Assembly (NCBI GenBank): GCA_036303105.1
Contig: JAXJBF010000135.1
Location: 192-64,191 of the forward strand
Origin: Peptococcaceae bacterium
GTDB lineage: Bacteria > Bacillota > Peptococcia > Peptococcales > Peptococcaceae
Direction of reading: 5' to 3'
Length of the DNA stretch: 64,000 bases
A model generated the notes under the pieces. That model did not search any database, was not told the origin of the DNA, and was given only the letters and a program-made list of their open reading frames with translations. Positions 1 to 64,000 of this stretch are shown piece after piece (within the stretch, counting starts at the first letter, position 1; every line of letters begins with the position of its first letter). A program made the translations under genes and the position numbers.

Positions 1-948
1 GTTCACATCGCCATAGAAACTGCCCTTGAGCACCTTGCCCATGCGATGGAAGCTGCCAGCCGGCAGAACCAATTCCCCATCAGCTGGGTATGCACCAATA
101 ACAACGGTTGTGGAGCCTCTGCGGCCACTTTGCCAAGCAATCGAGCCAACCTTCGTATTGCCCGTGCAATCGATGACGTATTCAGCACCCAGACCATCGG
201 TCAATTCCCGAATGGCAGCAGGTACGTCTTCCACCGTGCCGGTGTTGATGGTATCGGTTGCGCCAAATCGCAGGGCATCATCCAGGTTATCTTGCTTGAT
301 GTCGCAGGCAATGATCTTGCTTGCACCAGCAATGCGTGCGCCTTGAATGGCATTGGCACCAACGCCGCCGATGCCAAAGATGGCCACTGAAGAACCTGGT
401 GTAACCTGAGCAGCGCGTACACTGGCGCCATACCCTGTTGCCACGCCGCAGCCGATCATGCAGGCCTGGGCCATTGGCATTTCGTCAGGGATCTTGATGC
501 AGCTCATCTCTGGTACAACGGTGTATTCTGCAAAGGTAGAGAGCAGGGATGAATGATAGCAAGTTTCGCCATCCAGCGTCATACGAGTGGTGCCATCCAT
601 CAAGGTGCCACCGAACATTGGGCCGAACGCTGATTCACACAGATGCACCTTGCCTGTGCGGCAGTATGCGCAAGTGCCGCAGTAAGGCACCCAGCTCAAA
701 GTCACATGGTCACCTGGTTTACAGGTGCTGACGTTTGGCCCAACGGCGACAACCACACCAGCACCTTCGTGACCAAGAACCTGCGGAATTGGGGTGGTAG
801 GGTCTTCCAGGGTGTTCAGATCACTGTGACACACAGCCGTTGCCTTGATCTGCACCAGCACTTCATTTGCCTTTGGTTCAGCCAATTCTACCTCACGGAT
901 TTCCAGAGGTTGTCCTACACCAGTCATTACAGCAGCTTTCATTTTCAT
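1..948 (-). CDS. Zn-dependent alcohol dehydrogenase family protein (C-terminus runs off left edge)
   Basis: Absent from the ORF track because there is no stop in the window. Manual reverse translation from ATG 948-946 gives MKMKAAVMTGVGQPLEIREVELAEPKANEVLVQIKATAVCHSDL..GHEGAGVV..CGTCAYCRTGK..AIFGIGGVGANA. AGGAGG lies about 9 nt upstream. Confidence 0.85.
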   Translation of the reverse strand, partial: MKMKAAVMTGVGQPLEIREVELAEPKANEVLVQIKATAVCHSDLNTLEDPTTPIPQVLGHEGAGVVVAVGPNVSTCKPGDHVTLSWVPYCGTCAYCRTGKVHLCESAFGPMFGGTLMDGTTRMTLDGETCYHSSLLSTFAEYTVVPEMSCIKIPDEMPMAQACMIGCGVATGYGASVRAAQVTPGSSVAIFGIGGVGANAIQGARIAGASKIIACDIKQDNLDDALRFGATDTINTGTVEDVPAAIRELTDGLGAEYVIDCTGNTKVGSIAWQSGRRGSTTVVIGAYPADGELVLPAGSFHRMGKVLKGSFYGDVN

Positions 949-997
949 AACAATCCGCCTCCTATGCGTTTTATTCTCTTTCTGCAAATACTATGGA

Positions 998-2491
998 TTA
1001 ATAAGCGATCCAGATGGATTTTCTCTTCGTATACAAATCAAGGGAAAGGTTGCCGCATTCCATGCCCCAGCCACTTTCCTTATAACCACCGAATGGGCTG
1101 GTGTGTTCATAGCAGCCATATTTGTTGATAAAGATCTGGCCTGCCTTGAGCGCCTTGGAAACACGCTGGGTGCGCGCAACATCATTGGTCCAGAACCCTG
1201 CACCCAAACCATATGGGCTGTCGTTGGCAATGGCGATGGCTTCTTCTTCGGTGTCAAATGGGATAACCGTCAGCACTGGGCCAAAAATTTCTTCTCGTGC
1301 AATGCGCATTTGGTTGTTGCAATCGACAAAAATGGTTGGATTGATAAAATATCCGTTGGCATTGCTGCCTTCCACATTGCGGTCGCCACCGCAGAGCAGC
1401 CGTCCGCCTTCGTTCTTGCCGATCTCAATGTAGCGCATGATCGATTCAAAATGTTCCTTGGAAACCTGCGCGCCCTGGTTGGTCGTTGGATCGAATGGAT
1501 CGCCAACCTTCCAGGTTTTGGCGCGTTCTGCCAAGCCTTCTAATACCCGATCATAAATGGAACGCTGTACCAATAAGCGTGTTGGTTCTGAACATTTTTC
1601 ACCCTTACCAGAAAACATTGCCACAAAGGATCGTTCAATGGCCCAATCTAAATCTGGTGCATCTTCAAAGATGATGTTTGGCGATTTACCGCCCAATTCA
1701 AGGCTCAGTGTTTTCAGATTGGAATCTGCTGAATCATGTACCAGCTGACGTCCGACGGCTGTGCTGCCTGTGAAGGCCACCTTATCGACGAGCGGATGAC
1801 GGGTGATGTATGAGCCTACAGAGCCCTTGCCGAGGATCAGGTTCAGCACCCCTGCTGGCAAAAGCCCGGATTCATCAAAGATTTCAAATAAACGGATCAG
1901 AGAGAACGACGTCACACTGGATGGCTTAATAACCACGGTATTGCGCATCGCCAGCGCCGGTGCCAACTTATAGCCGGTCATATCCATTGGATAGTTCCAT
2001 GGGATGATCTGTCCGCACACACCAACAGGTTCACGAACGGTATACGACATAAAGTTCCCCATGACCGGGTTCACGTCGCCATAGTACTTATCGCACCAGC
2101 CAGAATAATAATCAAAGAAATCGGCAACATTCACAACGTCTTCGCAGCCTTCCTGGAAGGTTTTGCCGTTGTCCAGCGTCTCCAGGGTTGCCAATTCTTC
2201 CACATGCTCGCGAATCAACGCCGACAGCTTGCGCATGATGACGCCGCGCTCTTTGTGGGTGATGTCCGACGTCCATGGGCCATGATCAAATGCCTCACGC
2301 GCTGCCGCCACGGCACGGTCCACGTCTTCTTCGTTGGCGCAGCGGAACTGACCGATGACCTGTCCTGTCGCCGGATTGACAGATTCCTTCAATTCGCCGG
2401 AACCTTCGACCCATTGACCGCCAATATAAATAGATTTAACATCCTTCAGCCACTCTTGCGCCCATTCCCGTTTTGGTTGATAATTGCTCAT
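998..2491 (-). CDS. NAD(P)-dependent aldehyde dehydrogenase
   Basis: ALDH-family translation (ELGGKSPNIIF, EEIFGPV, FGGYKESG). Start moved to MSNYQPK at 2491, which has a GAGGAA RBS. Confidence 0.9.
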   Translation of the reverse strand: MSNYQPKREWAQEWLKDVKSIYIGGQWVEGSGELKESVNPATGQVIGQFRCANEEDVDRAVAAAREAFDHGPWTSDITHKERGVIMRKLSALIREHVEELATLETLDNGKTFQEGCEDVVNVADFFDYYSGWCDKYYGDVNPVMGNFMSYTVREPVGVCGQIIPWNYPMDMTGYKLAPALAMRNTVVIKPSSVTSFSLIRLFEIFDESGLLPAGVLNLILGKGSVGSYITRHPLVDKVAFTGSTAVGRQLVHDSADSNLKTLSLELGGKSPNIIFEDAPDLDWAIERSFVAMFSGKGEKCSEPTRLLVQRSIYDRVLEGLAERAKTWKVGDPFDPTTNQGAQVSKEHFESIMRYIEIGKNEGGRLLCGGDRNVEGSNANGYFINPTIFVDCNNQMRIAREEIFGPVLTVIPFDTEEEAIAIANDSPYGLGAGFWTNDVARTQRVSKALKAGQIFINKYGCYEHTSPFGGYKESGWGMECGNLSLDLYTKRKSIWIAY

Positions 2492-2510
2492 GATTGTTTT
2501 CCTCACTTTC

Positions 2511-3794
2511 TTATAATCCTTGCTCAGATGCGGACTGTTTCAGATCTTCTACAACAGCCGCCAAGCCTTTTTCTTTGATACGCTGTGACAAATATACATA
2601 ACCATAGGTTTCTTTTGCTTCAACAATCTGCGGAATGCTGCTGGCCGCATAGCGGCGGCACACCGCTTCATCAAGGGTGATGCCATCCAGACAATGGATA
2701 CGCATTTTTTCCATTGCCCGCGTCAGCATCATCATATTATCCATCAGCAGGAAACCCATCATTTCTTCCCAGAGATTAATATGAATCTCTCCCTGGCCGA
2801 CTGCCTGCTGAATGGTGTGATCGTGCCCTTCAACAAGGAAGGCACATTGAATCATCATTTCTGGCAGCACCGGGTTGACCTTGCCTGGGAAAAAGGAAGA
2901 GCCTGCTTGGACCGCTGGCAGATGAAGCTCGCCCAGCCCTGTTTCCGGGCCTGAAGAAAGCACACGCAGGTCGCGCGAAAACTTTGCCAGAATCTGCGCC
3001 AAGCGCATCACCGCACTGGAAACCTCAGCCAGATCATCCGGATACTGTGCCGCATCCAGCAGGCTTTCCCGCCAGCACACCGACACGCCTGTGATTTCTT
3101 GCAGCGCCTGCAAAATCTCTGAACGATACGCTGCCGGAGCACCTGTGCCGGTACCGACGACAGTGCCGCCTAAATTGACCTGCACGAGCATGTCCTGTAA
3201 ATGTGCCAATGTGCGCCGCTGTCTTTGCAGTGCATGAGCGGTGCCGTCAAAAAGTGCACCGGCCGAAATTTTTAAGCCATCTTGCCAACAGGTGCGCGCT
3301 ATGGTTGGAATCTTCTGAAATTTTTCCGCAAATAAAAGAAGATGGTGTTCCCAGCGCTCACATTCTTCGTCCAAGTCCGCCAACATCTGGCGCACGGTCA
3401 AGCGCAATGTCGTGTGGCAAACATCCGACGTCGACTGTGACAAGTTCACATCATTGACCGGATGCACTGCCTCGCCGGCCAAAGCGGCAATGACCTCGTT
3501 GAGGTTCATGTTGATGCCGATTCCGCCGCCGCCATGGTAAACATCCACAGGGAACTGCTCAAGATGCGCGCCTGTGTGTAACACACGGCAGGCTTTATCA
3601 ATGGCCAGCGCCCGCTCCTGTGACAACAGCCCTGCACGCTGATTTGCCAACGCACAGGCGGCTTTCACACATGCCGCCATACGGATGTACTGCGGAAAGT
3701 TGGACAATGGAACACCGGAAAACGACATATTTTCCAGGGTGCGTTTGGTCTGTTCACCATACAAGATATCTTCTGATCGTTCTTCTTTCACCAC
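2511..3794 (-). CDS. Aspartase/fumarase (lyase class II) family protein, atypical
   Basis: YGEQTKRTLENM N-terminus and signature-like GSSFFPGKVNPVLPE. 427 aa. GTG start. Confidence 0.8.
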   Translation of the reverse strand: MVKEERSEDILYGEQTKRTLENMSFSGVPLSNFPQYIRMAACVKAACALANQRAGLLSQERALAIDKACRVLHTGAHLEQFPVDVYHGGGGIGINMNLNEVIAALAGEAVHPVNDVNLSQSTSDVCHTTLRLTVRQMLADLDEECERWEHHLLLFAEKFQKIPTIARTCWQDGLKISAGALFDGTAHALQRQRRTLAHLQDMLVQVNLGGTVVGTGTGAPAAYRSEILQALQEITGVSVCWRESLLDAAQYPDDLAEVSSAVMRLAQILAKFSRDLRVLSSGPETGLGELHLPAVQAGSSFFPGKVNPVLPEMMIQCAFLVEGHDHTIQQAVGQGEIHINLWEEMMGFLLMDNMMMLTRAMEKMRIHCLDGITLDEAVCRRYAASSIPQIVEAKETYGYVYLSQRIKEKGLAAVVEDLKQSASEQGL

Positions 3795-3904
3795 ACGTCA
3801 TTCACTCCCTTGCTGGATTCTGATTGTCGAACCTTCATACCTGTTTTTTCACAATGCGTTCATATTGTGAATATATATTTTGTAATGTGAACTATCTTGA
3901 CGTC

Positions 3905-3933
3905 ATTTTATGCGATATTCTATTTATTGTCAA
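3905..3933 (-). promoter_or_regulatory. Candidate sigma-A promoter for the lyase-ALDH-ADH operon
   Basis: Minus strand reads TTGACA-17 nt-TAAAAT, about 105 nt upstream of the GTG start. Confidence 0.35.
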
Positions 3934-4306
3934 TATTCAAACTATTTAATTCTTTTTTTCACGATCCTTTAGCACCCTGTCACAGAATCAAACGATCGTT
4001 CCGAATGGTTTTGCCATCTATATTTCTTGTTTAAAGGTTTATTTTATTTGTTTTCTATCTAATTATTTTTCTCTCATTTTTTTCATCATCATTTAGTGGA
4101 CGAAAAAAACCAAACCGTATATGCGCATAATTTCACATAATCATCTGCTGCTATACAATGTTTTCTTGAGTTTTATGTTTTTCGTTAGTTTATCTTTTTT
4201 AATTTCATGCTATTAAATATTTTTCATAACGTTTAACGCCCATTATCATGCCTTATACCAATGATTCACGGCCTGTCGTAAAACATCCTCTTTCATTACC
4301 TGCACA

Positions 4307-4338
4307 CAAAAAGGCAGACCGTGACGGTCTGCCTTTTT
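4307..4338. terminator. Bidirectional intrinsic terminator hairpin
   Basis: GGCAGACCG-TGA-CGGTCTGCC flanked by an A-run and a T-run, just downstream of the XRE gene. Confidence 0.7.
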
Positions 4339-4355
4339 CTGCATGCATCGGCAAT

Positions 4356-4751
4356 TTATGGCGTTTCTTCCGCTTCTTCCTGCGGCGCAACTTGTTGGAG
4401 CAGGTCTTCGGCGCTGATGCCGTAAAGTTTGGCGAGAGCGAGCAGGTTCGACGTTGAGGGATCGGCGACGCCGTTTTCCCATTTGCTCACAGCCTGGCGG
4501 CTGACGCCGAGGCTTTCGGCGACGAATTCCTGTGTCATTTTGCAGCGTGTGCGTTCGGCACGCAGCACTTCGCCCAGAGAATGGCGGATTTCCTTCTTTT
4601 CCTCGCGCACCTCCTTGCTGCCGATGTATTTCTTCAGCGCTTTGACAATGAGAATGAAAAGATAAACAACCGCGCCAAGCACTGCCAACTCAGCGAGCAG
4701 CCAGAGCAAGGCAACAAAAATACCAACGGTGGTCATCGCCATAGCTATCAT
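4356..4751 (-). CDS. XRE-family HTH regulator with N-terminal transmembrane segment
   Basis: Hydrophobic N-terminus (VGIFVALLWLLAELAVLGAVVYLFILIV), then MTQEFVAESLGVSRQAVSKWENG HTH. Confidence 0.8.
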   Translation of the reverse strand: MIAMAMTTVGIFVALLWLLAELAVLGAVVYLFILIVKALKKYIGSKEVREEKKEIRHSLGEVLRAERTRCKMTQEFVAESLGVSRQAVSKWENGVADPSTSNLLALAKLYGISAEDLLQQVAPQEEAEETP

Positions 4752-4953
4752 CCTTTCTGTGTATTTCTTGCTTTCATTCTAACGAAAAACACTGGTTGCC
4801 ACCATCACCTTTCGCGCAACTTTAGGGCGCATCGTGGTATTTCACCGGTCGTAACAAAAAAAGAAGGTTCCACAAAAGCCAACGCCAGATAAGGAAGTGT
4901 TTATGTAAGGGGTACGGTGTAACTCAGGAAAATGGGTTACACCGTACCTTTTG

Positions 4954-5169
4954 TTATGCTACAAAGCGGAAGTCCTGCGGGTTTTCCCGTATTTCCTTCA
5001 TCATAGCAAGAATTTCCTGGTCGGTGGGAATGTCTATCATTCCCACCGCCGTGAAGTAAATATCCACTTTCACATAACAGTGACCGCTTGACTTATCGTT
5101 GTTGTGAACCTCAATACGCTCAATCAGTGAGTTTACAAGCGTTGGGGTAAGCTCCGTAATATCCGTCAT
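4954..5169 (-). pseudogene. C-terminal fragment of a large serine recombinase (DUF4368-like tail)
   Basis: 71 aa, LTPTLVNSLIERIEVHNNDKSSGHCYVKVDIYF, resembling the TnpX/TndX-type recombinase C-terminus. No catalytic domain present. Confidence 0.6.
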
Positions 5170-5423
5170 TGTACGAAGCGCTTTTTCGTTGCCGTCATGC
5201 GCTCATAGGCTCTTTTGGCGTTGCAGTTGATACCGCTGACATACATACGCTCATCGGTCTTTTTATCATTGGAAACATACTGCAAGGCGGCGTAAAGATC
5301 GCTGTCCACATACCTTTTGTCGATGGTTTTATCGGGATTTTCCGCATAGTCGATCACTTCCTTCAGCCTGCTTTTCACAGGCCAACAGCCGGTAGTTGCC
5401 ACATCATACCACCAACCTTTCAC
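5166..5423 (-). pseudogene. N-terminal fragment of a MOB relaxase
   Basis: 85 aa, VKSRLKEVIDYAENPDKT..YVSGINC, typical of a relaxase N-terminus. Truncated far short of full length. Confidence 0.6.
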
Positions 5424-5706
5424 GCTTGGGCAGTATCAATTCTTCGGTAATACTATCAATAAGTGCGACAATTTTTTCTTCCGTGTCCACTGAGATTTTG
5501 CCTTCGCATACCACACAAAGTGCATCTAATTTATCATTGAAAGAGAAAAACACTTCAGGCAAAACGGCTCTCGGCATATATCCCAAAGCACGCTGGCGGA
5601 GATATTCCGATACGCTCAGACCGCACTTTTCGGCGTTATGCTTAATCAGTTTTTTCTCTTTTTCGCTGACACGGATAAATAGATTTTTGTTCTTTATTTC
5701 ATTCAT
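5404..5706 (-). CDS. mobC: MobC-family relaxosome accessory protein
   Basis: IRVSEKEKKLIKHNAEKCGLSVSEYLRQRALG ribbon-helix-helix motif. Overlaps the relaxase fragment. Confidence 0.8.
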   Translation of the reverse strand: MNEIKNKNLFIRVSEKEKKLIKHNAEKCGLSVSEYLRQRALGYMPRAVLPEVFFSFNDKLDALCVVCEGKISVDTEEKIVALIDSITEELILPKRERLVV

Positions 5707-5763
5707 ACAACATCAGTCCTTTCCTTGAATTCGGGGTATTAGGGGCGGCAGTCCCTAAAGTGA

Positions 5764-5811
5764 AATCGGCTTTCAAAGCCGATTGGGGTGGAAACTGTCA
5801 ATACAGTTTCC
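5764..5811. other. Candidate oriT: two adjacent inverted repeats upstream of mobC
   Basis: AATCGGCTTTCAAAGCCGATT (5764-5784) and GGAAACTGTCAATACAGTTTCC (5790-5811). Confidence 0.4.
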
Positions 5812-6364
5812 CTGCTTGTTACGGTATGAGACATCTAAGCTGTCCTTTTCGTGGGCGTTTTGCCGGTCTGTTTGAATGTCGTTTTTCTATCCCTGCCCCG
5901 GAGTCTTACCGCAGCGTCGTTTCGCTCTCACTGTTCACACAAGAGGTCTTGGCAAAATCATATCCCATCCAGCCGCTCATTCAGTTGTAACCGGCTTTCG
6001 GGCAACAAAAAAAGCCGGCACACAAATGCGTACCGACTTCCCGCAAAAAGGATAGACTTCTCCCTTGCGGTGGCGGCTTCACATTCATGTAACCGGCTTT
6101 GAAATTCAAAGTCGAAACTGTCCTTTACGCTTTTCCGACTGCCGACAGTTCAAGGCAATTCAGAAGCGGTGATGTTTTCGCTTAGCACACTACTGGCATT
6201 GTCCGGCTCTCAGCCGTCATCCCAAATCTGTGAAGAAAGCTATTCAGTTGTAGTCCTTGTTAAGGTGAATTTTGTTATACACTATAGAACAAATGTTTGT
6301 CAATACTTTCCGAATAAGTTCTTGAATATTTTTCAGGAATATGGGAATACTATTCGATTTGGAC

Positions 6365-6402
6365 AAAAACCGATGAACTGTAGTTGTTTTCTCGTTCATC
6401 GG
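6365..6402 (-). terminator. Intrinsic terminator ending the sirtuin operon
   Basis: CCGATGAAC/GTTCATCGG stem followed on the minus strand by TTTTT. Confidence 0.6.
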
Positions 6403-6410
6403 CTTTGTAT

Positions 6411-6593
6411 TTATGGATTTGGCTTACTGACAACTTTAACTTGAAAATTTTGCACATCAATCAAAGTTTCTTGTTTGCATTTCGGACAGTAAATCGGAAA
6501 GTTCTTTATTTTTGTATCTTCCCGTACTTTTTCGTGCGTTTTTCTCCCGCAGACAGGACAGAGTATCCATTCTGTTTTTGTACCCATAAACAT
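6411..6593 (-). CDS. Cysteine-rich KTR domain protein
   Basis: CPVCGRKTHEKV..YCPKCKQETLIDV, two CxxC pairs. Start may be 6587. Confidence 0.8.
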   Translation of the reverse strand: MFMGTKTEWILCPVCGRKTHEKVREDTKIKNFPIYCPKCKQETLIDVQNFQVKVVSKPNP

Positions 6594-6605
6594 ATATCCC
6601 TCTTA

Positions 6606-7472
6606 TTATAAATCGTCCAATACTGCGGCAATATCGCTGTTGATACAAACAGATTGCTTTTCGATTTCCTGAGGACAAAACGCCTCGCCGTAATTGATAC
6701 AAGCGTAAGTGGCATTCGGGTTTTTAGCTGTCATCTTCCAGAAAGGATATTTAATAATAACCGGCGTATTAGCGCCTACGCCAAGCTCCAGAAACAGAAT
6801 ATGCGAATTCTTGTGGCGGCAGATAAAATCATCGTAACGACTGGAAGCAGCATACCAGCCTTTATCCTGAACAAAGGTCATATCGCTGCGTAGGTTCATT
6901 GTCATCGGTGCTCCGCATACCGGACATTTAGGGATTAACTCTGTGGGGATTTTCATATCCTTTTGTTGGGCGACCATTTGACGGACAGATTTTTCATTGT
7001 CATAGGTTTTTTGATGGCAGGGCTTAGAGCATTGCCAAAGTCCGTAATCCCCCTGCGTATAGAACAGCCGCTTTTTATCAAAACCGGCAAGCTGAAACTG
7101 ATGATCCACATTGGTGGTAAGCACAAAATAATCCTTATCTTTTATCAGCATCAACAAGTCGGCATAGGGCTTTCCAACACCGACATCATAGCGATTTACA
7201 AAAATATGCCGCGACCACCACGCCCAATATTCCTCCAAGGTGTCATAGGGATAAAAACCGCCGGAATAAATATCCCGGATTCCGTATTTCTTATAGAAGT
7301 CTGAAAAATATCGTTCAAACCGTTCGCCATCATAGGTAAATCCTGCCGAAGTGGACATTCCCGCACCAGCGCCGACTACAATAGCGTCGGCCGTTTCAAT
7401 CTCATTTTTCAGTTTTTTAATTTGCCCCGAGTAATTCTCGATAGATTTTGTAGTCAATATCCTTGAAAACAT
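6606..7472 (-). CDS. Sirtuin, class-M-like (SirTM-type, putative protein ADP-ribosyltransferase)
   Basis: GAGAGMSTSAGF, TTNVDHQF, and FYTQGDYG where canonical sirtuins carry the catalytic His. Cys4 zinc ribbon. Overlaps the macrodomain gene by 56 nt. Confidence 0.85.
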   Translation of the reverse strand: MFSRILTTKSIENYSGQIKKLKNEIETADAIVVGAGAGMSTSAGFTYDGERFERYFSDFYKKYGIRDIYSGGFYPYDTLEEYWAWWSRHIFVNRYDVGVGKPYADLLMLIKDKDYFVLTTNVDHQFQLAGFDKKRLFYTQGDYGLWQCSKPCHQKTYDNEKSVRQMVAQQKDMKIPTELIPKCPVCGAPMTMNLRSDMTFVQDKGWYAASSRYDDFICRHKNSHILFLELGVGANTPVIIKYPFWKMTAKNPNATYACINYGEAFCPQEIEKQSVCINSDIAAVLDDL

Positions 7473-8196
7473 TAAAAATCACCTCAATTTCGCTGTGTGT
7501 TTGGGATTTGAAATCTTTTACGGTCTGAACAGCAATTTCTGCCGCCTTATCATTTGGGAAATGGAACTCACCCGTAGAAATACAGCAGAATGCAATACTC
7601 TTTACCCCGTTTTGCTCCGCCAGCTCCAAGCAGGAGCGATAGCAGGACGCAAGTGCATTTTTATCGCTCTTTGTAACCTGTTCCCCAATAATCGGACCGA
7701 CTGTGTGAATTACATACCGGCAGGGCAGATTAAAAGCAGGGGTAATTTTTGCTTTGCCCGTTTCTTCTTCGTGTCCCTGCTTTCTCATCAATTCTGCACA
7801 AGCCAGACGAAGCTGCACACCTGCAAAAGTGTGAATGGCATTGTCAATGCAGCCGTGATTCGGGTAAAAGCAGCCGAGCATTTGGCTGTTCGCCGCATTC
7901 ACAATAGCGCCGCACGCCAGCGTAGTAATATCGCCCTGCCAAAGATACAATCCCTGTTGGATCGCTTGTAAATCGGTAAGTCTCGTAACTCTTTTTCTAT
8001 GTATCTCCTCTTGCAAATAGGCATTCTGTACATCTAAAAATGCGTCATTGACAGGCAAGGGCATACGGATATTGAAAAGAGCGCGCAACAGGACTTTTTG
8101 TTCCTGCCCACTCGGTGGAATTTCGATTTTGGAATACTTTGGCTGCTCTTTTAACAGCTCCTGTATAAGAAATAATCTTCTTTCTATTTGTGTCAT
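7417..8196 (-). CDS. Macrodomain protein (protein-ADP-ribose hydrolase type)
   Basis: GDITTLACGAIVNAANSQMLG..GCIDNAIH..CCISTGEF macro motifs. Confidence 0.85.
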   Translation of the reverse strand: MTQIERRLFLIQELLKEQPKYSKIEIPPSGQEQKVLLRALFNIRMPLPVNDAFLDVQNAYLQEEIHRKRVTRLTDLQAIQQGLYLWQGDITTLACGAIVNAANSQMLGCFYPNHGCIDNAIHTFAGVQLRLACAELMRKQGHEEETGKAKITPAFNLPCRYVIHTVGPIIGEQVTKSDKNALASCYRSCLELAEQNGVKSIAFCCISTGEFHFPNDKAAEIAVQTVKDFKSQTHSEIEVIFNVFKDIDYKIYRELLGAN

Positions 8197-8197
8197 A

Positions 8198-8821
8198 TTA
8201 TCCTCTCTTTACGATCGCACGCATAGGACAGATTTCAAAACAGTTTCCGCAGTGCAGACAGTGATTCTGATTGATTACAACGGGCTTCACACTAATGTCA
8301 ATACATTTTTGCGGGCATTTAGAGTAACATAATTTGCAACCGATACATTTATCGGTTACATAATAACCCTCTTGAACTTCTTCTCTGCCGCCAAAAGCAA
8401 AATTGGCACGTTCGATTGGTTTTTTAGAAAGGTCGAACCATTCTCCGGTTCCCTCGTACAGTTGAAAAACTCGAATTGCGCTGCGAGATTCTTCCGTGGG
8501 ATAAATCTCATACATATAGGTGTTTTTATCAAACAGAGCTTTGGTATACTGCGTGTTCAGCTCCCGTACCTTACCACGCAGAGAAACTGCTGCGCTGGTC
8601 ATGGTATTTTCACCTTTTATGCCAGTCAGGGAAATATAACCTTGCTTTTTCAACCGTTTATAAAAGCTCTTTCCCTGTGCTGTGAGAAAGTATAAGCTGC
8701 TCTCATCGCTATCCATTATATCGATGGCACAAGTAACCGGCAGCCCTTGTTCATCCATCGTAGCAACAACAGTCGTATGAATTTCACGTGCGATGAATCG
8801 CAGGTAATCTTTTGCTTCCAT
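8198..8821 (-). CDS. PNPOx-like FMN-binding split-barrel domain fused to 2x[4Fe-4S] ferredoxin domain
   Basis: N-terminal PNPOx-like region. C-terminal CIGCKLCYSKCP and CLHCGNCFEICP motifs. Confidence 0.75.
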   Translation of the reverse strand: MEAKDYLRFIAREIHTTVVATMDEQGLPVTCAIDIMDSDESSLYFLTAQGKSFYKRLKKQGYISLTGIKGENTMTSAAVSLRGKVRELNTQYTKALFDKNTYMYEIYPTEESRSAIRVFQLYEGTGEWFDLSKKPIERANFAFGGREEVQEGYYVTDKCIGCKLCYSKCPQKCIDISVKPVVINQNHCLHCGNCFEICPMRAIVKRG

Positions 8822-8833
8822 AAAAGATTCCTC

Positions 8834-9284
8834 CTATTTGATACCCTTTAGAATGGGTGTAAGTTTTTTATAAATCAACATGGTAAAGACACTGATCGCA
8901 AGCCCTTTGAGCAAATTGAACGGGAAAGCGTTGTACAGCACTACATCGAGTTTGGTTTTGATAAAGGGGATAAATACGCCAAACGAGGCAATTACCTGAT
9001 CCAGCGGCATAAACTGTTCAAACATCGATAAAAGAACAAAGTAATTCATTATAGCAGACATAATCCCCTATTACACCGATTGTTGGGCCGAATGCAAATG
9101 CGCCAATCAGTGCTGGAAAATCCGACAAATCCATCTTTGCAAAGGACGGAGACAGTGGAACAGGACATTCAATAAAAGCAAGAACAAAAGATACAGCGGA
9201 AAGCATAGCCGTCATAGCCAGTGTTCGTGCATTGAAAATATTGGTTCTTTTTTGGGATATTGATTTAGATTGCGTGAACATCAT
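8834..9284 (-). pseudogene. ribU: ECF S-component, riboflavin type (RibU-like), split by a frameshift near 9018-9061
   Basis: ORFs 9018..9284 and 8834..9061 are consecutive parts of one S-component (DLSDFPALIGAFAFGP.. then ..NAFPFNLLKGLAISV). Directly downstream of the FMN riboswitch. Confidence 0.65.
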
Positions 9285-9323
9285 TTCATTCTCCTAACGA
9301 GATATGAATGGAATTAAGAGAAT

Positions 9324-9488
9324 CCCCGCAGATACCATCTGCTGTTACAGTTGGTCTGCGGGGAACCCTTTTCATATCTTCTTTCATCCGGACTTTACCG
9401 TCGGTAACGGAATCACACCGTTTCGGCCGCTTTGCGGTTCGCAGACTTTACTGCCGGTCAGGAATTTCACCATGCCCCGAAGATAAAT
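9324..9488 (-). promoter_or_regulatory. FMN riboswitch (RFN element) plus downstream hairpin
   Basis: Minus strand: UCUUCGGGGCAUGGUGAAAUUCCUGACCGGCAGUAAAGUCUGCGAACC...GGUGUGAUUCCGUUACCGACGGUAAAGUCCGGAUGAAAGAAGAU. Followed by CCCCGCAGA..UCUGCGGGG (9364-9324). Confidence 0.85.
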
Positions 9489-9502
9489 GGTAACCTACGA
9501 GA

Positions 9503-9904
9503 TTAGAATGAGTATTCTCTGGGCGGGTTGCCGGAAAAATCGGCAATAACAGCTTTGGCGTCGGCCAGATAGAACACCTCAAAAACTGGGTTGTCAGCGG
9601 TCTGGTAATTTCCCTTTACAATCGGGTTTTTAAGAGCCGCTTCCTTGATGGCCTTATCGTCCACGAAGGTTGCCTTGCCGCTGATACGAATCCACTCATA
9701 GGAAGGAGAGGAAATACAGATTTCCACATACGGATTCTCCTGCATATCCTTATAAACATCTTTCTGATTGCCGGTATTGAACCAGAGCTTTCCGTCCTTT
9801 TCAAAGCTGAACATAAACGGGCGGCATTTGGCCTTTCCGTCACGACCTACGGTTGCGAGATACTGTACGGGGTTTGCCTCTAAAAATTTGGATACTTCTG
9901 ACAT
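9503..9904 (-). CDS. Pyridoxamine 5'-phosphate oxidase family (FMN-binding) protein
   Basis: NPVQYLATVGRDGKAKCRPF..LWFNTGNQKDVYKDM pattern. AAAGGAGG RBS. Confidence 0.8.
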   Translation of the reverse strand: MSEVSKFLEANPVQYLATVGRDGKAKCRPFMFSFEKDGKLWFNTGNQKDVYKDMQENPYVEICISSPSYEWIRISGKATFVDDKAIKEAALKNPIVKGNYQTADNPVFEVFYLADAKAVIADFSGNPPREYSF

Positions 9905-9968
9905 GGTGAATGTCCTCCTTTAATGATATGAATTTACTGCTTTTAGAAAGCAGTAAAATGCGTGTTGA

Positions 9969-10598
9969 TTACTTTCTGACAACGCTGATACGCTGCTGAA
10001 TATGATTTCCTTTGGTAATTTCATCGACCATAGCGATCGCATAGTCTGCATAGCTGATAATGCTTTCACCGCGGCTGTTCAACGTGAGTTCCTCGCCTGC
10101 GAGAATGTACTCGCCGGTTCTCTCGCCATCAGCTTGGAAATCTCCAGCAGGGCTGATAAATGTCCACTGTACATCGTTTCTCTTACGCAGTTCCTCAAGC
10201 GCCTTGCCCTGTGCTTTCGCAAGCGGCAAAAACTGCGGCGGGAAATCCGGACCATCGGATACAACGGCGGTATGCTCCGGGTTGACATACAGGCTGCCTG
10301 CGCCGCCTACAACCACCAAGCGAATCTTTTTGCCGGAAAGGATATCGCAGAGGTGCATCAGGGACTTGGTGTGATTGGGGAGTTCTTCCTCCGCCCAAGC
10401 GCCGAAAGCGTCCACAACGACATCAAAGCCTTCCAAATCTGCTGTAGTCAGATCAAACAAATCCTTGCAGATATATTTTTCTGCTGCCGATTCATTCTTG
10501 CCCTTTGCAATCGCCGTTACATCCAGCCCTCTGTCGATAGCTTCTTTCACGACTAACCTGCCAACTCTGCCATTTGCACAAACTACTGCCACTTTCAT
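9969..10598 (-). CDS. NAD(P)H-binding (NmrA/atypical SDR-like) oxidoreductase
   Basis: MKVAVVCANGRVGRLVVKEA Rossmann N-terminus. Confidence 0.8.
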   Translation of the reverse strand: MKVAVVCANGRVGRLVVKEAIDRGLDVTAIAKGKNESAAEKYICKDLFDLTTADLEGFDVVVDAFGAWAEEELPNHTKSLMHLCDILSGKKIRLVVVGGAGSLYVNPEHTAVVSDGPDFPPQFLPLAKAQGKALEELRKRNDVQWTFISPAGDFQADGERTGEYILAGEELTLNSRGESIISYADYAIAMVDEITKGNHIQQRISVVRK

Positions 10599-10794
10599 TT
10601 CGAATACCTCCAGTAAATTATTTTTGTTGTAAGCCTCTCGATTACAACCGAATTATAGCACGGCATCGTTGTAATGTAAATGCTTACAACGAAATTTTTT
10701 AAAAAAATTTTTCCACCTGCCGTCACGATGTAATCGTTTACATTACACCGAATTTTGCTTATAATGATACCGATAGAAATGTGAGGTGGCTTAT

Positions 10795-11223
10795 ATGCAA
10801 TTTTCTTCAAGACTCCCGGTTGCCGTACATATATTGCTGGCAATCGTTGAATTTGAGGGCAAGGAAAAGACAACATCTACATTCCTTGCCGGAAGTGTCA
10901 ATGTAAATCCCGTTATTATACGAAATACTTTGGGACAGTTGAAAACAGCCGGACTTGTTACGGTAAAAGCCGGAGAAGGGGGGGCGTCCCTTGCGAAAGA
11001 TCCGAAGGACATCACTCTGATGGATATTTTTAATGCTGTCGAGAAAAAGGAAGCGCTATTCCATTTTCACGAAAATCCAAACCCGGAATGTCCCGTTGGT
11101 AAAAATGTTCATGCCGTACTGGATTGCAGGTTGGCTGCTATACAGGAGACAATGCAGCGACAAATGAAATCTATTACCTTGCAAGATTTAATCAACGACA
11201 TGGACGGTATGCTCGCACAGTAG
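10795..11223 (+). CDS. Rrf2-family transcriptional regulator
   Basis: MQFSSRLPVAVHILLAI..NPVIIRNTLGQLKTAGLV. Start set at the ATG after the GAGGTGG RBS. TATAAT at about 10761. Confidence 0.85.
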   Translation: MQFSSRLPVAVHILLAIVEFEGKEKTTSTFLAGSVNVNPVIIRNTLGQLKTAGLVTVKAGEGGASLAKDPKDITLMDIFNAVEKKEALFHFHENPNPECPVGKNVHAVLDCRLAAIQETMQRQMKSITLQDLINDMDGMLAQ

Positions 11224-11391
11224 TTTCTTTTTTGGCAAACTAAAATTGATTCTTGACGCTATATGGTATTGGTGCGAAGGATATAAGGCTTCCTTGAAAT
11301 AAACGCAGGCTATCTCTATCTATCCGTATGTAAGAGTCGAAAATTAGAGGCTGAAACAGCTAGATTTTAAGCCGCTTTTAAGACATAAACT

Positions 11392-11428
11392 TTGAGGGGT
11401 AAGGTGTTGTACCTTACCCCTCAATTTT
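11392..11428 (+). terminator. Intrinsic terminator hairpin
   Basis: 14-bp stem TTGAGGGGTAAGGT/ACCTTACCCCTCAA followed by TTTT. Confidence 0.6.
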
Positions 11429-11480
11429 GCGTTTGAATGCATTACGGGTTTTATCGTGCGGCGTTCATTATAGTTTTGAT

Positions 11481-11855
11481 TTATGCAAAAATCACTTCTG
11501 CATTCACGATTTCCGCAGCCGCTTCACGCAGCACATTCATCTTTCCAACCCACTTCATCGGATTTTTTGCCTTTAGCTGTTCGGTTATGCCCTCGCGCTC
11601 CGCCATCTGTTCCACCAGCCGAAGAAACATATCTTCCGCCTGCTCGTCAATATCTGCAAGATAACTGTTCAACTTGCCGCTTGTGAGCAGGTTGGTATAA
11701 AGCACCTTGCGGTGCTGTTGGAAATAGCGCAGGTGCCGCTGTCCCCATATCCCTATGGGCTTATTTTCTTCGGCGGGTAAAAGGAGATTCGGTAAGTAAT
11801 AGTCACCTTGCCGTGTATAAGTGCCGCCCATCTGTTCAAGTATTGTCTTTTTCAT
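11481..11855 (-). CDS. tnpV: TnpV-like transposon protein
   Basis: MKKTILEQMGGTYTRQGDYYLPNLLLP..IGIWGQRH, resembling Tn4451-family TnpV. Confidence 0.8.
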   Translation of the reverse strand: MKKTILEQMGGTYTRQGDYYLPNLLLPAEENKPIGIWGQRHLRYFQQHRKVLYTNLLTSGKLNSYLADIDEQAEDMFLRLVEQMAEREGITEQLKAKNPMKWVGKMNVLREAAAEIVNAEVIFA

Positions 11856-11859
11856 AACC

Positions 11860-12063
11860 TTAAACCTCTGTGATTCTAATTTTGAATTTCTTAACAGGTG
11901 CATTGACTACTTTGATTAGAACATCATCTACTGCGTCCGTATATCTGCCTTCTGCCAGCAGATTGTTCCGCAGCGCATTAAGAGCATTTAATATTATTCT
12001 CCGTTCGTTTTCATCAATCGCTATGTAGTGTTTTGATTTCGCATATCCGTTTACTTCCTTCAT
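11860..12063 (-). CDS. Small hypothetical protein 4 nt upstream of tnpV
   Basis: 67-aa ORF. From memory, commonly seen next to TnpV in Clostridia elements; function unknown. Confidence 0.5.
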   Translation of the reverse strand: MKEVNGYAKSKHYIAIDENERRIILNALNALRNNLLAEGRYTDAVDDVLIKVVNAPVKKFKIRITEV

Positions 12064-12275
12064 CTACATTGTAGCAAGGAAGTTTTTGCTTGACGAATGT
12101 GCGATTTTATTTTTGGGCATAAAGAAAGACAGCGTAAAAAGCATTTCTGCCTTTTTCGCTGTCTTTCGCCTTTGCAACGCCCATAAGTTGTATTTTCAAT
12201 ATTTTATTCAAATTACTGCCTTATGTGGTGTTAGCAAAAGGCTTGCGCCTTTGAGCGGAACCTTGTTTAATTTTT

Positions 12276-12929
12276 TCACACGCCATAAAATTCCAGAAAG
12301 GTTTTCAGTTCAGCGGTTTGCGGTGTGTGCAGCAGCTTGTCTTTGCTGCCGTGTTCGAGCAGGCTGCCCTGGTGAATGTACCAGATTTGGTCGGCGACGC
12401 GCCGTGCCTGCTGGAGGCTGTGGGTGATGAGGATGAGCACACAGTGGGTCTGCTGCACGTAGTGCAGGATGAGCTGCTCTGAGAGCAAGGTGGTTTCAAT
12501 ATCCATGGCGGCAGTCGGCTCGTCGAGCACGACAACGCCGTAGTCTTTCATCATCAACCGCGCCAGTGCCATGCGCGCGGTTTCCCCGCCAGACAGGCGA
12601 TGGGCTGGTTTGTCGGCGAGGTGATCAATGTGCAGCGCCTGCATCAGCTGCGCGGCTTTGGCCGCGTCTTTGCCATTGAGCAGCACATTGGCTTTGGTGC
12701 TCATGCGAAAGGCAAAGTTTTTCTGCGGCATGTAGCCGATGTCTGCCCCGGCGAGGACTTTCTTTTTCTGATCGGACTTGATGGTGCCGGTGAGCACCTT
12801 GGCCAAGGTCGATTTGCCGCAGCCGTTGGCGCCAATGACAGCATAGATGGTGCCAGGAGCAAGCGCCATGGCTGGAAAATCCAGGACGGTTCGGCCATCG
12901 TAGGTTTTCGTGAAGGCTTGACTATTCAT
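12276..12929 (-). CDS. tupC: Tungstate ABC transporter ATP-binding protein
   Basis: Walker A GANGCGKST, LSGGE, VVVLDEP. Start at MNSQ shares an ATGA overlap with the tupB stop. Confidence 0.8.
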   Translation of the reverse strand: MNSQAFTKTYDGRTVLDFPAMALAPGTIYAVIGANGCGKSTLAKVLTGTIKSDQKKKVLAGADIGYMPQKNFAFRMSTKANVLLNGKDAAKAAQLMQALHIDHLADKPAHRLSGGETARMALARLMMKDYGVVVLDEPTAAMDIETTLLSEQLILHYVQQTHCVLILITHSLQQARRVADQIWYIHQGSLLEHGSKDKLLHTPQTAELKTFLEFYGV

Positions 12930-13612
12930 CGGCTCATCCTCCTTTGGGCCAGCGTGAGAACAACGTTCACCAAGAGCGACACGCTCATGAGAATGATGCC
13001 CAGGGCGATGCCCAGCGAGAAATTCCCACGGTTGGTGTACTGCATGATCGCCGTGGTCATGACGTTGGTCTTCCAAGCGATGGCACCGCCGACCATGGAA
13101 ACAGCACCAACTTCAGCGATGGCGCGCGCAAAGGCAAGCAGATAGACGGAAAAAATCTGGTAGACGCATTCGTTGGTCAGAAGCCAGAAGGTTTTCAGCC
13201 CGCCAAGCCGCAGCCCGCGCGCTGTTTCCCGCACTGCCGAAGCAATGCCGGATACGTAGGCCTCCATGTTGCCGACAACGATCGGTGTAATCAGCACCAC
13301 CTGCGCCATGACCATGATTTTCACGGTGAACAGCAGCTGCATGTGACGAAATGGACCCACGCCTGAAAACAGCATGTAAAAAATCAGGCCGCAGACAACC
13401 GGCGGCATGCCCATCAAGGTGCGGTTGAGCACCAGCAGCACCCCACGCCCCGGAAACCGGCACGCCCCCAGCCAAACGCCAAGAGGCACGCCGATAAGCA
13501 GGGCAATGATGGAGCTTTGCACACTCATGATGCCCGTTACTGAAAGAATATTGATAAGCTCTGGATCCGCTGAAAGAATCAGTGCCAGCGCTTGTTCCAG
13601 CGCACTTCCCAC
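12926..13612 (-). CDS. tupB: Tungstate ABC transporter permease
   Basis: Multi-TM permease. GTG start preceded by AAGGAGG. Confidence 0.8.
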   Translation of the reverse strand: MGSALEQALALILSADPELINILSVTGIMSVQSSIIALLIGVPLGVWLGACRFPGRGVLLVLNRTLMGMPPVVCGLIFYMLFSGVGPFRHMQLLFTVKIMVMAQVVLITPIVVGNMEAYVSGIASAVRETARGLRLGGLKTFWLLTNECVYQIFSVYLLAFARAIAEVGAVSMVGGAIAWKTNVMTTAIMQYTNRGNFSLGIALGIILMSVSLLVNVVLTLAQRRMSR

Positions 13613-13700
13613 GTTTCTGCCTCCTTTTCTAAAAAATCCCGTGGGTCTGCCCACGGGATTTATTGTACCCTATGCGCCCTGTTTGCAACAGAGGCAGTTC

Positions 13701-14714
13701 TTATTCAACCTGACCGCCGTTGGCCACGAAGGTGAGATAAGTAGCCTTATCGGTCAGAATGTACGCGCCCTTTTCTTCTGCCATGACAAGGCAAGCGCCC
13801 ATGCCGGCGTTGGCAGAGGTATACCAGCTGGTGTAATCAGCGAAGGATGCTGGATCAGCGGTAATGCCGAGGTCGGCTGGCCAGAGGGAAAGTTCCTTGG
13901 TGTGGGTGCCGGATTCGTCGCCGCGGGAAATAAATGGATATTCCCCTTCAGCGATGGCTGCAAACGCATCCTTAACGGTGGCTGCATCGGCAACGCCTGC
14001 TGGGTCATCGGATGGACCGCAGAGCACGAAGTAGTTGTAGAGGAAGGAAAGACGTTCTGTATCAAAGCCGTCAACCACACGGGCATAGCCAGCGTTGACA
14101 AATTCTTCTTCCTGAGATTTTGAATGTACGAGGATCAGATCAGCGTTGCCGTTTTCAGCAGCAGCAATGGCCTGACCAGTACCAGCAGAAGTGACTTCAA
14201 CAGTGTAGCCGTATTCATCTTCAAAGATCGGCAGGAGATAGTCGAGCAGACCAGAGTCGTTGACCGAAGTGGTCGTAGACAGACGAATGGTCTTGGTATC
14301 GTCGGTGGCTTTGGCAATGTCGCCACTGTACACTGGCGCGTTGTCTTCGCGATAGAAGAGGTATTCACCGTAGTCATCATAGCCATAGTTTGCAGCCAAA
14401 TCCAGCGCTTCGTCGGTCAGCAGCCACTGAATCAGAGCGTCAGCACCAGCGGTGTTGATGGCAACATCAGAAACGGCATTGCCATTGGCATCCACAAATG
14501 GCGCATCTGGATTGACAGCGATCACGGTGTAGGTGTTCAGCATGTCATCGTCGGCTTCTTTGAGAATGGTGGTATCGACAACCACAGCATCCTTGTTGTC
14601 TGATTCCTGCGCAGCCGATGTTGCAGCGGTATCAGAGCTGTCGCTGGAATTGCCACAGCCAACCATACCCACTGCCAGCATCAGAACGAGCAGCAATGAA
14701 ACGATTTTCTTCAT
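13701..14714 (-). CDS. tupA: Tungstate-binding lipoprotein TupA-like, apparently circularly permuted
   Basis: Lipobox LAVGMVGCG. TTTS motif and GTGQAI..FISRGDESGTHTKE core. The segment normally C-terminal (YTVIAVNP..) sits at the N-terminus. Confidence 0.8.
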   Translation of the reverse strand: MKKIVSLLLVLMLAVGMVGCGNSSDSSDTAATSAAQESDNKDAVVVDTTILKEADDDMLNTYTVIAVNPDAPFVDANGNAVSDVAINTAGADALIQWLLTDEALDLAANYGYDDYGEYLFYREDNAPVYSGDIAKATDDTKTIRLSTTTSVNDSGLLDYLLPIFEDEYGYTVEVTSAGTGQAIAAAENGNADLILVHSKSQEEEFVNAGYARVVDGFDTERLSFLYNYFVLCGPSDDPAGVADAATVKDAFAAIAEGEYPFISRGDESGTHTKELSLWPADLGITADPASFADYTSWYTSANAGMGACLVMAEEKGAYILTDKATYLTFVANGGQVE

Positions 14715-15004
14715 TTTTCATTCCTCCAAAAATAAAAGTAGAATAAAAAAAGAACGGCCCCATCCAGCTCCAAAAAGGCACACTTCGCCTGTGTGTTCTT
14801 CTTGGCATTTGGAAAGAGGCTCGTCCACCGCTTTTCAAAAGGTATACAACGTCCACTGTCTCCAGGGTCGTCACTTTTTCTTAATAAAGCATAACACATC
14901 TACCTATACTTTTGAAGTAGGATTATTTTATACTAGTAATGAAGCTGTATTTCAAATAATAATAAGCTATAATAAACTAAAATCACATTTTGAGGTGAAC
15001 AGTC

Positions 15005-15910
15005 ATGCGATCGGAACAATTAGAGTATTTGAACGAAATTGCTCGTGCAAACTCTATAAATAAAGCAAGCAAGAATCTATGCATCTCGGCTCAAGCACTA
15101 AGTGCATCCATGAAAAATTTAGAAGAAGAACTAGAATTTCAAGTCCTAGATACAACCTACAAGGGAACACAATTAACAGAAAAAGGAGAAGAGTTGTTAG
15201 AGGCAGGTTTAGTTTTTTTGAATAAGATCTATGAATTGCGTGGCTATCGATCTGAACGAAGAAAAATTATCGGAAAAGTTGAGCTCTACTGCGTTCCGGG
15301 TGTAGTAGAAACCATTTTACCAAGTTTTTTTCTAGAGTTTCAAAACTACCACCCTAATGGTGAACTTGAACCTATAGCTATCAACTATCAAGAAATAATG
15401 AGCGGCTTATTACTTGAGGATTTTGAATACGCCTTTGTTTTTGCACCAATGATTAACGAACAAAGCATGATAAACTGGGAAGAACGCTTCTCTTTCACTC
15501 CATTAAAATCCATGAAATATTATTGTGCTATTAATAAAAACTTATATCTTGCGTCACAGAAAAGCATATCCATAAAAACCATGTTGGACTATGACATCAT
15601 TGCTTATGAACCTGAAAGCTGCAAAATATTTTCAACCAGCCGCATCTATCATTATTTTAACCCCCAAAAAAAGATTCAATCTATAAAACATAAAGGAATT
15701 TTCAATAAAGTTCAAGCAAATAAAAAAGTTGTAAGTCTAACGACCTCATTAGATGGAACATTCTCAGATAATAAAAATGTTGCCTATATTCCACTTTCTG
15801 ATAAAAACGTGCGTGCAAATTTTGGCTATATCAAATTAAAAGGCAAACAATTATCTACGCAGTCTCAAATGATGATTGACATGTTCCAAGAATTCTTACG
15901 AGTTCGTTAA
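15005..15910 (+). CDS. LysR-family transcriptional regulator
   Basis: MRSEQLEYLNEIARANSINKASKNLCISAQALSASMKNLEEEL HTH. Confidence 0.85.
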   Translation: MRSEQLEYLNEIARANSINKASKNLCISAQALSASMKNLEEELEFQVLDTTYKGTQLTEKGEELLEAGLVFLNKIYELRGYRSERRKIIGKVELYCVPGVVETILPSFFLEFQNYHPNGELEPIAINYQEIMSGLLLEDFEYAFVFAPMINEQSMINWEERFSFTPLKSMKYYCAINKNLYLASQKSISIKTMLDYDIIAYEPESCKIFSTSRIYHYFNPQKKIQSIKHKGIFNKVQANKKVVSLTTSLDGTFSDNKNVAYIPLSDKNVRANFGYIKLKGKQLSTQSQMMIDMFQEFLRVR

Positions 15911-15950
15911 AAGCTTTCTTATACATAGAATTTACTCTCTTAACTTTAAA

Positions 15951-15990
15951 GTACCAATTGTTGGCATCTCTGCAACAATTGGTACTTTTT
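15951..15990 (+). terminator. Intrinsic terminator
   Basis: GTACCAATTGTTG/CAACAATTGGTAC followed by TTTTT. Confidence 0.7.
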
Positions 15991-16139
15991 ATGCTTCAAG
16001 TAAAACTTGATAGGTCAAAACAACTCCGCAGACAAGTACTTATATGCAGCAAACGTTTCAAAGCTTATGATATGTATAAAGAGATGTGAATTAGCCGGCT
16101 ATATAATAAATATTATCTATGAAAGAAGGGTGTATTGAA

Positions 16140-17585
16140 ATGGAACAAACAAACAACACCGCATTACGTTACTATGCAAAGATCCTATTAATTGCTGTGT
16201 TAATGTTCGGTATTGGGTTTCTGCCATCTATCGGTGATATTACCCCATATGGAATGAAAATTTTAGGTATCTTTATAGGCTGTATTGTTGGTTGGGGATT
16301 TGGGTACCAATTCATTACAAGTATTTTCGCTCTCATTCTATTAAGTTTTCTTGGCGAAAATACGATTGATACCGTGTTAAGTGGGGCTTTTGGCAACGCA
16401 AGTTTGGTACTCGTTGTGTTCGCATTTTTATTCTGTTTCGGCATTGAAAAAACAGGCATTATGTCCTACGTTGCCAACTATATTCTATCAAGAAAGTTTA
16501 CCTCTAAAGGTCCTTGGTTTATTTCCCTTGCATTTTGGATCGCCTGCTGTGTATGTTCTGCATTGATTACCAACTGTGTGCCGGTAATCATTCTCATGTG
16601 GGCCATGTTCTACGAAATTACAGAAAAAATGCATGTTCCACGAAATCATAAATGGGTACAAATAACAATGATTTTATTATGTGTAGTCGGATACACTGGA
16701 AGCGTTATCATGCCATACTCAGGGTGGCCAATTATGGCCTATGCATTGGCTGGCAGCGTGCTCGGAAATACAACAATCAATTTTGCTTCCCACACGATCT
16801 TAATGCTTGTGCTTAATGTTGCTATTATTGCAGTTTTATTTATCTTATGCCAGTTTTTACTCAGACGAAAATTAGAAATTACCGTTTCTGACAACCTAAT
16901 TAGCAGCAAAAACTTGAAGATGGACAAAGCACAAAAATTAGGTGTATTTTATCTCGCGTTACTAGGTTTGGCTATTTTTCTACCAAACATTATCGACGCC
17001 TCTGTTCCAGGAATAAACATCTTATCTAGGTTATCGTCAGTTGGCTGTTTTGCTGTAATTTGCGTATTAATGTGCATTACAAGAGTTGACGGAAAACCAT
17101 TAATGGATCCTGTTGAGTCAATGAAAAACATTCCTTGGTCATTATATTTTCTTTTACTGGCAGCATTGTTCTTAGCTTCCTTGATTTCTTCTCCAGAGAC
17201 AGGAATTAGCGCAACCATCGTCAGCATACTCAATAGTATGTTAGGTGGTATCGGCGTGTTCGGTGTTATCGCGCTATTCGTTGCTTTTGGTTGCTTAATC
17301 ACCAATGCTATAAATAACGTCGTATGTATGAATATTTTCATTCCTATTGGTGTTGCCACTATCGTCGGAATGAGCGGCAATCCTGCTGTATTGGTTGAAT
17401 TGTTGCAAATGGTCCTTTACCTCGGTTTAATCCTTCCTAGCGGCAGTGCTGTTGGAGCATTAATGCATGGGAACACCGAGTGGTTGCAAACAAAATCCAT
17501 TTATAAATACGCATTTCTTGGTTGTTTCGTTGTTGTTATAGTTTGCTTAGTAATTGGTATTCCATTAGGCAATCTATTATTTTAA
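16140..17585 (+). CDS. Polytopic anion/organic-acid permease (ArsB/NhaD-SLC13-like superfamily; family uncertain)
   Basis: About 12 or more hydrophobic segments. Start set at MEQTNN. Confidence 0.65.
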   Translation: MEQTNNTALRYYAKILLIAVLMFGIGFLPSIGDITPYGMKILGIFIGCIVGWGFGYQFITSIFALILLSFLGENTIDTVLSGAFGNASLVLVVFAFLFCFGIEKTGIMSYVANYILSRKFTSKGPWFISLAFWIACCVCSALITNCVPVIILMWAMFYEITEKMHVPRNHKWVQITMILLCVVGYTGSVIMPYSGWPIMAYALAGSVLGNTTINFASHTILMLVLNVAIIAVLFILCQFLLRRKLEITVSDNLISSKNLKMDKAQKLGVFYLALLGLAIFLPNIIDASVPGINILSRLSSVGCFAVICVLMCITRVDGKPLMDPVESMKNIPWSLYFLLLAALFLASLISSPETGISATIVSILNSMLGGIGVFGVIALFVAFGCLITNAINNVVCMNIFIPIGVATIVGMSGNPAVLVELLQMVLYLGLILPSGSAVGALMHGNTEWLQTKSIYKYAFLGCFVVVIVCLVIGIPLGNLLF

Positions 17586-17616
17586 TAAATAATATTCTAT
17601 AAGGAGTGAAGCTGTT

Positions 17617-19647
17617 ATGAAACGAGAAGGGTATAACAACAAAATTCTGGTGCTTGGTATTGATGGAATGGATCCTAGATTAACTGAGAAATATGTTCAT
17701 CAAGGTATCATGCCAAATACAAAAAAATTTATCGAAAAAGGTGCTTCTGGAAAAGGTCTGGTTTTACTCGGTGCCCATCCAACAATCACACCACCAATGT
17801 GGACCACTCTAGCAACAGGCGCTTATCCATCTACCCACGGAATCACAGATTTCTTTCTACAAGACGGAAACAACCTGGATTCAACTGCATATGGTCTGGA
17901 TTCACGATTATGCAAAGCTGAACAAATGTGGAATGTACTGGCAGAAAGCGGAAAGAAAACCCTGGTTTGGCATTGGCCAGGTTCTAGCTGGCCACCAACC
18001 AGCGATAGTCCAAACCTGCACGTTGTCGACGGAACACAACCGGAAGGAGTCAACTGCGGAACCGCTGAGATTGAAAAAGATTTTATCCTTGTTGCCGATG
18101 TAAAGACAGAAGGTACCACCTATAAAGCCAAAGCTGTAGCTGGCTCGCATATTCCTTGCACGATTGATGATCTGGAAAAAGAAGATGAAAAAGCAAGTAC
18201 TAGTAAGATTGGAAATGCAATTGCTGTTGGGGCAAAACCAAGCTCCATTATCATTCTCTCTCCAGACGAAGGCCAGGGTACAATGGGCAAAACTCCATAC
18301 GACGTTGTTCTCTCTCCTATCAAACCAGCCAACGGTTGGGTAGATGCTCCTGAGGATGCATTGGAAATCACTGTTCTTTTCAGTAAAGGTATGATTCGTC
18401 GCGTTGGTCTGATCACCAAAAATGAAGAAGGAATTTATGATACAGTAAAACTTTATAAAAACAAGAAGTCTGAAGAACCTCTTGCCGTTCTTCCAAAAGG
18501 CGAATTTGTAAAAAATATTAAAGACGAAGCCATTCGTGATGATGAAAAATACGATGTTGTACGCAATATGCGTGTCCTTGACCTTGCAGAAGACGGCTCG
18601 CATCTCAAGCTCTGGGTTTCAACAGCCATCAATGTAAATGAGGATACTCTATGGTATCCAAGGGAACTCTATCAATTGGTTTATGAAAATTGCGGAGCAG
18701 CTGTAGCAGGATGTATGTTAGGCGGTTACGACGAACAACTTCTGAAAGAATGCATGGTTCCTCAATGGGAAGCTCAAGGCGAATGGGTGGCTGATAGTCT
18801 GAATTACTTAATTGATAACGAAGATTATGAAGCTGTATTCTCTCATTATCATAATGTAGACTTGCAAGGACACATGATCGTCAAATTTATGAAAAACAAA
18901 GGACAGGACATGCTGCCAGAACATGTGTATGCAGAATTGATGCAAATGGTCTATGAACAAACCGACCGATACATCGGGCGCTTCATGCACTACTTAGATG
19001 AAGGTTGGACCATCATGATCGTTTCTGACCACGCTCAAGCTTGCCCAGAATACGGACCAATGGCTATTGGTGAACCAGTTGGTGTCAATGTTCGTCTCAT
19101 GGAAGAATTGGGTTATACTGCTGTCAAAAAAGATGAAAACGGAAATGATCTGCATGAAATCGACTGGGAAAACACAAAAGCAGTAGCAGTTCGCGGTAAT
19201 CACATCTATATCAATTTGAAAGGAAGAAATCCTTATGGTATTGTAGACCCTGCAGATCAATATGAATTAGAAGAGCAAATCATGACAGATCTGTATAGTT
19301 ACAAACACCCAGAAACCGGGAAACGCGTCATTGCATTGGCATTGCGAAATAAAGATGCTTTGCTACTCGGCCTGAGCGGAGACGGTTGCGGCGATATCAT
19401 TTACTGGACTTCCGAAGGATATCATTTTGACCATGGTGATGCGTTGTCTACAACATTAGGCTATGCAGATACTTCGATTTCTCCAATTTTCATTGCTGCC
19501 GGCAAAGGCATCAAAGAAGGTTTCACAACAGATCGTGTCATTCGTGAAGTAGATGTTACGCCTACCATTGCAGCGATTACCGGGGTACGTATGCCTGCCC
19601 AATGTGAAGGTGCTCCTGTTTATCAGATTTTAGATGGAGAATTTTAA
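17617..19647 (+). CDS. Alkaline-phosphatase-superfamily enzyme (type I phosphodiesterase/nucleotide pyrophosphatase-like)
   Basis: VLGIDGMDP, HPTITPPMWTTLATG, HYHNVDLQGH, IVSDHA metal/nucleophile motifs. 676 aa. Confidence 0.75.
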   Translation: MKREGYNNKILVLGIDGMDPRLTEKYVHQGIMPNTKKFIEKGASGKGLVLLGAHPTITPPMWTTLATGAYPSTHGITDFFLQDGNNLDSTAYGLDSRLCKAEQMWNVLAESGKKTLVWHWPGSSWPPTSDSPNLHVVDGTQPEGVNCGTAEIEKDFILVADVKTEGTTYKAKAVAGSHIPCTIDDLEKEDEKASTSKIGNAIAVGAKPSSIIILSPDEGQGTMGKTPYDVVLSPIKPANGWVDAPEDALEITVLFSKGMIRRVGLITKNEEGIYDTVKLYKNKKSEEPLAVLPKGEFVKNIKDEAIRDDEKYDVVRNMRVLDLAEDGSHLKLWVSTAINVNEDTLWYPRELYQLVYENCGAAVAGCMLGGYDEQLLKECMVPQWEAQGEWVADSLNYLIDNEDYEAVFSHYHNVDLQGHMIVKFMKNKGQDMLPEHVYAELMQMVYEQTDRYIGRFMHYLDEGWTIMIVSDHAQACPEYGPMAIGEPVGVNVRLMEELGYTAVKKDENGNDLHEIDWENTKAVAVRGNHIYINLKGRNPYGIVDPADQYELEEQIMTDLYSYKHPETGKRVIALALRNKDALLLGLSGDGCGDIIYWTSEGYHFDHGDALSTTLGYADTSISPIFIAAGKGIKEGFTTDRVIREVDVTPTIAAITGVRMPAQCEGAPVYQILDGEF

Positions 19648-19770
19648 ACCATATTAAAATCAAATAACTAAATAAAAAGAACTGCTGCGGCATGTCGATA
19701 TAATGAGCTATAACTCTATCCATAAACGACATTGTAATGCAGCAGTTCTTTTATTATGGAGGAATAAACT

Positions 19771-20208
19771 ATGGATTTAGAACACTATACCAAAAATCGC
19801 ATCAATATCTTAAAAGAACGAACCACGCATTGCGTATGTAAATATTGTGGCGGACAACTTCATTTGCGACGTATCATTTTTAGTAACATAGAAGGCGCAC
19901 GTATTGAAATATTTTGCGAACATTGTAATCGAATTGAATTTGGTGTTGAAAAAGAAATTTATCAATGCGCACGAAACTTCGTAGAAAAATTTAACTTCAA
20001 TTGTTTCCCAGACTTGGAAGATAATGAAACAACAAAAAGAATGAATATTGCAAAGGTATGTGAAATTATTACGTGGGCAGATCAAAAACGCGGACTGTTA
20101 GATGATAACGGATTTACAACCAACATTCATTTGGAAGATGGAATTGCCGGAGATATATTATTTGTTCAAGGAGAATCACTCGTTTCAAAAAATAGAAATT
20201 CATTTTAG
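19771..20208 (+). CDS. Hypothetical zinc-ribbon protein
   Basis: CVCKYCGG..CEHC. GGAGGA RBS. Confidence 0.5.
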   Translation: MDLEHYTKNRINILKERTTHCVCKYCGGQLHLRRIIFSNIEGARIEIFCEHCNRIEFGVEKEIYQCARNFVEKFNFNCFPDLEDNETTKRMNIAKVCEIITWADQKRGLLDDNGFTTNIHLEDGIAGDILFVQGESLVSKNRNSF

Positions 20209-20222
20209 AAAGGAGACTAACA

Positions 20223-21032
20223 ATGGATGCACAAAAAATTATCCAAATAGAAAATCTCAATTTAAAAATTGGCAATAAATTTTTATTAAAAGATATTAAC
20301 TGGGAAATCTGCCAAGGCGAAAACTGGATACTATTCGGACAAAATGGCTGCGGTAAGACCACCCTCCTTTCTATTATTGCTGGTTATGCCTCTTGTTTAG
20401 ATGGAAATGTAACCTTATTCGGAGAAACATTCGACGAAACGAATTGGTTAAACATACGAAAGCGAATAGCCTGGATAAGCAGCTCATTTTTTGATAAATA
20501 TTATACAAACGAGTCTGTCCTGCAAATCGTATTATCCGGAAAAGATACAACACTGGGTATAGGCTATAACATCAATGATAATGATATAAAAAAAGCATTG
20601 TTATTACTAGATCAATTTAAACTCAGAAGATATATGGACCGCCCCTATCGTCTACTTAGTAAAGGCGAACGTCAAAACGTTTTAATTGCACGCGCATTGA
20701 TGAATGATGCTCAACTATATATCTTAGACGAACCATGTTCCGGTTTAGACGTTAATGCCCGTGACCACATGATACATTACATTCAGAAATTAGCAGAAAA
20801 CAAACAGATTACTCTTATATATGTAACACACTATGCCGAAGAAATTCCAAATGAATTTGATCATGTACTCCTCATGCGAAAAGGACGCATTTATTCAAAA
20901 GGGGATGCAAAGGAATTATTAGGTTCTGACTCTTTAAGTGCTTTTCTTGAGAGTCCATTGGAAAGCTTTTGGACCGATAGTAGACTACATTTAAAATTTT
21001 ATCACCAAGATAAAGTAGGTGAGAAAATATGA
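20223..21032 (+). CDS. Orphan ABC ATPase (YlmA/ModF-like), no permease partner
   Basis: GQNGCGKTTLLSII, LSKGERQNVLIARAL, LYILDEPCSGLD. Confidence 0.8.
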   Translation: MDAQKIIQIENLNLKIGNKFLLKDINWEICQGENWILFGQNGCGKTTLLSIIAGYASCLDGNVTLFGETFDETNWLNIRKRIAWISSSFFDKYYTNESVLQIVLSGKDTTLGIGYNINDNDIKKALLLLDQFKLRRYMDRPYRLLSKGERQNVLIARALMNDAQLYILDEPCSGLDVNARDHMIHYIQKLAENKQITLIYVTHYAEEIPNEFDHVLLMRKGRIYSKGDAKELLGSDSLSAFLESPLESFWTDSRLHLKFYHQDKVGEKI

Positions 21033-21964
21033 ACGAATTTACTTCTCGTGACGAACAAATGACACAAGACGTAGCTACAATGGCTGCTTTAGGACGATTT
21101 GAAAAGGAATTCACAGTTTACGGTTGTGTATTCTTTGATAACGAACAAATAATTATTGCAATTAGTGAATCTGCAGATAGAATTTTTGATTGGATGTACG
21201 ATATTGAAAACAAAGATCAGTATGTATCTACTATCCATTCTGCTTCAATACGTTCATTAGTTCCCGCTGGAATGGAAAATTTTTTCATTGAACAAGCACA
21301 ACAAAAACTCATACTTTCTTTAAGATCAATCTATCCATCAGAATACTTTCTTACGCTACAAAAAGCATTTCAAGTCTTTCCTACCAATCAGTCTTTTGAA
21401 CCCCTTGAACAAATGCGATATCAATTAGACGGTATTTGCAATAATGAACAGATAATAATTTTTCAAGGATTAATAGAAAAAGCCTACAAAAGAAAAATTT
21501 TAAAAGAATCTTCATATCTTCAACTATTAAAGTGGGTAAACTGGACAAAACGGGACCTTGAACAACAAATAGTAAAAAAAGATAAATATGAAAAAGATTT
21601 TTTCGCCTTCATTTATATCAGTCCTGATCAAACAAGTCATCATATTTTTATTGATGGGAATAAAGCCAATACCTACAAAAAATTAGAGCAGAAAATATCT
21701 CAAAATTATTTTGTTTCTAATATTATTACAAAAAAATGGTACTACAATAACACATACACTATTATTGATGCAAAAAATGATTGCAAAGCCTATTTAGAAC
21801 AAATTTTCGATCTTACCTACCAATCCCTACTGATAACAATAGAAACATTACCGACTCCAATTAACACACAAATTTTTGATATTGCATCACAAAGCTATCG
21901 AAAATCAAATCAAAAAGATCTATTAAACAATTTAAAGCGACAACGACAAATACTTCACATTTAA
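21029..21964 (+). CDS. Hypothetical protein, no recognisable domain
   Basis: 311-aa ORF with an ATGA overlap to the ABC ATPase. Confidence 0.55.
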   Translation: MNEFTSRDEQMTQDVATMAALGRFEKEFTVYGCVFFDNEQIIIAISESADRIFDWMYDIENKDQYVSTIHSASIRSLVPAGMENFFIEQAQQKLILSLRSIYPSEYFLTLQKAFQVFPTNQSFEPLEQMRYQLDGICNNEQIIIFQGLIEKAYKRKILKESSYLQLLKWVNWTKRDLEQQIVKKDKYEKDFFAFIYISPDQTSHHIFIDGNKANTYKKLEQKISQNYFVSNIITKKWYYNNTYTIIDAKNDCKAYLEQIFDLTYQSLLITIETLPTPINTQIFDIASQSYRKSNQKDLLNNLKRQRQILHI

Positions 21965-21972
21965 CGATTTTC

Positions 21973-22012
21973 AAAAATGTACCCAGGCTATTACTCTCTG
22001 GGTACATTTTTT
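21973..22012. terminator. Bidirectional terminator at island edge
   Basis: ATGTACCCAG/CTGGGTACAT with flanking A- and T-runs. Confidence 0.7.
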
Positions 22013-22351
22013 CTATTCACCGCGCGCCAGAAATTCCTGCACGGCTTGTTCGACGGCGCTGTTGAGCGTGGTGTTGTGGTGCATGGCCCAGAGCACGATG
22101 TTTTTATGCAGTGCTGGTTTTAGGCGCACGTTGAACTGGCCTTTGAAGGCGCGGGCCGGACGGCGGCCAACGTTGGCGCAGAAGGCCAGATAACGGTCCA
22201 CGGCATCGTGAAACGCCGCTTCCACGCCGTCAATGGTTGTGCTTTCGTAATTGACGGCGTCGATGATGCCCTGCACCTTGCCATACAGCAGACGCTGCTG
22301 CGCGTCATAGTGCACCTTTGTCACATAGCCGCGATATTCCAGTACATCCAT
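22013..22351 (-). CDS. hicB: HicB-family antitoxin-like protein (no HicA nearby)
   Basis: MDVLEYRGYVTKVHYD..FKGQFNVRLKPALHK. AGGAGGAGA RBS. Confidence 0.8.
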   Translation of the reverse strand: MDVLEYRGYVTKVHYDAQQRLLYGKVQGIIDAVNYESTTIDGVEAAFHDAVDRYLAFCANVGRRPARAFKGQFNVRLKPALHKNIVLWAMHHNTTLNSAVEQAVQEFLARGE

Positions 22352-22364
22352 GGTCTCTCCTCCT

Positions 22365-22391
22365 AAAAAATGCGGCGGAATATCCGCCGCA
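22365..22391 (-). terminator. Intrinsic terminator
   Basis: TGCGGCGGA/TCCGCCGCA followed on the minus strand by TTTTTT. Confidence 0.7.
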
Positions 22392-22499
22392 TGACTGCGC
22401 AGTGTTTTTTGCGAGTAAGAAACCCTGTGCTGCCCCAGCCACAGTATGGGCGGCGCAGGATTCAAAAGCACTGCTTGATGTCTTCGATCAGCGCTCTTG

Positions 22500-23432
22500 T
22501 CAGCTTTGAGCTGGCGTCAAAGCGCTGAGATCGATGACATGCTGCACACCGTCGCCATCGGTTGCAATGAGCTGGCCGTCCACCATGTTCAGAACGCAGG
22601 CGTTGACAGCGAAGTCCAGCGTGTAGCTGACGGTATCGCCGCCAATGGTGGCTGCGTAGAGTCGGTTTGGTTCCACAGGATTGGACCAGCCGCTGGCATT
22701 GATGCCATCGGTGTAGTAGACGGTGTCGCCATCCACACAGAAGGACGATGGGTAAATGTCCGTCAGATAGGTGAGATGATCGCCGTCATCACGGAAGAGC
22801 GGCATCGGTTCTGTCCAGCTGTCTTGGCACAGAAGGGCAAGGTAGCTGGTGCCATCGATAACACGCTGGCTCATGATTGGATAGGCCGCACTCTCATCAT
22901 AGATGGTGTAGCCCTCCGGCAAGGCCACCTGCTGAATGCCATTGGTGTCCGCGCGCAGAAGCTGGCCGCCGATGACCTGGTATTGCAGGTCCTTACCCTG
23001 AGCAATCCAAACGGTGCGCGTGTCGTTGTCCCAATAGATGTCGCCATAGAGCTCCGTGAAGTCACGCGCCGGCAGATAGGTGCGATCGTTTTTCAACGTC
23101 GGTGCTGTCTCAAACACACCTGCTGCACCATTGGCGGTGTAGGCGGTGCTGCCAACCTGCAGCGTCACATCCACGCTGCCGTCGGCGCTGGTAATGTGAA
23201 TGCTGCCATCTGGCTGCCAGTCGGTTTGATAATCCAATGCCTCGCTCACCAGCCGCAGCGGAATCATGGTGCGTCCGGCATCGCTGATGTAGGCTTCGCC
23301 TTCTGCAGCGCTGCCGCCGATCGAGACGCTGTTGATCCGCAGATGAACATCGGTGCTATCGGCCCACGCCGCGCTCGGCGCCGCCAACACTGCCGCACAT
23401 ACTAAACCAGACAATACTTTCTTCCCTTTCAT
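22500..23432 (-). CDS. Secreted protein with copper-amine-oxidase N-terminal-like (stalk) domain
   Basis: Signal peptide. GRTMIPLRLVSEAL..DRTYLPARDF..WDNDTRTV. Confidence 0.7.
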   Translation of the reverse strand: MKGKKVLSGLVCAAVLAAPSAAWADSTDVHLRINSVSIGGSAAEGEAYISDAGRTMIPLRLVSEALDYQTDWQPDGSIHITSADGSVDVTLQVGSTAYTANGAAGVFETAPTLKNDRTYLPARDFTELYGDIYWDNDTRTVWIAQGKDLQYQVIGGQLLRADTNGIQQVALPEGYTIYDESAAYPIMSQRVIDGTSYLALLCQDSWTEPMPLFRDDGDHLTYLTDIYPSSFCVDGDTVYYTDGINASGWSNPVEPNRLYAATIGGDTVSYTLDFAVNACVLNMVDGQLIATDGDGVQHVIDLSALTPAQS

Positions 23433-23703
23433 GTTGACCATCCTTTCTGTTTCATCGATTGCTTTGTTTCTACCTCTATTGTACGCCGGCATCCTGCCAT
23501 GTTTGCTAAGGTTTTATAAATGAATTCTTAATTTTTCATGAACTTTTTTCCGCACATACAAAGGCAAACCGTTCATTATATCATAAATTGCTTGCTACTG
23601 CGCAGCACTGTCGCAAACGACACGCTGACGACGTAAACAACATAAAAATCCCCCGAACGTTCGTCGGGGGAAGTTGAACGTTTGGGGGAATGAGGATGGA
23701 AAA

Positions 23704-25071
23704 CTATGCCATATCGTTCATAAGAACGTAGCGCATGAGAATGGTTGCAACCTGCGCGCGGGTGGCGCCACTGGTTGGCGAAAGGGTGGAGCTGGTGGTC
23801 CCATTGATCAGGCCCTGATCCACCGCCCAAGCCATGGATGCCAACGCATAGCTGGAAATGCTGCCATAATCGCTGTAGCCCTTGATGGCGTCCCCGCCTG
23901 CCGGGGTGTCAATGCCCATGTACTTGGTGTAGCGCATGAGGATGGTGGCCATCTGCTCACGGGTGATGCTCTGGTCAGGAGCAAAGGTGGTTTCGGTCAT
24001 GCCGGCAACCACACCTTTTTCCTTGGCCCAAGCGATTGGCTCTGCATACCAGGCGTCGGCAGCGACATCGTCAAAGACTTGCTGATTCTGGACGCTGTCG
24101 CCAGAATGACGATAGAGCACTGCCACAAGCATGGCACGTGTCATGTTGACATTCGGGCTGAAGGTGGTCGCGCTGGTGCCGGCAAAGAGGCCGTGTTCCA
24201 CAGCGAAGGCCACTGGTTCAGCAAACCAGTCGTTTGGCTGCACATCGGTGAAGGTCAGAGATGGGATTGTGCCGCCGTCCTCATCATTGTCACCAGATGT
24301 GTTGTCGTCGCCGGCTGTATTATCATCGCCAGCATTGTCGGTGTTTTCATCGTTGCCACCATTGTCAGTGCTGCCGCCGGTATTACCGCCGCCACCACCT
24401 GTGGTGATCTTTTCAAAGGTGACTTCCACCTCATCGTCGGCGCTCAGGCCTGTCAGGGTGTTGCTGATCGCCACTTCCTTGCCGTTGACAAGGATCTTGG
24501 CAATGCGATAGCCGCTGTCAACGCTGATCGTCACTGTGCCGTCTTTATGAGCGCTGACCTGCCCACCCTTGCCGACAACACTGACGATCGGCGTATGGTC
24601 TTCTTCGTCTGGTGTTGGCGATGGGGTGTTATCATTTTCACGATTAACGGTGAGCGTCAGGTCGCTGCCTTCCTTATATTCGGTGCGGTTCAGGCTGCGG
24701 TCCAAGACCACAGCGCCGTTGACCTTGGAAACTTCCGAGCCGCTCGCCACCGTCAGCGTGCCGAGATCCAGCACGCCGTCCTTAACCGCAAGCGGTGTTT
24801 TCGATGCGGCATAGAGGGTAACAGTATTATGGTCACTGTTGATGGTCATGGCGTAAGCGTCGCCGGTGCCATGGTATTGCAAATCGGTGGTATCGCTGAC
24901 GGTGAACGTCACCTCAGCACCGTAACGGTCGCTGCCGACGTCAGCCAGGCCGATGCCGGCGCTGGTGCCGGCTTTGTCAAAATCAACCTGCAGGGTGGCA
25001 GCCATGGCGCTCACTGGAAGCATGGCGCCAATCAACAGGGTGGAGACCCCTGCTCTTATCCAACGTTTCAT
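23704..25071 (-). CDS. Surface protein with three C-terminal SLH domains
   Basis: FTDV..WFAEPVAFAVEHGLFAGT, FDDV..WYAEPIAWAKEKGVVAG, and a third SLH repeat. Signal peptide present. Confidence 0.85.
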   Translation of the reverse strand: MKRWIRAGVSTLLIGAMLPVSAMAATLQVDFDKAGTSAGIGLADVGSDRYGAEVTFTVSDTTDLQYHGTGDAYAMTINSDHNTVTLYAASKTPLAVKDGVLDLGTLTVASGSEVSKVNGAVVLDRSLNRTEYKEGSDLTLTVNRENDNTPSPTPDEEDHTPIVSVVGKGGQVSAHKDGTVTISVDSGYRIAKILVNGKEVAISNTLTGLSADDEVEVTFEKITTGGGGGNTGGSTDNGGNDENTDNAGDDNTAGDDNTSGDNDEDGGTIPSLTFTDVQPNDWFAEPVAFAVEHGLFAGTSATTFSPNVNMTRAMLVAVLYRHSGDSVQNQQVFDDVAADAWYAEPIAWAKEKGVVAGMTETTFAPDQSITREQMATILMRYTKYMGIDTPAGGDAIKGYSDYGSISSYALASMAWAVDQGLINGTTSSTLSPTSGATRAQVATILMRYVLMNDMA

Positions 25072-25118
25072 AAGTCCTCCTTCTATGGGTCATCTCTTTG
25101 CAGGAGGGGCGGCGGGCA

Positions 25119-28100
25119 TCAGTTGCCCGCTCCCTCAAATACGATCCCAGGCATGCTGTCGTAGCGCGGCACACTGATGAAGGTGGTGTCGCTGGTCATG
25201 CGTGGGTTTGAGCCGTAGATGTCTTCTGCACGCCACATCTGCGCTTTGAGCGCAATGAGCACGTTCTCATTCGCCGATGCACTGTGGCCGTCTTCGCCAA
25301 CGTGGTCTTCGCACACTTTCTTGAAGGCTTCCTGATCTTCCGGAATGAAGATGAAGAAACCATCGCTGATGGTGCTGACCGCGCCATCTTCTGGCACCTC
25401 AGCCAGGAGCAAGGTCTCGCCGGCGAGGGTTTGTTCTGTGGTTGTTGGGGCTTTGTCCGAAGCCGGAGTAACGGTCTGGAACGTGCCAACCACGCGCACG
25501 CTGTTGTAGAGTGGGTCACCGCGGTAGCTGCCGGTGACGATGACGGTGCCGGCTTTGATGGTCTCGGTCTGGCCGTCGCCCACGTCATAGGTGTAGTCTT
25601 TATCCAGTACCCCGATGGACGCGCCCTCTGTGAAGGCGATGTTGTCGCCAGGGTAGCTGAGGAGATGGATGTCGTTCACATCAACGTTCTTTGGTACGCC
25701 GGAAATGGCAATTTGCTTGGCGTCGTACATCCAGATGCGGGTGTCATCAGCACCAGCGCCAGGCTTGTTGAAGTAGCTGAGGAAGCTGCCATCGCTGGTC
25801 GCAGTCCCCTTGGAAAAATCGCCGTTCTTGGCGAGGGTCCAGCCGCCGGTCGGCGTCACAGTGCCAAGATCCTGGAAGGTTTCAGCGCTGCCGAGGTCGT
25901 GAACGCTGTCAGAAGTGAAGACAAGGTACTTGCCAGAGCTTGGCGCATTGTCGCCAGTGATTTTGATGCCGGCGCTGGAGAGGGTGGCGCCGTTCTTGGC
26001 GGTGATCACAATATTGCCAGTGGCATCGTCACGCACGATGTCGTACTGACTGCGGTCGATGGTGGTGTCATAAGAGATGCGCACATCCTTGGCCTTCGCC
26101 GTTGCCACCTCGTAACCAAGCTTGTCGATGACGCGCACCGAGTAGCTCATGGCCACATTGTTGGCGCTGCCGACGGTGTCGGTGTAGGTTTGCGTGGTGT
26201 TGCCGTCGCCGCTGACAAAGGCGATAACCTGGCCATTGCGGCTGATCTCATAGCCCTGCACGCGGTCGGCCTGGCCGTCCACCGTCATGGTCAGCGTAAC
26301 CTGCTTATCGTTGGCCACAGCGGCAGAAAGTTCAGCGTTCAGGCTGGCTTTCTTTTCGCCATTGAGGCGGTCGCGGCGGGAATCGTCGTTGAGATACCAA
26401 ATGTCGCGGTCCTCGCTGCCATAGCTCTTGAGGGCACTCTTGGTGCTGGCCGACAGTTCCATGCCCCAACGGGTAAAGAACTCGGTCAGATTTTTATTCG
26501 TCACTTCGCTGGCAATCAGGGCAATGCGGTCGTCTTTAGAGGCAGCATCGCTGTAAGCGCCAGCTTTCCATTTCTTAAAGAATGCGTTGTAGAAATCCAG
26601 TGCACCGCTGCCGTCGAGGGCGCTGCCTTTGCCGTCATAGGCGAGATGCAGCTGCCAGTACATGCCCAGCTGAACGAACACATTCCCAGCCTGCCCCGGC
26701 TTTGCGAGGGCCACCTTGGTGAAGATGTCGTCGTAGGTGCCGCCTTCGAGGCGGGAGGTACCGGTCATGTTGTCGGTGTCGGCAGTCTGTGCGACGAGAG
26801 AATAGATGTTGTTGGTGATTTCGGCATAGCCGATCTTATCCATGTTGTGACCAATTTCGTGGGCGATCCCCCAGCCAAAGAGGCTTTCGGCATCGCTTGA
26901 GCCATCGCTCAGCGGTGCGCCGGTCACCAGCCCTGGGGTGGAATCGTATTCCACGCCGATGTAGCTGCCAGCGGCGAACATGAAGGCCCCAGAGAACATG
27001 CGGCAGAAGCGGATGTTCTGACGGGTTTCCATCGGATATTCGTAGCTGTCAAAGGCTGCATCGCCGTCAATGATGCCCTGGGTTTTGTTACTCAGGAAGA
27101 GCATCTGCTCCCAAGCCACCAGTGACTGGTAGAGCTTGTCGGTCATGGTGTCAACCGAGGCATTGACACCGCCCAGTCCAGCCACAACCTGGTTGGCAGG
27201 AATGGACAGGAGCACGCTTGGGGTGGCAATGTCGGTGGTGTTGCGGGTGTTGGTCTTCTTACTGGTTTCGTTGCCGAAACTCAGGCCTTTCACGTAGGTC
27301 TGCAAGTCGCTGACGTAAGTCTTGATCACGGCTTTGCGTTCCGCTTCGCTCTTGCCATACCACTGCTCAGGGGTGAGGTTCAAGGTTGGGATCGCCGTCA
27401 CGACATTTTTATTCGTGGAAACGTCGCGCACCTGAATGGTGATCTTGTCGGCGTTCTTGCCACTGTATTCAATGTAGAGCGGGCCGCCGCGTTCACCGGA
27501 GCCGCTGTTGCCAATGGCCGAGAGCCAAACAAGGTTGCGGCCATTGTTGAGCGTATAGCTCTTGGAAGTGGTGCCAGCTTCGGCATATTGCTGCCACTGC
27601 ACCAGCTTAATGGACTCGCCATCGTCCAGACCATCCACATAGAGGGCAACGTTATTGCCAGAGAGGGCGCTCACACCCAAAGGCTGCAGGGCAGACGCCG
27701 ACTGCCCATATTTGCTGTCGGCAGCGGCCGAGCGAGATTCAAAGCCATCGCGCACGATGAGGGCGCTGTCTTGTTTATCCAGCAGCTGCTGGGCGTTGTC
27801 CAGTTCATCGAGAAGCACCGCTTTGTCGACCACATAGGCATTGGCGTCGTTGGCGCGGGCACGCAAGGCATCGATCTTGCCTTGGTCCACACCGCTTGCC
27901 AGCTTGGTGTGGCTGCCGTTGGCGAAGAGCGCATCAATGTCGTCGCTCAAGCCATCGTAGCTGTAGAAAGCGATCTCCGACAGCGTAATGTTCCCAGCGC
28001 CGCCCCACTGCTCCCCTTCAATGCTCAAGGTTTTCACCTGAGCACGCGGGAATTTAACGATGAAATACTCATTGTCTTTTGCTTTTTCAAAGGTGGCGCT

Positions 28101-30155
28101 TACTTCTTCGCCGTTGATCTTGACATTAAAATTTGTGAAGTAATCTCTGTACAATTTGCCATTGTTATTTTGCACGTCTTTGCCTTGATCCGGCACATAG
28201 ATGACATAGTTCATGTCGTAAGCCTTATCGAAAGTGAACGTAAATTCACGGGAATTGTACCAGCCAATGGCAATCCAACTGGTACGATAATCGTTGTCAT
28301 ATACTGCGCCTGGCATCTCGCCCTTGCTGACAGCAGCCGTGTTGTTCTTTGGATAAGTCGCAGAAGCTACGATGCTGTTATCCAGGCGATTGGTCGTCGG
28401 CAACGCTGGGCCATCAACCTGCTCGGTTTTTGGCGTGCCTTCAGCCGTCAGCGACACAGGGCCGCTGCCCTTGCTGTTGACGCCGAACACCTGTACCTCA
28501 TAGGTGGTGCCGTTTTTCAGGCCAGTGATGACAGCGCTGCTCTGATAAGATTTTTCCAGCACGGTGAAGGTGTCACTGCCTTTTTCACGATACTGCACCT
28601 TGCTGGACACCGTGTCCTTGCCTGGCTTCCAGGTGACAGTGAGCAGGGTGTCGCCAGCGGTCACAGTGACGTTGTCCGGCTTGTCCGGCACACTGTTTGG
28701 CTGCGGCGTGGCACTGACCACGTCCGACTTGCCGCCTTCCCAGTTCTGGCCGCCGTTGTTGGAAATAGGTGCCACAGCAAAATAATAAGTCTTGAGGTTT
28801 TCAAGGTTGCCTAACGTATAAGTGGTTTGATCGGTTTCCACCGTGTTGGTCAGCGCATTGGCGCTGGTGCCATAGTAGATCTTGTAGCCGGTGATGTTTG
28901 GAAACGCCTCCCAGCTCAGGGTGACTTCTTTGGTGCCTGCTTTCGCGGTCAGGTTCTTCACGGTCACATCTTCAGCCGCAGGATTGTCTGGCACGATGTC
29001 CTGCACAAACTTGATCTGTTCCACCACAACCGGCTGATCGTCAACCACTTCGATCTTGATGGTGATCTTCTTCACCGGCACTTTCTTTCCAAGATTGATG
29101 ACCACCGTCTGACGGCCATCGTCGCGGGTCTGAATCGCCAGCACGTTGTCGCTCTGGCTGTTGAATGGCACTTCCAAAGTTGTGCCGTCTGCCAGCTCAG
29201 CAACCACAGTACCAGCGCTCAACGGGCTGGTGGTTGGACTGACGATTTCAACCTGTTCCATTTCCACGCCTTTGTCGTCGTCTGTGATCGGAATTGGCAG
29301 CGCCAGTTCGCTGCTGCCTGTTGCTGCGGATAAGGTCACTGCTTTGCCGTCATCGACAAAGAGAGAGGCCACATCCCCATCGCTCACTTCAACGGTGCCG
29401 CTTGCAGTGATCGCTTCGCTGACTTTTGCCGTGTCCACGACATTCGCCGCAATCAGCGCCGTGTTGTACACTTTGGCTTCGCCAGTGGCGCCGGTCGCCA
29501 ACGTCACCAAGGTAAGATCGGAGATGTCCACTGTGCCATCGCCGTTCAAATCGGCAGCAGCGTCGTTGGTGCTCAGCTTGGCTTTCACCAGCTCAATGTC
29601 TTCCGTGTTGACCTTGCCGTCACCATTCAGATCGCCCTGGGTGAAGGTGGCATCGCCAGTGCCAACAATGAGCCCCTGAGAATACTTGTCGAGGGTCAGC
29701 GCTGGGCTGGTGTACGTCTTAAAGCCTGAGCCAGCAAAGGTCAGCTTATAATCGCTGCCATCTGCAGCCAGCCCACGAATGCTGATGTCCACATAGCTCA
29801 GCGTTTGTCCGGTGCTGCGCAGGCTCACATCGCCAGCAGCACCGCTGCCATCCTTAAAGGTCAGCGTGCCATCAGCACCCAGTTTTCCTGAAGCGATCGC
29901 AGAATCACCTTTCAACAGGGTTAAGGTCGCGTCGCTCAACTTTGAAGCAGTGATTGGATAATCCAGGCGCACGGTGGCCTGAATCTCTCCTGTCGCGGCG
30001 TTGTCGGCCACAGCGCTGCGCGTGTCGGCCAATGCTTCCTGGGCAAATCCACCCACCATGCCAAACGCCATCGCTGTGACTAAAATACTCGCCAATACTC
30101 TGTGATACCATTTCGTCATTCCATTATCGCTTCCTTTCTGCTTGGTTTTCATCAC
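25119..30155 (-). CDS. Large secreted M60-like (enhancin-type) zinc metallopeptidase with dockerin-like, FN3 and discoidin-like modules
   Basis: GWGIAHEIGHNMD HExxH motif. DLNGDGKVNTEDI..DLNGDGTVDISDL dockerin-type repeats. FN3-like repeats. Signal peptide. Confidence 0.85.
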   Translation of the reverse strand: MMKTKQKGSDNGMTKWYHRVLASILVTAMAFGMVGGFAQEALADTRSAVADNAATGEIQATVRLDYPITASKLSDATLTLLKGDSAIASGKLGADGTLTFKDGSGAAGDVSLRSTGQTLSYVDISIRGLAADGSDYKLTFAGSGFKTYTSPALTLDKYSQGLIVGTGDATFTQGDLNGDGKVNTEDIELVKAKLSTNDAAADLNGDGTVDISDLTLVTLATGATGEAKVYNTALIAANVVDTAKVSEAITASGTVEVSDGDVASLFVDDGKAVTLSAATGSSELALPIPITDDDKGVEMEQVEIVSPTTSPLSAGTVVAELADGTTLEVPFNSQSDNVLAIQTRDDGRQTVVINLGKKVPVKKITIKIEVVDDQPVVVEQIKFVQDIVPDNPAAEDVTVKNLTAKAGTKEVTLSWEAFPNITGYKIYYGTSANALTNTVETDQTTYTLGNLENLKTYYFAVAPISNNGGQNWEGGKSDVVSATPQPNSVPDKPDNVTVTAGDTLLTVTWKPGKDTVSSKVQYREKGSDTFTVLEKSYQSSAVITGLKNGTTYEVQVFGVNSKGSGPVSLTAEGTPKTEQVDGPALPTTNRLDNSIVASATYPKNNTAAVSKGEMPGAVYDNDYRTSWIAIGWYNSREFTFTFDKAYDMNYVIYVPDQGKDVQNNNGKLYRDYFTNFNVKINGEEVSATFEKAKDNEYFIVKFPRAQVKTLSIEGEQWGGAGNITLSEIAFYSYDGLSDDIDALFANGSHTKLASGVDQGKIDALRARANDANAYVVDKAVLLDELDNAQQLLDKQDSALIVRDGFESRSAAADSKYGQSASALQPLGVSALSGNNVALYVDGLDDGESIKLVQWQQYAEAGTTSKSYTLNNGRNLVWLSAIGNSGSGERGGPLYIEYSGKNADKITIQVRDVSTNKNVVTAIPTLNLTPEQWYGKSEAERKAVIKTYVSDLQTYVKGLSFGNETSKKTNTRNTTDIATPSVLLSIPANQVVAGLGGVNASVDTMTDKLYQSLVAWEQMLFLSNKTQGIIDGDAAFDSYEYPMETRQNIRFCRMFSGAFMFAAGSYIGVEYDSTPGLVTGAPLSDGSSDAESLFGWGIAHEIGHNMDKIGYAEITNNIYSLVAQTADTDNMTGTSRLEGGTYDDIFTKVALAKPGQAGNVFVQLGMYWQLHLAYDGKGSALDGSGALDFYNAFFKKWKAGAYSDAASKDDRIALIASEVTNKNLTEFFTRWGMELSASTKSALKSYGSEDRDIWYLNDDSRRDRLNGEKKASLNAELSAAVANDKQVTLTMTVDGQADRVQGYEISRNGQVIAFVSGDGNTTQTYTDTVGSANNVAMSYSVRVIDKLGYEVATAKAKDVRISYDTTIDRSQYDIVRDDATGNIVITAKNGATLSSAGIKITGDNAPSSGKYLVFTSDSVHDLGSAETFQDLGTVTPTGGWTLAKNGDFSKGTATSDGSFLSYFNKPGAGADDTRIWMYDAKQIAISGVPKNVDVNDIHLLSYPGDNIAFTEGASIGVLDKDYTYDVGDGQTETIKAGTVIVTGSYRGDPLYNSVRVVGTFQTVTPASDKAPTTTEQTLAGETLLLAEVPEDGAVSTISDGFFIFIPEDQEAFKKVCEDHVGEDGHSASANENVLIALKAQMWRAEDIYGSNPRMTSDTTFISVPRYDSMPGIVFEGAGN

Positions 30156-30312
30156 TGATAAGCAATTGATATATTATTTTATATTCATTGAAACTTATCA
30201 TTTTCAGGCAAGATCATACCAAACCATAGATGTCTGGTATAGTATGATACTTACCATTTTTAGCTTTTTTTAAGAAAAAGTAACCTTTTTTCATGAAATA
30301 TGAAAATATTAC

Positions 30313-30360
30313 AAAAAAATAGCGCCCGCCATGATCTTTGATCGAGATCATAGCAGGCGC
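30313..30360 (-). terminator. Intrinsic terminator after MFS gene
   Basis: Imperfect hairpin GCGCC..CATGATC/GATCAT..GGCGC with a T-run on the minus strand. Confidence 0.55.
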
Positions 30361-30379
30361 AAAGCAGCTGAAGCTCGCC

Positions 30380-31531
30380 TTACACATGGCGAAAGCGCCG
30401 ACGGTTGACGGCATACACCACAAGAGCCAGCGGCACCACCAGTGCCAAAAGTGGGTAAAAAAGCGCGATGGCCACATGTCCATAGAGGAACCCACCGATG
30501 ATGGGGCCCAGTGCCATCCCTAAATCGAACCCAATATAATAGGTACTATTAGCCAAGCCGCGCTTTTCCTCACCAACGAGAAGGATGGCGGTGGACTGGC
30601 ACACCGAGCACATGATGCCATAACTGCCAGCCATAAAGGCTGCCGCGGCAAAAAGCAGCCAATCATTGTACATTTCTGTTAAAAACGCCACGCTGGCCAA
30701 CATGCAAACCGAACTGCCGCTGAGGAAAAACAGGAACGGTTTTTTATCAAACCAATTGGCCAACGACAGGCGCAGCACCAATAGAATAACCGCATATAGC
30801 GGAAAAAACAGACTGGCGCTGACAGGAAGATCGCGGGCCGCAATGTAACTGACAAGAAACGATTGGGTGGCACAATAAGGAATCGCAAACAGCATGATGA
30901 TGGCTGCCACCGGCAGCACATCCACCGCCACAAACCCACCATGTTTGGCGGCAGGCGCACTGTGGTGGACCTCGCCCTTGTCATGAATACATTGAATGGT
31001 GAGCACAACCATCACTGCCAGCGCAGTGGCCACAATGAAGGCGGCACGATAACCGATGCGCCCATAAAGGCTGATGCCCAGCGCCGGTGCGATGGCCATA
31101 GCCAGGGCATTCATGGTGCCATAAAGGCCCATGCCGGCACCGATGCGTTCTTTCGGCAGCAAATTGGATATCCACGTCGCCATGCAGACACTGCAGCAAG
31201 AGAAGCCAATGCCGTTGACAATGCGCGCCAGCACAACAATTGCTGGCGATGGCGCCAACACATAGCCGATGCAAGCCACAATCATGAGCAGAGAACCGAC
31301 GGTTGACAAGCGATACTTGCTGACCTTGTCGGCCAGATTGCCGACAAAAGGCCGACAGCACAATGAAACAATGTTCATCATGCCGCCAACCAAGCCCATA
31401 AGCACCGCACTGGCGCCAAGGCTCTCAGAAAAACCAGCGATCAGCGGTGTCACCATCATCGGACAAGCCATGTAAAAGAAACTGGCGATAAGAATCAGGC
31501 TCACATCACGAGATAACAACTTAGTGATCAC
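30380..31531 (-). CDS. MFS transporter
   Basis: 12-TM-like protein. GTG start after GGAGGAGG. Paralogue of 32236..33390. Confidence 0.8.
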   Translation of the reverse strand: MITKLLSRDVSLILIASFFYMACPMMVTPLIAGFSESLGASAVLMGLVGGMMNIVSLCCRPFVGNLADKVSKYRLSTVGSLLMIVACIGYVLAPSPAIVVLARIVNGIGFSCCSVCMATWISNLLPKERIGAGMGLYGTMNALAMAIAPALGISLYGRIGYRAAFIVATALAVMVVLTIQCIHDKGEVHHSAPAAKHGGFVAVDVLPVAAIIMLFAIPYCATQSFLVSYIAARDLPVSASLFFPLYAVILLVLRLSLANWFDKKPFLFFLSGSSVCMLASVAFLTEMYNDWLLFAAAAFMAGSYGIMCSVCQSTAILLVGEEKRGLANSTYYIGFDLGMALGPIIGGFLYGHVAIALFYPLLALVVPLALVVYAVNRRRFRHV

Positions 31532-32135
31532 GTCGCGCCTCCTCCTGCAAAATATCAACAAGAATATCGACACAGGTGTCCACACCAAATATCGATGTAT
31601 CCAGGCAGACATGAAAGTTTTTCGCGTCGCCCCAGCGCTGGCCTGTAAAGTGCTCGTAAAAATCGGCGCGGGCACGGTCTTTCTCGCGCAGACGCGTCAT
31701 GATCTCCGTGTCTGTTGCACCGTAACGCGCCAGCACACGCTGAGCGCGAAAATCGACGTTGGCATGAATGAACACATGCAGCGCCGCCACGCCTGCTTCA
31801 CGAAGAATATGATCGGCAGCGCGGCCGACAATGATGCAGGGCTGAGCGGCATAATCGAGAATGATGTGCCGCTGTATCGCATAGAGCGCTTTCTGGGGAT
31901 CCTCATAACCTGGTGCATTGGCGCGCAAAAAGCGGCTCCAAAGACGTTCGCTGGTGTTCAAATGTTCACCCTGATGCGCCACATAATCTTCACTGAAACC
32001 GCTCTTTTCTGTAGCAGCAAGAACGATTTCTTTATCATAAAACGGTACGCCGAGTCGCTGTGACAGCGCCAGGGCGATGCTGTGACCGCCGCTACCAAAC
32101 TCGCGGCTGACGGTGATAACAGGCAATGATGCCAT
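31521..32135 (-). CDS. Cytidylate-kinase-like family P-loop protein
   Basis: ITVSREFGSGGHSIALALSQRLGVPFYDKE. Confidence 0.75.
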   Translation of the reverse strand: MASLPVITVSREFGSGGHSIALALSQRLGVPFYDKEIVLAATEKSGFSEDYVAHQGEHLNTSERLWSRFLRANAPGYEDPQKALYAIQRHIILDYAAQPCIIVGRAADHILREAGVAALHVFIHANVDFRAQRVLARYGATDTEIMTRLREKDRARADFYEHFTGQRWGDAKNFHVCLDTSIFGVDTCVDILVDILQEEARRDH

Positions 32136-32235
32136 GATGGGTTCCTCCTTCAAAAATTGATCGCTTCTGCTTTCTAATGATAGCACGTTTTGCCCATGAC
32201 CGCATAAAAAAAGCCCGGCAAAGCCGGGCGTAACA

Positions 32236-33390
32236 TCAGCGCAGTCCCTGAAAGCGTTTGCGGCTGACCGCATACACCACAAGCGCCAGCGGCACCGTCA
32301 GCGCCAAAATAGGATAAAAGAGCGTCAGCGGCAGATAGCCGTAAAGCAGCCCGCCAATGAAAGCCCCCACCGCCATGCCAAGGTCGATGCCAATGTAGTA
32401 GGTGCTGTTGCCAAGGCCGCGCTCGCTTTCGTCTACCAGGAGCACCGCTGTGGACTGACAGATGGAACACATGATGCCATAGCCGCCAGCCATGAAAATG
32501 GCCGCCAGCAACAGCATCCAATTGCTGTGCATGCTGTTGAGCAGAAACAGGCTCACCAACGCACAGCCTGAGCTGGCAAAGAGGAAGAAATGAAACGGAC
32601 GCTTGTCAAACTGACTGGCAAACGACAGACGCAGCACCAAGAGCACAATCGCATAAAACGGGAAGAACCAGCCAGCATGCACCGACAGATCGCGCGCTGC
32701 AATATAGTTCACCAAATACGATTGGGTGGCACAATAAGGAATTGCGAACAGCATAATGATGAGCCCAACCGGCACCACATTTGGTGCCACAACGCCATGG
32801 TGGCGTTTCTTAGCAGCCTGTGGATGCGGCTCGCCCTTGTCGCTGACAAAGTGCACAAACACCAGCGTCAGCACGCACAGCACCGTGCCAATGATAAAGA
32901 CCGGACGATAGCCCACATGCTCATAGATAACAATGCCCAAGGCCGGCGCGATCGCCATGCCAAGGGCGTTGGTGGCGCCATAAAGCCCCATGCCGGCACC
33001 AAGGTTTTCCTTCGGCAGCAATCCAGCAATCCATGTGGACAGGCAGATCGAACAGCAGGACATGCCCAATCCATGAATCACACGCCCAACCATGACCATC
33101 CATGGCGCCGGCGCGCACACATACCCCAAACAGCCAATGAGCATGAGCAGCGCCCCAATCGACGACAGCTTGTAGCGGCTGAGTTTGTCGGCAAGGTTGC
33201 CCACAAATGGCCGCGACAACAGCGCCACCGTATTGAAGGTGGCACCAATCACACTCATGAATAACGCACCAGCGCCAAGGCTTTCTGAAAAACCAGCGAT
33301 CAGCGGTGTCGCAATAAAAGAACAGGACATATAAAAGAAACTGGCCGCAAAAACCAGACTGATGTCGCGCGTAAACAATTTAAGAATCAT
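32236..33390 (-). CDS. MFS transporter (tandem paralogue)
   Basis: MILKLFTRDISLVFAASFFYM.., colinear with 30380..31531. Confidence 0.8.
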   Translation of the reverse strand: MILKLFTRDISLVFAASFFYMSCSFIATPLIAGFSESLGAGALFMSVIGATFNTVALLSRPFVGNLADKLSRYKLSSIGALLMLIGCLGYVCAPAPWMVMVGRVIHGLGMSCCSICLSTWIAGLLPKENLGAGMGLYGATNALGMAIAPALGIVIYEHVGYRPVFIIGTVLCVLTLVFVHFVSDKGEPHPQAAKKRHHGVVAPNVVPVGLIIMLFAIPYCATQSYLVNYIAARDLSVHAGWFFPFYAIVLLVLRLSFASQFDKRPFHFFLFASSGCALVSLFLLNSMHSNWMLLLAAIFMAGGYGIMCSICQSTAVLLVDESERGLGNSTYYIGIDLGMAVGAFIGGLLYGYLPLTLFYPILALTVPLALVVYAVSRKRFQGLR

Positions 33391-33654
33391 GACGCGCCTC
33401 CTCGCTGCCAGTCCATACACTATCAACCATCACACAGGCCTCCAAACAATAAAAATCTTTCTTTTATAGTACCACCATTGCCGGGGATGCAGTCATTCAT
33501 ATTTTAGGTAGATAACCGCCCTAACTTTCGGTGAATACGGTAACCCATAAAAAGCCAACAGTTAGCAACAAGCAATTGACAAACAGTTACCGTTGGCGTA
33601 TCATAAAGTTAGCTAAACCTAATTATCAACAATCATGATGAAGGAGGGATCATC

Positions 33655-34545
33655 GTGCTGGCCGAATATCTGCAGCGTCATGTCAATGCCATGTGGCAGC
33701 ATCCGATCAAGGGGGTGCGTCTTTGCCGCTTCAGCGGCACCATGGGCAGCACCACCCAGGCTTTGGCGCCAGTGCTGGCGCCGCTTCATTTTGAAGCCTT
33801 CTTTTGTCACAGCGGCCAGCTTCACCTGCAGCGCACCCATGACCATCTTCGCATACAAGCGCGAGAAATTCTCCTGCTCAGCGATGTCAGCGCCATCACT
33901 GGCGCCTGCCTCACTGGCAATCTCAGCGGCATCCTGGTGGCTGTTGACGCTCATCAGGCACAGGACAGCCTGCAAACCCTCTGTGCGTTGACCGGCGGCC
34001 AACCTCTGGACACTGCCGCCGTCGCACGCCGTATGCACGCCTGCAAAGGCAGCGCTGTGATTGGTGCCTCCCCGTGGACAAACAGCGCATTCGACACGCT
34101 CGCCACCTTGAACGCCGATGACCAGGGCCGCTACATTCTCTGGAAGGCGCTGGAACTGCTCTATCTGCTGAGCTGTCGTGATCTTTTTGCTGAGACAGCC
34201 CCGGCTGCACACACCGACAACGCCTTGGCGCCGCTCTTAGAAGAAATGACGGTCTACATGCGTCAGCATCTCAGCGATAAACTCACCATCGAGGCCCTCA
34301 GCACCCGCTTCGGGCTTTCACAAACAGTGCTCAAAAAAGCTTTCCGCCACTGTTACGGACAGCCCATTCACGCCTGGCTTCAGGAGCAGCGCCTGACACG
34401 CGCCGCCTGCCTGCTCAGAGAAAGCCCGATGACGGTGTTAGAAATCGCCCATGAAGTCGGCTACAGCAGCACCAGCCAGTTCAGCAGCGCTTTTGTTCGC
34501 CGTTATGGCGCCACCCCTGGCCAATATCGCCGCAAATCCGTCTGA
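33655..34545 (+). CDS. AraC-family transcriptional regulator
   Basis: C-terminal LTIEALSTRFGLSQTVLKKAF..VLEIAHEVGYSSTSQFSSAF. GTG start after GGAGGG. Confidence 0.85.
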   Translation: MLAEYLQRHVNAMWQHPIKGVRLCRFSGTMGSTTQALAPVLAPLHFEAFFCHSGQLHLQRTHDHLRIQAREILLLSDVSAITGACLTGNLSGILVAVDAHQAQDSLQTLCALTGGQPLDTAAVARRMHACKGSAVIGASPWTNSAFDTLATLNADDQGRYILWKALELLYLLSCRDLFAETAPAAHTDNALAPLLEEMTVYMRQHLSDKLTIEALSTRFGLSQTVLKKAFRHCYGQPIHAWLQEQRLTRAACLLRESPMTVLEIAHEVGYSSTSQFSSAFVRRYGATPGQYRRKSV

Positions 34546-34634
34546 TGCGGCAACGATTCCGTCCGAAATGGCGCGATTGTGCGCCACCGCCTTGCTATAC
34601 TGAGACAATGGAGCGAACCTGGTTGGAAGGAGGG

Positions 34635-34721
34635 ATGACCATGAAACAGCACCGTTTTTGGGCCTGGAGCGCCCTTCTCTGCATGGTGATGCTTTTACTG
34701 ACCGGTTACAATCATAAATAA
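34635..34721 (+). CDS. Possible 28-aa membrane micro-protein
   Basis: MTMKQHRFWAWSALLCMVMLLLTGYNHK, with GGAAGGAGGG directly upstream. Below the ORF-track cutoff. Confidence 0.3.
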   Translation: MTMKQHRFWAWSALLCMVMLLLTGYNHK

Positions 34722-34743
34722 GGTATAGAAAGGACGTTGCACA

Positions 34744-35055
34744 ATGAGTACCATATCAAAAATCGCTTGCTTCGTCGGCGGCACATTATTTGGGTCCGTC
34801 GGCATCAAACTGCTGAGCAGCAAGGATGCAAAGAAAGCCTATGTCCATGTAACAGCCGCCGGACTGCGTGCCAAAGACTGCGTCATGACCACCGTCGACA
34901 CGGTTCAGGAAAATGCCAATGACATCCTCGCTGCTGCCCAGGATCTCAACGATGACCGCGTCGCCCAGGAAGAAGCAGAACGCGCCGCCAACATCATCGC
35001 TGATGCTGCTGACAACGACGACGAAGCCGACGCAGAAGACGGCAAAGACGCATAA
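34744..35055 (+). CDS. Small membrane-anchored acidic protein (DUF6110-like)
   Basis: N-terminal TM helix and acidic tail. Recalled from memory as a frequent neighbour of P-type ATPases in Clostridia. Confidence 0.6.
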   Translation: MSTISKIACFVGGTLFGSVGIKLLSSKDAKKAYVHVTAAGLRAKDCVMTTVDTVQENANDILAAAQDLNDDRVAQEEAERAANIIADAADNDDEADAEDGKDA

Positions 35056-35108
35056 GTCACCATAGGAGCCGCAAACGACGGCTCTTTTTTGTATTGGAGG
35101 AATTTTTT

Positions 35109-37244
35109 ATGAAGGCAACCCTTTTACACGAAAGCCGCGGACGGCTGCGTCTGCGCCTGGGCAGCAAACCGCTGCGCATGGCCGATGCCGACCGCCTCGC
35201 ACGCTGGCTGGAGGCACAGCCTGCCATCACCGAAGTGACCCTCTTCGAACGCACTGCCGGCGTCATCATCCGCTACGAAGGCGATCGCCGCGCGGTGATC
35301 GATGCCATCGCCCGCTTTCGCTGGCAGGATGCAGAAACCGAAGCGCCACTGCCCGCTTCAACAGCACGCGCCATCAACCGCCAATTCCGCGAAAAGCTCG
35401 TCGGCAAGGTGCTGGTGCGCATCGGCTGCCGTCTTTTTCTGCCGCGGCCGCTGCGCCTGCTGAAGCTGGTGCGCCACATGCTGCCCTTCATGCGCCGCGG
35501 CTTCGCCTGCCTGCGCCAGCGCCGGCTCAACGTGGAGCTGCTGGATGCCCTTTCCATTGGCATCTCGGTGGCACGGCGCGACTTTGGCACTGCTGGCATG
35601 GTGATGTTTCTGCTGGAAATCGGGGAATTGCTCGAAGAATGGACCCATAAAAAATCGATTGCCGACCTCGCCCAGTCCATGTCCCTCCATGTGGACCGTG
35701 TCTGGGTACGCGGCGACAACCAGCTTGATGTGCTGACACCGATCAGCCAGGTGCAGCCAGGCGACACCATCGTCGTCCGTGCGGGCGGCATCATCCCGCT
35801 GGATGGCACAGTGATCGCCGGCGAAGCCACCGTCAATCAGGCTTCGCTGACTGGCGAATCGCTGCCTGTGCCTAAGCATGCAGACAGCGTCGTCTACGCC
35901 GGCACCATCGTCGAAGAAGGCGAATGCCTCATCGTCGTCAAGGAAGCCTCTGGCGGCAGCCGCTACGATCAGATCGTGGCCATGATCGAACAATCCGAAC
36001 GGCTCAAAAGCGCCAGCGAAGCCAAAGCATCCCATCTCGCAGACAAGCTCGTGCCTTATACATTTTTGGGCAGCCTGGCTGCGCTTGCGCTCACACGCTC
36101 GCCTGCCCGCGCGCTGTCGGTGCTGATGGTCGATTTCAGCTGCGCCCTCAAACTTGCCATGCCGCTGGCGGTGCTCTCAGCAATTCGTGAAGCCGCCAAA
36201 AACCACATCACCGTCAAAGGCGGCAAATTTCTTGAAACCCTCGCTCATGCCGACACCATCGTCTTCGACAAAACCGGCACCCTCACCCACGCCTGCCCGC
36301 AGGTGGTGGAAGTGGTGCCATTCGGCGGCCATGAGGAAAATGAGATGCTTCGTTTGGCAGCCTGCCTGGAAGAACATTTTCCGCACTCCATGGCCAACGC
36401 CGTCGTTGCTGAAGCCAAACAGCGCGGTCTCAACCATGACGAATACCACTCCAAAGTAGACTACATCGTAGCCCATGGCATCGCCAGCACAGTGGGCGAG
36501 GATCGTGTGCTCATTGGCAGCCGCCATTTCATCTTCGATGACGAAGGCATCATCCTGCCAGCTGGCGAGCGTGCCCGTTTCGATGCATTATCACCACAGT
36601 ATTCTCACCTTTACCTTGCCATCGCCGGTGAATTGGCTGCTGTGATCTGCATCGCCGACCCTTTGCGGCAGGAGGCCCAGGCTGTGCTTGCTGCGCTCAA
36701 AGCGCTCGGTATCACACGCACTGTAATGCTCACTGGCGACAGCCAGCGCACGGCCGCAGCCATTGCAGCTGAAGCTGGTGTCGATGCCTTCTGTGCCGAA
36801 ATGCTGCCCGCAGACAAAGCACGCTTTGTGGCAGAACAACGCGCCGCCGGACACACTGTGATCATGGTCGGTGACGGCATCAACGATTCCCCAGCGCTCT
36901 CAGAAGCCGACTGCGGCATTGCCATCAGTGACGGCGCCGCCATCGCCCGCGAAATTGCCGATGTCACCATTGCGGCCGACAGCCTCTGGGAACTGGTGAC
37001 GCTGCGGCGCATCGCTTCAGCATTGATGGGGCGCATCCAGTCCAATTACCGTTTTGTCATCGGCTTCAACGGCGCGCTCATCGCCCTTGGCCTGACAGGC
37101 ATCCTGGCGCCAGCCACCTCAGCCACCCTGCACAACCTCTCCACCCTTGGCGTCAGCCTGCGCAGCATGCGTCCGCTGACACATCCAGCGCCAACACCGC
37201 AAACCACCGCCAGCGGTGCCTGCGCTCGGCAGGCACTGTCCTAA
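35109..37244 (+). CDS. P1B-type heavy-metal ATPase with SCA instead of CPC in the transport helix
   Basis: DKTGTLT, GDGINDSPAL, TGES. MVDFSCALKLAMP. The N-terminal HMA-like domain lacks CxxC. Confidence 0.9.
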   Translation: MKATLLHESRGRLRLRLGSKPLRMADADRLARWLEAQPAITEVTLFERTAGVIIRYEGDRRAVIDAIARFRWQDAETEAPLPASTARAINRQFREKLVGKVLVRIGCRLFLPRPLRLLKLVRHMLPFMRRGFACLRQRRLNVELLDALSIGISVARRDFGTAGMVMFLLEIGELLEEWTHKKSIADLAQSMSLHVDRVWVRGDNQLDVLTPISQVQPGDTIVVRAGGIIPLDGTVIAGEATVNQASLTGESLPVPKHADSVVYAGTIVEEGECLIVVKEASGGSRYDQIVAMIEQSERLKSASEAKASHLADKLVPYTFLGSLAALALTRSPARALSVLMVDFSCALKLAMPLAVLSAIREAAKNHITVKGGKFLETLAHADTIVFDKTGTLTHACPQVVEVVPFGGHEENEMLRLAACLEEHFPHSMANAVVAEAKQRGLNHDEYHSKVDYIVAHGIASTVGEDRVLIGSRHFIFDDEGIILPAGERARFDALSPQYSHLYLAIAGELAAVICIADPLRQEAQAVLAALKALGITRTVMLTGDSQRTAAAIAAEAGVDAFCAEMLPADKARFVAEQRAAGHTVIMVGDGINDSPALSEADCGIAISDGAAIAREIADVTIAADSLWELVTLRRIASALMGRIQSNYRFVIGFNGALIALGLTGILAPATSATLHNLSTLGVSLRSMRPLTHPAPTPQTTASGACARQALS

Positions 37245-37385
37245 CAGCAAAAATTCTGTTTTCGATGAGATGTTCTCTCTTTTTTGCAAGATTTTGTTGT
37301 AATTGTTACTGCCTTGACCCTTTTTTGCAGTCATTTTGCGCTACAATAGTAGAAATGATTGAATGATAAAAAGGAGATGACCCTC

Positions 37386-37901
37386 ATGTCACATAAGAAA
37401 CAGCTCGTCAGTATCCTTATGCTGTTTGTACTGACCTTCTCAATGGTGCTGCCAGCGGCGCATCCAGAGGAAGCCGAGGCTGCCAATATCTCAATCTATG
37501 TCAACGGCAGTTACCTCAACACCGACCAACCGCCTGTGATCCAGGATGGCCGAACAATGGTGCCATTACGCGCCATTTTTGAAGCCCTAGGCGCCACTGT
37601 AGAGTGGTTCGGCAGTACGCAGACCATTTCAGGCTATGATCCAAAGACCAACCGCATCATGTCCCTGGTCGTCAATCAAAAAACCATGTTCTGCGCCGAC
37701 TATACGCTGTTCCAAGTCTATGAAGCCAACCCAACATCACAGGCCGCCATCGATTTCGTGCTCTCGCATACCAAAGAAATCGACGTGCCGCCGATGATCC
37801 TCAGCGGCCGCACCATGGTGCCGGTCCGCGTCATTGCAGAATCCCTTGACGCCACAGTGTATTGGGACAACGCCTCACGCACCGTCACCATCACGCGATG
37901 A
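37386..37901 (+). CDS. Secreted copper-amine-oxidase N-terminal-like (stalk) domain protein
   Basis: Signal peptide. GRTMVPLRAIFEALGATVEW and GRTMVPVRVIAESLDATVYW repeats. Confidence 0.75.
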   Translation: MSHKKQLVSILMLFVLTFSMVLPAAHPEEAEAANISIYVNGSYLNTDQPPVIQDGRTMVPLRAIFEALGATVEWFGSTQTISGYDPKTNRIMSLVVNQKTMFCADYTLFQVYEANPTSQAAIDFVLSHTKEIDVPPMILSGRTMVPVRVIAESLDATVYWDNASRTVTITR

Positions 37902-37975
37902 CAACACGCTATATACAAAAAACCACGACTCATTTGTGAGCCGTGGTTTTTTATTTTCCAGAGAATGCCCAGTTC

Positions 37976-38608
37976 TTAAAGGGTGCCAAAGATGCGATCG
38001 CCAGCATCCCCCAATCCTGGGACGATGTAGGCGTCATCGTTGAGCACAGGGTCGCATTCTGCGGCGTAAATCTCCACATCTGGGTGTTCCTGATGAAGGC
38101 GGGCAATGCCTGCTTCCGAAGCGATGAGGCAGACAAACTTAAACTGCTTGACGCCATGCTTTTTCAGCGTGGCGATGGCATCGCAGGCCGAACCGCCAGT
38201 GGCGAGCATCGGGTCAACAACAATCACCGTGGCGTCTTCCACGCCAGGCGGCATTTTATAGTAATAAGCTTCTGGTTCGTGGGTCTCCTCGTTGCGCGCC
38301 AGGCCAATATGCCCCACCCGCACAAACGGCAGGAGTTTCTGGAACCCTGGCACCATGCCCAAACCAGCGCGCAGAATCGGCACAATCACCATGCTGTTCT
38401 CATGCACGCGATGGCACTGTGCCGTCGCCAGCGGTGTTTCCACAGCGACGTCATAAGTAGGCAAATCTGCCAACACTTCAAAAGCCATCAAGAGCGACAA
38501 CTCTTCAACGAGATTGCGAAAATCAGCAGTCGACGTGGTTTTATCTCTCAGATAGGAAATTTTGTGATGAATCAATGGATGATCATAAATATGGACGTTG
38601 TCCATCAT
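37976..38608 (-). CDS. upp: Uracil phosphoribosyltransferase
   Basis: HPLIHHKISYLRDKTT..VPILRAGLGM..DPMLATGGS..IVPGLGDAGDRIFGT. Confidence 0.95.
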   Translation of the reverse strand: MMDNVHIYDHPLIHHKISYLRDKTTSTADFRNLVEELSLLMAFEVLADLPTYDVAVETPLATAQCHRVHENSMVIVPILRAGLGMVPGFQKLLPFVRVGHIGLARNEETHEPEAYYYKMPPGVEDATVIVVDPMLATGGSACDAIATLKKHGVKQFKFVCLIASEAGIARLHQEHPDVEIYAAECDPVLNDDAYIVPGLGDAGDRIFGTL

Positions 38609-38634
38609 GCGGCCCCCTTGCCTGTTGGTCGTTC

Positions 38635-39870
38635 TTATTCGTAGAGTGGATAACGGTCGGTGATGGTTTTTACCATCGCTTTGCCCTTTTCTGGGTCCTT
38701 GTCAACAAGAATCACCTTCATGATTTCAGCCAGTTCACGGAAATCGTCTTCCTTGAGGCCACGGGTGGTGGCAGCTGGTGTACCAAGACGGATGCCGCTG
38801 GTTACGGTTGGCTTTTCGGTGTCGAATGGAATGCCGTTCTTGTTGCAGGTGATGTTGCAGTCATCGAGCGCTTTTTCGGCTTCAGCACCAGTCAGGCCCA
38901 TGGACTTCACATCCACCAAAAGCAGATGGTTGTCGGTGCCGCCGCTGACGAGACGGAAACCAACATTCTTCAGTGCTTCAGCAAACGCCTGTGCGTTGCG
39001 CAGCAGCTGATCGATGTATTCCTTGTATTCTGGCTGCAGCGCTTCACCCAAAGCAACAGCCTTGGCAGCAATGATGTGCATGAGTGGACCGCCCTGAGCG
39101 CCAGGGAATACGGACTTATCGATGGCTTTGGCCAGTTCTTCCTTGCAGAGAATCATGCCGCCGCGTGGCCCGCGCAGGGTCTTGTGGGTGGTGGTGGTAA
39201 CGATGTCGGCATAGTCCACTGGGTTTGGATGACGGCCAGCTGCAACAATACCGGCGATGTGTGCCATGTCCACCATCATCAGCGCGCCACACTTGTCGCA
39301 GATTTCGCGAATGCGGGCAAAATCAATGATACGTGGGTAAGCGCTGGCACCAGCCACGATGAGCTTAGGCTTCACTTCCATGGCTTTGGCTTCCATAGCA
39401 TCGTAATCGATGGTTTCAGTGTCAGGGGAGACGCCGTATTCTTCAAAATGGTAAAGCTTGCCGCTGAAATTGACGGAAGAACCGTGGGTCAAGTGACCGC
39501 CGTGTGCCAGATTCATGCCCAGCACCGTGTCGCCAGGTTTCAGCACTGCCTGATAAGCAGCGTAGTTGGCCTGGGCGCCGCTGTGTGGCTGTACGTTGGC
39601 ATGTTCAGCACCAAAGAGCTTTTTGGCGCGTTCGCGTGCCAAATCTTCGACAACATCGACGTATTCGCAGCCGCCATAATAACGCTTGCCAGGATAGCCT
39701 TCAGCGTATTTATTGGTCAGGCAGGAACCTTGTGCAGCCATCACAGCACGGCTGGCAAAGTTTTCAGACGCAATCAGCTCGATCTTATCGCGCTGACGCT
39801 GTAATTCATTAGCAATGGCTTCGGCCACAGCAGGATCCTGTGGCGCGAGGAATTCAGTGATATCACTCAT
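38635..39870 (-). CDS. glyA: Serine hydroxymethyltransferase
   Basis: [36 protein letters not shown]. Confidence 0.95.
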
Positions 39871-40132
39871 TGGAAGACCTTCTTTCTCTTTTTTTGGATT
39901 GTGTTTTCATTATAGGCTACCTGTCCCAAAAACCCAACCTTCCTTTATTGTAGAACCTATAAAATCTAGTAATATCATCGGAAAAACACAAAAAAACCGC
40001 GCCTTTTGCAAATTTACATACCAGTCAAGAGCATAGCATCCAACTGCTGTTTTCATGCAAACATCTTACAAATCACATTACGCTCATGTGCAGTCAAAAC
40101 AAGTTGCATCATATCTATACAAAGCCTCAAAC

Positions 40133-40167
40133 AAAAATCGATCGGCAAAACAACCGACCGATTTTTG
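40133..40167. terminator. Terminator ending the azlCD-containing array
   Basis: ATCGATCGG/CCGACCGAT with flanking A- and T-runs. Confidence 0.65.
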
Positions 40168-40275
40168 TTTGAAGGCATTCCATGTGTGCTCCCCTTTGAT
40201 ATTTACAAATGGCACATTGAATATATGGATGCATGGTATCAAAAACCTAATGCCATGTATTACTCTACCTCTAAA

Positions 40276-40602
40276 TTAAAAAACCATCTGCACAAGCAGC
40301 ATGTAGCAAATTGTTCCCCCGGCAATAGATAAAAGCATTTGTTTTTTCCAACGATGCAAAACAACGACAAGGGCAATCGAAATGAATTCTGGAATACCGT
40401 GGCTGCCTGCGAACAGACTGACATTTTTCAGACAGTAAATCACCAATAGGCCGAACACAGCAGCTGGAAGCACTTTTCCAAGGTATTGAATGTATTTCGG
40501 GGTGGGTTTGCCCGCCGGGAACAACAAAAACGGTACAAATCTTGTCAACATGGTAGCCACGACAATCGTAGCAATCGTAACAATCTGTTCCGCTAGTGTC
40601 AT
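40276..40602 (-). CDS. azlD: Branched-chain amino acid exporter small subunit AzlD
   Basis: 108-aa hydrophobic protein. 4-nt overlap with azlC. Confidence 0.8.
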
Positions 40603-41315
40603 TCTTCTACACCACCTTTCTCAATTGGTTTGCGCAGGAGTGTCAGCACAGCGAGAATCGCCAGCATGGCGGGGATAATAAAATGATCTGCGCCAAAAGC
40701 AATCAGGCATACAAGGGATAACCCGATACCCAGCAATGCGCTGGTATGCTTCTTATCTTTCATCCATTGTTCCATGAAAATGACAACGAACATGGCAGTC
40801 ATCACAAAGTCAAGGCCCTCGGTATTAAAATGGATCAATGCGCCAAATATACCACCTAACGTTGCGCCGGAAAACCAATAAAAATGATTCAGCAAAGTAA
40901 CAAAGAACATAAACCACCCACGATCGACATTCTTTGGAATCTCCGCAGTGTAATTGATGGAAAAGCTCTCATCACACATTCCGAAAATCAGGTAAAACTT
41001 TTTCCAACCGGTTCCTCTGTATTTATCCAGCATGGAGACCCCGTAAAACAAATGCCGGGCATTGATCATCAGCGTCATGGCAAATGCCTGTAAGGGATTA
41101 AACGCACCCAACAGCATATTCACGGCTACAAACTCAACAGATCCAGCAAAAATTGTCAGGCTCATGAACATCGGATACAAAAAGGAGAAGCCGGACACAT
41201 TCATGTAGATGCCATAGGTCAGTCCAAGAAACCAAAAACCGGCAAAAATTGGAATCGTATGAGGGAAGGCGGCTTTGAGAGCCGGAAACCATTTGGTTTG
41301 TTGTAAATGATCCAT
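40599..41315 (-). CDS. azlC: AzlC-family branched-chain amino acid exporter
   Basis: AzlC-like polytopic protein. Starts 1 nt after the sirtuin stop. Confidence 0.85.
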
Positions 41316-41316
41316 C

Positions 41317-42201
41317 TTATCCTCCCATGCGTTTCAGCAGCTGCTTTATACATTCGCCAATGTCACTGTCCATGCAAATCGACTGGTGCTCGATCTCTTT
41401 TGGGCAAACCGCCTGGCCGTAATTGAGACAGGCATAAATAGCTCTGGAGTTTCTCGCTGTCATTTGCCAAAACGGATATTTGATAATGACAGGCGTGTTA
41501 TACCCTACGCCAAGTTCCAGAAACAAAATGCGCTGGCCGTTTCTTGTCTGTAAAAAGTTTTCGTAGCGTTCTGCTGCCCGGTTCCACCCTTCGCCCTCCA
41601 CAAATGTATCATCGGAACGTAGATTCATCGTCAGTGGTTTCCCGCAGTGGGGACATTGGGGAACAAGACCCGAGGGGATTCTCATGTCTTTTTGCGTCTC
41701 CACCATACGGCGGACAGCGCCTTCATTATCCCAGGTTTTCTGACAGCAAGGCTCAGAACACTGAAACAGTCCGTAATCTCCCTGGGTATAAAAAAGGCGC
41801 TTCTTATCAAAGCCGGCTTTCTGAAATTGGTGGTCTACATTGGTTGTGATAACGAAATAGTCCTTCTCCCTGACAAGGGACAGAAGAGCGTTGTATACGC
41901 TTTTCGGTGCGCTCATATAACGGTTGACATAGATGTATCGGCTCCAGTATGCCCAAAACTCTTCTGGTGTGTTGTAAGGATAGAAACCACCGGAATACAT
42001 ATCGTGAAACCCGTATTTCTCCTCGAAATCAGAAAAATACTTTTTGAAACGCTCACCATCGTAGACAAACCCCGCCGAAGTTGACAGACCTGCACCAGCA
42101 CCGATCACAAGGCAATCCGCATTTTCAATGGCTGCTTGCAGCCGTTCCATTTGATTCGAGTAATTTTCGATAGATCTTGTAATCGACATCCTTGAAAACA
42201 T
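41317..42201 (-). CDS. Sirtuin, class-M-like (second copy)
   Basis: Roughly 65% identical by eye to 6606..7472. Same GAGAGLSTSAGF, TTNVDHQF, FYTQGDYG motifs. Start set at the shared MFSR. Confidence 0.8.
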   Translation of the reverse strand: MFSRMSITRSIENYSNQMERLQAAIENADCLVIGAGAGLSTSAGFVYDGERFKKYFSDFEEKYGFHDMYSGGFYPYNTPEEFWAYWSRYIYVNRYMSAPKSVYNALLSLVREKDYFVITTNVDHQFQKAGFDKKRLFYTQGDYGLFQCSEPCCQKTWDNEGAVRRMVETQKDMRIPSGLVPQCPHCGKPLTMNLRSDDTFVEGEGWNRAAERYENFLQTRNGQRILFLELGVGYNTPVIIKYPFWQMTARNSRAIYACLNYGQAVCPKEIEHQSICMDSDIGECIKQLLKRMGG

Positions 42202-42320
42202 TAAACAGCACCTCCATTTCACTGTGCTCTTACCGCAGATGGTTTTTTGCAGTGGCTACGGCAATTTTTGAAGCAAGTAAATGCTCTTTCTGAGGGCATC
42301 GTATCGTCCCCTGTTTTTTG
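42125..42320 (-). pseudogene. Decayed 3' remnant of a macrodomain gene
   Basis: Reverse translation gives ..LLASKIAVATAKNHLR*EHSEMEVLFNVFKDVDYKIY.. versus ..AAEIAVQTVKDFKSQTHSEIEVIFNVFKDIDYKIY in gene 7417..8196. In-frame TAA at 42230-42232. The 5' part is replaced by the nitroreductase gene. Confidence 0.55.
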
Positions 42321-42322
42321 AT

Positions 42323-42901
42323 TTATTCAATGATTCTGCTTCTGTTTGCTTTTCTCGGTTTTGCAGCTGGATATTCGCCTTTGCAGTATCCCAGCAAAAC
42401 AAAACAGCACGCCACATAATTTTCGGGGATGTCCCATTCTTTCAGCAAAGCAGCACCGATCTCATTAGCAAAGGTTTCCTCGCCTCTTGCCACGATGCAG
42501 GAGGAAACCCCAAGGGCGGCGGCAGCCAAAACCATATTTTCTGCGCAGCAGAAGGCGTCCGGAATGCTGTACAGAAAATTTTTGGGTCCGAAGATCACGC
42601 ATACGGCAGGCGCACCGTAAAATCCGCTTTTCATGGACGGATCATCGATAATACTCGGCTGATCTTTGGAAACATAGCTTCCTGCCAATCTTGAACGGTC
42701 AAACCGGGCAATGTTTAATTTGCCGATTTTTTCGGCCAGTTCCGCATTCCGTATGCCGACGATCTTGCTTCGCTGTCCGCCCCCGGCATTGGGGGCATAC
42801 AGTCCGGCTTCTATGATGGCTTCCAGGGTTTCCCGGTCTACCTGCTTTTCTTCGTACCTGCGGATCGAGCGGCGATGCTTCATCAGTTCCAGAATGTCCA
42901 T
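42323..42901 (-). CDS. Nitroreductase-family (FMN) oxidoreductase
   Basis: RRSIRRYEEKQV..LYAPNAGGGQ.. family pattern. Confidence 0.85.
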   Translation of the reverse strand: MDILELMKHRRSIRRYEEKQVDRETLEAIIEAGLYAPNAGGGQRSKIVGIRNAELAEKIGKLNIARFDRSRLAGSYVSKDQPSIIDDPSMKSGFYGAPAVCVIFGPKNFLYSIPDAFCCAENMVLAAAALGVSSCIVARGEETFANEIGAALLKEWDIPENYVACCFVLLGYCKGEYPAAKPRKANRSRIIE

Positions 42902-42902
42902 C

Positions 42903-43538
42903 TCATTTACACCCCTTTTCGTCCCCGTGTGAGACTTTCAGGTTTTTGAAAAATCCCTCGGTGCCAATATCCACAAAAAGCGCAATGCTGCCCTTGGCAT
43001 CTGCTCGGCCTTTCATGTCCTCCACACTGAGGACATTTACGCCGTTTGTATAGAGCTTGCCCTGCGTACCGTCTACCTCGATCCTAACGTGAATCCACTC
43101 GTCCAGGCCAATGTCCGCGGGGGCCTCGTATTTTGTAATGCCCTTTGCCCGGAAATACGCAAAGGTATAGTTGGGATAGGAGAAGTACTCAACGGCATGG
43201 GCGCGCCGTTCGGGGTCATCACATCTTCCGTTGGCCGGGCGGAGATAGAAGCACTCAAACGGTCCGTCGCTTTCCGGCACGCGAAACGCAATCCCGATGA
43301 AGCCTCGGGCAAGATCCGGCGCATCCGGTAGAATACGGCTGCACACATCCACTTCAATCACACCGTTGTGAAAGTCGCAGTCAGGTACAACGGCACAGCT
43401 TCTCAGACCATATTCATTCTCCCTCACGTTCTTGACAACCCGGACAACCGGCTCTCCGTCAAGAATGACGTCACGCACAGCGACAAGGCTGGGTAATAGC
43501 GTTTTTTGGTTTATTAAAATCGGTTCTAAAATCTCCAT
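42903..43538 (-). CDS. Concanavalin-A-like lectin/glucanase-fold protein (DUF1080/LamG-like), no signal peptide
   Basis: FHNGVIEVDV..GFIGIAFRV..WIHVRIEVDG..LYTNG pattern. The ATG shares one base with the rSAM stop. Confidence 0.5.
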   Translation of the reverse strand: MEILEPILINQKTLLPSLVAVRDVILDGEPVVRVVKNVRENEYGLRSCAVVPDCDFHNGVIEVDVCSRILPDAPDLARGFIGIAFRVPESDGPFECFYLRPANGRCDDPERRAHAVEYFSYPNYTFAYFRAKGITKYEAPADIGLDEWIHVRIEVDGTQGKLYTNGVNVLSVEDMKGRADAKGSIALFVDIGTEGFFKNLKVSHGDEKGCK

Positions 43539-44572
43539 TACTTTATCTCCTTCCAACATTGGGGGTCTGGGCTGTAAAAATCGCCGTTGGTGCCTTTTGC
43601 AACCGCCGGACAGCCCCGGCAATAGGCCAGCAGCTCACATTTGGCGCATTTTTCAAACTTGGTATAGTCGCGGTATGCCTCTATCTGGCAAACCCACACA
43701 TCTGCCAGACGATCCTGAAATACGTTTCCCACCTTGCTCTCTGCCACCCGGCGGCAGGCATACACATCCCCTGTGGGAAGAATGGTAATGTGGCAGTTGC
43801 CGCAGTTGCAGCCACCGTAAATTACACCTTCCTCTGCGGAAGCAGGAATCTGGAACTCCCCGGTTTCATACTCATACAGTGTCCAAAGATGGTCTTTTTT
43901 GTTGAAGTAGGTATTACAGCCTTCCGCTTCGTATTTTTTGAACTTCTGATCGCACACGGTAAGCAGATCGCGGTATTCCTGCGGTGTCATACTGGCATCC
44001 AGATCCCCGCCGCTGGGAACATACCGGGAAAAAGCAAACACATTGGCGCCGGCTTTTACCACCGCGTCAATAATGCCCGGCACTTCCATGCGGTTTGTTT
44101 TGGAAACCGTTGTCATGATCACGCTTCGGATGCCGGCACGGTTGATGCAGCCGATTTTTTCCAGCGTACAGTCATAGGAGCCGGGCTTGCGGAACCAGTC
44201 ATGGGTTTCACGAAGGCCGTCAATGGAAAGCTGATATTTTTCGCAGCCGTAATGTTTCAGTTCGGCGCACACCTGATCGTTCAGGTGGAATGGATTTCCG
44301 AGAATTGTAAAAGGCACTTTGTGTTCATGCAGCAAATCCAATAAGTGCCAAAAATCAGGGTGCAGAATTGGATCGCCGCCTGTAATATAGAAATACGGCA
44401 GGCGATGATACACTTTGCAAAAGTCCAGGCAATTGTAAAAAGTGTCTTCCATCTGCTTCCAGGTCATGGAATCGATCTTTTTGCAGGCATCACTCGAAAA
44501 AATGTAGCAATGTTTGCACCGCTGATCACATTCATCCGTGATGTGCCACTGAAAAGAAAAATACTGCCTCAT
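43538..44572 (-). CDS. Radical SAM/SPASM peptide maturase (ACGX-system type)
   Basis: CDQRCKHC CxxxCxxC motif. C-terminal Cys-rich SPASM region (GGCNCGNC..CAKC..CRGC). Confidence 0.85.
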   Translation of the reverse strand: MRQYFSFQWHITDECDQRCKHCYIFSSDACKKIDSMTWKQMEDTFYNCLDFCKVYHRLPYFYITGGDPILHPDFWHLLDLLHEHKVPFTILGNPFHLNDQVCAELKHYGCEKYQLSIDGLRETHDWFRKPGSYDCTLEKIGCINRAGIRSVIMTTVSKTNRMEVPGIIDAVVKAGANVFAFSRYVPSGGDLDASMTPQEYRDLLTVCDQKFKKYEAEGCNTYFNKKDHLWTLYEYETGEFQIPASAEEGVIYGGCNCGNCHITILPTGDVYACRRVAESKVGNVFQDRLADVWVCQIEAYRDYTKFEKCAKCELLAYCRGCPAVAKGTNGDFYSPDPQCWKEIK

Positions 44573-44622
44573 GTTCTTTTTACCTCGCTTTATATTAAAT
44601 CGGTTTCACCGAGCTATACTTC

Positions 44623-44655
44623 AAAAATTCCCGACGAGAGAGTGCTCGCCGGGAA
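44623..44655 (-). terminator. Attenuator-type hairpin between precursor and maturase
   Basis: TTCCCGGCGAG/CTCGTCGGGAA (one mismatch) followed by TTTTT on the minus strand. Confidence 0.6.
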
Positions 44656-44682
44656 TGGTTTTAGGAACCAAGCGCTTGAGAT

Positions 44683-44865
44683 TTATTGATCCCCAGCGCC
44701 GCAGGCTGAACCGCAAGCAACAGGTTTTTCTTCTGACTTATCAGAAGCACCGCAGGCAGAACCACAAGCGGCAGATTTTTCTTCCGGCTTATCAGAAGCA
44801 CCGCAAGCAGCAGCAGGAGCAGTTTTCTCTTCCTTGTTCCATCCAAACAAATTTGAAAGTGCCAT
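44683..44865 (-). CDS. ACGX-repeat precursor peptide
   Basis: MALSNLFGWNKEEKTAPAAACGASDKPEEKSAACGSACGASDKSEEKPVACGSACGAGDQ. Five Cys, all in an ACG(A/S) context. GGAGGA RBS. Confidence 0.75.
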   Translation of the reverse strand: MALSNLFGWNKEEKTAPAAACGASDKPEEKSAACGSACGASDKSEEKPVACGSACGAGDQ

Positions 44866-45119
44866 GGTTGTTTCCTCCATATCATTTATTCAGGGAAATG
44901 CTTTCCCTCTGTGGTTCTTATTGTACGGAGACTTTTTTCTCGCAACAAGTACGCACTTTTTTATAACCCAGTCACCTTTTTATAACCTTTGCGCTGTAAC
45001 GAGGAAATCGGACGAAAATTTTATAATATTTGCTCCTACTATTGCTGCAAAAGTAAACTTAAATTATAATTTGATGTAACATTCAATTATGATCTAACAT
45101 GCATTTGGAGGTGTTGCTT

Positions 45120-45467
45120 ATGCGAACAAAAGCAGAATTACCGGAATGCCCAGTTGCAACAACCGTACAGCTAATCGGCAACAAATGGAAACTACTGATT
45201 ATAAGAAATCTTCTTCACCGGCCATGGCGGTTTAACGAACTCAAAAGAGATCTGGACGGAATCAGTCAAAAAGTATTGACCGACAGTCTGCGTTCTATGG
45301 AGAAAGACGGAATCATCACCCGTACAGTATATCCTGAAGTACCACCACGAGTAGAATATGCACTAAGTGAATTGGGAGAGACCATGAGACCCATTCTTGC
45401 TTCCATGGAACAATGGGGAACAGATTACAAAGCTTCATTGACACAAAATAATATCGATCCAAAATAA
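45120..45467 (+). CDS. HxlR-family winged-helix regulator
   Basis: CPVATTVQLIGNKWKLLIIRNL..PPRVEYALSELG. Confidence 0.85.
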   Translation: MRTKAELPECPVATTVQLIGNKWKLLIIRNLLHRPWRFNELKRDLDGISQKVLTDSLRSMEKDGIITRTVYPEVPPRVEYALSELGETMRPILASMEQWGTDYKASLTQNNIDPK

Positions 45468-45518
45468 AAGCACAAGGAAGCAATGCTTTCTATCATTGCT
45501 TCTTTGTGCTCAGACTGT

Positions 45519-45557
45519 AAAAACCTATCTTGGCAAAAATGCCAAGATAGGTTTTTC
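45519..45557. terminator. Bidirectional terminator
   Basis: AACCTATCTTGGC/GCCAAGATAGGTT with A- and T-runs. Confidence 0.7.
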
Positions 45558-45637
45558 TTCATTTGTCGCTTCTGTTGATGACATTTTCAACAAACTAAAG
45601 CGCCTGCTTTCCCAAAAAGAAAACAGGCGCTCTGTCT

Positions 45638-47515
45638 TTATTCGCCAATGGCGTTGCCGGTGTAGAGCTGGTAGTAGCGTCCTTTTTCGGCAAGGAGTTC
45701 GTCGTGGGTGCCGCGTTCGATGATGCGGCCTTGCTCGAGAACCATGATGCAATCGGCATTTTTAACGGTGGACAGTCGGTGGGCGATGACGAAGGTGGTG
45801 CGTCCCTTCATGAGGGCATCCATGCCTTGCTGCACCAAGCTTTCAGTGCGGGTGTCGATGGACGAGGTGGCCTCGTCGAGAATGAGCACCGGTGGGTCGG
45901 CAACGGCCGCACGCGCAATCGCCAACAGCTGGCGCTGCCCTTGGCTGAGGCTGTCGCCATCCCCAGTAAGCATGGTGTCGTAGCCATCCGGCAAGCGGCG
46001 AATGAAGCCATCGGCATTGGCGAGCTTGGCCGCTGCAATGCACGCGTCATCGCTGGCATCCAGCCGCCCGTAGCGAATGTTTTCCATAACGGTGCCTGTG
46101 AACAGGTGCGTATCCTGGAGCACAATGCCCAGGCTGCGGCGCAGGTCGGCCTTGCAAATCTTGTTAATATTGATGCCGTCATAGCGGATCTTGCCGTCGC
46201 TGGTGTCATAAAAACGGTTGATGAGGTTCGTGATCGTGGTCTTACCAGCACCTGTGCTGCCAACAAAAGCGATCTTCTGTCCTGGCGTGGCATAGAGCTT
46301 GATGTTGTGGAGGATGGTTTTTTCTGGCACATAGCCGAAGTCCACATCGTCAAAGACAATGTCGCCTTCCAGCTTAACCAGTTGGAAACCGCCGTCCTGC
46401 TGCGGCACTTTCCAGGCCCAAATACCTGTGGCAGCAGCGGTTTCGCACAAGTTGCCCGATGGGTCTTCGCTGACATTGACAAGGGTGACATTGCCTTCGT
46501 CCACTTCCGGCGCTTCATCAAGCAGCGCAAAAATACGCTGAGCGCCAGCCATGGCCATGGCGATGGCATTTAGCTGCTGGCTGATGTGAGCCACTGGCAT
46601 GGAAGCGTTTTTGTTCAGCGTCAGGAAGGACACCAAGGTGCCCAGTGTCAGGCCGGCATAGCCGCCAAGGGCAAAGACCGCACCAACCACAGCACAGAGC
46701 ACGTAGCTGATGTTCCCAATGTTAGCGTTGACTGGCATGGCAATGTTGGCAAAGGTGTTGGCCTTATCGGCACTCGTGCGCAAAACATCGTTAAGGCGGC
46801 TGAAGTCCTCCTTTGCCGCTTCTTCATGGCAGAAAACCTTGACGACTTTCTGCCCATCCATCATTTCTTCGATGAAGCCATTGACGATACCAAGGTCACG
46901 CTGCTGCTCCGCAAAATACGCAGCCGATTTGGCAGCAATGCGTGTGGTCACAAAAAGCATGATGACGATCATGGCAATCGTCAAAATGGTCAGCGGGATG
47001 TCGAGGATGAACATGCTGACAAAGGTGCAGACAATGGTGATGGTTGAGTTGATCAGCTGCGGAATGCTCTGGCTGATGCACTGACGCAGCGTGTCGACGT
47101 CGTTGGTATAAACGGACATGATGTCGCCGTGGGCATGAGTGTCAAAATAACGGATCGGCAGCGACTCCATGTGTTTGAACAATTCAATGCGCAGACGGCG
47201 CAGTGTGCCTTGGCTGACAGAAACCATGATGCGGTTGTAGCCATAGGCACAAAGCACACCCAGGGCATAGGTCGCAGCCAACGAACAAAGAGCACCGGCA
47301 AGCGCCGAAAAATCTGGTGATTGAGACTGGGTCAACGGCACAATGTAATCGTCGATGAGCGACTGCATGAACAGGGTTCCGCGCAAGGTCGCCAACACGG
47401 TACCAATGATGCAGAGCACAACAAGCGTAAACGCAATTTTATAATTATGCAGCACATACGCCAGCACGCGCTTCATGGCCGTAAGCTGCTGACGTGTGGT
47501 CATTGTTTTTTTCAT
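45638..47515 (-). CDS. ABC exporter, fused permease/ATPase subunit
   Basis: Six-TM domain plus GSTGAGKTT, LSQGQRQ, ILDEATS. Confidence 0.9.
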   Translation of the reverse strand: MKKTMTTRQQLTAMKRVLAYVLHNYKIAFTLVVLCIIGTVLATLRGTLFMQSLIDDYIVPLTQSQSPDFSALAGALCSLAATYALGVLCAYGYNRIMVSVSQGTLRRLRIELFKHMESLPIRYFDTHAHGDIMSVYTNDVDTLRQCISQSIPQLINSTITIVCTFVSMFILDIPLTILTIAMIVIMLFVTTRIAAKSAAYFAEQQRDLGIVNGFIEEMMDGQKVVKVFCHEEAAKEDFSRLNDVLRTSADKANTFANIAMPVNANIGNISYVLCAVVGAVFALGGYAGLTLGTLVSFLTLNKNASMPVAHISQQLNAIAMAMAGAQRIFALLDEAPEVDEGNVTLVNVSEDPSGNLCETAAATGIWAWKVPQQDGGFQLVKLEGDIVFDDVDFGYVPEKTILHNIKLYATPGQKIAFVGSTGAGKTTITNLINRFYDTSDGKIRYDGININKICKADLRRSLGIVLQDTHLFTGTVMENIRYGRLDASDDACIAAAKLANADGFIRRLPDGYDTMLTGDGDSLSQGQRQLLAIARAAVADPPVLILDEATSSIDTRTESLVQQGMDALMKGRTTFVIAHRLSTVKNADCIMVLEQGRIIERGTHDELLAEKGRYYQLYTGNAIGE

Positions 47516-47529
47516 GACAGCGCCTCCCT

Positions 47530-49275
47530 TCACATCAACGCTTCGTCGAAATCGCCGCCGCCCTGTGTTTGGGCAATGAAGATTTCGCGGTAAATGGCAT
47601 TGTTTTCCACCAACGCGTCGTGGGTGTCGAAACCGCTCACGCGGCCATCGTCAAGAACGAGGATGCGGTCGGCATCCTGCACGCTGGAGATGCGCTGAGC
47701 CACGATGAGTTTTGTCGTACCAGGAATTTCTTCTGCAAAGGCACGGCGGATGCTGGCATCGGTGGCGGTATCGACAGCGCTCGTTGAGTCATCGAGGATG
47801 AGCACCTTTGGCTTCTTCAACAAGGCACGCGCAATGCACAGGCGCTGTTTCTGACCACCAGAGAGGTTGCTGCCGCCCTGTTCGATCCAGGTGTTGTAGC
47901 CATCCGGGAAGCGCGCTATGAACTCGTCGGCGCAAGCCGCGCGGCAGGCTGCGGCACATTCTTCTTCGCTGGCATCTGGATTGCCCCAGCGCAGGTTGTC
48001 AAGAATGGTGCCTGAGAAAAGGGTGTTCTTCTGCAGCACCACCGACACCTGTTCGCGCAGCGCTTCCATATCGTACTGGCGCACATCCACGCCGCCAACA
48101 CGCACACTGCCAGCATCCACGTCGTAGAGACGGCTCACCAGACTGACCAAGGTTGACTTGCCGCAGCCAGTGCCGCCGATGATGCCAATGGTTTCACCTG
48201 CGCGAATATGCACATCAATGTCATGCAACACCAATTCTCCGCTGCCATGACGATAGGCAAAATCCACATGATCGAAATCGATGCTGCCATCGCTGACGGT
48301 CATCAGCGGTTTGTCAGGATTGGTCAAATAAGGCGTCTCTTCCAAAACTTCGGCAATACGCCGGCCGCTGGCCGCACTCATCGTAATCATAACGAAGACC
48401 ATCGAGAGCATCATCAAACTCATGAGCACACTCATGACATAACTAAACAGCGACGTCAGGTTCCCAGTGGTGAGATTGCCCGCCACGATAAAATGCGCGC
48501 CAAACCAGGAAAGCGCCAAAATGCAGCCATACACGACAAACATCATCACAGGATTGTTCAGCGCCAAGAGCCCTTCCGCCTTGACAAAGAGACGATAGAG
48601 ACGGGTGGCCGCTTTTTCAAACTTCTCATTTTCGCGTTCTTCGCGCACGAAAGCCTTGACGACACGAATGGCCGATACATTCTCCTGCACACTGGCGTTC
48701 AAATCGTCGTACTTGCGAAACACTTCCGTGAAGATCTTGGTGGTACGCATCATAATAAAAATCAGCGCTGCCGCCAAAATCACAATGGCGACAAAAAAGA
48801 TGCTGCTCAGCTGTGGACTGATGACAAAACACATCACCAAGCTGCAAATCAGCATCAGCGGCGAACGCACCGCAATGCGCAGCACCATCTGGTAGGCATT
48901 TTGCACATTGGTGACATCGGTGGTCATACGGGTAACCAGACCAGCGGTGCTGTACTTATCAATGTTGGCAAAGGAAAACGTTTGGATATTGGCATACATG
49001 CCTTCACGCAGGTTGCAGGCAAAGCCCGAGGAGGCCTTTGCCGAAAAACGACCGGCGAGCACACCAAAAGCCAGCGAAAAAAAGGCCATCACAAGCATGA
49101 GTCCGCCATAGCGGTAAACTTCGTTGATATTGCCAGCTTCAATGCCTTTGTCGATGAGCTCGGCAATAATGAACGGGATCAGGATTTCCATGATCACTTC
49201 CAACGCCGTGAACACCGGCGACAACAGCGAAGCTGTGCGATATTCTTTGAGCTGAGAAAACAGCGTTCGTATCAT
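47530..49275 (-). CDS. ABC exporter, fused permease/ATPase subunit
   Basis: GGTGCGKST, LSGGQKQR, ILDDSTS. Heterodimer partner of the downstream gene. Confidence 0.9.
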   Translation of the reverse strand: MIRTLFSQLKEYRTASLLSPVFTALEVIMEILIPFIIAELIDKGIEAGNINEVYRYGGLMLVMAFFSLAFGVLAGRFSAKASSGFACNLREGMYANIQTFSFANIDKYSTAGLVTRMTTDVTNVQNAYQMVLRIAVRSPLMLICSLVMCFVISPQLSSIFFVAIVILAAALIFIMMRTTKIFTEVFRKYDDLNASVQENVSAIRVVKAFVREERENEKFEKAATRLYRLFVKAEGLLALNNPVMMFVVYGCILALSWFGAHFIVAGNLTTGNLTSLFSYVMSVLMSLMMLSMVFVMITMSAASGRRIAEVLEETPYLTNPDKPLMTVSDGSIDFDHVDFAYRHGSGELVLHDIDVHIRAGETIGIIGGTGCGKSTLVSLVSRLYDVDAGSVRVGGVDVRQYDMEALREQVSVVLQKNTLFSGTILDNLRWGNPDASEEECAAACRAACADEFIARFPDGYNTWIEQGGSNLSGGQKQRLCIARALLKKPKVLILDDSTSAVDTATDASIRRAFAEEIPGTTKLIVAQRISSVQDADRILVLDDGRVSGFDTHDALVENNAIYREIFIAQTQGGGDFDEALM

Positions 49276-49401
49276 AAGTAAAGCTCCTTTCACATCAAAT
49301 GAGGACTATCGTTTATATTATACGCGTCCCTTTCTTGATTGGGAATTTAGAATATGCTACTATTGGTAAATAAATCTTTCTAATCAGGAGGGAGCCTGCC
49401 C

Positions 49402-50274
49402 ATGAACACCTATCAATTGCGCTGCTTTCTCGCAGTGGCCGAATACCTCAACTTCACCAAAGCTGCTGAACACCTTCACGTCACCCACCCAGCCGTGAGC
49501 CAGCAAATCCGCAATCTTGAAAAAGAACTGGACACCACCCTCTTTGAACGCAGCACGCGCTCTGTCAAACTCACGGCTGCCGGTCACATCTTTCTCGGTG
49601 ACGCCCGCCAAATGCTGGAAATCGCCGGCCGCGCCAAGCGCCGCTTCAGCGATCCCCGCCATGACACCATCGAAGACCTCTCCCTCGGCACCAACAACTA
49701 CCCCACCCTGTTCCGCCTCACCGATACCCTCGCCACTCTGCGCCGTGAACACCCCATGCTGCACCCACGGCTCCATGTCATCCCCTTCCAGCACATCTTT
49801 CGCCGCCTCGACGACGGCGACCTCGACGCCATCATTGCCTTCCGCGAAACAGCCCGCAACCACGCCACCTACAAGGAACTGACCAAGGCGCCGCTGGTCT
49901 GCCTCTGCACCAGCGAGCATCCGCTGGCCACCGCCGCCAGCGTCACCCTTTCCCAGCTTAGCGACATGCCGCTGGTCTCGATCACACCGCCCCACGCCTC
50001 CATGGCCATCCTCTCCATTCAGAGAAATCTCATGGGTGAACGCCCATCGTCTGATTTCTATTTCTGCGATTCGGTCGAAGCCACCACCACCCTCGTCAGC
50101 GCCGGCTACGGCATCGCTGTGCTGCCAGAACTGCTGGCACCCAACCATGCCCCGCTGGTGAAAGTGCCCATCAGCGACACGGAGCCCATCTCCTTCGGCA
50201 TCTACTACCGCAGCCTCGCCGAAAAACCCCTGCTCGCCGCCTTTATCCAGGAACTGAGCCGCTCCTTCCAGTAA
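49402..50274 (+). CDS. LysR-family transcriptional regulator
   Basis: MNTYQLRCFLAVAEYLNFTKAAEHLHVTHPAVSQQIRNLE. Confidence 0.85.
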   Translation: MNTYQLRCFLAVAEYLNFTKAAEHLHVTHPAVSQQIRNLEKELDTTLFERSTRSVKLTAAGHIFLGDARQMLEIAGRAKRRFSDPRHDTIEDLSLGTNNYPTLFRLTDTLATLRREHPMLHPRLHVIPFQHIFRRLDDGDLDAIIAFRETARNHATYKELTKAPLVCLCTSEHPLATAASVTLSQLSDMPLVSITPPHASMAILSIQRNLMGERPSSDFYFCDSVEATTTLVSAGYGIAVLPELLAPNHAPLVKVPISDTEPISFGIYYRSLAEKPLLAAFIQELSRSFQ

Positions 50275-50374
50275 AAAAGCCGCCTGCATAGACATGACAG
50301 CATGTCCATGCAGGCGGCTTTTGTCGTGACGCAAAAAACCTCGCCAGCCACAGCCAGCGAGGTTACAGGTTTTA

Positions 50375-50758
50375 TTATTTTCCGCCAAAAAGGGATTTCA
50401 ACTTTGCGCCAAAGCCCTTCTTCTGAATGCCCAACAATTTGTTGATTTCATCACGATAAATGCTTGGATCCAGTGCGCCTGGAAGCGCTTCCTGGAATTC
50501 TCCATTGTTAATGATGCAAGTCTGTGGCACCCCAACCAGGTTCCAGCTCTTAAAGAGCGCGCGTGCATCTGGATCGTGAATTTCCATATTATAAAAATGC
50601 ATTTCTGGATGATCGGAATATTCATCGGCGATCTTTTCCATATTTGGCATCAGACGACCACAAACAGAGCATTTCTGCTTCGTAAAAATCAAGAAACATT
50701 TTTCCTGATCGGCGACGATGTCGTTGTATTGTTGAATGGTGATCATTGGAATTTCCAT
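50375..50758 (-). CDS. Thioredoxin-fold protein (CSVC motif)
   Basis: LIFTKQKCSVCGRLMP..VGVPQTCII. Confidence 0.7.
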   Translation of the reverse strand: MEIPMITIQQYNDIVADQEKCFLIFTKQKCSVCGRLMPNMEKIADEYSDHPEMHFYNMEIHDPDARALFKSWNLVGVPQTCIINNGEFQEALPGALDPSIYRDEINKLLGIQKKGFGAKLKSLFGGK

Positions 50759-50921
50759 GGGTCAGCCTACCTCCTATAGTCGTTTCTCGCTAATCTCCCT
50801 GTGTACTATCTTAACATTATCCATTCGCGTTGACAAGAATACTCGTATGAAAATTACGGGGCATTTTTCATGATATTTTATCATCATTATAGCTTTACAG
50901 TAAAATTACTGCCACCACACG

Positions 50922-51878
50922 CTAATCGGTCAAAAAACCTTCGCGGCGCAGCAACTGTTCCAGGTCGTCATACGTATTCAAGAGGCAGGCGTCACGGCGC
51001 AGCGCTGCCGCGTGAGGCAACCCTTTGACATACCAGCCAATTTGCTTGCGCATTTCCTGCATGGCAATGCGCTCACCTTTGTAGCGGCAGGCGAGGGCTG
51101 CATGATCGAGCATCACCTGTGCCCGTTCTGCCAGGCTTGGTTCCGGCGGCAGCGGCTGCCCCTGCCAAGCGGCGCGCAGCTCAGCGAAAAGCCAGGGCCG
51201 TCCCAAGGCGCCGCGTCCCACCATCACACCGGCAGCGCCGGTGGTCTCAAGAATGGCACGTGCGCTGGCAGCATCGACGACGTCGCCGTTGGCAAGCACC
51301 GGAATATCCACCGCCTGCACCACTTCGGCAATGGCCTGCCAATCGGCTTCGCCGCTGTAGTACTGACTGCGGGTGCGGCCATGCACCGCCAGGAAATCGC
51401 AGCCGGCCGCTTCCAGCCCGCGCGCAAAATCGGCAAGGTGGGGGTCACGTTCTTCCCAGCCAATGCGAATCTTCGCCGACAGCGGCACATCCACCGCATC
51501 ACGCATGGCGCGAATGATCGCAAAGGCCACCTCCGGCGTGCGCAAAAGGCCCGAGCCTTCGCCATGGTTGGCCACTTTTGGCACCGGACATCCCATGTTC
51601 ACATCGAGCATCTTGGCGCCATGGGCCACTGCCAGCCGTGCGCCCTCGGCCATGATCTCCGGCTCGCTGCCAAAAAGCTGCACCGCAATGGGCGCCTCTT
51701 CGTCGATGAGATCGAAAAGCTCGTAGCTTTTTTTATTCTTATAATGCAGCGCTTTGGCACTGACCATTTCGGTCACTTCCAAACCAACGCCATAACGGCG
51801 GCAGATGAGACGCATGGCCTTGTCGGTCACGCCTGCCATCGGCGCCAACACAAAGGGGTTTTCGCTAAAATCGATCAT
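50922..51878 (-). CDS. dusB: tRNA-dihydrouridine synthase
   Basis: VLAPMAGVTDKAMR..DVNMGCP..VHGRTR. Confidence 0.85.
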   Translation of the reverse strand: MIDFSENPFVLAPMAGVTDKAMRLICRRYGVGLEVTEMVSAKALHYKNKKSYELFDLIDEEAPIAVQLFGSEPEIMAEGARLAVAHGAKMLDVNMGCPVPKVANHGEGSGLLRTPEVAFAIIRAMRDAVDVPLSAKIRIGWEERDPHLADFARGLEAAGCDFLAVHGRTRSQYYSGEADWQAIAEVVQAVDIPVLANGDVVDAASARAILETTGAAGVMVGRGALGRPWLFAELRAAWQGQPLPPEPSLAERAQVMLDHAALACRYKGERIAMQEMRKQIGWYVKGLPHAAALRRDACLLNTYDDLEQLLRREGFLTD

Positions 51879-51899
51879 GCACGCCTTCCTTTCCATGGC

Positions 51900-52724
51900 T
51901 TAGTGCTTCGTTGAATCGGCAGTGTTCTGTGAGCCAGAAGAGAACCAGCCCCAGAGTGCAATGAGAATCATCACGCCAAAGAAGATGACGTGCCAGAGGG
52001 TGCTTTCTGGAAATTCAGCTGGCAGAATGCCGATGCGTTCATGGGCCAGCGTCACAATAACAAGCTTGATCCCTACCCAGGTCACGAGCAGGAAAGCGGC
52101 TTTTTCAAGTTTAGGGCGCTTATCGAGCAGTTTCACAAAAATCGTCGCCGCAAAACGCATCAGCACCACACCGCAAAGGCCGCCGCAAAGCACGAGAATG
52201 AATTCGCCGGCATCCATACCGCCGATGTGGCCCCAGCCGGTTGGTGGCAGAGAAATGGCAATCGCCACCGCTGCCAAAATCGAATCCACCGCAAAGGCGA
52301 TGTCGGTGAACTCTACTTTAACGACCGTTTTCCAGAAATCCTTCTTGCTGTGCAGATAGGTCTGCGGTTCGCCCTTCGGCATGTTTTCCATGGCCTCATC
52401 GCCGTCTTTTTGTTTCTTATTGTATTCGTAAAGATTGTGCAGCCCCACATAAATCAGATACGCCGCACCCAACGCCTGCGCCTGCCACACATTCGCCAGA
52501 AAAGATACAAAGAACAGTGCCGTGAAACGCAGAATCACCGCACCAATCAGCCCATAAAACAGCGCTTTCTGACGCAGATTTGGCGCCAGCGGCCGCACCA
52601 TCACCGCCAGCACCAGGGCATTGTCAGCAGAGAGCAGCCCTTCCATGGCAACGAGGACAAAGAAAATAAAAATATACTGAATCCATAGACCCCCGTCCAT
52701 CGCGCCCGTTAGTAGTACATCCAT
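51900..52724 (-). CDS. TerC-family membrane protein
   Basis: EGLLSADNALVLAVMV..FAVDSILAAVA. Confidence 0.85.
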   Translation of the reverse strand: MDVLLTGAMDGGLWIQYIFIFFVLVAMEGLLSADNALVLAVMVRPLAPNLRQKALFYGLIGAVILRFTALFFVSFLANVWQAQALGAAYLIYVGLHNLYEYNKKQKDGDEAMENMPKGEPQTYLHSKKDFWKTVVKVEFTDIAFAVDSILAAVAIAISLPPTGWGHIGGMDAGEFILVLCGGLCGVVLMRFAATIFVKLLDKRPKLEKAAFLLVTWVGIKLVIVTLAHERIGILPAEFPESTLWHVIFFGVMILIALWGWFSSGSQNTADSTKH

Positions 52725-52764
52725 TCAATAACTCCCTTTCTACCTGTCTCATTGTTCATGCAGT

Positions 52765-52793
52765 ATTGTATGTTCACCGCCTGCCAGCGTCAA
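52765..52793 (-). promoter_or_regulatory. Candidate promoter for the downstream TerC copy
   Basis: Minus strand reads TTGACG-17 nt-TACAAT. Confidence 0.35.
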
Positions 52794-52863
52794 GCATAAA
52801 CGCCAGCGGCCTTGCCCGGCATGCCTTCAAAAGAAGGACGCCTGGCAAGGCACGCGGAGTATT

Positions 52864-53718
52864 TTATTTGTCGTTGTCGGCATGACCGGCATCGTCTGTC
52901 GCAGCTTCTTTTGGCTTGGAAGAGAACCAGCCCCACAGCGCAATGAGAATCATCACGCCGTAGAAAATGACATGCCAGAGAGTGCTTTCTGGGAAGCTGT
53001 GAGGCAGGATGCCCAGCCCGTCGTGCGCAAGGGTCACCACAACAAGCTTGATCCCTACCCAGGTCACCAAGAGAAACGCTGCCACTTCCAGCGTTGGGCG
53101 CTTATCGAGCAGCTTCACAAAAATCGTCGCTGCAAAACGCATCAGCACCACGCCGCAAAGACCGCCAAGCAGCACCACCAGGAACTGGCCGCTGTCCATG
53201 CCGCCAATGTGTCCCAGGCCTGTTGCCGGCAAAGAAATCGCCAGCGCCACCGCTGCAAGAATCGAATCCACAGCAAAGGCGATGTCGGTGATTTCCACCT
53301 TGGCAACCGTCTTCCAGAAATCTTTCTTGCTGACCATGTAGTTGCGTTCTTCGTCTTCCGGCAGTTTGTCTTTCGAGCTTTCATGGCCTTCTTTCTTGCT
53401 CTTATTGTACTTGTAAATGTTGTGCAGACCAACATAAATCAAATACGCCGCACCGATGGCCTGTGCCTGCCAGATGTTCACCAGGTAGGACACGAAGAAC
53501 AGCGCCACCAATCGCAGCACCACCGCCCCAACAAGGCCGTAGAACAGCGCTTTCTGACGCAGGTTTGGTGCCAATGGCCGCACCATCACCGCCAGCACCA
53601 GCGCGTTGTCGGCAGAAAGCAGCCCTTCCATCGCCACCAGCATCAAAAGGACAAAAAGGTATTGGATGACCATGCCGGCATCCAATGCGCCAAGGGCGCC
53701 AAAAAGTGTGAGTTCCAT
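52864..53718 (-). CDS. TerC-family membrane protein (tandem paralogue)
   Basis: Colinear with 51900..52724 and highly similar at DNA level. AAGGAGA RBS. Confidence 0.85.
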   Translation of the reverse strand: MELTLFGALGALDAGMVIQYLFVLLMLVAMEGLLSADNALVLAVMVRPLAPNLRQKALFYGLVGAVVLRLVALFFVSYLVNIWQAQAIGAAYLIYVGLHNIYKYNKSKKEGHESSKDKLPEDEERNYMVSKKDFWKTVAKVEITDIAFAVDSILAAVALAISLPATGLGHIGGMDSGQFLVVLLGGLCGVVLMRFAATIFVKLLDKRPTLEVAAFLLVTWVGIKLVVVTLAHDGLGILPHSFPESTLWHVIFYGVMILIALWGWFSSKPKEAATDDAGHADNDK

Positions 53719-53787
53719 GTGTATCTCCTTTTCTACTTTGATTTTTGCACAAAAAAGGCCTTTGCCTTTCTTGTACGACAACAAGGA

Positions 53788-53897
53788 AGACAAAGGTCTT
53801 GCAATCAAAGGTTATTCCTTTTATGACAGAACCGGTGATGGCTCACGCGATGACGATTCTGCCTCTGGCTGGATGGCCAGTGCTACTCCCCTTTGCA
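53788..53897 (-). promoter_or_regulatory. yybP-ykoY Mn2+ riboswitch
   Basis: Minus strand has 5' AAAGGGGAGUAGC .. and 3' ..UUGCAAGACCUUUG, matching the conserved ends of the class. Followed by AAAGGC/GCCUUU + U6. Confidence 0.8.
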
Positions 53898-53976
53898 TAT
53901 GAGGTTGATAGAAGTATAGCATTCGCCTGCACCGCTTGTCAATAACGATTTCCTTATAGCAGACTGCGGCGCACAC

Positions 53977-54891
53977 TTATTTTTCTTCAAAACGCAAGGT
54001 GGTTGTTTTAAGATTGTGGCCAGTGTAGCAATGCGGAAAAATCTCCCGCGCCTTGGCAAGATAATCCTTCGGATTGAGCATGGCAGGGCTGTAATGGGTG
54101 AACCACAGCTCTTTCACATCGGCCTCTGCGGCCAGCTGTGCCGCTTCACAAAAGACCATGTGTCCCTTGCTGGCAGCGTCCTGCTGCTTGTCGCTGTCGC
54201 CGTAGAGCCCTTCTGCCACAAAAAGATCGCTCTCGCGCACCAACTCTACCAGCGCTGGCGCTGGTCGGCAGTCGGTGGCGTAACTCAGGCGCAGCCCCCG
54301 GCGCGCAGGTCCCAGCACATCTTTCGGCTGAAACGTGCGGCCTTCATGCGTCACGCTTTCGCCATTCTGCAAATGGGACCACAACTGCACAGGAATGCCC
54401 GCCGCCTTGGCACGTTCCACATCGAAACGGCCGGCACGCGGTAAATAACAGCTGTACGCCAGGCAAGGCACGCGATGCTTCACCGGCTGCGTGGTCCATT
54501 CCAGCTCGCCGGTTTTAAAATGCGACACTTCCTTGAATGGCAGCTCGTGCAGCACCAGCTCAAATGGCAGCGGCCCGCAGATCACCGTCAGCCCGCGCAC
54601 AATGCGCTCCAGCCCCTTGCCGCCCCAAAGATGCAGCGGCTCCGTGCGGTGGTTGTTGGCGATGGTCATCAGCAGCCCCGGCAGCCCGCCAACATGGTCG
54701 CCGTGGTAATGGGTGAACAGAATGTGGTCAATATGACGGGCACTGAATCCCGACAAGTGCAGCGCCACCTGTGTGGCCTCGCCGCAGTCAATGAGCACAC
54801 AACTGCCCTCGTGACGCACCAAAAGCGCTGTCAGGAAGCGCTTTGGCAAAGGCATCATACCGCCGCAGCCCAACAGACAAACGTCAAGCAT
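53977..54891 (-). CDS. rnz: Ribonuclease Z (MBL fold)
   Basis: LLGCGG..FTHYHGDHVGGLPGLL. Confidence 0.85.
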   Translation of the reverse strand: MLDVCLLGCGGMMPLPKRFLTALLVRHEGSCVLIDCGEATQVALHLSGFSARHIDHILFTHYHGDHVGGLPGLLMTIANNHRTEPLHLWGGKGLERIVRGLTVICGPLPFELVLHELPFKEVSHFKTGELEWTTQPVKHRVPCLAYSCYLPRAGRFDVERAKAAGIPVQLWSHLQNGESVTHEGRTFQPKDVLGPARRGLRLSYATDCRPAPALVELVRESDLFVAEGLYGDSDKQQDAASKGHMVFCEAAQLAAEADVKELWFTHYSPAMLNPKDYLAKAREIFPHCYTGHNLKTTTLRFEEK

Positions 54892-55675
54892 GACGACGGC
54901 CTCCTTTATTGCGCAGCGCAATGAGGCGCAGCCCTTCCAGCGTCAGCATGGTATCAATGGTGTTCACATAGCGGCAGTTCGTGCAAATGGTTTCGCTATG
55001 ACCGCCAGTGGCAACAACAAACACATCCTCCGGCGTGCTGCCCATTTCGCGGGCAATGCGTGCAATCATACCATCCACCAAATCGGCATAGCCGAACACC
55101 AGCCCAGCTTGCATAGCATCCACCGTCGTGCGGCCAATAACATGATCCGGCGCCACCAGCTCCACCTTTGGCAATTTTGCCGCATGGCTGAACAGCGATT
55201 CCATAGAAATGCCGATGCCTGCATTGATAGCCCCGCCAAGGTATTCCTTGTCGGCGTTGATGGCACAAAACGTGGTCGCCGTGCCAAAGTCCACAATGAT
55301 CAACGGCGCACCATAGCGCTCAATGCCGCTGACTGCGTTGACAATACGGTCGGCACCCAATTCTTTCGGATTTTCGTAGCGAATCTTGAGGCCCGTTTTC
55401 ACGCCAGCCTCAACAAGCAATGGTGAAATGTGAAAATAATTTTCACAGGTGCGCACCAAGGTGCGCGTGAGGTCCGGCACAACCGACGAAAGAATGATCT
55501 GATCGATCGCCTCAAAGCCGAGCCCTTTTGTGGCAAAAAAGTTTGAACACAGCACCGCATACTCGTCGGCTGTGCGGCGGGCATCGGTAGCAAAACGCCA
55601 GCTGGCGAACAGGCGGTCCCCTTCATAGACCCCCATAACCACATTGGTGTTCCCAATATCAAAGGCTAATAGCAT
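54884..55675 (-). CDS. coaX: Type III pantothenate kinase
   Basis: MLLAFDIGNTNVV..VDFGTATTF. Confidence 0.9.
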   Translation of the reverse strand: MLLAFDIGNTNVVMGVYEGDRLFASWRFATDARRTADEYAVLCSNFFATKGLGFEAIDQIILSSVVPDLTRTLVRTCENYFHISPLLVEAGVKTGLKIRYENPKELGADRIVNAVSGIERYGAPLIIVDFGTATTFCAINADKEYLGGAINAGIGISMESLFSHAAKLPKVELVAPDHVIGRTTVDAMQAGLVFGYADLVDGMIARIAREMGSTPEDVFVVATGGHSETICTNCRYVNTIDTMLTLEGLRLIALRNKGGRRHA

Positions 55676-55697
55676 TGTGCCTTCCTCCATTTCTGAA

Positions 55698-56258
55698 TTA
55701 GTCGTTATGATAATCTGGCAGCGCGCGCTGAATGACACGTACCAGCGCCACGGTCAATACCGTCGCCAGAATAAGTTCTACAATAAACTGTGGCAGAATA
55801 GCGATCCAGATAGCCATTGGCACATAGCCCAGCAAAATGGCAAAGCCAATGAAGCCGATGGTGTTGGTCAGCGTGCCGCAGATACCGGCAAAGGCTGCTC
55901 CCAACAAATGATGACGGCCAAAAGCTTTGTACACCAGGCCACTGACCACGCCAATCAAGATACGTGGCAAAATGGCAACGATTGGATCTGGCGGAATGGA
56001 TGATGGCGTAATAAAGCTGTAAATGCCCATAATCAGCCCCGTAAAGGCGCCAACCACTGGCCCTTCCAGCACACCAGCAATGATAACCGGCACATGCATG
56101 ATCGTGGCATAGCCACTCAAGTTTGGCACCGGAATCAGCCCCAGGCCGGTGACACCCAGCACCACGCAAATGGCACCGAAGACCCCGCCCATGACAATCC
56201 GCCGTGTGGTTCGTCTCTGCATCGTTCGTTTGCTGCTCGTTGTGTTTCTTGCACTCAT
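55698..56258 (-). CDS. ECF transporter S-component (possibly pantothenate, by context)
   Basis: Small polytopic protein directly upstream of coaX. Confidence 0.65.
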   Translation of the reverse strand: MSARNTTSSKRTMQRRTTRRIVMGGVFGAICVVLGVTGLGLIPVPNLSGYATIMHVPVIIAGVLEGPVVGAFTGLIMGIYSFITPSSIPPDPIVAILPRILIGVVSGLVYKAFGRHHLLGAAFAGICGTLTNTIGFIGFAILLGYVPMAIWIAILPQFIVELILATVLTVALVRVIQRALPDYHND

Positions 56259-56412
56259 GTTGATTCCTCCTAGCTTGTTTTTGCCAGGACTGCGTTCTTC
56301 ACGCAGCCCATCCCGGGCCTCTTCAGCTCCAGGTGGCTTGTTCTGAGATAGAAACGCAATAAAAAAACAGGCTCTGTGCAGCGTCTCGCGACTGCCGCCA
56401 GATACCTGTTAT

Positions 56413-56441
56413 ATTGTAGCGAATCCACCCGCCCCGTGCAA
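56413..56441 (-). promoter_or_regulatory. Candidate promoter of the ECF-S/coaX/rnz operon
   Basis: Minus strand reads TTGCAC-17 nt-TACAAT. Confidence 0.4.
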
Positions 56442-56520
56442 GTCGAAAAATGCCCGAAAAGGCATTTATTCACGACCGAAAACGAAGGCACCGTTAACAC
56501 ATGAAACCATTTCGCTAACC

Positions 56521-56606
56521 GATTCACCAACTAATTTTTCAATTCACCAACTGATTCACCAACTAATTTTTCAATTCACCAACTGATTCACCAACTAATT
56601 TTTCAG
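56521..56606. repeat. Tandem 32-bp repeat x2.7 (five copies of TTCACCAACT)
   Basis: GATTCACCAACTAATTTTTCAATTCACCAACT at 56521 and 56553, with a partial third copy from 56585 that contains the stop codon of gene 56595..58340. Confidence 0.95.
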
Positions 56607-58340
56607 TTGATATATAAAACTTCTTCCTTTTCTAACCTTTTCAATCAATCCTGCTTCAATCAACCGTTTCGTCGCTTTAGACGCACCAGCAGATGTTTTT
56701 ATTCTGGTAATAGAACAAATCTGGGCCGCTGTAATAAACCCATTTACCTTAATGTAATCATAGATGATTTGATCTGTTTCATTTTTTAGAGCAGGCGCCT
56801 CATGAGAGATTGTGTAAATATCTATCTGTTGATTCTGCGCACCATAATCACGATTTAAATAATAACTTGTCCAGCGTCCCTTTTTATTGACCACAAGCAT
56901 CTCTTTATCAACCAGCACAGAAAGGAGATGACCGATGTCCACACTGTGCAATTCTAACATTGATTGCAGGCGGCTATTCGTTACGCCATTTTCCAAATAT
57001 GCAGTTCCAAGAATAATCTGTTCTTCCCGATTTAACTGCAAGTAGGTTGAACCAAATAAACGTTGCAGGTATTCTGAACATTCCTCAGGCATCAGAGAAA
57101 TTGTCCATAATCGCAATTCAACCTGATGCAAATTTTCATTCTGACTCAAATCGGGTTTTCTCCAATTTTCTGTTGCCCACGCATTTAAAATGGTTGGAAA
57201 ACCTGAGCCAATATTATCTCCTAAACCAATCATTCGAAACATCGTTTGTATGCGAGGATTTCTAGCCAAAGAATGTCCACCTTCGTAAATGTCCCGCACT
57301 AGAAGCTTTAAATGGCCAGGATTGGAAAACAAAAAACCTTTATCTGACTTTATCACCTTAAGCACGCCCGTAATTAAATAATCACTATGAATCACCATAT
57401 TTATAAGAGCTTCTCTGATTGCCTTATGAACCATAGTATCATCTATACGCACCATGCCAGTCAATTGAAAAGGACGCTTAATATCTCTCACCAATTTTGG
57501 CATAATCCGACGCACAAAATTATAAAGATTGTTTTCCCATTGACCGTCATACGTAAGTCGATCACTCCAACGTGCACCAGATGAAAGATTGCTTTCATCT
57601 ATATAGTCCATCCGAATATTATCAAACCGTTCTCGAACAGCAATGCCTTTACCAAACATCAACAAACCTGCAGCAGTTAACCATGCTTTGCCTGTACTGC
57701 GATCAATCGCATATCCACCCATATTTTTAAGGAACTCCTGATCTTCAATACTGTTCCAAATGTGCTCAGGATTTTGATGTTCAAATTCAATACGATATGC
57801 TCTTAATGAATCTCTATCGATATCTGCCATCGTGTAGCCATCTAACAAACCACCATCATTACCTGAATCACTGGCATCTCGAAACATGGCTTTAACTTCA
57901 TCTTCTGTGCAATGATAATCGCCCTCGTTATTGCGTTTAAAACTGCCTTTGATAGGATTGTTGTTAATATAGACTGGCCTGTATTTATAGCTCGCCCGTG
58001 GCACTTCAATCCACATAATCGTTTTCCCATCAATCTCACAAGAACCTACATTGCTATCAACTAAAATATTAACATTCACTTTTTCACTGTTAATCGTATT
58101 CCAAAAATCGGTAATGCGTTGATTGATATGTTCAATGTGTACAAAAGAAAATCGTTTTTTAGGATCTATTTCCCTCACATGCTCTTCAACCCCAAATAAA
58201 ATAATGCCGCCGTCTGTATTCGCAAAAGATGAGTAGGTCTCCCATACAGAGTTCGGTAATTTGCTTTCTGCTTTCTTGCATTCAAAATTAATTCTTTCAC
58301 CATACCTTAGCAAATCAAGAATATTTTCTTTGGTGACCAT
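56595..58340 (-). CDS. Schlafen/AlbA_2-like DNA-binding domain protein with HATPase-like and wHTH C-terminal regions
   Basis: N-terminus ERINFECKKAE..LPNSVWETYSSFANTDGGIILFGV. Low GC. Confidence 0.7.
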   Translation of the reverse strand: MVTKENILDLLRYGERINFECKKAESKLPNSVWETYSSFANTDGGIILFGVEEHVREIDPKKRFSFVHIEHINQRITDFWNTINSEKVNVNILVDSNVGSCEIDGKTIMWIEVPRASYKYRPVYINNNPIKGSFKRNNEGDYHCTEDEVKAMFRDASDSGNDGGLLDGYTMADIDRDSLRAYRIEFEHQNPEHIWNSIEDQEFLKNMGGYAIDRSTGKAWLTAAGLLMFGKGIAVRERFDNIRMDYIDESNLSSGARWSDRLTYDGQWENNLYNFVRRIMPKLVRDIKRPFQLTGMVRIDDTMVHKAIREALINMVIHSDYLITGVLKVIKSDKGFLFSNPGHLKLLVRDIYEGGHSLARNPRIQTMFRMIGLGDNIGSGFPTILNAWATENWRKPDLSQNENLHQVELRLWTISLMPEECSEYLQRLFGSTYLQLNREEQIILGTAYLENGVTNSRLQSMLELHSVDIGHLLSVLVDKEMLVVNKKGRWTSYYLNRDYGAQNQQIDIYTISHEAPALKNETDQIIYDYIKVNGFITAAQICSITRIKTSAGASKATKRLIEAGLIEKVRKGRSFIYQLKN

Positions 58341-58371
58341 GGATGGAGGCCCTCCTTTCTTATTCACAAGC

Positions 58372-58412
58372 AAAAAAACAGGGAATGACGGGCGCGGCCC
58401 ACTCATTCCCTG
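58372..58412 (-). terminator. Strong intrinsic terminator after the GNAT gene
   Basis: CAGGGAATGA/TCATTCCCTG followed by T7 on the minus strand. Confidence 0.8.
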
Positions 58413-58428
58413 CCATCTGTTCACTTAT

Positions 58429-59004
58429 TTACTGCTCGCTGCGTGCTTTCCAGCGAGAAACAATGGAGATTTTTTCGTATTCATCCTTGAGCAGCCCCAG
58501 CACCCACTGGTCCACGTACTCGCCGCCGGTGAAGATGTGGCTGCGCAGCTGTCCTTCCATGCGGAAGCCAAAATTCGACGCTGTGCGGATCGCCAGCTGG
58601 TTGTTGTCGTTGATGCGCATGTAGCAGCGATTGAAACCAAACTGATAAAATACAATGTCGCAGAGCACGATCATCAAATCAATGCCATACCAGCCCAGGC
58701 GACGTGATGTGTCGGCAATGCCCAGCGAAATGCGCGCGTGGCCATTCTGACGGTCGATGTCGCTGATAGACGCCACGCCGATCGGAATGTTTTTGTGTTT
58801 GGTGGAAACCAAAAAATTCACACGTTCCGCATGAGGATCGGAGATGTCGGCACCGTTGCGGATTTCTTCCATAATCATTTCCAGCGAGTTGCCGGTGTAG
58901 CCATCGTAAAGCTGACGGAATTCTTTATTCAGATACCACTTCTGGAGCACGTCTGCATCCTGAATTTGTGGTTTGGTTAAGACGACTTTTTTTCCAGAAA
59001 ACAT
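58429..59004 (-). CDS. GNAT-family N-acetyltransferase
   Basis: RimJ/RimL-like pattern. Start at MFSGKK after GAGGTGA. Confidence 0.8.
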   Translation of the reverse strand: MFSGKKVVLTKPQIQDADVLQKWYLNKEFRQLYDGYTGNSLEMIMEEIRNGADISDPHAERVNFLVSTKHKNIPIGVASISDIDRQNGHARISLGIADTSRRLGWYGIDLMIVLCDIVFYQFGFNRCYMRINDNNQLAIRTASNFGFRMEGQLRSHIFTGGEYVDQWVLGLLKDEYEKISIVSRWKARSEQ

Positions 59005-59075
59005 TCTCAATCACCTCGTCATTTTCTTACTAATATAATACCGATTAACTGGGAGAGGGTCAATGCTCAAATATG

Positions 59076-59106
59076 AAAAAAGCACCTGTCCCACCGGACA
59101 GGTGCT
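59076..59106 (-). terminator. Intrinsic terminator after the tRNA
   Basis: AGCACCTGTCC/GGACAGGTGCT followed by T6 on the minus strand. Confidence 0.75.
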
Positions 59107-59110
59107 AGAA

Positions 59111-59182
59111 CTGGGGTACTAGGATTCGAACCTAGGAATGCATGGGTCAGAGCCATGTGCCTTACCGCTTGGCGATACCCCA
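59111..59182 (-). tRNA. tRNA-Gln (anticodon CUG)
   Basis: Reverse complement is TGGGGTATCGCCAAGCGGTAAGGCACATGGCTCTGACCCATGCATTCCTAGGTTCGAATCCTAGTACCCCAG. Cloverleaf foldable and near-identical in layout to E. coli tRNA-Gln. CCA not encoded. Confidence 0.85.
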
Positions 59183-59243
59183 ACAACGCAAGAATTATTA
59201 TAGCGTAAGATGCGCGGGGACGCAAGCCTTTTTTACGAGATTT

Positions 59244-60245
59244 TTAACTTTTTTTCATCTTTTTCCGTGCGCGGCGTTCCAGCGCGCTCCAGAAGCAGCC
59301 CACCGCGATACAGAAAGCATCGCCGATGAGCACTTCCACTGGCAGCGGCAATCCACTGAGCGGCGCACTCCAATGCAGGCGGAAAAAGAGCATCTGAAAC
59401 AGATAGATCGTCCAGGTGGAGCGCCCAATCGTGCGCACCACGGTGTGCAGCTTGCCCGGCAGCTGCCGGTATTCGAAGAAATAGAAGGCGAACACCGCCA
59501 CGGCAATATAATAGAAGCTGGCGTACACATTGGTGTTGAGCCAGTAAGTCGTCAGCGGCCAGTCGAGGCCGTAAAATTCCAGCGCCGTGATATAGCCAAG
59601 GCTGAACACCGCCCCCAGCGCCACCAGCCACAGGCGCACGCGGCTGCGCCACAAATAGAAATACAGCCCAAAGGCCGCAATGAACAGATAGCGGATAAAG
59701 AGCAGGCGGTTCAGCGCCCGCGGAATGTCCAGCGCGCCCACGGCAAATTCATAGAGCATGTCCAATAAGAGCGCCGCCACAAGCGTCTGTGTCGGCCAGC
59801 GGCGCAAAAGCAGGTACAAGAGCGGCGCCAAAAGCAAAAACTGCCAGTAAATGCAGAAGAAATAGCCGCCGTGGCTGCCGCCATTGAGCCCGCCGCTGAT
59901 GTAAGCGTAGAGCAAATTTCCCAGCGAAAAACGCTCGCCCAGCCAGAGATTGGCCCCCAGCTCCACCACAAAGAGCAGCGTGTACGCCGGCAGAATACCG
60001 CCAAATTGCTTCTTCAGCTGCGCCGGTGCATAGAGCGCACCCAGCGTGTCCAGCCCGTGGCGTTCCGCCGACATGGCAAAATTATAGCTCGAAATAAACA
60101 TAAACAGCGGCATCCCCATCTGAATCACATAGATGAAGAGCGGAAAATCCTTTTCGCTGTACGTAAAAAAATGCGTCGTCACCACCAGCACAATGGCAAA
60201 CGCCTTGAGATAATCAATGATCGGAATGTAATGTTTCTGCGCCAT
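59244..60245 (-). CDS. Membrane acyltransferase-3 family protein
   Basis: IPIIDYLKAFAIVLVVTTHF, with about 10 TM segments. Confidence 0.8.
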   Translation of the reverse strand: MAQKHYIPIIDYLKAFAIVLVVTTHFFTYSEKDFPLFIYVIQMGMPLFMFISSYNFAMSAERHGLDTLGALYAPAQLKKQFGGILPAYTLLFVVELGANLWLGERFSLGNLLYAYISGGLNGGSHGGYFFCIYWQFLLLAPLLYLLLRRWPTQTLVAALLLDMLYEFAVGALDIPRALNRLLFIRYLFIAAFGLYFYLWRSRVRLWLVALGAVFSLGYITALEFYGLDWPLTTYWLNTNVYASFYYIAVAVFAFYFFEYRQLPGKLHTVVRTIGRSTWTIYLFQMLFFRLHWSAPLSGLPLPVEVLIGDAFCIAVGCFWSALERRARKKMKKS

Positions 60246-60407
60246 GACAGCCTCCCCGCAACACACAACGTTTTTTCACTACGATTATACAGCAGATTGC
60301 GGTGTTTGCCAAAGTTTTCCAAACTTTTTCGCATTCCGCCTATACGCCGACGCGCCGGTCGTGCTATAATCCCTATAGACGATAAAAGTTTGAAGGAGGC
60401 ATTTTTT

Positions 60408-60677
60408 ATGCAGCATACGACCAATACTCATATTATTTTTGCAGACAGCGCCGACGACGCCAAGGCACAGTTCCTCGCCCTGGGTGTAAAACCAGACGAA
60501 GATCCAAACGCTCAGCTCGACATCTGCAAATGCACCGAAGAAGAAGACTTCGACTTCGAATCCCCATTCAACCTCATCGGTGAAGTATCGCTGAGCCCTG
60601 AATACATGGAAAAGATCAACACCGATCCACAGCGCGCTTACGTGCTCTACTACATCGAAGAAACCGACAACGCATAA
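60408..60677 (+). CDS. Small acidic hypothetical protein
   Basis: 89 aa after GAAGGAGG. TATAAT at about 60365. The longer track ORF 59871.. is antisense read-through. Confidence 0.5.
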   Translation: MQHTTNTHIIFADSADDAKAQFLALGVKPDEDPNAQLDICKCTEEEDFDFESPFNLIGEVSLSPEYMEKINTDPQRAYVLYYIEETDNA

Positions 60678-60731
60678 GGATCATCCAGCGCCTGCCTTCG
60701 GGCAGGCTGTTTTTGTGAAAGGAGGTGCCAC

Positions 60732-61388
60732 ATGGACCCACTGGACCCACAATCACCGGACGAATACCAAAGCGTCGCCGCCTACGGCGAAGATGAATTC
60801 ATCATCGAAAAATCGCGCTTCATCGGCTACGCCCTGCCCGTCGCCACAGAGGACGAAGCCCGCGGCTTCATCAAAGAGCTGCGCGAGCTGCATCCCCAGG
60901 CCACCCACGTCTGCTCGGCCTGGATCATCGGCCGCGGCGGGCTCACCATGCGCTTCTCCGATGACGGCGAGCCTTCCGGCACCGCCGGCGTGCCCATGCT
61001 GGAAGTGCTGAAAAAAGAAGGCCTCACCGACGTCGTCGTTGGCGTCGTGCGCTACTTTGGCGGCGTCAAGCTCGGTGCCGGCGGCCTCATCCGCGCCTAC
61101 ACCCGCGGCGCCGTGGTCGGCCTCGAAGCCGCCCGCATCACCACCTGGACGCGCCACCGCGCCCTCACCCTCTCGGCCGACTACAGCTTCCAGGGCACCA
61201 TCAGTCACCAGCTCGAAAAAACCGACTGGCTCCTGGAAGACACCACCTACGACGACCGCGTCCACTACCGGCTCTACATCCCCGCCGACGAAGAAGACGC
61301 CGCCAGCGCCCAGATCGCCAACTGGACCAACGGCCGCGCCGATCTCGACTGGGGCGCCCTCTGCTACAAAGGACGCAAGCAAGCCTGA
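60732..61388 (+). CDS. yigZ: YigZ/IMPACT-family protein
   Basis: IEKSRFIGY..HVCSAW..DDGEPSGTAG.PML..VVRYFGG.KLG.GGL. Confidence 0.85.
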   Translation: MDPLDPQSPDEYQSVAAYGEDEFIIEKSRFIGYALPVATEDEARGFIKELRELHPQATHVCSAWIIGRGGLTMRFSDDGEPSGTAGVPMLEVLKKEGLTDVVVGVVRYFGGVKLGAGGLIRAYTRGAVVGLEAARITTWTRHRALTLSADYSFQGTISHQLEKTDWLLEDTTYDDRVHYRLYIPADEEDAASAQIANWTNGRADLDWGALCYKGRKQA

Positions 61389-61474
61389 ACCACCAACGCA
61401 GCCTTCGGCTCACTGCCGGGGCTGCTTTTTTCATGCCCGCAAAAAAACACGCGGCACAAAGCCGCGTGTCTCGA

Positions 61475-62434
61475 TCAGTTCATCGCCTCAAAGGCTTCCA
61501 GCGCGTTCAGCGCGATGACGTGCCGCTCATCGCCATTGGTGGCAATGAGATCGTTGCCGTCGATCTGCAGCTGGCAGCGCACAATCTCAAAGTTCATGTG
61601 ATACGTCGTGGTTGTCGGTGCATCACCCAGCGTTGTCGCATACAGCGTCGTTGGATCGTTGTCCGCGCTGTTCCAGCCGCCGGCGTTCATGTTGGCCGTC
61701 GTATACAGCCGCTCGCCGTCCACCGCAAAGCCGCCCGAGCCCGGCACATCGCAGAGATAAGTCAGCGTGCCGTCGTCCTCCACGCGAAACAGCGGAATCG
61801 GCTGATCAAACACACCCTCGCAGTTGATGCGCAGATAAATCACATCGTTGCACACCACCTGCGTCACCGGCTCAATCACCACCGACATGTCTGCCACGCC
61901 CTCCAGATCGAAGCCCTTCGGCAGCGCGGCCTTGTGAATGCCGTCCTCATCGGCTCGCAGCAGCTTGTCGCCAATCACATCATAAAGCGGCGCATCGTCG
62001 CAATACAGCCACACCACCCGCGTGGCGTTGTCCCAGTACACACTGCCGAACAGCTTGCCAAAATCGCGCACCGGCAGATACACATGACCATCCCGCTCCA
62101 GCGGCGCCGTCTTAAAGCGGCCCTTCTTGTCGTTGAAGGTGTAGCTGCGACTGCCCACCTCAAGCCAGAGATCCACGCCTTTTGTTTCATTGAAAATATG
62201 GATCTTGCCGTCGTCCTCCTTGGCCGTGAAGCCCAGCCCATCGCTCACCAGCCCCAGCGGCATCATCGTGCGCCCGCTGTCGCTGATGTACACAAAGCCC
62301 ATCTCCGACGAACCGCCGTAGCTCCCCTGATCGTTGATGCGAAAATACACCTGCTCCGATTCCGCCTGCGCCGCGCCCGGCCACAAAAACGCCGCCGCAC
62401 ACACCAGCACCACCAACACCATGCGCCACTTCAT
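61475..62434 (-). CDS. Secreted stalk-domain protein, paralogue of 22500..23432
   Basis: Same layout: signal peptide, GRTMMPLGLVSDGL, VYLPVRDF, WDNATRVV, and C-terminal LIATNGD. Confidence 0.7.
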   Translation of the reverse strand: MKWRMVLVVLVCAAAFLWPGAAQAESEQVYFRINDQGSYGGSSEMGFVYISDSGRTMMPLGLVSDGLGFTAKEDDGKIHIFNETKGVDLWLEVGSRSYTFNDKKGRFKTAPLERDGHVYLPVRDFGKLFGSVYWDNATRVVWLYCDDAPLYDVIGDKLLRADEDGIHKAALPKGFDLEGVADMSVVIEPVTQVVCNDVIYLRINCEGVFDQPIPLFRVEDDGTLTYLCDVPGSGGFAVDGERLYTTANMNAGGWNSADNDPTTLYATTLGDAPTTTTYHMNFEIVRCQLQIDGNDLIATNGDERHVIALNALEAFEAMN

Positions 62435-62668
62435 CGCACATCCCCATCCTTTCTCTGTCCCTGTGCATCCTTGTTATAAATCTATCATACCACCGCCGCC
62501 CGCAAAAAACTTGAATATTTTCTTAATATTTCGCAGCACCGCCCTGTTGATGCGTTTCAAAAGACCACCACCGTCAGCCTTTGCCACTTGACATAAAATC
62601 ATTGCAATTACTACAGGAATAGAGGATAATAAGGGAAATGGAATTTCTCAAAAAGGAGGCGACCCACG

Positions 62669-63778
62669 TTGCTTTTAGACTACGAACTTCCAACCCATGT
62701 CATACTCCAGAAAGATGCCCTGGCTGAACACGCCCAGCTCATCGCCGCCATGGGCCAGCACGCCATGCTGGTCATGGACGCCGGCCTTGACGATGCCCAC
62801 CCGGCAAAGCAGGAAATCCTCTTCTGTCTCGATTTTAACGATATTGAACGCACCATCTACCTGCACACCCGCAAAGTGGCGCCCGGCATCGCCAACCTCG
62901 AAGCCGGCGCAGCCCTCGCCCGCGAAAGCCAGGTGGATTTTGTCATCGCTGTTGGCTGTGATGCCACCCTCGAAGCCGGCAAAGGCATCGCCCTGCTGGC
63001 CGCGCAAAGCATCGACAACGCCACGCTGCTGCAAACCGACATCGCCCGTCCGCTGCCGATCGTCTGCATTCCAACAGAGCCAGGCAGCGGCACCGAAGTC
63101 ACCCCAGAGATCCACGTCGCCCAGAGCGGCCTCGATCGCCTCACCCTCGTGCGCAACCCGCTGGCCAGCCCTAAGCTGAGCCTGCTCGACCCGCGCTACA
63201 CCCTGCACATGCCGCGTGACATCGTCGTGTCCAACTACATCAAATCCCTCGGCCGCGCCGTCGAAGCCGTCACCTCGGAAAAAGCCAACCCGATCAGCGA
63301 CGCCATCGCCATCGCCGCCCTCGGCACCGCCAGCGAACTCGCTGACAAACTCAACGACCCTGAAACCGACATCGACGAGGACATCCACGAACAGCTCATG
63401 CTCGCCGCCAACCAGGCAGGCCTGGCCATTGCCGCCAGCGGCGCCAACCTCATGGAAGCCCTCGCTTCACCGCTGACCTACGTCAGCCCTGTGCACCTCG
63501 GCCAGGCCTACGGCCTCATTCTGCCGCCGGTGCTCTCCTACCTCATCGAACGGGCACCGCTGGTCAGCGACGTCATCATGCAGAGCCTCTACGTCAACAC
63601 CCTTGAAGACCTCGAGGACTGCCTCTGGAACCTCATCGGCGAAATCACGCCAATCACCCCCGATGACCTCGAACGCTGCGCCAATGCCGCAGCCGCCAAC
63701 CCCCTCATCAAAAACGGCGTCCTCTCCCTCGAGTTTAAGGAAATCGCCAGCTGCTACGCCCACCTCCTGGTCGAATAA
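62669..63778 (+). CDS. Iron-containing alcohol dehydrogenase family protein (divergent)
   Basis: VDFVIAVGCDATLEAGKGIA, IPTEPGSGTEV. TTG start after AAGGAGG. Confidence 0.7.
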   Translation: MLLDYELPTHVILQKDALAEHAQLIAAMGQHAMLVMDAGLDDAHPAKQEILFCLDFNDIERTIYLHTRKVAPGIANLEAGAALARESQVDFVIAVGCDATLEAGKGIALLAAQSIDNATLLQTDIARPLPIVCIPTEPGSGTEVTPEIHVAQSGLDRLTLVRNPLASPKLSLLDPRYTLHMPRDIVVSNYIKSLGRAVEAVTSEKANPISDAIAIAALGTASELADKLNDPETDIDEDIHEQLMLAANQAGLAIAASGANLMEALASPLTYVSPVHLGQAYGLILPPVLSYLIERAPLVSDVIMQSLYVNTLEDLEDCLWNLIGEITPITPDDLERCANAAAANPLIKNGVLSLEFKEIASCYAHLLVE

Positions 63779-64000
63779 CCACAGGCGGCGCAGCTCCACC
63801 ACAGCTTTATCCCTCAGCGCCCATGCATCTTTTGTCTGTCTTTGCATGGGCGCTATTTTTATGCCCATCAGCCCACGCTGTAACCATTTTCTTATTATTT
63901 TTCCACTTTTTCCGGACACATCGTCATCAATTCTGTGTTACACTATTCGTGTCCCAAGGTCAACGTGTTTTTTCCCCTTTTTCACAGCGACGGGACAACG

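Follow-up and report, generated by a model that had tools for sequence, protein, structure and literature searches.

SirTM/Zn-Macro pairs and the two loci of the window

To our knowledge, lipoyl-GcvH-L is the only substrate of a class-M sirtuin (SirTM) that is known. Class-M sirtuins have QG in place of the HG of other sirtuins (PMC4518038), and in Clostridia/Lachnospiraceae they have been described in 'lone pair' operons of SirTM, the writer, and Zn-Macro, the eraser (Rack et al. 2015, PMC4518038; Ariza et al. 2024, PMC11490716). The targets of these lone pairs are unknown (Ariza et al. 2024, PMC11490716). The window, which is the whole stretch of 64,000 nucleotides of a Peptococcaceae genome that was analysed, has two SirTM loci, named here A and B.

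Locus A:
6606..8821, minus strand: PNPOx-ferredoxin (8821..8198), MacA (8196..7417) and SirA (7472..6606)

Locus B:
40276..41315, minus strand: AzlC (41315..40599) and AzlD (40602..40276), separated from the SirB stop by 1 nt
41317..42201, minus strand: SirB, intact class-M sirtuin (SirTM) of 294 aa, by its 65% identity to SirA and its match to 5a3a
42149..42274, minus strand: relic of a Zn-Macro 3' end, about MacA residues 216/218-259, by genome search, profile and shuffles
42209..42215, minus strand: Shine-Dalgarno GGAGGTG of SirB, 7 nt before its ATG
42230..42232, minus strand: in-frame TAA within the macro relic, read from the sequence
42275..42322, minus strand: spacer past the nitroreductase stop, without homologue in related loci
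42323..42901, minus strand: nitroreductase-family flavoenzyme of 192 aa (PF00881, E 4.5e-23)
42903..43538, minus strand: 211-aa protein with a 3-keto-disaccharide-hydrolase/DUF1080-like domain (PF06439, E 1e-8)
43538..44572, minus strand: radical SAM/SPASM enzyme of the ACGX system (TIGR04340, 593.2 bits, cut-off 400)
44683..44880, minus strand: ACGX-repeat Cys-rich peptide of 65 aa (TIGR04341, 72.4 bits, cut-off 28)
45099..45467, plus strand: divergent HxlR-family regulator (PF01638, E 1.6e-32)

At locus A, SirA overlaps MacA by 56 nt. MacA is an intact Zn-Macro, with 369 bits against NF003163 (cut-off 272) and an alignment to SauMacro (5kiv) at E 4.6e-78 that includes the zinc loop, and the gene at 8198..8821 codes for PNPOx_N (PF01243) and 4Fe-4S domains. 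An adjacent Zn-Macro gene in the same operon is thus found at locus A; at locus B there is none.

SirB is an intact class-M sirtuin

The first-pass annotation took 41317..42201 for a second class-M sirtuin gene and a paralogue of 6606..7472, and both statements hold. SirB and SirA are identical at 188 of 288 positions (65%) in a gapless alignment (E 2e-152), the SirTM match is full-length and the N/QG/R trio is kept. The best solved structure for SirB is that of S. pyogenes SirTM (5a3a, E 1.7e-66, residues 16-285), to which it is much nearer than to Thermotoga Sir2 (7e-4), and the Pfam SIR2 family gave only 22 bits, which is under the family cut-off. N121, Q140 and R195 of SirB align with the catalytic trio N118, Q137 and R192 of the S. 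pyogenes enzyme (PMC8120803), and QG stands for the catalytic HG, FYTQ140G141DYG being aligned to HIQGEYG of SpySirTM. The Zn-ribbon consists of Cys148/152(153)/183/186 and the NAD motif is GAGAGLSTSAG. Among 185,579 species genomes and a metagenome set, from which records near the genome itself were possibly excluded, the closest relative of SirB was at most 77% identical, and the sequence records searched had no exact-protein entry for it. With the nearest relative at 76% protein identity, synonymous sites are saturated.

Locus B is the tail of a conserved redox operon

SirB sits in a tightly packed array of seven co-directional genes in which the one strong terminator-like hairpin (40173..40126) comes after AzlD. 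The genes for the TIGR04341 peptide and the TIGR04340 radical SAM enzyme are 110 nt apart. The nitroreductase is 76% identical to that of locus L107 and 62-68% identical to those of L057, L070, L075, L092 and L119, all of which lie 5' of a SirTM gene, and the DUF1080-like gene has a 48% identical homologue in the equivalent position of L080. Locus B is the tail of a conserved ACGX-peptide/radical-SAM/flavoreductase operon and not a stand-alone macro/sirtuin unit.

It had been noted earlier that a flavoenzyme lies directly upstream at both loci, and the families named are right, PF00881 at locus B and PNPOx_N with 4Fe-4S at locus A. This is a true recurring feature, since among 115 related loci 55 have a homologue of the nitroreductase or of PNPOx-ferredoxin 5' of SirTM, and none of 96 has one 3' of it. 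The likeness that was drawn to the flavoenzymes (LLM/OYE) of the Staphylococcus/Streptococcus operon agrees with the literature (PMC4518038). What did not stand is that the nitroreductase has replaced the 5' part of the macro gene, because it is a native gene just 5' of macro in L057, L080, L089 and L092.

A decayed Zn-Macro 3' end lies upstream of SirB

When the whole genome was searched with MacA, a match was obtained at 42149..42274 on the minus strand, where MacA residues 218-259 align at 62% identity with one TAA (E 4.8e-10). Of this relic 42149..42201 is shared with the first 18 codons of SirB and 42202..42274 is non-coding. The first-pass annotation had read the 120 nt upstream of SirB as the tail of the macrodomain protein, and the decayed 3' end is real, as are the peptides quoted for it (ASKIAVATAKNHLR, the stop and then EHSEMEVLFNVFKDVDYKIYRKLLESN where the macro frame runs into the sirtuin start, against AAEIAVQTVKDFKSQTHSEIEVIFNVFKDIDYKIYRELLGAN before the stop of MacA) and the TAA, which lies in the macro frame at 42232..42230 (-). 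Its extent, however, was overstated. The robust macro similarity covers about 72 nt 5' of the SirB ATG (42202..42273), the DNA-level likeness to L092 (blastn) reaches 66 nt 5' of the ATG and the macro profile envelope reaches 42301 by way of a 3-codon insertion, so that the relic makes up about 70-100 of the 121 nt.

Of the 17 residues quoted earlier, 12 lie within the sirtuin ORF and the other five on its Shine-Dalgarno sequence, as they would if there were no relic and the similarity came just from the ribosome-binding site and the overlapping first codons; in L013, L045 and L051 these are indeed the sole remnant. For this reason profile scoring was restricted to the 121 nt of intergenic DNA (42202..42322), using an HMM built on the corresponding part of 58 further Zn-Macros, MacA not among them, and 5000 shuffles in six frames as the null. 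The intergenic DNA scored 17.4 bits in one forward frame, whereas the best of the shuffles scored 11.6, so that none of the 5000 equalled it. Upon removal of the 21 or 30 nt beside the ATG the same frame still gave 8.0 or 7.0 bits, which 8 or 11 of the 5000 shuffles equalled, i.e., the signal has a p of about 0.002 without the ribosome-binding region, and the blastn match to L092 also speaks against a similarity confined to that region. The alignment proposed in the first-pass annotation thus shows similarity beyond the sirtuin 5' overlap, with an upstream score outside the shuffle distribution, and it is hardly credible that no relic is there. The DNA upstream of SirB is a true decayed Zn-Macro 3' end.

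The relic is at best 48% identical to intact macros (median 35%) compared to a median of 56% among the intact ones, which indicates that it is decaying, and it is more diverged than any intact macro copy. What remains at locus B is about 18% of the gene, its 3' end, about 80% having been lost; the zinc loop GC..NH.CIDN (MacA residues ~108-118) lies within the deleted part and is missing. The relic with its TAA beside SirB shows that SirTM/Zn-Macro linkage was once present at locus B. The genome is a draft of 144 contigs, and in a draft or MAG-like assembly a macro gene that was collapsed or passed over could in principle look like a loss. But the junction is mid-way along a 65-kb contig, the stop, the 3-codon indel and the extra divergence are beyond what a collapse creates, and similar relics occur in independent assemblies, all of which makes an assembly artefact exceedingly improbable.

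The 121-nt gap

From the nitroreductase stop to the SirTM ATG there are about 750 nt in the intact relatives L057, L080, L089 and L092 and 121 nt here, which means that about 630 nt have been lost by internal deletion. At the DNA level nothing resembling 42268..42322 was found among the 160 related loci compared, and among the sequences compared no other lineage has the nitroreductase/relic junction. Up to its stop the 3' end of the nitroreductase gene matches L107 at 80.6%, and many loci match the junction of the macro 3' end and the SirTM 5' end at 75-85%. The spacer contains the beginning of a 26-codon ORF (42299..42219, MPSERAFTCFKNCRSHCKKPSAVRAQ) with AGGGGA 7 nt before its ATG. The ATG at 42299 (MPSERAF...) was considered as the old macro start but found no support: a profile of 33 macro N-termini gave -2.6 bits in that frame, and 1012 of 5000 shuffles equalled or exceeded the best real frame.

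The gap might instead be functional, as a leader RNA or by coding for a small peptide, either the 26-codon ORF or MEVLF... from 42217. The AGGGGA would fit such a function, and the stop of the small ORF, 17 nt before the SirB ATG, could feed ribosomes to SirB. However, the gap folds no better than its shuffles (z -0.23) and has no Rfam match, the Rfam search of 40000..46000 having returned two sub-threshold Listeria sRNA matches near 45400 and nothing else, the spacer is without DNA-level homologues in the 160 loci, and the small ORF is unlike macro N-termini or anything conserved. A functional gap is hence very unlikely.

Loss of the macro gene beside SirTM is recurrent

On the SirTM tree (93 tips) there are at least 14 changes between intact and lost macro. 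A graded series of decay was observed in relatives: L058 has a frameshift, L054 an internal deletion and L055 residues 199-259 only, L013 and L051 retain '..EVIF' and L045 'KVIF', and L075, L067 and L116 retain nothing. Independent losses elsewhere end at the same place as the relic of locus B. The macro 3' end is retained because the sirtuin's Shine-Dalgarno sequence and first codons lie in it; the bases of the SirB Shine-Dalgarno are the 'EV' codons of the macro tail ...EVIF in intact relatives. Loss of macro beside SirTM is recurrent, ordinary decay. A deletion event in common with G013/L013 and L045, the nearest relatives that lack macro, was considered and rejected, as SirB (winB) does not group with them in the tree, what is left of their macro genes is shorter and different genes lie upstream. 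That locus B arose from locus A by duplication within this genome is compatible with the AU test, which did not reject a winA+winB clade (p 0.8); 40 of 94 inner branches in the backbone of the quick tree are open.

Proposed history of locus B

In L080 the intact order is peptide, radical SAM, DUF1080-like, nitroreductase, macro and SirTM, and in L057, L089 and L092 it is radical SAM, nitroreductase, macro and SirTM. The ancestral operon would have had the ACGX Cys-repeat peptide, the radical-SAM/SPASM enzyme, a flavin reductase or two (nitroreductase, PNPOx-ferredoxin or both), Zn-Macro and SirTM, in that order. About 630 nt of Zn-Macro, including the zinc loop and the entire catalytic core, would then have been lost in place, which would leave about 24 last macro codons before the sirtuin start and the 18 codons shared with the sirtuin. 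We give a probability of roughly 80% to this reading, in which locus B is a copy, now decayed, of an operon conserved among Clostridia, the macro gene having been deleted in place and the writer kept. No orthologous locus with an intact macro was found above 77% identity in genome and metagenome contigs, where records near the genome itself were possibly excluded.

Alternatively, the relic may have come with the sirtuin, SirTM and about 100 nt of macro having been copied or recombined to a place behind the nitroreductase of an ACGX operon with no deletion in place. Locus B is a mosaic, the radical SAM enzyme being 86% identical to that of L045, the peptide, radical SAM enzyme and nitroreductase 76-78% identical to those of L107 and SirB 76% identical to that of L044; the 48 nt at 42275..42322 are without homologue; and L066, L079 and L112 likewise have AzlC after SirTM, with AzlC 84-85% identical. 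Yet the intact adjacency of nitroreductase, macro and SirTM is widespread and the gene order of L080 is that of locus B, so that a single deletion is the shorter path, and the graded decay in independent genomes is decay in place. We consider such copying or recombination unlikely and favour the in-place deletion.

Erasers elsewhere and the fate of SirB

The earlier statement that this copy has lost its eraser is right in cis at locus B, but the genome keeps two intact Zn-Macros, MacA and one on contig C94, along with seven SirTM-like genes. Both Zn-Macros pass the NF003163 cut-off and one is unlinked to any sirtuin. Erasure of the SirB mark in trans is therefore plausible; reversal, if needed, might be carried out by MacA, which is 34 kb off, and by the unlinked Zn-Macro on C94. 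However, the selectivity for protein substrates varies among Zn-Macros (Ariza et al. 2024, PMC11490716), and therefore a paralogous macro need not reverse the mark made by SirB. A Zn-Macro above the cut-off was present in 10 of 11 genomes of the same genus, the best SirTM match being without an adjacent macro in 9, and in the one-contig genome G003 SirTM and Zn-Macro are 115-297 kb apart. Unlinked writer and eraser are thus the usual state in this genus. Of five other genomes with a macro-less SirTM locus, three have a Zn-Macro elsewhere, and in one (G064), the assembly of which may be incomplete, no Zn-Macro was found, which makes it possible that SirTM persists without any eraser.

This leads to the question whether SirB itself is dying, that is, an inactive writer without eraser on its way to loss. 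Its cis partner is gone, the SirTM family is defined by macro linkage (PMC4518038) and the many paralogues in the genome could make it redundant. Against this, SirB has an open frame of 294 codons with its full set of catalytic and zinc residues, the Shine-Dalgarno is intact, the spacing to AzlC is 1 nt, and intact macro-less SirTMs persist genus-wide and in many other lineages, so that we regard a dying SirB as quite improbable. From the conserved residues, the tight packing and the absence of a comparable hairpin before AzlD, we infer that SirB is still made and ADP-ribosylates a target; its predicted class is that of a protein ADP-ribosyltransferase that lacks deacylase activity, and it is presumed to have retained this activity.

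What these data mean is that a writer can persist after the eraser beside it has gone, that this loss recurs with a predictable footprint, and that throughout the genus the two genes routinely lie apart. The pair forms the end of an operon with specific flavoreductases and a Cys-repeat peptide system in many gut Clostridia, and this position gives a short list of candidate SirTM substrates. The candidates are the radical-SAM-modified Cys/Asp-rich peptide and the adjacent nitroreductase or PNPOx-ferredoxin. A tentative and, in our opinion, doubtful generalization is that SirTM/Zn-Macro could be a portable add-on for thiol/flavin redox operons, that in gut Clostridia its substrate could be a component of the ACGX module, and that erasers could be pooled in trans. 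If so, an ACGX-module substrate would mirror lipoyl-GcvH-L in Staphylococcus, and the pooling of erasers, with seven SirTM-like genes and two Zn-Macros, would explain how macro is repeatedly lost in cis while the writer stays intact.

Comparison with known systems

With the lone SirTM/Zn-Macro pairs SirB shares the full-length alignment to S. pyogenes SirTM, the QG and the N/Q/R trio. Locus A shows the pair in its classic form, with its 56-nt overlap and a Zn-Macro over the NF003163 cut-off, whereas locus B no longer has the linkage that defines the pairs and retains just the 3' relic of about 18%. The extended operon of Staphylococcaceae/Lactobacillales consists of LLM, OYE, GcvH-L, Zn-Macro and SirTM together with LplA2, and it resembles the operon described here in having the writer and eraser at its end, flavin oxidoreductases, a small thiol carrier with a dedicated modifying enzyme, and a link to a stress-type regulator. 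It differs in that locus B has no GcvH-L or LplA2: PF01597 and PF21948 were found in the genome on contig C53 only, at ~78 and 81 kb, and not in the window, and these sole GcvH and LplA genes are 21-25 kb from the SirTM paralogue of C53 itself. The flavoenzymes also differ, LLM (PF00296) and OYE (PF00724) there and PF00881 and PF01243 with Fer4 (4Fe-4S) here, and the small Cys-rich partner here is an ACGX-repeat peptide with a radical-SAM/SPASM enzyme. The peptide and the enzyme of locus B are well over the curated cut-offs of the ACGX system (TIGR04340 rSAM_ACGX and TIGR04341 target_ACGX), a family defined by bioinformatics only. Our literature search found no paper on ACGX or linking it to sirtuins or macrodomains, and nothing relevant on SirTM with nitroreductase or radical SAM. 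The relic is the same as others that are kept by overlap with the start of the next gene in ordinary operon decay, what is retained being the Shine-Dalgarno and the first codons; it is ordinary gene decay with no importance of its own, and it is the context, a redox operon with a SirTM, that is moderately novel.

Identity of SirB and of the locus A partner

SirB (294 aa; 41317..42201, minus strand) is by sequence and motifs a class-M sirtuin (SirTM), a putative ADP-ribosylating writer. When it was compared with the sirtuin at 6606..7472, 188 of 288 residues (65%) were identical without a gap (E 2e-152), and its closest solved structure was that of S. pyogenes SirTM, 5a3a (E 1.7e-66, residues 16-285), followed by 8rsn, a 599-aa protein whose N-terminal half resembles MacA and whose C-terminal half resembles SirB. 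Scores on canonical Sir2/CobB models were only marginal. In class-M sirtuins the catalytic HG is replaced by QG (PMC4518038), and SirB has QG where HG is expected; the equivalents of the SirTM catalytic trio N118/Q137/R192 (PMC8120803) are N121, Q140-G141, and R195, and SirB also retains all four cysteines of the zinc ribbon and the NAD motif GAGxS. The identity, the 5a3a match and these motifs uphold the first-pass annotation of the gene as a second class-M-like sirtuin, a paralogue of 6606..7472; that SirB is itself a dying gene is quite unlikely. MacA (7417..8196), the macro partner at locus A, is a bona fide zinc-macrodomain protein (Zn-Macro): it scored 369 bits on NF003163 (cut-off 272), and its match to SauMacro, 5kiv (E 4.6e-78), takes in the zinc loop.

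Organization of locus B

Locus B is a tightly packed co-directional array, listed here in its direction of reading.

Features of locus B
45099..45467, divergent, HxlR regulator
44880..44683, minus strand, ACGX-repeat peptide (TIGR04341, 72 bits)
44572..43538, minus strand, ACGX radical-SAM/SPASM enzyme (TIGR04340, 593 bits)
43538..42903, minus strand, DUF1080-like protein
42901..42323, minus strand, nitroreductase
42322..42202, minus strand, gap bearing the macro relic
42215..42209, minus strand, Shine-Dalgarno sequence of SirB (GGAGGTG)
42201..41317, minus strand, SirB
41315..40599, minus strand, AzlC
40602..40276, minus strand, AzlD
40173..40126, strong terminator-like hairpin, end of the array

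Just two gaps of any size interrupt the array, the one bearing the relic and the 110 nt between the peptide and radical-SAM genes. The radical-SAM stop and the DUF1080-like start overlap as TAATG (43536..43540), and a single nucleotide separates the DUF1080-like stop from the nitroreductase start and the SirB stop from AzlC; such tight packing is consistent with translational coupling. The ACGX peptide (44683..44880, minus strand) carries three C-x3-D units (CGASD, CGASD, CGAGD), whose spacing resembles that of the thioether sites (Cys-X3-Asp) in ranthipeptides of the PapB type. The radical-SAM enzyme falls well short of the PapB model's cut-off, with 65 bits against 340. AzlC also lies downstream of SirTM in the related loci L066 (5914-6594), L079 (5913-6593), and L112 (2418-3098). 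The AzlC of the window (40599..41315) is 84-85% identical to these and the adjoining sirtuins are 68-69% identical, and because the AzlC identity far exceeds that of the sirtuins this hints that the SirTM-AzlCD junction is conserved or exchanged.

The macro relic upstream of SirB

Between the nitroreductase stop (42325..42323) and the SirB ATG (42201) there are 121 nt (42202..42322). In the macro frame of intact loci they read RCPQKEHLLASKIAVATAKNHLR, a stop (TAA at 42232..42230), EHSEMEVLF and, from the sirtuin ATG onward, NVFKDVDYKIYRKLL; the MacA counterpart is HFPNDKAAEIAVQTVKDFKSQTHSEIEVIF before the sirtuin ATG and NVFKDIDYKIYRELL after it. With MacA as a blind query over the entire 2.59-Mb genome this site (42149..42274) was found at E 4.8e-10, over MacA residues 218-259, with 62% identity and one TAA. 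The match first quoted lay mostly within the sirtuin ORF or on the Shine-Dalgarno sequence, and the intergenic DNA was therefore scored alone, against a profile of 58 other Zn-Macros from which MacA was left out. It scored 17.4 bits, whereas the highest score among 5000 shuffles over six frames was 11.6; once the ATG-proximal 21 or 30 nt had been cut away, this frame still scored 8.0 or 7.0 bits, a level that only 8 or 11 of 5000 shuffles attained. The similarity is therefore not limited to the sirtuin 5' overlap, and the genome search, the profile scores and the TAA together substantiate the decayed macro C-terminal remnant that had been proposed; that there is no relic at all is barely credible. 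The ATG at 42299 was considered as the old macro start codon and no support for it was found. Over 25 columns the relic is at best 48% identical to intact macros (median 35%) whereas these have a median identity of 56% among themselves; the relic is more diverged than functional copies, which fits relaxed constraint. It is very unlikely that the gap is instead a functional leader or a small ORF, as folding of its RNA gave no structure signal (z -0.23) and it had no match in Rfam.

Origin and recurrence of the macro loss

Related loci were drawn from species genomes and from metagenomes, 80 from each. Of these, 115 extend 2.8 kb or more upstream, and in 94 of the 115 an intact macro gene lies just upstream of SirTM, usually overlapping the SirTM start; in several the nitroreductase stands directly before the macro. 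The order is radical-SAM, nitroreductase, macro, SirTM in L057, L089, and L092; nitroreductase, PNPOx-ferredoxin, macro, SirTM in L063, L069, L070, L073, and L074; and in L080 peptide, radical-SAM, DUF1080-like, nitroreductase, macro, SirTM, which is the window's own order with the macro intact. The nitroreductase is thus the upstream neighbour of the macro gene in intact loci, and the proposal that it replaced the macro 5' part was wrong. Since the distance from nitroreductase stop to SirTM ATG is about 750 nt in those macro-bearing loci and 121 nt here, about 630 nt of the macro gene, four fifths of it with the zinc loop included, are missing. At the DNA level the nitroreductase 3' end is 80.6% identical to L107 up to the stop and the macro-3'/SirTM-5' junction is 75-85% identical to dozens of loci; the 48 nt between them match nothing among the loci compared, and because of this the junction is private to this lineage within the sample. 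That it is an assembly artefact is highly improbable. A relic that came along with an inserted sirtuin is unlikely, set beside the intact order of L080; loci A and B may be in-genome duplicates, a grouping that the AU test did not reject (p 0.8) on a tree with a poorly resolved backbone.

Other gene orders were also seen. In L107 (2508..2948) and L093 (2926..3255) a PCC-domain protein (PF03479, E 7e-19) separates the nitroreductase from the SirTM/macro genes; L107 has SirTM first and macro downstream; and L083, L119, and L068 have an extra conserved ORF of about 950 nt between the nitroreductase or PNPOx gene and macro, its translation starting MI.NTGMRTDIPAFYS.WFMNR. L083 (titled Alistipes senegalensis) and L115 (Prevotella sp.) are from Bacteroidota-labelled MAGs, but their SirTM sequences nest among those of Ruminococcus/Butyrivibrio, apparently through binning contamination or lateral transfer.

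Examples of each step in this decay occur in other genomes.

Stages of macro decay in related loci
L058, frameshift
L054, internal deletion
L055, residues 199-259 only
L013/L047 and L051, '..EVIF' alone
L045, 'KVIF' alone, nitroreductase stop seven codons upstream of the SirTM ATG
L075, L067, and L116, no remnant

The longest-lasting piece is always that bearing the sirtuin's Shine-Dalgarno sequence and first codons. On a SirTM tree of 93 tips an intact macro is nearby in 65 and absent in 28, requiring at least 14 changes of state, with the backbone poorly resolved. The relic at locus B is ordinary operon decay, and what is of interest is that SirTM writers are orphaned recurrently.

Candidate erasers elsewhere in the genome

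The genome has seven SirTM-like genes (two on the window's contig, one on C53, three in tandem on C124, and one on C67), with QG in six and EG in one, besides a canonical CobB fragment. The five outside the window (C124:12708-15473, C67:20194-21075, and C53:56406-57305) all have TTN/TSN, QG in four and EG in C124c, and all lack a neighbouring macro; across the genus the C53 copy is kept without one. There are two intact Zn-Macros, MacA and an orphan (C94:41283-42059, L010 1492..2331, minus strand; 350 bits on NF003163) with no sirtuin near it. The orphan adjoins a small divergent ORF that is MarR-like by eye only. Unlinked Zn-Macros similar to it are present in same-genus genomes. Of 11 same-genus genomes, 10 have a Zn-Macro above the curated cut-off, some matches with one stop by the search's count, and in 9 of these genomes the best SirTM match has no adjacent macro. 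In the single-contig genome G003 SirTM and Zn-Macro are 115-297 kb apart. Among five further genomes in which a SirTM locus lacks its macro, three have a Zn-Macro elsewhere, one has a partial match and one has none. SirB has thus lost its eraser in cis, as had been claimed, with two intact Zn-Macros elsewhere in the genome. Because of these and of those in other macro-less genomes, erasure of the SirB mark in trans is plausible; we only infer it, since Zn-Macros differ in substrate selectivity (PMC11490716). What matters here is that writer and eraser are routinely unlinked in this genus.

Comparison with known SirTM operons

Homologues of the window's nitroreductase or PNPOx-ferredoxin lie upstream of SirTM, on the same strand within 2.8 kb, in 55 of 115 loci, which cover several families and are not phylogenetically independent, and downstream in 0 of 96. 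The flavoenzyme noticed again directly upstream therefore reflects a real, polar and conserved linkage. Our literature search, which covered few subscription journals, found no paper on the ACGX system and none tying SirTM to nitroreductase or radical-SAM genes. GcvH and LplA are on another contig only, not at the window. The flavoenzyme linkage here has an analogue, though no homologue, in LLM and OYE of the Staphylococcus/Streptococcus SirTM operon (PMC4518038, PMC11490716). The Clostridial operon type provides a short list of candidate SirTM substrates and, with the pair placed behind flavoreductases and the ACGX peptide system, is a novel version of the extended SirTM operon already known.

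Follow-up and report, generated by a model that had tools for sequence, protein, structure and literature searches.

Profile searches identified a bona fide ACGX system, composed of a leader-bearing ribosomal precursor peptide and a dedicated radical SAM/SPASM enzyme, in the window studied here, a 64,000-nucleotide stretch from a Peptococcaceae bacterium (GCA_036303105.1, JAXJBF010000135.1:192-64191). The best overall explanation, to which we give a probability of about 0.4, would be a Cys-modified ACGX peptide that stays in the cell and takes part in a thiol/electrophile-stress response. An initial annotation of this DNA knew of no product structure or function for ACGX systems, and our full-text literature search found no publication on them.

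The precursor peptide and its radical SAM/SPASM enzyme

The precursor gene (44683..44865, minus strand) encodes a 60-aa ACGX-repeat peptide, MALSNLFGWNKEEKTAPAAACGASDKPEEKSAACGSACGASDKSEEKPVACGSACGAGDQ, which matched the NCBIfam profile TIGR04341 with 72.4 bits (E = 3.6e-20, curated cut-off 28). A GGAGG lies 8 nt 5' of its ATG; an alternative upstream ATG makes a 65-aa reading possible, and homologues begin with MALSNL. The peptide is built from a conserved leader (MALSNLFGW), five ACG[AS] units that hold all five Cys, linkers of acidic residues, Lys and Pro, and a terminal ACGSACGAGDQ. Across 72 homologous peptides the leader consensus was M-A-L-S-N-L-x-G-W, with M1, L3 and W9 invariant, and the context of their 469 Cys was nearly fixed (Ala at -1 in 97%, Gly at +1 in 99.6%). 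The repeat number varied, with 2 to 10 Cys per peptide. Most of the variation among these homologues fell on third-codon positions, and entropy at codon positions 1, 2 and 3 of 142 ACG[ST]ACGA motifs was 0.13, 0.08 and 1.52, respectively, a pattern indicating that the peptide is translated. In the window, the core contains a tandem 51-nt duplication (44695..44796, minus strand) encoding SDK(P/S)EEK(S/P)(A/V)ACGSACGA twice, the two copies (44695-44745 and 44746-44796) being 84% identical. Read by hand, the three differences between copies within the ACGSACGA segment are synonymous, while the five in the linker change three residues.

The enzyme gene (43538..44572, minus strand) lies on the same strand 110 nt from the peptide gene, an arrangement shared by 64 of 66 related loci. 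Its 344-aa product matched TIGR04340 over the entire profile (593.2 bits, E = 1.5e-178, positions 1-341 of 341, cut-off 400) as well as the Pfam families PF04055 (Radical_SAM, 69.4 bits) and PF13186 (SPASM, 32.5 bits, residues 255-321). The CxxxCxxC motif, CDQRCKHC, is already found at residues 15-22, so close to the N-terminus that an RRE domain would not fit ahead of it. The C-terminal third contains nine invariant Cys (C255, C257, C260, C273, C309, C312, C318, C321 and C339). The initial annotation had described a 60-aa peptide with a leader and five Cys, each in an ACG(A/S) context, an internal duplication of about 51 nt in its core, and a CxxxCxxC plus SPASM enzyme in a precursor/maturase layout. 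These features were all recovered in the ORF, duplication and domains given above, and the ACGX family assignments were confirmed by the HMM scores (72.4 against 28 bits and 593.2 against 400 bits).

The enzyme is 76-86% identical across Lachnospiraceae, Oscillospiraceae, Monoglobus and Erysipelotrichales-type MAGs, a level of conservation that would fit a physiological role rather than one in warfare. A 56%-identical enzyme from a different lineage also adjoins a nitroreductase gene.

Regulatory DNA and the HxlR-type regulator

A divergent HxlR/DUF24-type (MarR-like) regulator is encoded at 45120..45467 on the plus strand (Pfam PF01638, 111.6 bits). The mechanical ORF spans 45099-45467; the likely start is the ATG at 45120, which has a GGAGG upstream and agrees with the starts of homologues. 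Its single Cys is N-terminal, in CPVATTV, and this residue was present in 69/69 homologues, being the sole Cys in 60 of them. The divergent regulator, already noticed in the initial annotation, was found in 63 of the 66 loci having sufficient upstream DNA. Regulators of the DUF24/HxlR family govern nitroreductases and quinone oxidoreductases in thiol stress (PMC3351151).

Between the two divergent genes lies operator-like conserved DNA (44946..44987, minus strand) with the sequence GGTTATAAAAAGGTGACTGGGTTATAAAAAAGTGCGTACTTG, which extends over the -35 region of the predicted peptide promoter. The 8-mers AGTACGCA and AAGTACGC, counted on either strand, each occurred in 58 of 63 HxlR-peptide intergenic regions, and both lay about 90 nt 5' of the peptide ATG when 44 regions were aligned on that codon. 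Upstream of these 8-mers, most loci carry a GGTTACAAAAAGGTRAC(C) element. The predicted -10 hexamer of the peptide/enzyme operon is TACAAT (44920..44925, minus strand), 17 nt 3' of TTGTTG; TACAAT/TATAAT-like hexamers stand in equal register across the aligned loci. In its 5' leader, the peptide mRNA has a conserved stem-loop (44891..44911, minus strand; CAGAGGGAAAGCATTTCCCTG, then AATA), and, as judged by eye, a CAGRGRGC...GCYCYCTGAATA layout with differing stem sequences recurs in most aligned loci.

The spacer between peptide and enzyme genes holds a hairpin with a 12-bp stem and a 6-nt loop followed by UUUUU (44627..44656, minus strand), and the spacer has a folding energy of -32.4 kcal/mol (z = -2.9). 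Strong hairpins (score of at least 24; shuffled mean 14.4) were found at this place in 54 of 68 loci, with 64 different arm sequences and the pairing maintained. Only six of the 68 loci, including the window, have a T-run 3' of the hairpin, so that the conserved feature is a stem-loop and not a canonical terminator. The hairpin had previously been read as a leaky terminator: the structure itself holds across loci, the terminator as a conserved feature does not.

Conservation of the operon

We compared 81 ACGX loci, of which 66 had enough upstream DNA and 53 were full-length. The core operon order was HxlR, divergent from peptide, radical SAM enzyme, nitroreductase (NTR) or Zn-ADH reductase, PNPOx/ferredoxin protein, Zn-macrodomain and SirTM, with genes closely spaced or overlapping. 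Downstream of the enzyme, the 53 full-length loci contained an NTR, Fer4-NTR or Zn-ADH in 45 cases, a PNPOx/ferredoxin protein of the 2x[4Fe-4S] type in 36, a Zn-macrodomain in 28 and SirTM in 32; any flavin/FeS reductase was present in 51. The hosts are gut and rumen anaerobes, and the operon is conserved in Clostridia. Many of the source genomes are MAGs. Part of the apparent spread across phyla may be due to faulty binning or to a handful of transfers of a single cassette, in which case the counts would represent fewer independent observations. No protease or exporter family appeared in more than five of the 81 loci, as assessed from clusters of neighboring genes, and GcvH-like carriers and lipoate-protein ligases were absent among the conserved neighbor clusters. 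When loci were instead centered on SirTM, only three of 80 carried ACGX, which indicates that the SirTM/macrodomain cassette functions without it. The NTR and Zn-ADH subfamilies were absent from 77 SirTM loci without ACGX.

The version of the operon in the window appears, by comparison with these relatives, to be a derived one, with a ConA-like gene inserted and the macrodomain deleted. The ConA-like gene (42903..43538, minus strand) encodes a 211-aa protein resembling DUF1080/3-keto-disaccharide hydrolases (PF06439, 36.5 bits, cut-off 26.8) with no signal peptide, and its start lies within the stop codon of the enzyme gene (TAATG, one A shared). It was found in three of the 81 loci (the window, L008 and L040), and the same synteny recurs in the close relatives L169 and L170. 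The family also occurs in unrelated settings, such as between prmC and recA, with one homologue in that type of context being 54% identical. Judged by this distribution, the gene is a lineage-specific insert after the enzyme gene. The nitroreductase-family flavoenzyme that follows (42323..42901, minus strand; 192 aa; PF00881, 82.7 bits) has its ATG 1 nt past the ConA-like stop and belongs to a subfamily found in 31 of the 53 full-length loci. With regard to a SagB/McbC-type azoline dehydrogenase, no SagB-type NCBIfam model matched this protein, which gave only weak matches to generic nitroreductase, BluB and FbiB models.

The class-M sirtuin SirTM (41317..42201, minus strand; start ATG at 42201, 294 aa), a homologue of protein ADP-ribosyltransferases, matched Streptococcus pyogenes SirTM (PDB 5a3a) over residues 23-292 (E = 1.8e-66), and its TQGDYG aligned with IQGEYG of the S. 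pyogenes protein at the class-M QG motif that replaces the catalytic His. In related loci the macrodomain gene overlaps the SirTM start, 28 of the 53 full-length operons have the intact pair, and a representative Zn-macrodomain protein from these loci matched 5kiv with E = 3.4e-74. No intact Zn-macrodomain gene was found beside this SirTM, only a 52-aa C-terminal remnant (aa 215-262; 42140..42295, minus strand) with 42% identity to a Zn-macrodomain protein of an ACGX locus (tblastn, E = 3.8e-8), which indicates that the gene was deleted from the operon. The PNPOx-Fer4 gene was probably lost together with it. A second, complete PNPOx-Fer4/Zn-Macro/SirTM cassette (6606..8821, minus strand; found by tblastn and ORF analysis) lies in a mobile element 34 kb from the ACGX operon, with no linked ACGX peptide. 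Its genes are PNPOx-Fer4 (8198-8821), Zn-Macro (7417-8196) and SirTM (6606-7472), with tblastn identities of 37% for PNPOx-Fer4 and 66% for the macrodomain, and its flanks carry NikA-like, Cys_rich_KTR and TnpV genes. The two SirTM copies of the window are 65% identical. Searches with the anti-phage defense models of PADLOC left SirTM, the macrodomain, the nitroreductase, the ConA-like protein and HxlR unmatched, and gave the radical SAM enzyme only a generic core similarity to pVip (48.7 bits).

Several earlier statements on this cluster can be refined with the survey. Its boundaries had been drawn too short, since the nitroreductase, SirTM and HxlR genes belong to the conserved context. The proposed survey of maturase neighborhoods upheld the pairing of maturase and peptide (64/66 loci) and not the association with the ConA-like gene (3/81), whose TAATG coupling to the maturase is real but which is not a characteristic partner of it. 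The leader-like conservation of the precursor would suit the description as a RiPP-like cluster; a linked leader protease or exporter, typical of RiPPs though not obligatory, was not conserved among the neighbors of the 81 loci.

A proposed role in thiol stress and its alternatives

In the explanation that we favor, the HxlR regulator would sense thiol-reactive oxidants or electrophiles, as YodB, HypR and QorR do, and switch on the operon from a putative operator in the AAAAAGTGCGTACTTG region, to which it would bind. The spacer stem-loop would make the short peptide message more abundant than that of the enzyme. The enzyme would bind the leader with no help from an RRE domain, proceed along the repeats and abstract hydrogen from every Cys, each set in its invariant A-C-G surroundings. 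Its product would be neither cleaved nor exported, and would act as a cytoplasmic scavenger, multivalent and sulfur-based, of the redox, electrophile or metal type, with the co-encoded NAD(P)H/flavin reductases completing or recycling the modified peptide. Where present, the SirTM/Zn-macrodomain pair might gate the response through ADP-ribosylation that can be reversed, on the model of the lipoyl-GcvH-L operon. The latter, which comprises GcvH-L, LplA2, Zn-Macro and SirTM plus a flavin oxidoreductase, has been linked to oxidative stress (PMC4518038, PMC11490716). The company of a regulator of the thiol-stress type, of NAD(P)H/flavin reductases and of an ADP-ribosylating sirtuin makes an intracellular redox module likelier than a secreted antibiotic, and the conserved context together with the lack of a conserved protease or exporter argues against a standard secreted natural product.

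As for the chemistry, SbtM-like oxidative heterocyclization to thiooxazoles, with a loss of 4 H per Cys, would be the most likely; a thiooxazole product would absorb at about 302-305 nm. SbtM itself turns Cys/Sec into thio(seleno)oxazole, losing 4 H (PMC11002830). After the ACGX model, SbtM (TIGR04082) was the second-best family for the enzyme with 156.6 bits, followed by AhbD/NirJ (about 100-110) and the thioether synthases PapB (65), StsB (58) and SkfB (46). We infer thiooxazole formation solely from this ranking of HMM scores, in which the SbtM cut-off was not reached (157 vs. 350). The main alternative would be a PapB-like Cys-x3-Asp thioether. Of the 294 Cys that have no second Cys after them, 277 have Asp or Glu at +4, which would suit this thioether at least equally well.

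This second chemistry is central to the alternative that survives best, a conventional RiPP of the ranthipeptide type, which we regard as rather unlikely. The sulfur of Cys would be joined to an Asp/Glu carbon in a thioether ring for each C-G-x-x-[D/E] unit, and the matured peptide would then be set free, perhaps after cleavage at the DKPEEKP linkers into a number of small rings, leave the cell through transporters encoded nearby or elsewhere and function as a signal or an antimicrobial. PapB acts on six Cys-x3-Asp motifs of freyrasin. The precursor-then-maturase layout and conserved leader agree with such a pathway, and the multi-copy core recalls multi-core precursors. Of the 469 Cys, 452 have Asp (259), Glu (18) or Cys (175) four residues on, but the 175 with Cys at +4 are the first Cys of ACG[ST]ACG dyads and have no acidic partner there, and three homologous peptides terminate in ...ACGA, leaving nothing at Cys+4 of the last unit. 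Likewise, PapB, CteB (PDB match, E = 1e-6) and SkfB are detectable relatives of the enzyme, but the PapB-type ranthipeptide model (NF047865) gave 65 bits (cut-off 340), less than SbtM, AhbD and NirJ. An ABC exporter pair stands just upstream of the ACGX operon in the window; however, a C39 peptidase domain is missing from it, and no more than three loci have it beside ACGX. The lack of a conserved protease or exporter among the 81 loci speaks against this pathway, and may yet be compatible with export through unlinked genes. Enzyme identities of 76-86% between families would be atypical of antimicrobial RiPPs, and the genes conserved beside the enzyme encode reductases and a regulator of stress type.

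It is improbable, in our view, that the peptide handles metals, as a metallothionein-like or bufferin-like thiooxazole metallophore for cytoplasmic Cu(I), Zn or other thiophilic metals. The core does have 12% Cys, CxxxC dyads and flanking carboxylates and appears intrinsically disordered, the relationship with SbtM suggests thiooxazoles, which bind copper in RiPPs of the bufferin type, and a 46%-identical radical SAM enzyme neighbors a peptide with an L..F..W leader and a metallothionein-like core, QCNCGGDCNSECGEGECNDGGCNI. However, no CsoR, CopY, ArsR, MerR, metal ATPase or chaperone was seen among the conserved neighbors, the HxlR family is known for sensing oxidants, electrophiles and aldehydes, and NAD(P)H reductases would be unexpected beside a metal sponge.

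Less probable still is that the modified peptide is the substrate of the co-encoded SirTM, a poly-thiol carrier replacing lipoyl-GcvH-L that would receive ADP-ribose on the Asp four residues past each Cys and lose it to the Zn-macrodomain. The co-occurrence of SirTM (32/53) and Zn-Macro (28/53) with complete ACGX operons, in a fixed order and with overlapping genes, the parallel with the GcvH-L operon (carrier, sulfur-modifying enzyme, two flavin oxidoreductases, Macro and SirTM), the modification of GcvH-L Asp27 by SirTM only once lipoylated and the published statement that no target is known for SirTM pairs other than those of the GcvH-L operon (PMC11490716) are all in its favor, but ACGX is found in only 3/80 SirTM-centered loci, in most of which the genes between HxlR and PNPOx-Fer4 code for other flavoproteins, Asp/Glu at Cys+4 is alike with SirTM (94%) and without it (92%), and the window operon lacks the macrodomain.

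Comparison with known systems

The closest match is the NCBIfam ACGX pair (TIGR04340, rSAM_ACGX; TIGR04341, target_ACGX): both cut-offs were passed, the peptide gene is directly upstream and all Cys are in ACG[AS]. That definition covers the pair only, whereas the window adds the ConA-like insert (3/81) and misses the Zn-macrodomain present in 28/53 relatives. Geobacter lovleyi SbtM shares similarity over the whole radical SAM/SPASM region (156.6 bits) and acts on Cys (or Sec) of a small peptide. In contrast to true SbtM proteins, the ACGX enzyme scores far under the SbtM cut-off of 350 and aligns only to profile positions 198-515, and thus lacks the N-terminal domain of SbtM, an extension of about 200 aa. 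Its substrate is rich in repeated Cys and free of selenocysteine. PapB/freyrasin, CteB/SCIFF and SkfB are also radical SAM/SPASM systems acting on Cys-rich peptides, freyrasin with its Cys-x3-Asp repeats and SCIFF with a broad conservation in Clostridia that ACGX shares. In contrast to these, the ACGX enzyme is only weakly similar (65 bits, E = 1e-6 and 46 bits, respectively) and lacks an RRE domain, no acidic acceptor is available to the leading Cys of a dyad, and the context consists of reductases and a stress regulator.

The extended SirTM operon of Staphylococcus and Streptococcus contains GcvH-L, LplA2, Zn-Macro and SirTM, plus OYE and LLM oxidoreductases. ACGX operons resemble it in having true SirTM and Zn-Macro homologues, a small sulfur-bearing carrier, its modifier and two flavin-type oxidoreductases. 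They differ in that GcvH-L and LplA are absent; a ribosomally made Cys-repeat peptide would take the place of the carrier and a radical SAM enzyme that of its modifier, the reductases are a nitroreductase, Zn-ADH or PNPOx-Fer4, and most related SirTM cassettes are without ACGX. Finally, the DUF24/HxlR regulons (YodB-azoR1/yodC, HypR-hypO and QorR-qorA) share the divergent regulator, the N-terminal sensor Cys and a neighboring nitroreductase or quinone-oxidoreductase-type Zn-ADH, whereas in ACGX operons the peptide and its radical SAM enzyme are interposed between promoter and reductase.

The ACGX Precursor Peptide and Its Radical SAM/SPASM Enzyme

The proposed 60-aa precursor corresponds to a minus-strand ORF (44683-44865) that is preceded by GGAGG and begins MALSNLFGWNKEEK. 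As the initial annotation had described, this leader is followed by five Cys residues, each one inside ACG[A/S]. The internal duplication of approximately 51 nt was also recovered, as tandem copies at 44695-44745 and 44746-44796 that are 84% identical and code for SDKxEEKxxACGSACGA. When the sequences were compared by hand, of the eight differences between the two copies, the three located within ACGSACGA were synonymous. The adjacent 344-aa radical SAM/SPASM enzyme (rSAM, 43538-44572, minus strand) carries CDQRCKHC at residues 15-22, which agrees with the CxxxCxxC motif reported for it, as well as the SPASM domain. In HMM searches, the peptide scored 72.4 bits with the ACGX-peptide model TIGR04341 (cut-off 28) and the enzyme 593.2 bits with the ACGX-system rSAM model TIGR04340 (cut-off 400). 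Since both exceed their family's own cut-offs, membership in the ACGX system is established. The annotation named no product structure or function for ACGX and, indeed, full-text literature searches found neither a publication on the system nor a published product, reaction or function for the enzyme family.

To describe the peptide family, we used 72 distinct homologous peptides with a total of 469 Cys residues, from 2 to 10 per peptide. M1, L3 and W9 of the leader were invariant and the first Cys was located at about residue 18. The residue preceding Cys was Ala in 97% of the cases and the one following it Gly in 99.6%, while positions Cys+2 and Cys+3 were A/S/T and A/G/S, respectively. Nearly all core residues are A, G, C, P, K, E, D, S, or T, and most of the peptides end with ACG[ST]ACGA[GAS]DK. 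For the leader, codon-position entropy was 0.62/0.44/1.16, and for 142 ACG[ST]ACGA motifs it was 0.13/0.08/1.52; AGGAGG was kept upstream of the peptide genes. Judging from this comparison, in which variation is concentrated at third codon positions, the ACGX peptide is translated.

Relatives of the rSAM formed 3550 clusters (90% identity) at E ≤ 1e-30, of which the best 120 were 75-86% identical to it. With the library clustered at 50% identity, the ACGX enzyme family was essentially one cluster, the next relatives being 35-56% identical. At least 585 loci in species-representative genomes carry the ACGX enzyme and, among the 80 of them that were retained, it was 76-86% identical to the rSAM of the window. 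RiPP maturases are not usually conserved to this extent. These 80 loci came mainly from gut and rumen MAGs (Lachnospiraceae, Oscillospiraceae, Monoglobus, Solobacterium, Catenibacterium), and in a few cases from bins of other phyla. The enzyme is also encoded by an isolate, Butyrivibrio sp. FC2001 (protein P0025). Loci L037, L050, L051, L079, and L086, with enzymes 78-82% identical to the rSAM, belong to bins labeled Succinivibrio, Sphaerochaetaceae, Mailhella, Flexilinea, and Schwartzia, which reflects either cross-phylum horizontal transfer or binning errors. The AlphaFold2 model of the rSAM reached a mean pLDDT of 65.8 (below 50 in the SPASM part), and the matches it gave in Foldseek were all generic radical-SAM cores at TM ~0.5 (SkfB, BlsE, SuiB, LipA, anSME). 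A PDB sequence search retrieved only the distant SkfB and CteB.

Several relatives of the ACGX enzyme (P0130, P0133, P0134, P0140, P0159, and L174) have N-terminal extensions of 270-470 aa, and no Pfam domain was matched in the extensions of these 620-810-aa proteins. A second radical SAM gene follows one of the extended relatives. Beside a 46%-identical rSAM (P0127, 430 bits on TIGR04340), we found a peptide, MKGLDRFSYWEEE...QCNCGGDCNSECGEGECNDGGCNI (L167:540-728), with an L..F..W leader resembling MALSNLFGW and a Cys-rich acidic, metallothionein-like core; two TehB-like methyltransferase genes flank it. This pair may represent a sister system of ACGX. Antisense to the rSAM gene, a 261-aa ORF was observed at 43559-44344 (plus strand). 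Its counterpart reaches 362-431 aa in other loci (L001, L011, L069, L080), where it confused longest-ORF gene calling, and is probably an effect of codon composition.

Operon Composition

ORFs were called in 81 loci and clustered, and the clusters were annotated. Upstream genes were counted in the 66 loci with at least 1.2 kb of upstream DNA and downstream genes in the 53 loci with at least 4.5 kb of downstream DNA. A divergent HxlR regulator gene was present in 63 of the 66 loci and the ACGX peptide in 64. Downstream on the same strand, 51 of 53 loci encoded a flavin or FeS reductase, and a reductase of the nitroreductase family (including Fer4-fused forms) or the Zn-ADH family was present in 45 of the 53. 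A PNPOx-like + 2x[4Fe-4S] protein (PNPOx-Fer4) was found in 36 of the 53 loci, a SIR2-like protein in 32, and a macrodomain protein in 28, usually with few bases between genes or with overlaps. For the macrodomain proteins, the match to the S. aureus Zn-macrodomain 5kiv (E = 3.4e-74) takes in the N-terminal helical bundle, and these proteins are hereafter called Zn-Macro. The SIR2-like protein of the window (41317-42201) is a full-length match to the class-M sirtuin (SirTM) of S. pyogenes (PDB 5a3a, E = 1.8e-66) and keeps the class-M QG motif. Among the neighbors of the 81 loci, no protease or transporter family recurred in more than five loci. The upstream ABC pair was rejected as a dedicated exporter (no C39 domain, with ACGX in at most three loci), the NCBIfam HMM search did not support the nitroreductase as a SagB/McbC-type azoline dehydrogenase, and a defense-system reading received no support, as PADLOC gave nothing relevant.

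The ConA-like/DUF1080-like protein (42903-43538, minus strand) is coupled to the maturase as initially noted, the start of this 211-aa protein sharing an A with the rSAM stop codon. It passes Pfam PF06439 (DUF1080/3-keto-disaccharide hydrolase family, ConA-like fold) and had no sequence match in the PDB. We rejected it as a core ACGX partner because it occurs in 2 of the 53 loci (3/81 overall) and its family is also found in unrelated contexts. A ConA-like gene after the rSAM was also seen in L169 and L170, which are close relatives of the window, and in L008 and L040. The operon of the window is a derived version, with the ConA-like gene inserted after the rSAM. Moreover, between the nitroreductase (42323-42901, minus strand) and SirTM genes, 52 aa of a Zn-macrodomain C-terminus persist as a remnant (42140-42295, E = 3.8e-8), indicating that the macrodomain gene was deleted from this operon; the PNPOx-Fer4 gene was probably deleted likewise. 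One contig with the same rSAM protein contains an insert of about 8 kb between the HxlR gene and the peptide (L003:1417-9892 vs. L001:9041-9892), with serine recombinase, Mob_Pre, RepA_N, and MFS genes. This element was found downstream of the operon in a sister contig.

Regulator, Promoter and RNA Hairpins

The divergent HxlR-family gene is indeed present at 45120-45467 (plus strand). An N-terminal Cys (CPVATTV) was kept in 69 of 69 ACGX-linked HxlR regulators and was the sole Cys in 60 of them. The DUF24/HxlR members YodB, CatR, HypR, and QorR use that Cys to sense diamide, quinones, hypochlorite or aldehydes, and their targets are nitroreductases, azoreductases, and one quinone oxidoreductase (PMC3351151). 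Approximately 90 nt before the start codon of the peptide, we found the motif AAAAAGTGCGTACTTG, of which the 8-mers AGTACGCA and AAGTACGC each occur in 58 of 63 HxlR-peptide intergenic regions. The motif overlaps a -35-like hexamer and is placed between a GGTTACAAAAAGGTRAC(C) element and a TACAAT-type -10.

A leaky-terminator hairpin had been proposed between the peptide and the rSAM, and only the hairpin held up fully. The 110-nt spacer contains a 12-bp stem followed by U5, and a hairpin was kept in 54 of 68 loci (score ≥24; the shuffled mean was 14.4 and reached 24 in no locus), with pairing maintained across 64 distinct arm sequences. A T-run follows in just 6 of the 68 loci, so a canonical terminator was upheld only in part. 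RNAalifold predicted zero pairs on the spacer alignment owing to its many gaps. A further stem-loop, CAGRGRGC...GCYCYCTG followed by AATA, was observed in the 5' leader of the peptide mRNA (44891-44911, minus strand), and most loci have it with stems that differ in sequence. No Rfam family reached threshold in 42200-45700.

A Second SirTM Cassette and the SirTM-Centered Scan

The window harbors a second PNPOx-Fer4/Zn-Macro/SirTM cassette, complete at 6606-8821 and without ACGX link. It comprises SirTM (6606-7472), Zn-Macro (7417-8196), and PNPOx-Fer4 (8198-8821), along with two short ORFs resembling a split RibU-type transporter (8834-9284), a PNPOx-like protein (9503-9904), an NAD(P)H-binding protein (9969-10598), and a divergent Rrf2 regulator (10786-11223, plus strand). 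Genes for a NikA-like mobilization protein, Cys_rich_KTR, and TnpV are found in its flanks (5404-5706, 6411-6593, 11481-11903), for which reason an integrated mobile element appears to carry the cassette.

As a reverse test, metagenomes were scanned with a SirTM alignment headed by this unlinked copy, which yielded 80 loci, and the ACGX rSAM was present in only three of them. In the usual SirTM locus, a divergent HxlR gene precedes variable flavin/detoxification genes (PNPOx-like, NAD(P)H-binding, SnoaL-like, MBL-fold, RibU), which are followed by PNPOx-Fer4, Zn-Macro, and SirTM. The HxlR proteins of these loci were 75-86% identical to the ACGX-linked HxlR. The nitroreductase and Zn-ADH subfamilies accompany ACGX and were absent from the 77 SirTM loci without it; a nitroreductase gene also adjoins a 56%-identical rSAM of another lineage. 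The layout is modular. The front module, expressed from a promoter under HxlR control, is swappable, and the ACGX peptide, rSAM, and nitroreductase or Zn-ADH form one such module; PNPOx-Fer4, Zn-Macro, and SirTM are a frequent back module.

Proposed Function and Chemistry

The observed precursor-enzyme pair, with its conserved leader and A-C-G site, belongs to an operon with these regulator and reductase families and without linked processing or export genes. Considering the thiol-stress-type regulator, the NAD(P)H/flavin reductases, the frequent SirTM/Zn-Macro, and the lack of protease and exporter, we recast the presumption of an antibiotic-like RiPP and regard the ACGX system as a candidate cytoplasmic stress module. 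The initial observation of an uncharacterized RiPP-like precursor/maturase cluster was confirmed and its interpretation supported, with the emphasis shifted. This frame suggests concrete inducers and assays.

In the proposed mechanism, HxlR would turn the operon on under thiol-reactive stress, and the stem-loop would keep the peptide message in excess. The enzyme would read the leader without an RRE, as suggested by the only 14 residues before its SAM-cluster motif, and would act on every Cys of the peptide. By HMM score, its closest characterized enzyme is SbtM (157 bits, with 100-110 for AhbD/NirJ and 46-65 for thioether synthases), whose products are thio(seleno)oxazoles with 4 H lost (PMC11002830). 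For this reason, we favor an SbtM-related, Cys-centered oxidation. The main alternative is that the rSAM forms a PapB-like Cys-x3-Asp thioether; Cys+4 is Asp after 259 of the 469 Cys in the 72 peptides, Glu after 18, and the Cys of a second unit after 175. The product would remain cytoplasmic, the reductases would finish or recycle it, and the SirTM/Zn-Macro pair may regulate the response.

GcvH-L is the sole known SirTM target (PMC11490716), and lipoyl-GcvH-L is ADP-ribosylated on Asp27 only after lipoylation (PMC4518038, PMC11490716). By likeness to it, the ACGX peptide could be a SirTM/Zn-Macro target, which would offer a second candidate SirTM substrate. We hold this as a minority view because of the asymmetric co-occurrence; it is weakened by the SirTM-centered scan and by the Asp/Glu at Cys+4, whose conservation is equal in operons with SirTM (94%) and in those lacking it (92%). 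A bolder proposal, to which we give roughly one chance in eight, is that the matured peptide is both a multivalent ribosomal sulfur carrier, acting as a stress-inducible cytoplasmic redox/electrophile buffer of gut Clostridia, and the missing second SirTM/Zn-Macro substrate class, modified on the Asp at Cys+4. Gut Clostridia are not known to have a low-molecular-weight thiol of the glutathione or bacillithiol type. If the proposal is true, the ACGX peptide would be the peptide counterpart of lipoyl-GcvH-L. The system, whose enzyme family is large and conserved among anaerobes of the gut and rumen, could also reveal a new radical-SAM reaction on cysteine, repeated many times along one repeat peptide.

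Relation to Known Systems

The locus belongs to the ACGX system and lies outside the SbtM (TIGR04082) and PapB (NF047865) families, both cut-offs having been failed. Nor is it a GcvH-L-type SirTM operon. The system is a variant of radical SAM/SPASM peptide maturation, placed in an unusual context: a stress regulator, reductases, and an ADP-ribosylation pair, with neither protease nor exporter.
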